A stretch of 27,641 bases of DNA, taken from assembly GCA_965656495.1 (NCBI GenBank), contig CBFHKU010000008.1:1-27641 (forward strand). Reading direction: 5' to 3'. The first letter of the stretch is position 1; every line of letters begins with the position of its first letter. The translations under genes and the position numbers were made by a program. Shown piece after piece: positions 1 to 27,641 of the stretch. Source of the DNA: Coraliomargaritaceae bacterium (lineage in GTDB: Bacteria; Verrucomicrobiota; Verrucomicrobiia; Opitutales; Coraliomargaritaceae). The notes beneath the pieces are model-generated. The model did not search any database, was not told where the DNA came from, and was given only the letters and a program-made list of their open reading frames with translations.

Positions 1-148
1 TCACGACCATATCGCCTGAGATGGACATGTGATTCCTGCTGTAGGCCGTCCATTCACCAAGGTATTCAGGTGGGATTTCACCGCTTTGGCGTCTCTCATT
101 GCAACCAAGCGAGACTAGCAGAGTTAATAGGATGAGGAAACGGATCAT
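1..148 (-). CDS. Partial putative lipoprotein (runs off the left edge of the window)
   Basis: Translated by hand from ATG at 148: MIRFLILLTLLVSLGCNERRQSGEIPPEYLGEWTAYSRNHMSISGDMVV..., open to position 1. Hydrophobic signal ends in a lipobox-like SLGC. Starts 12 bp after the flavoprotein stop. Confidence 0.6.
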   Translation of the reverse strand, partial: MIRFLILLTLLVSLGCNERRQSGEIPPEYLGEWTAYSRNHMSISGDMVV

Positions 149-160
149 GGCGGTATTTAA

Positions 161-1462
161 CTATGTGTCTGTGTTTGCCATGGCTAGTCCAGCGATCCGA
201 GCAGTAGTCCATGCTGATTGGAAATTAAATCCTCCTGTCAGACCGTCGATGTCGATGCACTCGCCAGCAAAATAGAGACCTGGGCAAATTTTACTTTCCA
301 TTGTTCGCCAATCAATCTCCTTACGACTTATGCCCCCGCAGAATACAAACTCGGAAGGGACATATTTAGGCAGCCCATTTTTTCTAAGGTAATCCTTGAC
401 CTCATCTTTGTTGGTGGTTTTGCCCTCGACTTGATAGGATCCGGCGAGGCATTCGCGGAGCAGGGCGGTTTCGCATTGTTTGCTGAGTTGTGCCCAGGGG
501 CAGTCCTCGGGAATTCCGGCGTGATGCACGAGGCGTTCCCAAAGACGACGGGGCAGGGGCTCGATGGGGGTATTCTTGATGGCTTTGCGGGGGGCGCTTT
601 GCCGTAGTTGCTTGAACGCGGCTTGCAGGTCGGCTTCCCCGCAATCGCCGAGCCAGTTGACCGTGAGGGTGAAGTGGTAATTGGCGGCCTGAATTTCGCG
701 GGCGCCCCAGGCGGAGGCGCGCAGGACCGCAGGGCCGCTGAGTCCGCGGTGCGTGATCAGGAGCGGACCGGATTGCGGTTGATTCGCGGGGAGGGCGGTG
801 ACGCGCGCCGTTGGCACGGAGAGGCCCGCGAGTCCATGGAGACGGGCGTCGTTCACGTTGAAGGCAAAAAGGGAGGGCGCCAGTGGTTCAATGTGATGCC
901 CGAGGGCGCGGAGCGCGTCGGGGAGGGCGGAGTTTTTCAAGGAACCGGCAGCGATGCAAAGGGCCTCGACTTCAATGACGTTACCATCGGTAAGGGTGAG
1001 CTTGAAGCCGGTGCCGGGGATATGGCTTAGGTTGGCGAGGCCGCATTCCCTGCGGGTTTCGACACCTGACTCGCGCGCGGCTTGGCGCAGGCAATCGATG
1101 ATGGTTTGCGAATCATCGGTGGTGGGAAACATGCGTCCGTCGGGTTCGCGTTTAATCGGAACCCCGCGCTGGGTGAACCATTCGATGGTGTCACGGGGTT
1201 GCCAGCGGTGGAAAGCGGCGCGGAGTTCGCGGGCACCACGGGGATAATGGGATGCCAGTTCGGCGGGATCAAAGCAGCTGTGGGTCACGTTGCAGCGCCC
1301 GCCCCCCGAGATCTTAACCTTTTGCAGACAATGTTTTCCCTTCTCGAAGAGCATCACGGTCGCTTCAGGATTCGCCTCGGCGGCGGTCACCGCGGCAAAG
1401 AATCCGGCGGCGCCACCGCCGATAATGGCGATCCGGCGCGGGGCTGCATGGGCTTGGGACAT
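161..1462 (-). CDS. NAD(P)/FAD-dependent oxidoreductase, HI0933/YhiN/BaiN family
   Basis: GGGAAG dinucleotide motif, KVKISGGGRCNVT, GRMFP, LITHRGLSGPAVL, GLYFAGECIDIDGLTGGFNFQSAW. Confidence 0.93.
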   Translation of the reverse strand: MSQAHAAPRRIAIIGGGAAGFFAAVTAAEANPEATVMLFEKGKHCLQKVKISGGGRCNVTHSCFDPAELASHYPRGARELRAAFHRWQPRDTIEWFTQRGVPIKREPDGRMFPTTDDSQTIIDCLRQAARESGVETRRECGLANLSHIPGTGFKLTLTDGNVIEVEALCIAAGSLKNSALPDALRALGHHIEPLAPSLFAFNVNDARLHGLAGLSVPTARVTALPANQPQSGPLLITHRGLSGPAVLRASAWGAREIQAANYHFTLTVNWLGDCGEADLQAAFKQLRQSAPRKAIKNTPIEPLPRRLWERLVHHAGIPEDCPWAQLSKQCETALLRECLAGSYQVEGKTTNKDEVKDYLRKNGLPKYVPSEFVFCGGISRKEIDWRTMESKICPGLYFAGECIDIDGLTGGFNFQSAWTTARIAGLAMANTDT

Positions 1463-1584
1463 TCCGCTACGGTGTTAATTGCGAACTGAAAAGCGATTCT
1501 ATTTGCACGCGGAGTCGATAAACCCTTATCTCCGTGGCGCTGTAACCGTCCCCGGTTCTGCCTTACTCAAACGAGACTACTATT

Positions 1585-3171
1585 GTGATTCATCTTATTT
1601 ACCGAAAATTCGGCAATCGTCTGCATACAAAAGACGATATTCTCTCTGGCCTGACGGTCGCTCTTGCCCTTGTTCCCGAGGCCGTGGCATTTGCCATCAT
1701 TGCGGGGGTTCCGCCTCTGGTAGGTCTTTATGCCGCCTTTATGGTATGCCTCATCACTGCGGTGGCAGGCGGACGCCCGGGGATGATTTCCGGCGCGACG
1801 GGTGCCTTGGCGGTCATCATGGTCGGACTCGTGAAGTTGGGCAATGAGCGGGGTCTGGAACTGGGCTTGGGCGAAAATGCGGGCCTGCAGTATTTATTTG
1901 CGGCGGTCATTTTGATGGGGCTCATCCAAGTGGGCTGCGGGGCGATGCGTTTGGGGCGTTTTATTCGACTCATCCCGCAACCGGTGATGTTCGGATTCGT
2001 CAATGGATTGGCGATTGTGATTTTTCAGGCACAGTTCCCGATGTTTACCGGCGCGCCGACCGAACCCGGCGCAGCATGGCTGGGCGGTTCCGCGCTTTAT
2101 CTGATGCTTGGATTGGTCGCGCTCACGATGTTCATTATCCAATTCCTGCCAAAACTGACCACCCAGGTACCGTCTTCGTTGGTGGCGATTGTCACGGTCA
2201 GTCTGATTGTGATCGGGTTCAATTTCGACACCCTCGTGGTCGGTAATATGTCCGCGATTGGCGGCGGACTCCCGAGTCTCGTGCAGTTTAATATCCCGCT
2301 CGATTGGGACACCTTTCAATTCATTCTTCCATTTTCCATTATTCTCGCGGCGGTTGGTTTGATTGAATCCCTGATGACCTTGACGCTGATTGATGAATTG
2401 ACCGAAACGCGGGGCAAGAGCAACCGCGAGTGCGTCGGGCAGGGGCTTGCGAATGTGGTGACCGGTTTCTTTGGCGGGATGGGCGGCTGCGCCATGATCG
2501 GGCAGAGTATCATCAACATCCGCTCCGGTGGTCGCGGCCGCTTGTCGGGGATCGCCGCAGGTAGTTTCCTCCTCATTTTTATTCTCTTCGCGAGCCCGCT
2601 GATCGAACGCATTCCATTGGCGGCGTTGACGGGCGTGATGTTTATGGTGGTGGTTGGCACCTTTGAATGGTCCAGCTTCCGCATTCTTCGCAAGATTCCC
2701 AAGACCGATGCCTTTGTGCTGGTGCTGGTTTCCGGTGTAACGGTCGTAACGCACAACCTCGCGCTTGCCGTTATTTCCGGCGTGATTGTCTCGGCACTCG
2801 CCTTTGCGTGGAAATCCGCGCACCACATTCACCGCTCCTCCGAAACCCGTAAGGACGGCGTTAAAGTGTACTATTTGCATGGTCCGCTCTTCTTTGGCTC
2901 CGCCACCGAGTTCAGTAATGAATTCAAGCCCGCCTCGGATCCGGAGGAGGTTATTATCGATTTCAAAGATTCGCGGGTCTGGGATCACTCCGGCCTCGAT
3001 GCCATCAGTAAACTCGCAGACCGCTACCGCGCCGCTGGGAAGATCCTGCACTTGCAACATATCAGTCCCAATTGCCGCGAATTGCTCAAAAAAGCCGACA
3101 GCATGGTCGATGTCATTCTTTTACCCGATGACCCGACCTACCATGTCGCCAATATCAAGGTGCCGGAATAG
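1585..3171 (+). CDS. SulP/SLC26 inorganic anion transporter with C-terminal STAS domain
   Basis: DILSGLTVALALVPEAVAFA, GGRPGMISGATGA, GGMGGCAMIGQS; STAS motif GPLFFGS...IIDF..SRVWDHSG. Confidence 0.93.
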   Translation: MIHLIYRKFGNRLHTKDDILSGLTVALALVPEAVAFAIIAGVPPLVGLYAAFMVCLITAVAGGRPGMISGATGALAVIMVGLVKLGNERGLELGLGENAGLQYLFAAVILMGLIQVGCGAMRLGRFIRLIPQPVMFGFVNGLAIVIFQAQFPMFTGAPTEPGAAWLGGSALYLMLGLVALTMFIIQFLPKLTTQVPSSLVAIVTVSLIVIGFNFDTLVVGNMSAIGGGLPSLVQFNIPLDWDTFQFILPFSIILAAVGLIESLMTLTLIDELTETRGKSNRECVGQGLANVVTGFFGGMGGCAMIGQSIINIRSGGRGRLSGIAAGSFLLIFILFASPLIERIPLAALTGVMFMVVVGTFEWSSFRILRKIPKTDAFVLVLVSGVTVVTHNLALAVISGVIVSALAFAWKSAHHIHRSSETRKDGVKVYYLHGPLFFGSATEFSNEFKPASDPEEVIIDFKDSRVWDHSGLDAISKLADRYRAAGKILHLQHISPNCRELLKKADSMVDVILLPDDPTYHVANIKVPE

Positions 3172-3226
3172 GCAATGTGTAGTTCGTGAATAAAGCTTCC
3201 CGGGGAGGGAACCACGGAAGGGGTTT

Positions 3227-3274
3227 AAGGTGGGAAGGTGGGAAAGTGGGAAAGTAGGAAAGTGTGAAGGTGGG
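3227..3274. repeat. 8-bp tandem repeat AA(G/A)GTGGG, 6 copies (imperfect)
   Basis: aaggtggg aaggtggg aaagtggg aaagtagg aaagtgtg aaggtggg; degenerate copies recur near 3689-3708. Confidence 0.85.
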
Positions 3275-3279
3275 ATCAG

Positions 3280-3313
3280 TCTTAATTTTATTCTTAATCC
3301 TAATCTTACTCTT
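3280..3313. repeat. 6-bp tandem repeat TCTTAA-like, about 5.5 copies
   Basis: tcttaa ttttat tcttaa tcctaa tcttac tctt. Confidence 0.7.
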
Positions 3314-3449
3314 GGGAACATCGAACATCCAATTAACAAACCACCAACCTCACAGTCTCTGCGTTAAAATTTCCAAGCTCTGTGCCTTTGCTCCTCAGCG
3401 TTTTTACTTCCAACCACACAGCGCGGCCCTGAGGCCAGCATAGCTGGCG

Positions 3450-3523
3450 ACCGCTAATAGGCGCTAATTTTCGCTAATCCTTAAAACAAAACTATTAGTG
3501 TTTATAAGCGAGGATTAGTGGTT
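3450..3523. repeat. Inward-facing inverted pair of 10-bp-periodic CGCTAAT triplets
   Basis: ccgctaat ag gcgctaat tt tcgctaat ... attagtg ttt ataagcg agg attagtg gtt. Confidence 0.8.
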
Positions 3524-3570
3524 CCGGCTCTGCCGTATTTTGTAACGCAGAGGAACAGAGGGTGGGATAT

Positions 3571-3634
3571 CGTGGAAGCGGCAATCCTGCCGCTTTGCTT
3601 GGGGCTGGAAAGCGACAAGAGTGTCGCTTCCACG
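3571..3634. repeat. GTRG-type REP doublet (REPIN-like)
   Basis: CGTGGAAGCGGCA-ATCC-TGCCGCTTT and an inverted partner whose reverse complement is CGTGGAAGCGACA-CTCT-TGTCGCTTT; each copy is a GTGG tetranucleotide plus a short palindrome. Confidence 0.75.
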
Positions 3635-3775
3635 CTTTTGCTTGTGGCTGAAACCTTGAAGGTTAATCACGAAATGCACGAAGGGGGTTAAGGTGTGAAT
3701 GTGTGAAGCTGTGCTGGAGAATATAATCCGTAGAATATCAATGACAAATCTACATCATACCCCTATCCAAAAGTT

Positions 3776-4558
3776 ATGAATTATCAATTAAGCGCAATTC
3801 TGGACGAAGCGAAAATCAAACGGGAGGGTCAGCTCAAGACCCTCAATCTGGCCATGCTTGCCTATGCAGGGATTGTAATACTCTTAGCCCTGCCTTCCGC
3901 GATTGCTGAAGTAACGGGGGCTTCGCCTGAAGTTCTTTTTGCGACCCAGTTGATTTTTGATTTCTTCCTGTCTCCTTTATTGACCCTGCCGCTTTTGGCA
4001 GGGATCTCGTGCCTGGGTCTAGCCCGGGCGCGTGAACAAATGATTCGGGTTGGTTCGATATTCGGGCACTATAATAAAATTTGGCCTTTATTCGGGTATA
4101 CGGTTTTATGTTGGTTATTCTTTTTTCTCCTTTTGGCGGGTGTCGCGATGATAACAGCCGTATCAGTATTAGCCGGTGATGCGGTTTTTCCTGTTGTCTT
4201 AACGGTCAGTGTACTTGCAGTTGTCTTATTCTCGGTTTACGTCGGCATCCTGCTTTCTTTTGCCGTGCTGCTCATCGTTGATCAGGATCTAGGCGTAATA
4301 GCCGCAATCAAACGCTCAATCGCGGCGGTTCGGCTCTCGGGTTCCTTCGCGCTGCTTTTCAAATATTACTTCATGTTTTTCCTGTGGCTAATCCTCGGTC
4401 TCTTCACTCTGGGTATCGCTTACTTCTGGATCTTTCCAAAATACACCATCGCATACGGCATCATCTACCGCAACCTGTTCGACGGCGATACCGTCATGCC
4501 AAAGTCGGTCGACGACCCACACCAAGGCCCCCTCGCGAAATATTCGCAGGCAAATTAA
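3776..4558 (+). CDS. Hypothetical multi-pass membrane protein (loosely DUF975/YciC-like)
   Basis: 260 aa with about 5-6 hydrophobic segments; D.DLGVIAAIKRS and LGLFTLGIAYFWIFP...IYRNL patterns. Confidence 0.75.
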   Translation: MNYQLSAILDEAKIKREGQLKTLNLAMLAYAGIVILLALPSAIAEVTGASPEVLFATQLIFDFFLSPLLTLPLLAGISCLGLARAREQMIRVGSIFGHYNKIWPLFGYTVLCWLFFFLLLAGVAMITAVSVLAGDAVFPVVLTVSVLAVVLFSVYVGILLSFAVLLIVDQDLGVIAAIKRSIAAVRLSGSFALLFKYYFMFFLWLILGLFTLGIAYFWIFPKYTIAYGIIYRNLFDGDTVMPKSVDDPHQGPLAKYSQAN

Positions 4559-4566
4559 TTGAAATC

Positions 4567-4636
4567 CCTCCGTGTCCTCTGAGTCTTTGTGGTGAACCCG
4601 ATATGAACTCACCACGGAGAAACAATGCGCACAGAG
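4567..4636. repeat. 70-bp hairpin repeat upstream of the GxxExxY gene
   Basis: Near-identical to 5111-5180; left arm CTCCGTGTCC...TTTGTGGTGA, 13-nt loop, right arm TCACCACGGAGA...CACAGAG. Confidence 0.92.
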
Positions 4637-4705
4637 GAATTGATGAAACTTTGAGCAAATGCATTATTGACAAAATGGTTTAAATAGCCCAAATAAGTAA
4701 AATAT

Positions 4706-5104
4706 ATGTCAGGTGGTTGTTTTAATGAGCAGGATTCTGTTAATAAGCTTTCCAAAGTTGTTATTGGGGCAGCAATTGAAGTGCATCAAGCTTTGGGACC
4801 TGGGTTATTGGAATCCACTTACCAACAATGTCTTAAGCATGAACTAAAGCTCAGGGGGGTATCAGTAAGATCAGAAGTTGAATTAGCGGTTTCTTATAAG
4901 GGTATGGCGTTAGACTGCGGTTATCGAATTGATTTTATTGTAGGTGAGTCACTTTTGTTGGAGTTAAAAAGTGTACGCAAAATTGAAGCTATTCACGAAG
5001 CCCAAATTTTGACTTACCTAAAGCTTGCTAAAATCAAAACAGGTTTACTTATGAATTTTAACGTCCCTGTTTTGAAGGATGGTATTAAGCGCTTTGTTAA
5101 TTAG
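4706..5104 (+). CDS. GxxExxY protein (PD-(D/E)xK nuclease superfamily)
   Basis: IGAAIEVHQALGPGLLESTY signature; RIDFIV...LLELKS catalytic D...ExK; HEAQILTYLK; GLLMNFN; 132 aa; AT-rich relative to core genes. Confidence 0.95.
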   Translation: MSGGCFNEQDSVNKLSKVVIGAAIEVHQALGPGLLESTYQQCLKHELKLRGVSVRSEVELAVSYKGMALDCGYRIDFIVGESLLLELKSVRKIEAIHEAQILTYLKLAKIKTGLLMNFNVPVLKDGIKRFVN

Positions 5105-5110
5105 ATAATC

Positions 5111-5484
5111 CCTCCGTGTCCTCTGAGTCTTTGTGGTGAACCAAATATGAACTCACCACGGAGACACAAAGCGCACAGAGAAAGTGTTTATGCTTTGATT
5201 CATTAATCAAAAAACCCTCCGTGTCCTTCGTGTCTTTGTGGTGAACCCAATATGAACTCACCTCGGAGACACGAAGCACACAGAGAAAGTGTTTATGCTC
5301 TGATTCATTAATCAAAAAAGCCTCCGTGTCCTTAGTGTCTTTGTGGTGAACCCAATATGAACTCACCGCGGAGACACGAAGCACACAGAGAAAGTGTTTA
5401 TGCTTTGATTCATTAATCAAAAAAGCCTCCGTGTCCTTAGTGTCTTTGTGGTGAACCCAATACGGAGACACGAGGCGCAAAGAG
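5111..5484. repeat. 105-bp tandem array of 70-bp hairpin plus 35-bp linker (3 full units and 1 deleted unit)
   Basis: Units start at 5111, 5216, 5321 and 5426. The linker contains a small hairpin TTTGATT-CATT-AATCAAA. The 4th unit lacks about 11 nt spanning the loop and right arm. Confidence 0.95.
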
Positions 5485-5493
5485 GCGGCAAAG

Positions 5494-5523
5494 AAAAAAC
5501 CGCTCCCTGAAGAGGAGCGGTTT
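5494..5523 (-). terminator. Intrinsic terminator downstream of tRNA-Arg
   Basis: Minus strand AAACCGCTCC-TCTTCAG-GGAGCGG followed by TTTTTT. Confidence 0.8.
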
Positions 5524-5528
5524 CAAAA

Positions 5529-5605
<77 letters not shown>

Positions 5606-5678
5606 ATGAAATGGAAGCGATTAATCTGCGTGCTTCGCTTGTTTTAATCAAGGCTAAGTTTTGGAAAATAATTATGCC

Positions 5679-6041
5679 TTAGAGAAAACGGAACCAGTAG
5701 ACCGCCGCAATGGCGATGGCGCCGAGGGCGAGGAGGACCCACCAGATCTTGGGAGCGCAGCAGGGTTTGCGGTTGATGGCGACAATCATGCCGCCGAGCG
5801 CGACCCAGACCGCGAGTTTGATCCAGATCCAGGTTTCGCTGTAGCTGTAACCTAGCTTTGCGATCAAACCGAAGCCCGCTACGAGGATGAGGAGCAGGCC
5901 GATGCCGCTCGTGATGGAGCCCATCTTCTTGAGGCGAGGGCAGTCACTTCCCGCGAGGGCGCGACCGAGGAGGGCGCCGTAACCGAGGAATACCATGAGG
6001 ATGCCGAGGATGTGTAGGATTTGATAGATTTGGTGTGACAT
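5679..6041 (-). CDS. Small four-TM membrane protein (hypothetical, loosely SirB2-like)
   Basis: 120 aa, four hydrophobic helices, YQILH...GIGLLLILVAGFGL...WIWIKL. Confidence 0.8.
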   Translation of the reverse strand: MSHQIYQILHILGILMVFLGYGALLGRALAGSDCPRLKKMGSITSGIGLLLILVAGFGLIAKLGYSYSETWIWIKLAVWVALGGMIVAINRKPCCAPKIWWVLLALGAIAIAAVYWFRFL

Positions 6042-6070
6042 AGGTGATGTAAGAATTGAATTTTGCGGGC

Positions 6071-6105
6071 AAAATGCAAGCCCGGGTGTCGTTGCCCGGG
6101 CCTGC
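6071..6105 (-). terminator. Probable intrinsic terminator after hpf
   Basis: Minus strand GCAGGCCCGGGC-AACGAC-ACCCGGGCTTGC followed by ATTTT. Confidence 0.55.
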
Positions 6106-6136
6106 GGTTGTTTGGTTGTCTTGAGTGTGAAGCTGC

Positions 6137-6502
6137 TTAGACGGCCTTGGGAATAGCGGCGGGGATATCCACTTCGTGGGTATGCTTGCGTTTGACGCGT
6201 TCGAGGCGGGAGCGGCGGCGCAGCATGCGGTCGAGTTTTTGCACCATCATGTCGATGGACTTGTAGGTGTCGTCGCTAGCGACCCGCACAATGTGATCAT
6301 TGCCCCGAACTTCAAGGTGGCCTTTGGCGAGGTATTCTCCCTCGTGAGTCTTATTGTGCGGCGCGTATTCCAATTCCACGCGCATGCGCACGATGTTGTC
6401 ATCGTGCTCAAAGAGTTTTGTCGCTTTCTCATGAACCATGTTTTTCATCGCATCCGTAAGGGTAATATTGATGCCGGAGATGATGATGTCTTGCTCTTTC
6501 AT
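6137..6502 (-). CDS. hpf: Ribosome hibernation promoting factor (HPF/RaiA family)
   Basis: IIISGINITLTDAMK..V.EK..KL...D.YKSID.MV.KLDRMLRR pattern. Confidence 0.88.
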   Translation of the reverse strand: MKEQDIIISGINITLTDAMKNMVHEKATKLFEHDDNIVRMRVELEYAPHNKTHEGEYLAKGHLEVRGNDHIVRVASDDTYKSIDMMVQKLDRMLRRRSRLERVKRKHTHEVDIPAAIPKAV

Positions 6503-6565
6503 ATTTTGCGTCCTTGGTTGTGTGGTTGTGGTTGAATGGGTACTGTGATACCCATTGTTAAATTT

Positions 6566-7465
6566 ATGAAAGTCGCGAAATTGAAAAGTTCCTTGTCCCG
6601 CTTGTCGGCACCGTCGCCGCGGGAATACTTGAACCGTGTTTCACTCGTAGTAGTGACAGGGGGTTCTTCGGGAATTGGGAGCGCTCTAATCAAGGCAATT
6701 TCAAATATTAAGCCGGGTTTGGAGCTTTGCAATCTTTCTCGGACAAAACCGGCATTTTTTTCGGCGGATTCGTCCGGGCACTACGGGGTGGATTTAAGCG
6801 ATGGAGCGGCTCTGGCGGGTGCAGCAGAGTGGGCGCAGGGACGCATCGCGGCGGCAGCGCCGGGTGAGGTGCTTTTGATCAACAATAGCGGCTTTGGTGA
6901 TTACGGGGCGTTTGCGGAGGTGGATGCTGAGAAACAGCTCCGGATGATTGATCTGAACGTGCGTGCAGTGGTGGATTTAACGGCGCGATTGTTGCCGCAG
7001 ATCTTGGAGCGCGGCGGTGCAGTGGTGAATGTCGCATCGACCGCCGCTTTTCAGGCGACTCCGCAAATGGCGACGTATGGGGCGAGCAAAGCCTTTGTTT
7101 TAAACTGGTCACTCGCGCTGAACGACGAATTGCGGGAAACGGAGGTGCATGCATTGGCGGTCTGCCCCGGGCCGACCCGCTCGAATTTCTTTAAGGCAGC
7201 GGGGTTTGAGAGCCCGCCGGGCGAGGGTGGTTTGAATCAATGGCTGGATATGACGGCGGAGGAAGTGGCGGCGCAGACACTGCGTGCTCTGGCGCGCCGC
7301 AAGGCGGTCGTGGTGACGGGTTGGAAAAATTGTATCATCGCATCCCTGCATCGTTTTGTGAGCAAGGCAGGCAGTGCGCGCATTGCGGGCTGGGCGATGA
7401 AAAAGCTGCGCCTGGAGCAATTTCGCGCTGGGAACGCATCTTCTGGGGGTCAAGGCAATGCCTGA
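6566..7465 (+). CDS. Short-chain dehydrogenase/reductase (start uncertain; ORF open from 6536)
   Basis: TGGSSGIG, LINNSG, NVASTAA, YGASK, CPGPT. Confidence 0.9.
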   Translation: MKVAKLKSSLSRLSAPSPREYLNRVSLVVVTGGSSGIGSALIKAISNIKPGLELCNLSRTKPAFFSADSSGHYGVDLSDGAALAGAAEWAQGRIAAAAPGEVLLINNSGFGDYGAFAEVDAEKQLRMIDLNVRAVVDLTARLLPQILERGGAVVNVASTAAFQATPQMATYGASKAFVLNWSLALNDELRETEVHALAVCPGPTRSNFFKAAGFESPPGEGGLNQWLDMTAEEVAAQTLRALARRKAVVVTGWKNCIIASLHRFVSKAGSARIAGWAMKKLRLEQFRAGNASSGGQGNA

Positions 7466-8240
7466 TTCGGAAATCACGAATCCCGACGCACCCCTCGTCG
7501 ATCCGCAGGAATTGCCGGAATGGATTCTTCAGGAGGACGATGATCTCTTGATTATCAACAAACCCGGTTGGTTGGTCTGTCACCCTTCCAAGAATGGACC
7601 CTGGTCGAGTTTGGTGGGCGCGGTGCGCGAATATCTGCAAGCGGACAAATTACATTTGGTGGCGCGACTGGATCGTGAAACGAGCGGCTTGGTTATTTTC
7701 GCGCGTCGTCCGGCGGTGGCGCGGAGGTATCAAATGGCGATTCAGGAACGCCGGGTTCAAAAATCGTATTTGGCGATTCTTGAAGGGGAACTCACCGAGA
7801 CAGTGACTGCAGACCAAGCAATTGGACGACGCAAGAGCGGCGGCCCTGTGCACGTAAAAAACGAAGTGCGCCTCCATGGTGGTGGTCAGGAGGCGCTGAC
7901 GGAATTTGAACCGATTGCAAGTGGTGGCGGCTATTCCTTGGTGCGGGTACGACCCCACACGGGGCGCAAGCATCAGATTCGGGTACATGCGAATCACATA
8001 GGACATCGGGTGGTGGGCGACAAACTGTACGGCCCCGACGAGCGGCTTTATTTGGAATTTATTGAGCAGGGGTTCACCGAGCGACTGGCGGCGGTGCTAC
8101 CCTTGTCGCGTCAGGCGCTGCACTGCCATGAATACGTGTTTGATTTTCCAGACGGGGAAATGCGTTTTACTGCGCCGCTGACCGAGGATTTACAGACCTT
8201 CATTCGCGACCGCATGCATCTGGAGCCGGACTTGGACTAG
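7458..8240 (+). CDS. RluA-family RNA pseudouridine synthase
   Basis: INKPG, RLDRETSG catalytic motif, TGRKHQIRVH, VVGDKLYG, QALH. Confidence 0.93.
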   Translation: MPDSEITNPDAPLVDPQELPEWILQEDDDLLIINKPGWLVCHPSKNGPWSSLVGAVREYLQADKLHLVARLDRETSGLVIFARRPAVARRYQMAIQERRVQKSYLAILEGELTETVTADQAIGRRKSGGPVHVKNEVRLHGGGQEALTEFEPIASGGGYSLVRVRPHTGRKHQIRVHANHIGHRVVGDKLYGPDERLYLEFIEQGFTERLAAVLPLSRQALHCHEYVFDFPDGEMRFTAPLTEDLQTFIRDRMHLEPDLD

Positions 8241-8321
8241 AGGCTAACGGCGCCGCTGAAGTAAAGGATGGCGACCTGCACGAGCCCGATCATGAAACCG
8301 AGGAGGGCGCCGAGGCGTTCG
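8237..8321 (-). pseudogene. Displaced original 3' end of the DUF445 gene
   Basis: Reads ERLGALLGFMIGLVQVAILYFSGAVSL*. The first 16 residues match the DUF445 C-terminus, and its TAG overlaps the RluA TAG (CTAG at 8237-8240). Confidence 0.8.
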
Positions 8322-9446
8322 CAATTACTTCGAGGAAATATTCAGTCCTGGGTTTCTATTCTTTGGGTCTTTAGATAGTTAATAAATCTATCTTTGGGCT
8401 TACTGAATAGTTAATTACCAAGAGAATCTTCAGGGCCTACTATTATGGGAAGAGGGCCTACAAAGTAATCGCCGCCGATATATTCATCAATAACACCCGC
8501 ACTAGGCCGCCACTCATCTTTATAGATTTCTTTGCCTTTGCGATTTCTTTGAACGCCTCGGTGGAAGACACCATGTAATATTCCTTGAAGGATATTGATG
8601 GGGTCATCCCATCGGTGGCGTTCTTTAAGTGTTTTTCTACTGCTACTGCTGCTGCCAAAATAATAGCGGAGACCGAGGTAAGCCTGTTCGTAATCTTCTT
8701 CAGCATTTTGTACGGAAGCAAAGACACTGACTCCGTTTGCCGGAAGCGCGTATTCGAGATCGTATTGAATCGATTTAATATCATGCTTTGTTTGGGCGGT
8801 CAGGGTGAAGCTGAGATCATCGATAGGATAGTAGATACAGTAGAGTCCGCCAGAAAATCCTGTTTGGGAGCTGGATTCAAAGGAGACAGCTTTCTTATAT
8901 CGGATTTGATTCCAGCCTGCAGTTGAACCAAAGGTAAGGTTTTTGAGATAGTATTCACCTATACAGGATGCCCCATAACTTTTGAGCGCAGCGTCATGAA
9001 TAAAGCCGCCGTGGATTCCCAGGAGGCCTTTTTTGTGATCCCGCCAAAAAAATTGACTGCCCAAACCTTTAAATTCGTGAGCGTCTGTTTTTTGATACAA
9101 ACTATCAACCTGAATACCAAAGCTTTCTCCTATTGGAAAAGAAGCGCTGCCATCAATGGAGTACCCTTCATAGCTGTTGTAATTACCGTAAGTGCTGCTA
9201 ATTTTATAATTTAACTCTGAGACAGCTGTATTTCCAAAACTAAGCGCTTGGCTGAGGGTGATAGATATAACAAATAAAACAAATGCCTTATGCATGAGAG
9301 AAAAGAATTAATATGTAAAAATATGTTGTCAATTTCATATTTCAATTGTGCGTCCTTCGCGCATTGAAAATACCTAGCGTATAAGGCAAAAGAGCCCGAC
9401 CTGCACAAGCCCGATCATGAAACCGAGGAGGGCGCCGAGGCGTTCG
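8272..9446. mobile_element. Small AT-rich insertion bounded by 50-bp direct repeats (8272-8321 and 9397-9446); no integrase inside
   Basis: cgacctgcac(g/a)agcccgatcatgaaaccgaggagggcgccgaggcgttcg occurs twice, 1125 bp apart, with 1 mismatch. Confidence 0.8.
8411..9295 (-). CDS. Secreted protein, putative outer-membrane beta-barrel
   Basis: N-terminal signal peptide; alternating aromatic-rich strands (FGIQVD, FFWRD..KGLLG, GEYYL, LEY, LGLRYYFG) followed by LKERHRWDDP. Confidence 0.7.
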   Translation of the reverse strand: MHKAFVLFVISITLSQALSFGNTAVSELNYKISSTYGNYNSYEGYSIDGSASFPIGESFGIQVDSLYQKTDAHEFKGLGSQFFWRDHKKGLLGIHGGFIHDAALKSYGASCIGEYYLKNLTFGSTAGWNQIRYKKAVSFESSSQTGFSGGLYCIYYPIDDLSFTLTAQTKHDIKSIQYDLEYALPANGVSVFASVQNAEEDYEQAYLGLRYYFGSSSSSRKTLKERHRWDDPINILQGILHGVFHRGVQRNRKGKEIYKDEWRPSAGVIDEYIGGDYFVGPLPIIVGPEDSLGN

Positions 9447-9982
9447 ATGGTGCGGAATTCGCGTTGTGCGACTTGATTGACGATGCTTTCAAGGCGTTGG
9501 AGGTCGAAGGCGGCGATGTTGGCTTCAATCATCTGTTTGAGGTCGACGGAGCCTTCAAAACGAGTGGCGACTTTTTCCATGAGGGGGGCCGCTTCGTTTT
9601 TGATTTCAGCGGCGGCGATGACTTCAAATTGCGCGAGGAGGCCGTCGTTGATAAATCCACCGAGGAGGGGGATCGCTTGGAGTTTAGGGCCGATGCGTTC
9701 CCAGACGAGGGTTTTGGCGGCGGCTTCGAGGTCGGGGCTGAGATCGATTTTACGGATTTCTCCTTGGATGGTGTGTTGTTGGAGAATTTCGCGCTCGATG
9801 ATTTCGGCGGCTTCGGCGGCGAGTTGTTGTTGGCGGCGTGGAATCAATCCCTGCCAGGTAAGACCGGCAAAGCGGAGGGGCTGGCGCGGATGGAAGAGCA
9901 TCTTGATCGCGACCCAGTTGGTGAACCAACCAATTGCAGCGGTGATGAAGGGGGTGAGGCAAAGGAGTAGGGTCGGGTTCAT
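9374..9982 (-). CDS. DUF445 family membrane protein
   Basis: AAIGWFTNWVAIKMLFHPR...QGLIPRRQ at the N-terminus; EFRTIERLGALLGFMIGLVQ at the C-terminus. Confidence 0.9.
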   Translation of the reverse strand: MNPTLLLCLTPFITAAIGWFTNWVAIKMLFHPRQPLRFAGLTWQGLIPRRQQQLAAEAAEIIEREILQQHTIQGEIRKIDLSPDLEAAAKTLVWERIGPKLQAIPLLGGFINDGLLAQFEVIAAAEIKNEAAPLMEKVATRFEGSVDLKQMIEANIAAFDLQRLESIVNQVAQREFRTIERLGALLGFMIGLVQVGLFCLIR

Positions 9983-10000
9983 CTGGATGGTTTTGGATAC

Positions 10001-10026
10001 AAAAAAGTCCCCGGATGCAGGGGACT
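10001..10026 (-). terminator. Intrinsic terminator after ilvB
   Basis: Minus strand AGTCCCC-TGCATCC-GGGGACT followed by TTTTT. Confidence 0.75.
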
Positions 10027-10047
10027 CGCTTGGTCTTTGGCGGGGCT

Positions 10048-11835
10048 TTACTCCGTGGGGAGGATGATCTCTTTGGCGGAGAGCCCTTGCTTGATCATAG
10101 GCAAAACGTGCTCGGTGTAGGGAACTACGATTTCGAGTACATAGGGACCGTCATGCGCAATCATTTCTTCGAGGGCCTCGCGCAGATCTTCGCGTTTGAT
10201 GACGCGGCGTCCGGCAACCCCGAAGCCTTCCGCGATTTTCACGAAGTCGGGATAGAGGGCGTCGACATTGTCGGGGCCTCCGATGTCATCTTTGTCGCAG
10301 AGGATGGTTTGGCCACGGACGCTGTCATACATGAGGTCCTCCCATTGAACCACCATCCCGAGGTGTTGATTGTTGAGGATGATGGACTTCGCGTTGATTT
10401 TTTCGATCTTGGCGGTGCCGAGTTCCTGGACGTTCATGAGGAAACAGCCGTCGCCGTCGATGTTGATAACGAGGCGGTCCGGGCAGGCGACTTTTACGCC
10501 GAGGGCGGCGGGAAGGCCAAAGCCCATAGTGCCGAGACCGAGGGAACTGATGTAGGTGCGGGGTTCGCGGAATTTAAAGAATTGCGCGGCCCACATTTGG
10601 TGCTGCCCCACACCGGTGGTGATGATGGCGTCGCCTTGGGTGATGTCGTAGAGCGTTTCGATGGCCTCCTGTTGCGTGATGTGCTCGCCCTTTTCGTAGC
10701 AGAAGGGGTGCTCCGCTTTCCACTGGTCGCAGGTGGCGAGCCATTTGCTGAAGTCGGGTTTCTTGAATTTCGTTTGTTTGGCGATGGCGCTGAGGCGCGC
10801 AAGGGCGTGTTTGACGTCCGAGTGAATCGGGAGTGCGACGCGCTTGTTCTTGTTGTGTTCGGAAACATCAATGTCGATGTGGACGATTTTGGCGTCGGGT
10901 GCGAATTTATCGACCTTACCGGTGATGCGGTCATCAAAGCGGGCACCGGCGCAAATGAGGAGGTCGCTATCGCAAACCGCCCAGTTGCCGGCGACGGTGC
11001 CGTGCATCCCGAACCAATAAAGGGAGAGCGGGTGTTCCGCATCAAAGGCGCCCAGTCCCATGAGGGTGGAGGCCACCGGAATACCGGTGAGCTCGGCAAA
11101 TTCACGGAGTTCTTTATGGGCTTCACCGGAGATAATGCCGCCGCCCACATAGAGAACGGGACGTTCGGCTTCCTTGATGAGATCCAAGACCGGAGCGAGT
11201 ACCTCGTCGCTCGCTTGTGGCGCGGTGACGTCCTCGTTGTAGCCGGGAAGCTCGACCTGCGCCGGGAAGGTGGGTTTAAAGACGGCCTGTTGAACATCCT
11301 TGGGGATGTCGATCACGACCGGCCCGGGGCGACCGGTGCTGGCGATGTGAAACGCTTCTTTAATGATGCGGGGGAGGTCTTCCTTATCGAGCACGAGGTA
11401 TGAGTGCTTCACGATCGGGAGCGTCATGCCGTAAAAGTCGGTCTCCTGGAAGGCGGCTTTACCAATGAATTGCTGGTAGACTTGTCCGGTGATCGCAATG
11501 AGCGGGATGCTGTCCATGAAAGCGTCAGCGATACAGGTAACGAGATTGGTGGCTCCGGGGCCGCTGGTGGCCATACAGACCGCCGGTTTTCCGGTGACGC
11601 GGGCATGTCCGTGCGCCATGAAACCACCACCTTGTTCAAAGCGCGGCAGGATCGTGCGAATTTGTTTACTCTTGGTGAGCGCTTGGTGCAGCTCCAACGA
11701 GGCACCTCCGGGATAAGCATACACCACATCCACGCCCTCACGTTCAAGCGCGGCGACCATGACATCGGCGCCCTTCATTTCCGGACCTATTTCGTCCTGC
11801 TTTGGGAATGCGATGGCTTTTTCTGTATTTTTCAT
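10048..11835 (-). CDS. ilvB: Acetolactate synthase large (catalytic) subunit, biosynthetic type
   Basis: [57 protein letters not shown]...NN TPP motif; likely start ATG at 11835. Confidence 0.95.
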
Positions 11836-11970
11836 GTGAATGTGGGTGTCTCGGGAAAACGGCTGACTTGCCGTGAAAATAAAAGAATGTAGGATAAGAT
11901 AGGATTCAACGGGAAAATCAAGCATGGAAGGGGCTTGCCCGCATAGTTAAAATGAGCAGTTTGAATCATC

Positions 11971-12768
11971 ATGCCAAAAGTATTATTCCTCGGTGACATC
12001 GTAGGCCGCCCCGGTCGCAACTTTGTGCAGGCACGTTTGCCCGATCTGCGCGAAGCATGGGACGTGGACTGCGTGATTGCCAATGCTGAAAATGCCGCTG
12101 GTGGGGCGGGTCTCACAACCAAGATCGCAGAGGAACTGCTGTCCGCGGGGGTGGACGCTATCACGCTGGGTGATCACGTATGGGACCAGAAGAATTTTGA
12201 GAATGAAATCAATGCCTTGGAGCGGGTTTGCCGCCCGGCGAATTTGCCGGAGGCGAACCCGGGGCGCCGCTTTCTTGTGATTGAAAAGGATGGTTTTCGC
12301 TTGGGTGTGGCAACGGTGCTCGGGCGAAACTTCATGGGGATCAAGGCGGACGCCTGTCCCTTTAAGACCGCGGATGCCCTCCTGCGTGAACTTAAGGAGG
12401 AACAGTCCTGTGATGCGGTCTTTATCGAAGCGCACATGGAGGCCACCTCCGAGAAAATCGCCCTCGGTTGGCATTTGGACGGACGCGCTGCAGCGGTGAT
12501 TGGGACGCACACCCACGTGCCCACTGCCGACGGGCGGGTTTTGCCCGCCGGTACCGCTTACCTGACTGATGCGGGCATGTGCGGACCCTATGCCTCGGTG
12601 CTCGGTCGCGAAGTCGAGAGCGTCAACGCAAGTTTCCTTGATGGGATGAAACGCCGTTTTCCGGTCGCGGAAGGGGACGTGCGCCTCGCCGGAGCGCTGA
12701 TAGAAATCGAAGCGAGCCGCGGCGTGGCGACTTCCTTTGAGCGCGTGGAAGTTGCCGCAAAAGACTGA
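11971..12768 (+). CDS. YmdB/TIGR00282-family metallophosphoesterase
   Basis: [51 protein letters not shown]. Confidence 0.93.
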
Positions 12769-12776
12769 AGGCGATT

Positions 12777-13037
12777 CTAAGCCTCGATGACGACGTCGCC
12801 TTCACCGGCGGGTTGACAGCAGCAGAGGAGGGCATGGCCGTCGTCGGGTTCGCCGGTGTGGCCGTTCTCGTACTCGATTTCACCGGAGAGAATTTTGTGC
12901 TGACAGGAGGTGCAGTTTCCCATGCGGCATCCGAAGGGGAGGTTGAGTCCGTTGGCTTCAGCCAGTTCCAGGATGTTATCCTCGGAGGGGGTCCACTCCA
13001 ATTCCATGTTGGAGAGTTTAAAAATGATTTTTGCCAT
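12777..13037 (-). CDS. 2Fe-2S ferredoxin
   Basis: [20 protein letters not shown]...LLCC. Confidence 0.92.
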
Positions 13038-13079
13038 TGCTTGAGAGAAGTGACAAGTTGAGGTTTTGCAACACGAGAA

Positions 13080-13322
13080 ATGAAAGGAACTTCAAAAATT
13101 CGCCAGATTGATTATGCGACGCCACGGATGCTGGTGGCGTATTCGGGGAAGCGGGTGGTGCGCCTGACAGGGAAGGAGACCCGTTATAAATTTTCGGGGA
13201 TTTTGGTTGAGGGCATTGAGGATGATTTTGCTAAAATCGGGGAGGAGCGCGATGATTGGCAAAAGAGTGCCTTTCCGCTGCCGTGGACGGATTCGCCGGA
13301 ACGGGTGGAGGCCTGCTCCTGA
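13080..13322 (+). CDS. Small hypothetical protein
   Basis: 80-aa ATG ORF filling the gap divergent from the ferredoxin; no recognisable motif. Confidence 0.5.
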
Positions 13323-13376
13323 GATAATACCAAGAAGGGCAAACTTTTTTTGATAGGTAGGGTCAATAGATATATT

Positions 13377-14303
13377 ATGAAAAATATACTCTGCGTAATA
13401 TTTGCGGTCGGTTTGATCCTTGCTTGGGGTGGCTGTGATCATCAGGGCAAGGAGAATGAGAAGCCGGTGTATCAGTTTTATGAGAAGGAGGCGGTTCGTC
13501 ATTACGCCGCTTATAAAGCAACCGGGGTGTTGCCTGATTTTTCGATGCTTACGGAATCGCGACCGACACGGGATGACGCTTATGTCTTTCAGGAATATTA
13601 TGCGAAAGCTTTTCTTGCGGATGGCGACCGACTGATTGGCTATAAACTTGGCTTTACGGGTAAGGCGGCACCACCCGGGGCGGCGGCACCGCTATTGGGG
13701 CGTATTTTTGAGTCTCAACTGGTGGATGATTCGAGGGCATTTTTCTTATCGGAATTAGGGAATCCGATTGTGGAGATTGAGTTGGCCTTTCGCTTCAAGC
13801 AGGATCTGGAACTGGGGGCAGATATGGAAACGATTATTGCGGCGATTGAATCAGTGGCGGGGGCGGTTGAAGTGCCGAATCCAAACTATAAGAAGCCAGA
13901 GCATTTTAACGGCTTGAATTTCATTGCGCACAGTGTGGTTTCAAAGCGTTTGTTGTTGGGGGAATGGACTTCCTTCAGCGAGACCCTCGCCTTGAATGAA
14001 CTGGAGGTGGCCTTAACGAAACCGGATGGGGAACAGATATTTTTTAAGTCTCAAAATGTTCTACCCCACGACAACCGCCACCATTATGCTGCAATTCAAT
14101 ATGCAGTGAATGAATTGGGCAGCCGGAACCAAGGCATCCGGGCGGGAGATATTTTAATCACCGGTTCAATGGGTTATGCGCTTTCCGGGGCGCGCGATGA
14201 TACCGGAAAGGCTGTTACCGGAACTTACCAAATGATCCAGGGTGATTATGCGGTCGATTTTGGACCCGATCTTGGAGCCCTTGATTTTACGGTCACGGAT
14301 TAA
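13377..14303 (+). CDS. 2-keto-4-pentenoate hydratase-like (FAH superfamily) protein with a lipoprotein-like signal
   Basis: GYKLGFTG, PLLGRIF, VEIELAFR, AVEVP, AGDILITGS; N-terminus MKNILCVIFAVGLILAWGGC. Confidence 0.8.
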   Translation: MKNILCVIFAVGLILAWGGCDHQGKENEKPVYQFYEKEAVRHYAAYKATGVLPDFSMLTESRPTRDDAYVFQEYYAKAFLADGDRLIGYKLGFTGKAAPPGAAAPLLGRIFESQLVDDSRAFFLSELGNPIVEIELAFRFKQDLELGADMETIIAAIESVAGAVEVPNPNYKKPEHFNGLNFIAHSVVSKRLLLGEWTSFSETLALNELEVALTKPDGEQIFFKSQNVLPHDNRHHYAAIQYAVNELGSRNQGIRAGDILITGSMGYALSGARDDTGKAVTGTYQMIQGDYAVDFGPDLGALDFTVTD

Positions 14304-14337
14304 ACGAAATAGTTCGCCTTGGGGCTTCCAAACCGAC

Positions 14338-14943
14338 CTATATCAAGTGAAGGATTGGATGTAGGATTTTCAGGCGTTGATTATTGGTCAGTTCAAAGAG
14401 GTCAAAGTTCTTGAGTTCGCGAAGGAGATTATCTTTTTCGGCAAAGATGGGTTTGTTGAAAATCTTTAAGTCAGATGGATTGAATCGTATATTGAAGGGG
14501 GCATCGCGATAGTTTGACTGGGTGAGCGCTTTAATATCACCGCCAATCTTTTTTATCTCACGCTGCATTTCTTTAAGCCAGCCCATGGATTTAGCAGTTT
14601 CGCTCACTTCTTTTATTTGGTCTTTGTTCAGGCATTCAATATTACGAATTTGTCCGACGTAGCGATAATACGGTCCGGTGCTCTCGCCCCGCGATTCGAT
14701 GGTATAAAGGATCGAATCGAATTTGCCTTCGCGTGTGTAGGAGCTTTGCTTGAGTTTGTGGACGCCCCGGATGAATCCGTATTGAAAGTTGTCCATGATC
14801 CAACTTTTTCTAAAAAGCCACTCGTCAAAGTGGAATCCGTGGCGGGCAAAAAAGCTTCGTTTATTCGTAAGCTTTGCAATACCAGAGGGATGTTCCCAGC
14901 CTTGATTGTTTTGTGTGATTCGGGCTACGTAGATGTCCTGCAT
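14338..14943 (-). CDS. Hypothetical AT-rich accessory protein
   Basis: 201-aa ATG ORF preceded by a very AT-rich upstream region; ARIT.N..GW..PSG...HGF..DEWLF...YGFI motif. Confidence 0.7.
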   Translation of the reverse strand: MQDIYVARITQNNQGWEHPSGIAKLTNKRSFFARHGFHFDEWLFRKSWIMDNFQYGFIRGVHKLKQSSYTREGKFDSILYTIESRGESTGPYYRYVGQIRNIECLNKDQIKEVSETAKSMGWLKEMQREIKKIGGDIKALTQSNYRDAPFNIRFNPSDLKIFNKPIFAEKDNLLRELKNFDLFELTNNQRLKILHPILHLI

Positions 14944-15220
14944 GACTAATATTGGTTATTGGAAGTAAACAATGAATGGAATAAAACTATTAGAAAAACA
15001 AAAACAACCTAAAAATTTATAATAAAAAGTAAAAATTACGAGGAGCGCTTGAAGAATCTTTTTTCTAATTTATCTGCGCTTGGGTTTTTACGGCGTGAGG
15101 GTGATAAGTTCGAAAACGTAGTCATTCGATCCTGTGCATCCGCGCTTGACAGTGGGGCGGGGAGTCCTTTTTTTCTCACCTTTTCTCTGATTGCGACAAT
15201 TGTCGTCCATCCAATAACTT

Positions 15221-15823
15221 ATGGCACTTAAAATTCGTCTCCAACGACATGGCGCAAGCCATCGTCCTTTTTATCGCATGGTTGTAACTGAAGCGGCGGC
15301 TCGTCGCGATGGCCGTTTCGTCGAGGTGCTGGGCACTTACGAACCGCAGGCCAGCAAACCAGAAAATGAACTGCTGCTCAAACTTGAGCGTATTGATTAC
15401 TGGAAATCAGTTGGAGCCAAACCAACCGACACCGCTGCGAGCTTGATTCGTCAAGCACGCCGGGGCCCTGTAACACCTGCGCCCAAGAAGGCAAAGGCAG
15501 AGGTCACTGCTGCAGTTGAAGCAGCGGACGCACCTGCTCCCGAAGCGGTTGAGCCCGAAGAAGAGGCTGTAGCTGAGGCTGCGACTGAAGCTGAAGCAGA
15601 AGCACCTGCCGCAACAGAGGCAGTAGCCGAGGAAGCACCTGCTGAAGAAGCAGCATCCGGGGAAGCGCCTGCAGAGGAAGCAGAAGCACCTGCTGGCCCT
15701 GACTGCGGATGCGGCAAAACCCAAGACCCGAACGGCAAATGTGATGGTTCGCATGCCAAGAAGGATGAGCCGGTTGCCGAAGTCACCGAGGAGCAGGCTG
15801 AATCGAAAGAAGAGGAGTCTTAA
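15221..15823 (+). CDS. rpsP: 30S ribosomal protein S16 with a long acidic tail containing a CDGSH-like motif
   Basis: MALKIRLQRHG...PFYRMVV...RRDGRFVEVLGTYEP...WKSVGAKPTDT; precedes trmD-rplS. Confidence 0.96.
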   Translation: MALKIRLQRHGASHRPFYRMVVTEAAARRDGRFVEVLGTYEPQASKPENELLLKLERIDYWKSVGAKPTDTAASLIRQARRGPVTPAPKKAKAEVTAAVEAADAPAPEAVEPEEEAVAEAATEAEAEAPAATEAVAEEAPAEEAASGEAPAEEAEAPAGPDCGCGKTQDPNGKCDGSHAKKDEPVAEVTEEQAESKEEES

Positions 15824-15862
15824 AGATTTCTCAACTTCCTATGGGTACTCGGCCCGAAGATC

Positions 15863-16552
15863 ATGAAACTCGAGTTTGATATATTGACCCTCTTCCCTGA
15901 AATGGTGGAGGGTTTTTTATCGTCCAGTATGATGGGGCGCGCGCAGTCGGCTGGTTTGATACGCGCGGAGGCGCATCAATTGCGCGATTGGGCGGGCGGT
16001 AAACACCGAAAGACCGATGAAATTCCCTACGGCGGTGGCGCGGGGATGGTCATGAAACCGGAGCCGATATTTGAGGGGGTCGAAGCTTTGCGTCGCGAGG
16101 ATTCGAAGGTGATTTATCTCGCGCCGGACGGCGAACCGCTCACGAGTCGATTGGCGAGGGATTTGGCTGAGGAAAAACATTTGATACTATTGAGCGGTCA
16201 CTACGAGGGGGTTGACCAGCGGGTACGCGATACTCTGGTCGATCGTGAAGTGAGCGTGGGTGATTACGTTTTGACCAATGGAACCCTGGCGGCTGCGATT
16301 CTGATTGATTGTGTGAGTCGTTTTGTGCCGGGATTTTTGGGAGACGAAAAATCCTTGACGGAAGAATCCTTCATGGGCAGTTTTCTCGGCTTTCCTCAGT
16401 ATACGCGTCCACCGGAGTTTCGGGGGATGGTTGTACCGGAGGTGCTCCTCTCGGGAGATCATGCTGCGATTGCAAAATGGCGGCGCGAACAACAAATTTT
16501 AAAAACCCGGTCGCTCCGGCCGGATCTATTAGAAAAGGACGAAACATCATGA
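15863..16552 (+). CDS. trmD: tRNA (guanine-N1)-methyltransferase
   Basis: DILTLFPE, PYGGGAGMVMKPEP, GHYEGVDQRV, SVGDYVLTNG, PQYTRP, VPEVLLSGDH. Confidence 0.97.
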   Translation: MKLEFDILTLFPEMVEGFLSSSMMGRAQSAGLIRAEAHQLRDWAGGKHRKTDEIPYGGGAGMVMKPEPIFEGVEALRREDSKVIYLAPDGEPLTSRLARDLAEEKHLILLSGHYEGVDQRVRDTLVDREVSVGDYVLTNGTLAAAILIDCVSRFVPGFLGDEKSLTEESFMGSFLGFPQYTRPPEFRGMVVPEVLLSGDHAAIAKWRREQQILKTRSLRPDLLEKDETS

Positions 16553-16914
16553 GCCAAGCAATTCTCGAAGATATTACGAATGAACAGTTGAAGGACGACC
16601 GCGCTGATTTCAAAGTGGGTGACGGCGTGCGGGTGCACTTAAAAGTTCAGGAAGGTAACAAGACCCGTATTCAGGTTTTTGCGGGGATCATTATTTGCCG
16701 CAAGGGTGCGGGTATCGCCGAAACATTTACAGTGCGTCGTATCGCATCCGGTGTGGGTGTGGAAAAGGTTTTCCCGGTGCACAGCCCAACCATCGAGAAG
16801 GTCGAGATTGACCGCGAGTCGGTCACGATGCGTGCGCGGATGTACTACCTGCGTGACCGCATTGGCAAGGCTGCCAATCAGGTGAAGGAAAAACGCTTGG
16901 TTGACGCCAAGTAG
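16549..16914 (+). CDS. rplS: 50S ribosomal protein L19
   Basis: FKVGDGVRVH..V.EG.K.RIQVF.G...ETFTVRRIASGVGVEKVFPVHSP; ATGA overlap with the trmD stop. Confidence 0.97.
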   Translation: MSQAILEDITNEQLKDDRADFKVGDGVRVHLKVQEGNKTRIQVFAGIIICRKGAGIAETFTVRRIASGVGVEKVFPVHSPTIEKVEIDRESVTMRARMYYLRDRIGKAANQVKEKRLVDAK

Positions 16915-16920
16915 TTTTTC

Positions 16921-17006
16921 AACGCAAAGGTCTGCTGCTCTGTTTATTATTAACGCAGAGGAGCGAAGTAACTGAGTCATCCTTTGGTGCTTTGGATCTC
17001 TGTGTT
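16921..17006. repeat. Degenerate inward-facing AACGCAGAG-family repeats
   Basis: aacgcaaagg (16921), aacgcagaggagcgaagtaactgag (16952-16976) and inverted ctttggtgctttggatctctgtgtt (16982-17006). Confidence 0.65.
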
Positions 17007-17007
17007 T

Positions 17008-18498
17008 TTAGGAGACTTCCTCAACTGCTACATCTACGGGCTTGCCGTTTATGCGTAGGGCATAGCGTCGCGGGCCAATTTTCTCTTTGGGCGCATCGCT
17101 GTTCTCAGGGGTGGCGTCGGGCTTGGTGACGGTAGTTGAGTGACCTTTGCCGGTCAGATGCGCTTCGAGTTGTTGTGGGAACATGGCATGAATGACGCAA
17201 TGTTCATTGCTGGAGGGCAGGCCTTTTTGATCGAGTTCTTGTTTGAGTGCGTCCATGTGCTTATGTTGCGCTTGTGGTGCATCAACGGGTCGGCAGTGGA
17301 TGGGCTCTTTGTTAAACTGTTTGGCGGCGAGTGCCTGAACCTTGGGATCGACTGAGGCGGGGCATTGACCGTAATACCCGAGGGCGATGTCGGCAGCCTG
17401 CGGGGAGAGTTGTTTCCAGCGGCCAAATTTCACGTTGAGGAATGCCTGCATTCCAACGATTTGTGAGGTGGGCGTTACCAAAGGAATCCAACCAAGGGCT
17501 TCGCGCACTACGGGAATTTCCTGAAAGACCGCTTCAAATTTATCCTCCATTTTCTGTTCCTTGAGCTGGGTGCGGAAATTGGAGAGCATGCCACCGGGTA
17601 CCTGGTATTCGAGGGTATCGACGTCGACAATTTCGTTTTTGCGACTGGTGAAGGCGGAAAGGTCGGCATAGACATCCTCCAAATGTTGGCGGATTGCTTT
17701 GAGGGAATGCACTTGCGTGCTGCTTACCTCGGGACAACGGGGATGCCCTTTGAGGAGCGCCAGCATACGGGTCGTGTCGGGTTGGGAGGTTCCGTTGGCG
17801 AAGGGCGCGATGGAGAGGTCAACTGCGTCAACTTTGGCATCAATTGCCGCGAGATAGGTGCTGACTCCAAGACCGGCGGTGTCGTGGGTGTGAATCCAGA
17901 CTGGGATTTTTAATTTTTCCTTGAGGCCCTTGACGATATCGTAGGCTTCCTTGGGTGGGATGAGGCCTGCCATATCCTTAAGGACCACGGCATGGGCGCC
18001 CATCTTTTCAATTTTACGCCCCATCTCGATGAACTTGGCGGTGTTGTGGACGGGGCTGGTGGTGTAGCAGATGGTACCGTGAGCCTGCGCCCCGGCAGCA
18101 CGGGCGGCTTTGATAGCGCACTCCATGTTGCGGGTGTCATTGAGGGCATCAAATATCCGGAAAATATTCATGCCGTGCTCGGCGGAGCAACGGATGAAGG
18201 CTTCAACCACATCGTCGGGAAAGTGGGCATATTGCACGATATTTTGCCCCCGGAGGAGCATCATGTGCGGGGTTTTGGGACAGGCTTTTTTAAGCGCGTC
18301 CAATCGATCAAAGGGAAACTCATCGAGAAAGCGCAGGCCGGAATCGATGGTGGCGCCTCCCCATGTTTCAAGGGCATTGAAGCCCCAGTTATCCAGTGAT
18401 TCGCAGACTGGTAGCATTTGCTCGGTACGCATCCGGGTCGCTGCCAGGCTTTGGTGACCATCGCGAAGAACATTGTTATTGAAAAGTACTTGCTTCAT
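17008..18498 (-). CDS. Pyruvate carboxylase subunit B / oxaloacetate decarboxylase alpha-type carboxyltransferase, without a biotinyl domain
   Basis: LRDGHQSLAATRM, ETWGGAT, MLLRGQN, FRIFDALND, KDMAG, HTH, QVPGGMLSN, PLVTPTSQIVG. Confidence 0.9.
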   Translation of the reverse strand: MKQVLFNNNVLRDGHQSLAATRMRTEQMLPVCESLDNWGFNALETWGGATIDSGLRFLDEFPFDRLDALKKACPKTPHMMLLRGQNIVQYAHFPDDVVEAFIRCSAEHGMNIFRIFDALNDTRNMECAIKAARAAGAQAHGTICYTTSPVHNTAKFIEMGRKIEKMGAHAVVLKDMAGLIPPKEAYDIVKGLKEKLKIPVWIHTHDTAGLGVSTYLAAIDAKVDAVDLSIAPFANGTSQPDTTRMLALLKGHPRCPEVSSTQVHSLKAIRQHLEDVYADLSAFTSRKNEIVDVDTLEYQVPGGMLSNFRTQLKEQKMEDKFEAVFQEIPVVREALGWIPLVTPTSQIVGMQAFLNVKFGRWKQLSPQAADIALGYYGQCPASVDPKVQALAAKQFNKEPIHCRPVDAPQAQHKHMDALKQELDQKGLPSSNEHCVIHAMFPQQLEAHLTGKGHSTTVTKPDATPENSDAPKEKIGPRRYALRINGKPVDVAVEEVS

Positions 18499-18603
18499 AT
18501 GTCATAGACTAAAAAATACCTTTGTAAACGTTAGTCAACGTTCGAATAGTAACAAAGGACTATTCGTTAGCGTTTAGCTTAAGTACTAACCCTGCCGTGG
18601 TGC

Positions 18604-19740
18604 CTAAAGTTCGCGTGGGGTGTAATATACGCGGGTAACACGTTTTGAAATGGAGCAAAGGGCATCCCATGGAATGGTTTCAGCGTGATCGCTGAAGTCA
18701 TTTGCGGAGATCTCCTGGGTGCCTTCTTTTCCGATAAAAACGGCGACATCGCCCACTTCCAGCTCGGGGATCGCGCTGACGTCGACAATGGTTTGATCCA
18801 TCGTGACCCGTCCGAGAATCGGGCAGCGGTGGTCGCGGATGAGCACCTCGCCGGTATTGCCGAGGGAATAGGGCAGGCCATCGGCATAGCCGGCGGTCAG
18901 GATTGCAACGGTGGTCTGCTCTTGGAGCTGGTGCGATTGACCGTAGCTGATTCCGGTGCCGGGGGGGAGCGTTTTGATGAGCCCAACCCGGGCCTTGAAA
19001 TGAAGGACCGGCTCGACCCTCGCGCCTGCGAGTGCGGATTTGGGGTAGGGCGGGATTCCAAATTGCAGGAGCCCGACTCGCACTGCGTTGAACTTTCGGT
19101 TCGCGGCAAAGCTATCGAGTCCGGCGGAGTTGTCAGCGTGGATGACGCAGTCATTTGACAGCTCGACCTTATCAAGGATGGCGAGGAAGCGCTCACGCTG
19201 TTTTTCGGTAAATGCAGGATCTGAATCGGCGCAGGAGAAATGGGTGTAAATGCCATCCAGTTTAAGGGCGGGCATAGCGCGGATGGCATTATGGAGTTCG
19301 ACTGCCTGCTCGTGCCAGACCCCGAGGCGTCCCATGCCGGTGTCGATTTTCAGGTGAACTTTAAGGGTGGTGTTTTTTGATTGCGCCAATTCGTTGAGGC
19401 GCAGGGCTTCCTGCAGGTCGCTCACGGTAGCGATGAGGTCGTCACGGATTAAATCGGGCGCTTCCTCGGGCAGGACCGGGCCTAGGATAAGGATCGGCCA
19501 ACCCGCTCCCATCTCGCGAATGATTGCAGCTTCGCGGGTGTTGGCGACCGCGAAGGAATCGACCCCGCTCTGCATGAGGCGGCGGACGATTTGCGGCATG
19601 CCGTGGCCGTAGGCATCGGCCTTGACGACCGCGATATAGCGCACCCCCGTGGGGAGGACAGCCTGTATGTGTTTGAGGTTGCGCTCAAAAGCGTCGAGGT
19701 GGATTTCGACCCAGCAACGATGTTTGGAATTTTTAGGCAT
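18604..19740 (-). CDS. alr: Alanine racemase
   Basis: [11 protein letters not shown] (PLP lysine), [30 protein letters not shown]; start overlaps the tsaB stop. Confidence 0.96.
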
Positions 19741-20413
19741 CAGCAGAGGGAGCGCGGTGGCGAGCGGGGATCCATTTTTGAAAATTAGGCGGCGCAGTGG
19801 CAAAGGGCTTCGGGCTATTAACCTTTTGAAGCAGGCCGGGTGTATCAATCATTTCGTTGATGCGCTCGGGGGTGTAGTGGAGGGTGGTAGCATGGGGTGG
19901 CGGGGATTGCCAGCCTTTGCGCTGCGGAAGGTGATAGCTTGGGCCTTCCCATGCTTCGAGCTCGGCGGCTGTGACGAGTTCACAGGAGGCGATTTTCCCT
20001 TGTTCGAGGGTGACGGCATTCCAAGCATCCTTTTTCCAGTCAGCCACCAAGAGGGCGTCGGTCAGGGTAGGCTCGTCACGTAGCAGGCAGTTGGCGGCAA
20101 GCCGGAGACTGTTGTAGGCGAGGCAAGGGGGCGGTTCGGGGTGTAGGGCGCGCCAGGTTCGAATCGCCATCGCAGCAAGGCGCAGCCCGAGGGTTGAGCC
20201 GGGGCCTTCGCAATACAGGTAACGGTCGATTGCCTCGATATTGATTTTAAGCTCCGTGAGGATTGCCTCAACGGACGGGAAAATAGTTTCGAGTGCCGTG
20301 CCTTCGATGGAGCGATGCGCCAACCAGGAGTCGCTCCGGTCGAGCAAGCCGATGAAGCAGGCGGGATTGCTTGCATCCATCACAAGGGTGAACTGAGGCG
20401 GCTTATTCGGCAT
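19733..20413 (-). CDS. tsaB: tRNA threonylcarbamoyladenosine biosynthesis protein TsaB (YeaZ)-like
   Basis: LVMDAS...IGL and GPGSTLGLR motifs; 226 aa. Confidence 0.75.
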
Positions 20414-20477
20414 TTCTGGTTGGTATCAGAAGGGAAGCTCGATGCAGAGGCAAGCGGAGAGCGGCGGGCCGGAGGCA

Positions 20478-21152
20478 TTATTCCCCGTCGAGGCGCAATT
20501 CAAAACCGGCTGCGGTGAGGATCTCGAGGATGCGCTGGCTATGCTTGAGGAGTTTCCCAAGGTTGGGCAACGTCAGTAATTGAAAGTGCATTTCGGTCTC
20601 GGTGACGCTCAGGAGGCAATCGAGCGTCGGGAGTCGCAACTCAAAGCTGGAGGCATCGGGCGGGTAATCAAGGCCTGCGGCGATCTCCGGGATGGCCTCG
20701 AGGGCATCAATCTTATGAGCGAGATCGAGATGCTGGCTGAAGTAGATATCGAGCCGGTGGCAGAGCGGACTGAATATTTCTACGAAAACGTCATTTTGAG
20801 CGAGATCGGGATCGCGCAGTCGGGTGATGCGGGTCTCGAGTTGATACGCCTTCGGGTCGTCCACGCTTTGATCGATGCGTATTTCCAGGTCAAAACCCGG
20901 AGTATTAAGGCAGGCGAGGCCATCTTCATCCCGAAAATCAAATTCATGGCGTTTGTAGCCCAACTCGCGGCGCAGATCGGCGTGAATCGCTTGCGCGAGG
21001 GCGCGTACCTCCTCTGCACCGGCACGCCGCACGAAGGCATTGGCGGCCTCATGCTGGGCATCCGGAACATGGTGACCGGATTTAAAGCCGGACAGTTTGC
21101 GAATTCGGCCGGTGGTAAATCCTGAAAGTTGAACTGTATCGTTTGCTGTGAT
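20478..21152 (-). CDS. Hypothetical protein (start uncertain: GTG 21032, or non-canonical ATC 21152 / CTG 21179)
   Basis: Frame stays open upstream of the GTG to a TGA at 21183-21185; the extension reads like protein (GRIRKLSGFKSGHHVPD). Confidence 0.65.
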   Translation of the reverse strand: MTANDTVQLSGFTTGRIRKLSGFKSGHHVPDAQHEAANAFVRRAGAEEVRALAQAIHADLRRELGYKRHEFDFRDEDGLACLNTPGFDLEIRIDQSVDDPKAYQLETRITRLRDPDLAQNDVFVEIFSPLCHRLDIYFSQHLDLAHKIDALEAIPEIAAGLDYPPDASSFELRLPTLDCLLSVTETEMHFQLLTLPNLGKLLKHSQRILEILTAAGFELRLDGE

Positions 21153-21292
21153 GTCTTTTGTTTGAAAGAATGTGTGCAGAGGTCAAGCCGCCTGTTCCCC
21201 TTGAAGGCTTCGTTATTTAAGCGAGGGCTTTAGTTTAGGCTTTACAGGCACGTCTGAAAGCTATGTTGTCTGCCTCTTTTCCAGAGATTTTC

Positions 21293-21484
21293 ATGCAAAA
21301 GACACGCAAATCCATCGCCAAACGTTTTAAGAAGACCGGTACCGGTAAACTCCTGCGTCGCACGCCGGGGCACCGTCACCTGCTTCGCAACAAAAGCGTG
21401 AAGCAACGCCGCCGTGCGGGGAGCAGCAAGCTCGTCGCGGACGGTCAGCGCGCAAACCTCATTCGTGGTTTGCCCTTCGCCTAA
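21293..21484 (+). CDS. rpmI: 50S ribosomal protein L35
   Basis: KTRKSIAKRFKKTGTGKL....G.RHLL..KS.KQRR; precedes rplT. Confidence 0.95.
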   Translation: MQKTRKSIAKRFKKTGTGKLLRRTPGHRHLLRNKSVKQRRRAGSSKLVADGQRANLIRGLPFA

Positions 21485-21580
21485 GCTTATACCTGAAACG
21501 TTTGCAAAATTAACTCACGCCAGAGGGGTAACATGAAAATGGGCGACCCTGCGGCGAACTAAAACGAGAGAAACAAAAAC

Positions 21581-21943
21581 ATGCCTAGAGCCACCAATGG
21601 ACCCGCGACCCTCGCACGTCGCAAAAAAGTACTGAAAAAAGCCAAAGGCTATTTCGGTAATAAATCCCGTCTTTTCCGTTATGCGAAAGACGCCGTCGAT
21701 CGCGCGGAGGTTTATGCCTACCGTGACCGTCGCAAGAAAAAGAGTGAATTCCGTCAACTGTGGATTGTTCGCATCAATGCGATCTGCCGCGCCAACGGAA
21801 TCAACTACAGTCGTTTCATGCACGGCCTCAGCGCTGCCGGTATTGAAATGGATCGCAAGCAACTTTCCGAGTTGGCGATTCATGACGAAGCAGCCTTCCT
21901 TTTGCTGATTGAAAAGGCGAAAGAAGCGAACGCCGCCGCCTAA
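21581..21943 (+). CDS. rplT: 50S ribosomal protein L20
   Basis: RRKKVLKKAKGYFG, YAYRDRRKKK.EFRQLWIVRINA, YSRFMHGL, DRKQLSELAI. Confidence 0.97.
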   Translation: MPRATNGPATLARRKKVLKKAKGYFGNKSRLFRYAKDAVDRAEVYAYRDRRKKKSEFRQLWIVRINAICRANGINYSRFMHGLSAAGIEMDRKQLSELAIHDEAAFLLLIEKAKEANAAA

Positions 21944-21964
21944 TAATTCTTAGAATTTTGTTCG

Positions 21965-21994
21965 AAGCCGTACTCTTTGGGGTACGGCTTTTTT
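21965..21994 (+). terminator. Intrinsic terminator after rplT
   Basis: AAGCCGTACTC-TTTG-GGGTACGGCTT followed by TTTT. Confidence 0.85.
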
Positions 21995-21995
21995 G

Positions 21996-22412
21996 TTTTA
22001 ACGCGGAGGGGTGGAGGAATATTTTAACGCAGAGGAGCGGAGAAGCGGAGTTTTGTGGGGTTGTTTTATTGAAACGCGGAGGAGCGGAGTAGCGGAGGGG
22101 GTATTTTAACGCAGAGGAGCGGAGTAACGGAGTTTGGAGGGGGTTGTTTTTATTATAATGCAGAGAAGAAGAGAATTTAAGGTAATTTTATTTTACTGCA
22201 TTAACGCCCAATAAAAATCTCTGCTCCTCCGCTCCTCTGCGTTAAAATATCCCTCCACCCCTCTGCGTTAACCCCCAAATAAAAAACCTCTGCTCCTCCG
22301 CTCCTCTGCGTTAAAATATCCCTCCACCCCTCTGCGTTAAAACCCAAATAAAAAATCTCCGTTCCTCCGCTTCTCTGCGTTTAAAAATAACTTAATTTCT
22401 CTGCGTTAAAAG
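21996..22412. repeat. Large inverted array of AACGC(A/G)GAG-GAGCGGAG repeats
   Basis: Right-pointing copies at about 22000, 22026, 22073, 22108 and 22157 (degenerate); six left-pointing CTCTGCGTT copies between 22235 and 22408; block 22219-22270 is duplicated 69 bp later. Confidence 0.92.
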
Positions 22413-22416
22413 ATAA

Positions 22417-22818
22417 TCAGGCAAGGTGCTCAAGGATCTCGACTTCGTAGCCATCGGGGTCGGTGATGAAGGCCATCTTTTTTCCGTCCACGAATTTCTC
22501 GCGCCAGTTGGCGGGCCAGAGTTGAACTGAGAGTCCTGCGGTCTCCAAGCCTTCGAGCATTTCGCAATAGGCGTTGAGGTCATCGACGCGGATGCAGGTA
22601 TGGACGAGGTCTTCGGGAAATTTAACTTCGAAGTCGGGGGAGTAGGTAAGCTCGAGTTTATGGTCGCTGCCGGGAATCGCGAGGTGGGCAAGTTGATTGC
22701 CGCTGGGCGATTTGTCGGTGCGACGCAGGACTTCAAAGCCGCAGGTGCGGCAATACCAGTCGATGGACTCTTCAAGGTTGGAAACGCGGATGCGGGTGTG
22801 GTCAAATGTAATGTGCAT
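22417..22818 (-). CDS. VOC/glyoxalase family protein (lactoylglutathione lyase-like)
   Basis: HTRIRVSNLEESIDWY...LELTY...HTCIRVDD...AFITDPDGYEVEILE. Confidence 0.9.
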   Translation of the reverse strand: MHITFDHTRIRVSNLEESIDWYCRTCGFEVLRRTDKSPSGNQLAHLAIPGSDHKLELTYSPDFEVKFPEDLVHTCIRVDDLNAYCEMLEGLETAGLSVQLWPANWREKFVDGKKMAFITDPDGYEVEILEHLA

Positions 22819-22860
22819 GGGGCAGTTTTGCCCGAACACCTGCACGGAATCAATCCGCAA

Positions 22861-23502
22861 CTACAAACTTCTCACGACCGCCTTGGCGACACCCTGCACC
22901 GCCAGTTCGGCGACGGGGTAGAGCTCCGGGTAGAATTTATTCTCGGCCTTGAGGTAGGGTGGTTCACCGGGTTTCTGGATGTAACGCTTAAGGGTGGTTT
23001 CGCCATCGATGAGGGCGGCCACGATATCGCCGTCGCGGGCTTCGCGGGGTTCGACGATGACCATGTCGCCGTCATAGATTTCTGCATCAATCATACTTTC
23101 GCCGCGAACCTGTAGGGCGAAGCTCTTGCGGCGGCTGTCAAAGCTCGCGCTCTGGATATCGACCTGCAGGCGTCCAATTTCTCCACCGGATTCGACGCGG
23201 TCGGGATAACCGGCGGCAATCGCGCCATAGACCGGAATATCAACCACTTCGCTGGCATCGTGGGGGATGGACTCGGGTTCCTCGTCTCCGGGTCGATTGA
23301 TACGGAAGGTGCGGGCTTGACCGGCGATGCGGTGGATGGCGCCTTTTTTCTCAAGGGCGCGGAGGTGGCCCATCACGGCGTTGGTGCTCTTGAATTGGAA
23401 TTGCTCCTGAATTTCGCGTATGCTGGGCCAGAAGCCGTTGCGCCACTCGTATTGGCTGATGAATTTAAGAATTTCCTCTTGGCGTTGGGTTAGTTCTTTC
23501 AT
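22861..23502 (-). CDS. lexA: SOS transcriptional repressor LexA
   Basis: LTQRQEEIL...PSIREI...STNAV.GHLRALEKKG wHTH; IAAG cleavage site; GESM serine; TLKR lysine. Confidence 0.95.
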   Translation of the reverse strand: MKELTQRQEEILKFISQYEWRNGFWPSIREIQEQFQFKSTNAVMGHLRALEKKGAIHRIAGQARTFRINRPGDEEPESIPHDASEVVDIPVYGAIAAGYPDRVESGGEIGRLQVDIQSASFDSRRKSFALQVRGESMIDAEIYDGDMVIVEPREARDGDIVAALIDGETTLKRYIQKPGEPPYLKAENKFYPELYPVAELAVQGVAKAVVRSL

Positions 23503-23512
23503 GGTGAACAAA

Positions 23513-23526
23513 TGTTTAGGTGAACG
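23513..23526. promoter_or_regulatory. Candidate LexA operator overlapping the lexA promoter
   Basis: TGTTT-AGGT-GAACG has 2 mismatches to the Verrucomicrobia LexA motif TGTTC-N4-GAACA; a minus-strand TTGACA lies at 23541-23536. Confidence 0.6.
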
Positions 23527-23607
23527 CTTGTCTAGTGTCAAGGCCTTGTTTTTAGGAATGTGAATAAGGATTGAACAATTCTCGGGTCGCTTTTTCGTAG
23601 GGTTTGG

Positions 23608-25443
23608 ATGTTTGATTTTAAGCGTAAGGTCTGTGGATGGATACTGGCGGTGCTGCTGGTGGCGGGTTGTGGTAAGCAGCCGGATGCGGAGCGCTCGTTT
23701 AAACAGGCGCCGATTCCGGTGGACGCGGAGGTCGTGGATTTCCCGCAGGGGAATTTTGGTGGCCGGATCGTTGAGACGATGGCGGGGGACATTGCGACCT
23801 TGAATCCGCTTTTGATTGAATCCGTGGCGGGGTCAACCGTGATGGGTCGGATTCTGGACAGTTTGGTGACGCTGGATCCCGAGACGGGCGAGGTCATTCC
23901 GGGTCTGGCGAAATCGTGGGAGATTTCTGAGGATAATTTGGAATACACTTTTCATTTGCGGCGGGGGGTGCACTGGAGCGATGGTGAACCGTTCACCGCG
24001 GCGGACGTGCTGTTTACCTGGAAGACTTTTTTTGCAAAGGAGCGCGATGGCGCAACGGGTGCGCTTGTGACCGATGCGGAGGGTCGCCCAAAGTATCGCT
24101 ACCCCTCGCGTTCGACCTTCACGCAGTTGATCAATGGCAAGGAGCCCAAAGTAGAGGCACTGGATGCGCACACCGTCCGTTTTACTACGCCCGAAGTCTA
24201 TGCGCCATTTTTACTCTTCGGCGGCGGTGAGGAGATTTTACCGGAGCATGTCCTGGGGGCGGCATTTGAAAACGGAACTTTGCTGGAGGCGTGGAATCTG
24301 GAGACCGCGATTCAACGACCGGAAGCGATTGTCGGGCTGAATATGTTTGTATTGGAATCCTATCGTCCGGGGGAACGCCTGGTCTTTGCCCGCAACCCGA
24401 ATTATTGGAAGGTCAATCCGGCGGGTGAACGCTTGCCCTATGTGGAACGTCTGATCACGAAGATTGTGCCGGATGCGAATAGCAGCAATGTGGCCTTTGC
24501 GCAGGGCAAGACCGACTTCGAGGGAATTGGCCCGGACAATGTTGCCTGGGTCAAGCGCGGCGAGGAGCGGCACGATTACACGGTGCTGGATATGGGGCCC
24601 TCCAACACAACCAATTTCGTTTGGTTCAACCTGAACCCTGGGAAGGATGAAAACGGGAAGGCCTACGTCGCACCGCATAAATTGGAATGGTTTCAGGATA
24701 AACGTTTCCGGCAGGCGGTTTCCTATGGGATCAATCGCGAGGGGATCGTGCGGGGGGTCTTCTTTGGGCGGGCGCAAGTGCTGCATGGTTACGTTTCACC
24801 GAAGCGGAAGTTTTGGTATAACGACGCGATTCGGAAATATCCCTATGATACGGAACGCTCGAAGGCGCTCTTTCTGGAAATGGGTTTTCGCTACGTGAAT
24901 GAACGACTCCATGACGCGGAGGGTCGCCCGGTGGGGTTTACCCTGATGACCAATTCCAGTAACGGTCTGCGGGTGGAAATGGCGACGGTCTTTAAAGAGA
25001 ATATGGCGGATTTGGGAATCGAGGTGGAACTGCAGTTCCTCGATTTTAATACCATCATTACCAAGACTTCTTCTTCCTTTGATTACGAAGCCTGTATGCT
25101 CGGACTGGGGGGCGGTGCTCCCGATCCCTATGCGGGCAAGGACATTCTTATGAGCGGGGGGCGTCTGCATCAATGGCACCCCCAGCAGGTGGAACCGGCG
25201 ACCGAATGGGAGGCGCGGATCGACGCGCTCATGCTGGAACTGGGGCGGCATACCGATGTGGAAAAACGGAAGGCGTTCTATTTTGAGGTGCAGGAAATTC
25301 TCGCGGAGCAACAACCCATGATCTTTCTCGTGAGCGCGAAGGATTATGTCGGGCACCGGAATCGCTGGCAAAATTTACAACCGACCTCGCTCGGGGGGCT
25401 CACCTGGAATATGGAATCCCTGTGGACGGAGCCGAAGCCATGA
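23608..25443 (+). CDS. Peptide/nickel ABC transporter substrate-binding lipoprotein (family 5)
   Basis: Lipobox VAGC; TLNP; PGLAKSWEIS...YTFHLRRGVHWSDGEPFTAADVLFT; RNPNYW; FRQAVSYGINR. Confidence 0.93.
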   Translation: MFDFKRKVCGWILAVLLVAGCGKQPDAERSFKQAPIPVDAEVVDFPQGNFGGRIVETMAGDIATLNPLLIESVAGSTVMGRILDSLVTLDPETGEVIPGLAKSWEISEDNLEYTFHLRRGVHWSDGEPFTAADVLFTWKTFFAKERDGATGALVTDAEGRPKYRYPSRSTFTQLINGKEPKVEALDAHTVRFTTPEVYAPFLLFGGGEEILPEHVLGAAFENGTLLEAWNLETAIQRPEAIVGLNMFVLESYRPGERLVFARNPNYWKVNPAGERLPYVERLITKIVPDANSSNVAFAQGKTDFEGIGPDNVAWVKRGEERHDYTVLDMGPSNTTNFVWFNLNPGKDENGKAYVAPHKLEWFQDKRFRQAVSYGINREGIVRGVFFGRAQVLHGYVSPKRKFWYNDAIRKYPYDTERSKALFLEMGFRYVNERLHDAEGRPVGFTLMTNSSNGLRVEMATVFKENMADLGIEVELQFLDFNTIITKTSSSFDYEACMLGLGGGAPDPYAGKDILMSGGRLHQWHPQQVEPATEWEARIDALMLELGRHTDVEKRKAFYFEVQEILAEQQPMIFLVSAKDYVGHRNRWQNLQPTSLGGLTWNMESLWTEPKP

Positions 25444-26417
25444 TCGCTTATTTATTCAGACGCTTGCTTGCCTTGATCCCGCTCCTCCTCGGGATCACGG
25501 GATTGGTGTTCCTGCTAATGAGCCTTGCACCGGGTGATTTCTTGACGCCGGTGCGGGTGCAACGGGATGTTTCACCGGAGCTGATTCAGTCAATCGAGCA
25601 ACAGTTTGGGCTGAATCAGCCCTGGTATGTGCAGTATGTGAAATGGTTGGGCAATGTCGTGACCGGTAACCTCGGGCACTCGTGGGCGTATAAGATGCCG
25701 GTGGTGGATCTGATTGGACAGCGCATGCTCGCGACTTTTCTGCTTTCGGTTTCGGCGCTGGTGATCGCCTGGGGTATTGCGATTCCCCTCGGCGTACTCG
25801 CGGCGATGTATAAGGATTCGATCTTCGACCGCATTTCCTCCTTCCTTGCCTACGCGGCGCTCTCGCTACCGGAGTTTTTTCTGGCGCTCTTGTTTATGTT
25901 TTTTGCGGCGCAGAGCGGGTGGTTCCCGATGGGCGGGGCGACTTCCATTGATTATGAATTCATGGGCGCGGGCGGTAAGATTCTGGATCGCGCCCACCAC
26001 CTTGTTTTGCCGGCGCTCGCCCTTGGGATTGGTTCGGTGGCGAGCATCATGCGTATCATGCGCGCCAATTTCCTCGACGCGATTCGGGCGGATTATGTGA
26101 AGACCGCGCGGGCGAAGGGTCTGCGGGAACGGCGTGTGATGTTTATGCACGCCCTGCGCAATGCCATTAATCCGCTGGTGAGCGCCTTTGGTTTCGCGTT
26201 CTCGGGGCTCTTGAGCGGGGCGTTGATCGTTGAAATCGTGCTACAATATCCGGGTCTGGGTCAACTGATGTATCAATCCATTTTGCGGGAGGATCAATTC
26301 GTGGTGCTCGCCTCGGTCATGCTGGGTTGCACCATGTTGGTGGCGGGCAACCTCCTCGCAGACCTGCTGTTGGCATGGTCGGATCCCCGCATTCGCACCT
26401 TACGAAAAACAAGATGA
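25440..26417 (+). CDS. Peptide ABC transporter permease (OppB/DppB type)
   Basis: RRLL..IP.LLG...LAPGD; DYVKTARAKGL; HALRNA; DPRIR; ATGA overlap with the upstream gene. Confidence 0.94.
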   Translation: MIAYLFRRLLALIPLLLGITGLVFLLMSLAPGDFLTPVRVQRDVSPELIQSIEQQFGLNQPWYVQYVKWLGNVVTGNLGHSWAYKMPVVDLIGQRMLATFLLSVSALVIAWGIAIPLGVLAAMYKDSIFDRISSFLAYAALSLPEFFLALLFMFFAAQSGWFPMGGATSIDYEFMGAGGKILDRAHHLVLPALALGIGSVASIMRIMRANFLDAIRADYVKTARAKGLRERRVMFMHALRNAINPLVSAFGFAFSGLLSGALIVEIVLQYPGLGQLMYQSILREDQFVVLASVMLGCTMLVAGNLLADLLLAWSDPRIRTLRKTR

Positions 26418-27478
26418 CGGGCTTGGGTGACATATTTAAGGCAAGTTTCCGGCGACCTCTGGGGGCGCTGTCGGGAGGGTTGTTGCTGGCGCTTTATATG
26501 ACCGCAATTTTTGCGGATCTCATCGCCCCCGCTACGACGAATGAACAGGATTTGGATCGTACCTATCATCCGCCCACGAAGATTATTTGGAGCGAGGGCG
26601 GTCTTCGGGTACAGGCCTATGCCCTGACGGACCCCTCGACTGCCGGTTATGAGGCGGTGCCGGGAAAAAGCTACGCGCTTAAATTCTTGGGTCGCGGGTT
26701 TGAATACCGTCTCTTGGGAATCTTCAAGACCGACCGCCACCTCTTGGTGTGCGATGATCCCGAAGGTGCGTTTTATTTGCTCGGCAGTGACTCGACGGGG
26801 CGGGATGTTTTTTCGCGCCTGGTGTTTGGTTCGCGGGTCTCGCTTTTTATCGGTCTGCTGGGTATTACGATAACGATGGTCTTGGGCTTTCTGGTCGGGG
26901 GCCTGAGTGGGTACTTCGGCGGGCGTACCGATTTTGTGGCGATGCGGATTGTGGAGTTTATGATGGCGGTGCCGGGGCTCTATTTGTTGCTGGCGCTTCG
27001 GGCAGCACTCGCACCGCATTTCGCATCGGATCAAATGTTCTTTGTGATCGTGATCATTCTAGCTTTTATCGGCTGGGCGGGTACGGCGCGTATTTTGCGG
27101 GGGATGGCGCTTTCCATCCGGCAACAGGCTTTTGTGATGGCGGCAGAGAGTATGGGGCAGGGGCCCTTGACGATTTTGCGGAAACACGTCCTGCCAAACC
27201 TGCTGAGCTATCTTTTGGTAGCGGCGACGCTCTCGATTCCGGGTTACGTCTTGGGTGAAGCGGCGCTTTCGTTTTTGGGACTGGGTATTCAGGAACCTTC
27301 GGCTTCGTGGGGTTTGATGCTATCGGAGGCGCAGAACGTGAAGGTGTTCTATCTAAACTTTTGGTGGTTGCTGACTCCGGGTCTTGCGATCTTTTTGACG
27401 GTGATTGCTTATAACGTCTTTGGGGATGTCCTGCGGGATGTGGTTGACCCGCGCTCGCAGACCAAACGCGGAGGATAG
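26414..27478 (+). CDS. Peptide ABC transporter permease (OppC/DppC type)
   Basis: LGSDSTGRDVFSRLVFGSRVSL; FVMAAESMG; EAALSFLGLGIQEP..SWG; GDVLRDVVDPR. Confidence 0.94.
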   Translation: MTGLGDIFKASFRRPLGALSGGLLLALYMTAIFADLIAPATTNEQDLDRTYHPPTKIIWSEGGLRVQAYALTDPSTAGYEAVPGKSYALKFLGRGFEYRLLGIFKTDRHLLVCDDPEGAFYLLGSDSTGRDVFSRLVFGSRVSLFIGLLGITITMVLGFLVGGLSGYFGGRTDFVAMRIVEFMMAVPGLYLLLALRAALAPHFASDQMFFVIVIILAFIGWAGTARILRGMALSIRQQAFVMAAESMGQGPLTILRKHVLPNLLSYLLVAATLSIPGYVLGEAALSFLGLGIQEPSASWGLMLSEAQNVKVFYLNFWWLLTPGLAIFLTVIAYNVFGDVLRDVVDPRSQTKRGG

Positions 27479-27641
27479 AAGTGGTTGGTTTAACGCGGAG
27501 GAGCAGAGGAGCGGAGTGGTTATTTTGTTTGAAACGCGGAGGAGCAGAGAAGCGGAGTGGTTATTTTGTTTGAAACGCGGAGGAGCAGAGGAGCGGAGTG
27601 GTTATTTTGTTTGAAACGCGGAGGAGCAGAGGAGCGGAGTG
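27464..27641. repeat. 41-bp tandem array of AACGCGGAG-GAGCAGAG-GAGCGGAG repeats (runs off the right edge)
   Basis: AACGC at 27492, 27533, 27574 and 27615, with constant linker TGGTTATTTTGTTTGA; a partial copy lies inside the last codons of the permease. Confidence 0.92.

Follow-up and report, generated by a model that had tools for sequence, protein, structure and literature searches.

The locus lies in a window of 27,641 nucleotides, the whole stretch of Coraliomargaritaceae DNA analyzed here, and occupies positions 4567–5484 between two host anchors. On its left is the gene for a DUF975-like membrane protein (3776–4558, plus strand; 30.9 bits, below the Pfam cut-off of 34.8); on its right, convergent and on the minus strand, a terminator-like hairpin (5496–5524) and a tRNA-Arg(ACG) (5529–5605) together span 5496–5605. 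A gene for a GxxExxY protein of 132 aa with a PD-(D/E)xK fold (4706–5104, plus strand) sits between two 70-bp hairpins, hairpin 0 (4567–4636) and its direct repeat, hairpin 1 (5111–5180), neither of which is assigned a strand. As the sequence-only reading had stated, the two are near-identical (66/70 positions, with no difference between their 28-bp left arms) and have a CTCTGAG variant in common, which lies in these left arms and is absent from the units at 5216, 5321, and 5426. Hairpin 0 is composed of a right-type arm (4567–4595), a joint (4596–4608), and a left-type arm (4609–4636), the last of which opens the gene-bearing arm–gene–arm unit (4609–5139, plus strand). Every arm of the locus, including the two of this unit, consists of an ACC tip and, behind it, three 7-bp words with a pitch of first 8 and then 9 bp. 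Three gene-less arm–linker–arm units follow on the plus strand (5153–5244, 5258–5349, and 5363–5454), the first of which is homologous to dispersed 85-bp units of the genome (see below). The predicted 105-bp period, 35-bp linkers, and 13-bp joints were borne out by the measured coordinates: Tandem Repeats Finder reported a 105-bp period with 3.4 copies and 95% matches over 5110–5462, linkers of 35 bp lie at 5181–5215, 5286–5320, and 5391–5425, and joints of 13 bp at 4596–4608, 5140–5152, 5245–5257, and 5350–5362. In the final unit (5426–5484), the joint is collapsed and the right arm short; the 3′ end of this last piece (5455–5484, plus strand) matches single-hairpin ends and an arm remnant in relatives (see below). 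The gene was also said to be flanked by 28-bp inverted arms like terminal inverted repeats (TIRs). The arms are present (4609–4636 and 5112–5139), but with a complementarity of just 19/28 they are imperfect TIRs at best. A CRISPR array was considered and rejected, since the three linkers are near-identical and there are, thus, no unique spacers.

Contigs covering the gene were present in 8/8 sequencing runs from five studies (one possibly the source), so the locus is not an assembly artefact. Seven contig pieces over the gene showed 0–2 differences, and one longer piece that included the host gene showed 39. Because no single contig of the eight runs spans the whole array, its copy number is without independent confirmation. 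Among the contigs of these runs, no joint skipping the gene was listed, and the upstream host gene had no match in the metagenome scan. No sigma-70-like promoter passed the promoter scan.

Against TIGR04256 (cut-off 35 bits), the ORF at 4706–5104 reached a score of 145 bits, and against PF13366 (cut-off 22 bits) one of 143.7 bits. With a GC content of 37.6% in a genome of 53.9%, it is indeed the AT-rich GxxExxY gene it had been taken for; its GC3 is 0.31, compared with 0.67–0.71 in two host genes. The predicted structure (pLDDT 94.9) shows a PD-(D/E)xK core, and the corresponding site is intact (E36, D76, E86, K88, and a Q100-x3-Y104 motif); across the family, no variation is seen at E36 and K88, and conservation is at least 90% at D76, Q100, and Y104. 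S16 and R129 occupy alignment columns whose residues covary with the word of the repeat. No homologue with a solved structure was found by sequence, and Foldseek returned no match at E ≤ 0.001. Comparison of folds yielded a list mostly made up of PD-(D/E)xK nucleases and headed by Cas4 SSO0001 (Z 7.7, rmsd 4.2, 100 residues), a middling score tied with those of restriction enzymes; fold likeness of this kind shows no function. The protein is a predicted DNA-cutting enzyme of the PD-(D/E)xK class, whose activity would be metal-dependent. PDDEXK_3 (GxxExxY) is given as a family of unknown function in the available part of one survey (PMC3424549). The search for relatives of the family, in which at least 7,998 were scored, contained proteins 82–97% identical to that of the locus. 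A near-identical gene copy at another site was found neither in 101 family genomes nor in the best 80 metagenome loci (highest identity 66%).

For comparison across the family, the best 80 of 185 confirmed scan loci, 109 of 171 matches (from 61 related genomes), and the five loci of this genome were combined, yielding 185 distinct proteins, 180 of which had sufficient flanking sequence. An inverted repeat scoring at least 14 spanned the gene in 142/180 loci, compared with 2/369 shifted windows, and in 1/340 random, crudely called genes of this genome; flanking inverted arms are, thus, general for GxxExxY loci, the first point on which the sequence-only reading was to be checked. When, after the addition of 69 metagenome loci, the nearest arms were scored over 230 loci, they faced inward at 121 and outward at 13, and none was detected at 20. 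The family-wide architecture is three 7-bp words at 8- to 10-bp pitch, and a strict pattern with a first pitch of 9 misses the present locus, where the first pitch is 8. Arms also follow the gene at the level of genomes. Two or more arms of the general pattern were present in 30/35 gene-bearing genomes that are at least 90% complete, compared with 2/18 gene-less ones, and in 14/15 compared with 1/10 when genomes were matched for size (1.6–2.7 Mb); in these counts, one sub-threshold match was scored absent and gene-adjacent arms were included, and the tests overstate the association because genomes are related. The number of arms was not linked to the number of genes in gene-bearing genomes (rho 0.25, p 0.12). 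Zero or one arm of the general pattern was found in 5/40 gene-bearing genomes.

Within 47 pairs of three-word arms (9+9 pitch), the bases between the words matched in 36.2% of cases, compared with 36.1% after shuffling of partners inside the same class; the words themselves matched in 97%, but had been selected by the pattern. Three bases outside the ACC tips paired slightly above chance (0.58–0.61 compared with 0.50–0.52). Target-site duplications of 2–8 bp were not above the shuffled level in 101 arm pairs, of which older copies may have lost them. The arms are non-palindromic, being three-word runs with an ACC tip. Because inter-word pairing is at chance and no target-site duplication was discernible, the arms look like arrays of protein-binding words; as far as sequence can tell, they look like neither hairpin RNAs nor classical transposon ends. 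No Rfam family matched the array at gathering thresholds, the only match in the window being the tRNA; CRISPR- and miRNA-type matches were discarded because their scores were far under the thresholds and the linkers are identical. Structured RNAs made from the array and bound by the protein had been offered as an alternative in the sequence-only reading. Such RNAs might be small; in another form of an RNA-level explanation, the arms would pair in a transcript and loop out the gene, comparable to the intervening sequences of 23S rRNA. Many cassettes do sit between co-oriented genes, the units fold (five hairpins folded as DNA gave z-scores of −1.9 to −4.3), and pairing of the three terminal bases is a little more frequent than chance. 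With inter-word bases at the shuffled rate in the 47 pairs, inner arms at the locus only 19/28 complementary, no Rfam family at threshold, and both arm orientations around genes (121/230 inward, 13 outward), however, a role as RNA is disfavored and appears very unlikely.

A word could be assigned for 136/185 proteins, 100 of which were left after those at least 75% identical had been dropped. On the tree of these 100 (a quick tree with many forks unresolved), the 12 word classes need 24 changes, compared with 63.6 when shuffled, and 0/200 shuffles were as low. Phyla are mixed within the clades, and it is the protein tree, rather than the host, that word type tracks; the covariation of arm type with protein clade that had been proposed as a check is, thus, observed. 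Residue 16 was the top single predictor of word position 5: threonine coincided with G in 34/35 cases, and another residue with A in 47/57. In 40 held-out loci (less than 85% identical to the training set), the corresponding figures were 15/15 and 23/25. Nearest-neighbor pairs that differ at residue 16 changed the base in 4/11 cases, always in the predicted direction, and pairs alike at this residue in 2/59. However, the nearest neighbor by whole protein predicted position 5 equally well (38/40 held-out loci), and an independent-pairs test, with just four pairs on supported branches, was not significant. Because of these two results, the residue-16 code is suggestive only: residue 16 may help to read word position 5, and its link to the base is not separated from shared ancestry. 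As a predictor, residue 129 had no advantage over columns 13, 112, and 114. The protein of the locus has Ser16, which predicts A at position 5, and agreement with the code is poor here: only about half of the words in the array have A, although it is commoner there than in the hairpins of relatives.

Members of the family were found in 8/72,556 plasmid records and in none of 50,697 phage records. Cassettes whose proteins are 80–100% identical often lie at unrelated sites, and those at 86–95% identity do so in some cases across phyla. Fifteen pairs of near-identical cassettes were aligned, 12 of which were neither integron-like nor within a larger shared block. In these, the end of DNA homology lies about 30 bp or less from the right arm tip in 12/12 pairs and close to the left tip in 9/12. 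L125 and L126, copies identical to each other but located apart in genome G057, have attC-like ends beyond their arms. What we take to be attC-like ends, recognized by eye, surround L122, L125, and L126; none was seen at the window locus. In L122, L125, L126, and L130, the GxxExxY gene and its arms lie inside such boundaries. Because L125 and L126 are identical and share these ends, integrons probably move some copies. This bears on the notion that the cassette is a passenger or regulates itself, the protein reading the words without moving them, the spread being due to transformation, integrons, other elements, or slippage during replication, and the protein–word coupling reflecting autoregulation or joint inheritance. 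Apart from the attC-like ends of the identical G057 copies, this notion is favored by the protein–word covariation not being separated from ancestry, the occurrence of arms in mosaic repeat clusters among other families, their survival in genomes without a family match, and the presence, between leuB and alaS of G006, of another gene family whose arms differ as well. We nevertheless regard it as unlikely, considering that the nuclease site is nearly invariant, that most near-identical pairs stop at the arm tips and have no attC-like flanks, and that arms are mostly absent from gene-less genomes.

The site was compared in six relatives from the same genus (G001–G006; the genome of the locus is G000). 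In G005 and G001, one gene-less hairpin lies between the same host gene and tRNA-Arg; its start matches hairpin 0 and its end the last arm of the array. The site is without a hairpin in G002, G004 has neither hairpin nor host gene, the contig of G003 terminates in an arm remnant, and in the closest relative, G006, whose host-gene product is 95% identical, the tRNA end is taken up by an island of unrelated sequence. Empty sites, sought as a further check, thus exist as gene-less single hairpins in two relatives, with none in three others. The island of G006 (L082:2280–3400) has several small ORFs in place of the array, from the host gene to tRNA-Arg, and in four sequencing runs a contig of a more divergent, G006-like type departs from the window sequence at 4560. 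The low GC3 of the gene (0.31) favors recent gain over ancient retention; because deletion between direct repeats also leaves one hairpin, we only infer the polarity of gain and loss. Few loci of the family (11/178) have the gene enclosed by a long direct repeat. Two genomes in which the family had no match, G001 and G003, still have arms.

In the genome of the locus as a whole, 27 arms of the same word class were found, compared with 0 in one order-3 Markov simulation, so this arm class is not due to chance. Six neighboring arm pairs face inward, five of them 84–89 bp long. The 31- to 33-nt spacers of dispersed pairs resemble the array linker (shuffle p 0.001–0.03 in 7/7 compared), which identifies arm–linker–arm as the dispersed unit, at about 85 bp, and agrees with the second of two earlier readings of the array, in which this was the gene-less miniature. 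The likeness of the linker to the inner ends of the cassette is weak (p about 0.01) and carries no weight in our reading. The genome has five intact GxxExxY genes that are 33–48% alike, and the other four each have their own word type nearby. Between metK and ahcY, it has an arm–gene–arm cassette; G005, G001, and G002 have no arms there, and G006 (96–97% DNA identity) has kept both arms and lost the gene at a short microhomology. Between leuB and alaS, the sole copy in G003 has lost internal sequence, G005 carries one at full length, and G001 retains a single arm remnant; in G000, one intact and two internally deleted cassettes stand in tandem (L300; G000:C4:74800–75900), the repeated unit taking in the ends of both host genes. 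The site within an ABC operon is empty in G001, G002, and G003, and G005 has a deleted remnant. Derivatives by internal deletion are, thus, represented by metK–ahcY of G006, leuB–alaS of G003, and a remnant on contig C6 of G000, and the comparisons at these three sites (metK–ahcY, leuB–alaS, and the ABC operon) indicate that miniatures arise in this way. Because the duplications at leuB–alaS extend into host genes, local amplification is not bounded by arms.

Several other features were observed in passing. At leuB–alaS of G006 (L315; G006:C33:14670–15270), a different small gene, helix-bundle-like by eye, lies between inverted runs of heptamers. At its end (27492–27641), the window enters a tandem array of 41-bp units with a second arm type, which runs on to G000:C8:28524, precedes another GxxExxY gene within the ABC operon, and overlaps, with its first arm word, the end of the upstream permease gene. 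Gene-less clusters of this second arm type also lie at 21986–22420, 16942–16993, and 3357–3561, and include 69-bp and 82-bp tandem runs in facing orientation. The region 3230–3700 is a mosaic repeat island with an octamer run (3230–3275), a REP-like inverted pair (3571–3634), and several arm word types; such islands recur genome-wide and vary among close relatives. Furthermore, a 59-bp direct repeat (92%; 8263–8321 and 9388–9446) flanks a low-GC ORF (8411–9295) that had no Pfam or NCBIfam match, which suggests that an insertion duplicated the end of a gene. A second low-GC ORF, of 201 aa and likewise without a match in Pfam or NCBIfam, lies at 14338–14943.

To our knowledge, no strand-transfer chemistry has been described for a hydrolytic nuclease of 132 aa, which counts against the protein being itself the transposase of a true cut-and-paste element with the arms as TIRs. 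The sharp boundaries at the arm tips, the derivatives with internal deletions, and the fact that TnsA, a PD-(D/E)xK protein, acts in transposition (PMC3424549, in the part available) would be in line with such an element; target duplications of 2–8 bp at the shuffled level in the 101 arm pairs, the absence of recent copies in the genome (33–48% identity), and duplications that run into host genes make it extremely unlikely. The original interpretation as an autonomous element with non-autonomous derivatives, therefore, survives only in its second half: deletion derivatives exist, but autonomy is unproven and behavior like that of classical TIRs or a classical transposon unsupported, because there is no target-site duplication, the fold is hydrolytic, the copies are only 33–48% alike, and the duplications reach host genes.

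The locus is best explained as a gene-plus-arms cassette within a locally expanded array of its own gene-less miniatures. As to how it arose, we lean toward a mechanism in which the nuclease would bind its words and nick nearby, and host repair would copy, expand, or refill the units. In duplex DNA, the protein would bind to the 7-bp words in its own arms, possibly with one subunit per word at the 8- to 10-bp pitch, and nicking might occur near the outer ACC end of the arms. Spread would then proceed via break repair and recombination, not via strand transfer, with host repair copying the units, expanding them in tandem, deleting them internally, or refilling gene-less ones. At this locus, the AT-rich cassette most likely recombined into a resident hairpin, which would have duplicated the hairpin on both sides of the gene, and the downstream unit would afterward have been amplified in tandem. 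Because the unit of gene and repeats is found again in many bacterial phyla, its repeat type tracking the protein, the enzyme likely recognizes its own repeats and spreads them, in what is apparently an undescribed kind of selfish DNA. More far-reaching, and held only tentatively, is the idea that GxxExxY is the engine of a widespread, transposase-free selfish DNA: a nuclease of 130 aa might read its periodic words via a simple residue-to-base code and cut beside them, and host repair might copy units with and without the gene into new intergenic sites, for which older gene-less copies, as at this locus, might also act as landing pads.

In the literature searched, which included few subscription journals, GxxExxY was mentioned incidentally in one paper, and no account of an association between GxxExxY and repeats was found. 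The layout resembles those of RAYT/REPIN and Ssn/NTS and is a member of neither family. RAYT is described, in the available parts of three sources, as an HUH tyrosine transposase acting on folded single-stranded DNA with a tetranucleotide tag (PMC3116915, PMC3733652, and PMC8266576). As in REPIN/RAYT, REPtrons, and TIRtrons, so far as these sources describe them, there are intergenic inverted doublets and ordered tandem clusters beside the gene, with one repeat type per enzyme type and divergent single-copy paralogues. In contrast, there is no HUH Y1 transposase (PF13366/TIGR04256 being the only match) and no GTAG/CGTC tag on a palindromic stem–loop, and one doublet usually encloses the gene. 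The analogy to RAYT/REP drawn earlier, therefore, applies to the dispersed doublets and the tandem cluster, not to the enzyme or the tag. With insertion sequences and MITEs, the system shares gene-less derivatives by internal deletion, and its unit may likewise be bounded by inverted ends; unlike insertion sequences, it has no target-site duplication, no DDE, HUH, serine, or tyrosine enzyme, imperfect ends, and no recent multicopy expansion in this genome. I-Ssp6803I is a homing endonuclease of the PD-(D/E)xK type, and I-Bth0305I is reportedly another. The GxxExxY protein is likewise a small member of this superfamily, and empty alleles exist at its orthologous site, but its ORF is free-standing, without intron or intein, each clade occupies many unrelated sites, and the sequence recognized appears to be the element's own arms. 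RecB/Cas4 nucleases have their motifs in the same order (E, D, ExK, QxxxY), as given in the part of PMC8610317 available, and Cas4 was both the top fold match and the source of weak profile matches; unlike in Cas4, there is no CRISPR locus and the four-cysteine iron–sulfur staple is not conserved.

Ssn, according to the available part of its description, is a GIY-YIG nuclease that cuts single-stranded DNA beside a hairpin and is associated with NTS/SRM repeats (PMC11893778). The likeness, as far as that part of the source goes, consists in a small single-domain nuclease gene with cognate repeats on both sides, gene-less repeats elsewhere, and many nuclease–repeat pairs across phyla; the differences are that GxxExxY is a PD-(D/E)xK protein without GIY-YIG and that its arms are periodic three-word arrays with unpaired bases between the words. 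A domesticated nuclease of this sort would cut single-stranded DNA beside the repeat and modulate transformation or recombination of the host, the spread of repeats being a side effect. The repeat–gene–repeat layout and the association at genome level, as described for ssnA/NTS in the same part of that source (PMC11893778), the Cas4/RecB-type nucleases with a QxxxY motif as nearest folds, and the few plasmid (8/72,556) and zero phage (of 50,697 records) matches argue for it. The fold other than GIY-YIG, the unpaired inter-word bases, and the rapid turnover of the gene between close relatives together with its deleted remnants, which looks more selfish than housekeeping, argue against it, and we consider it quite improbable.

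GxxExxY/PDDEXK_3 is a very common family, and the predicted substrate adjoins each gene; its function is, therefore, directly testable, with a specific prediction for residue 16. If the mechanism toward which we lean is true, RAYT/REP and Ssn/NTS would be joined by a third nuclease-plus-repeat system of independent origin, which would supply very small nucleases with naturally varied specificities and account for a large class of intergenic repeats so far unannotated in many phyla.
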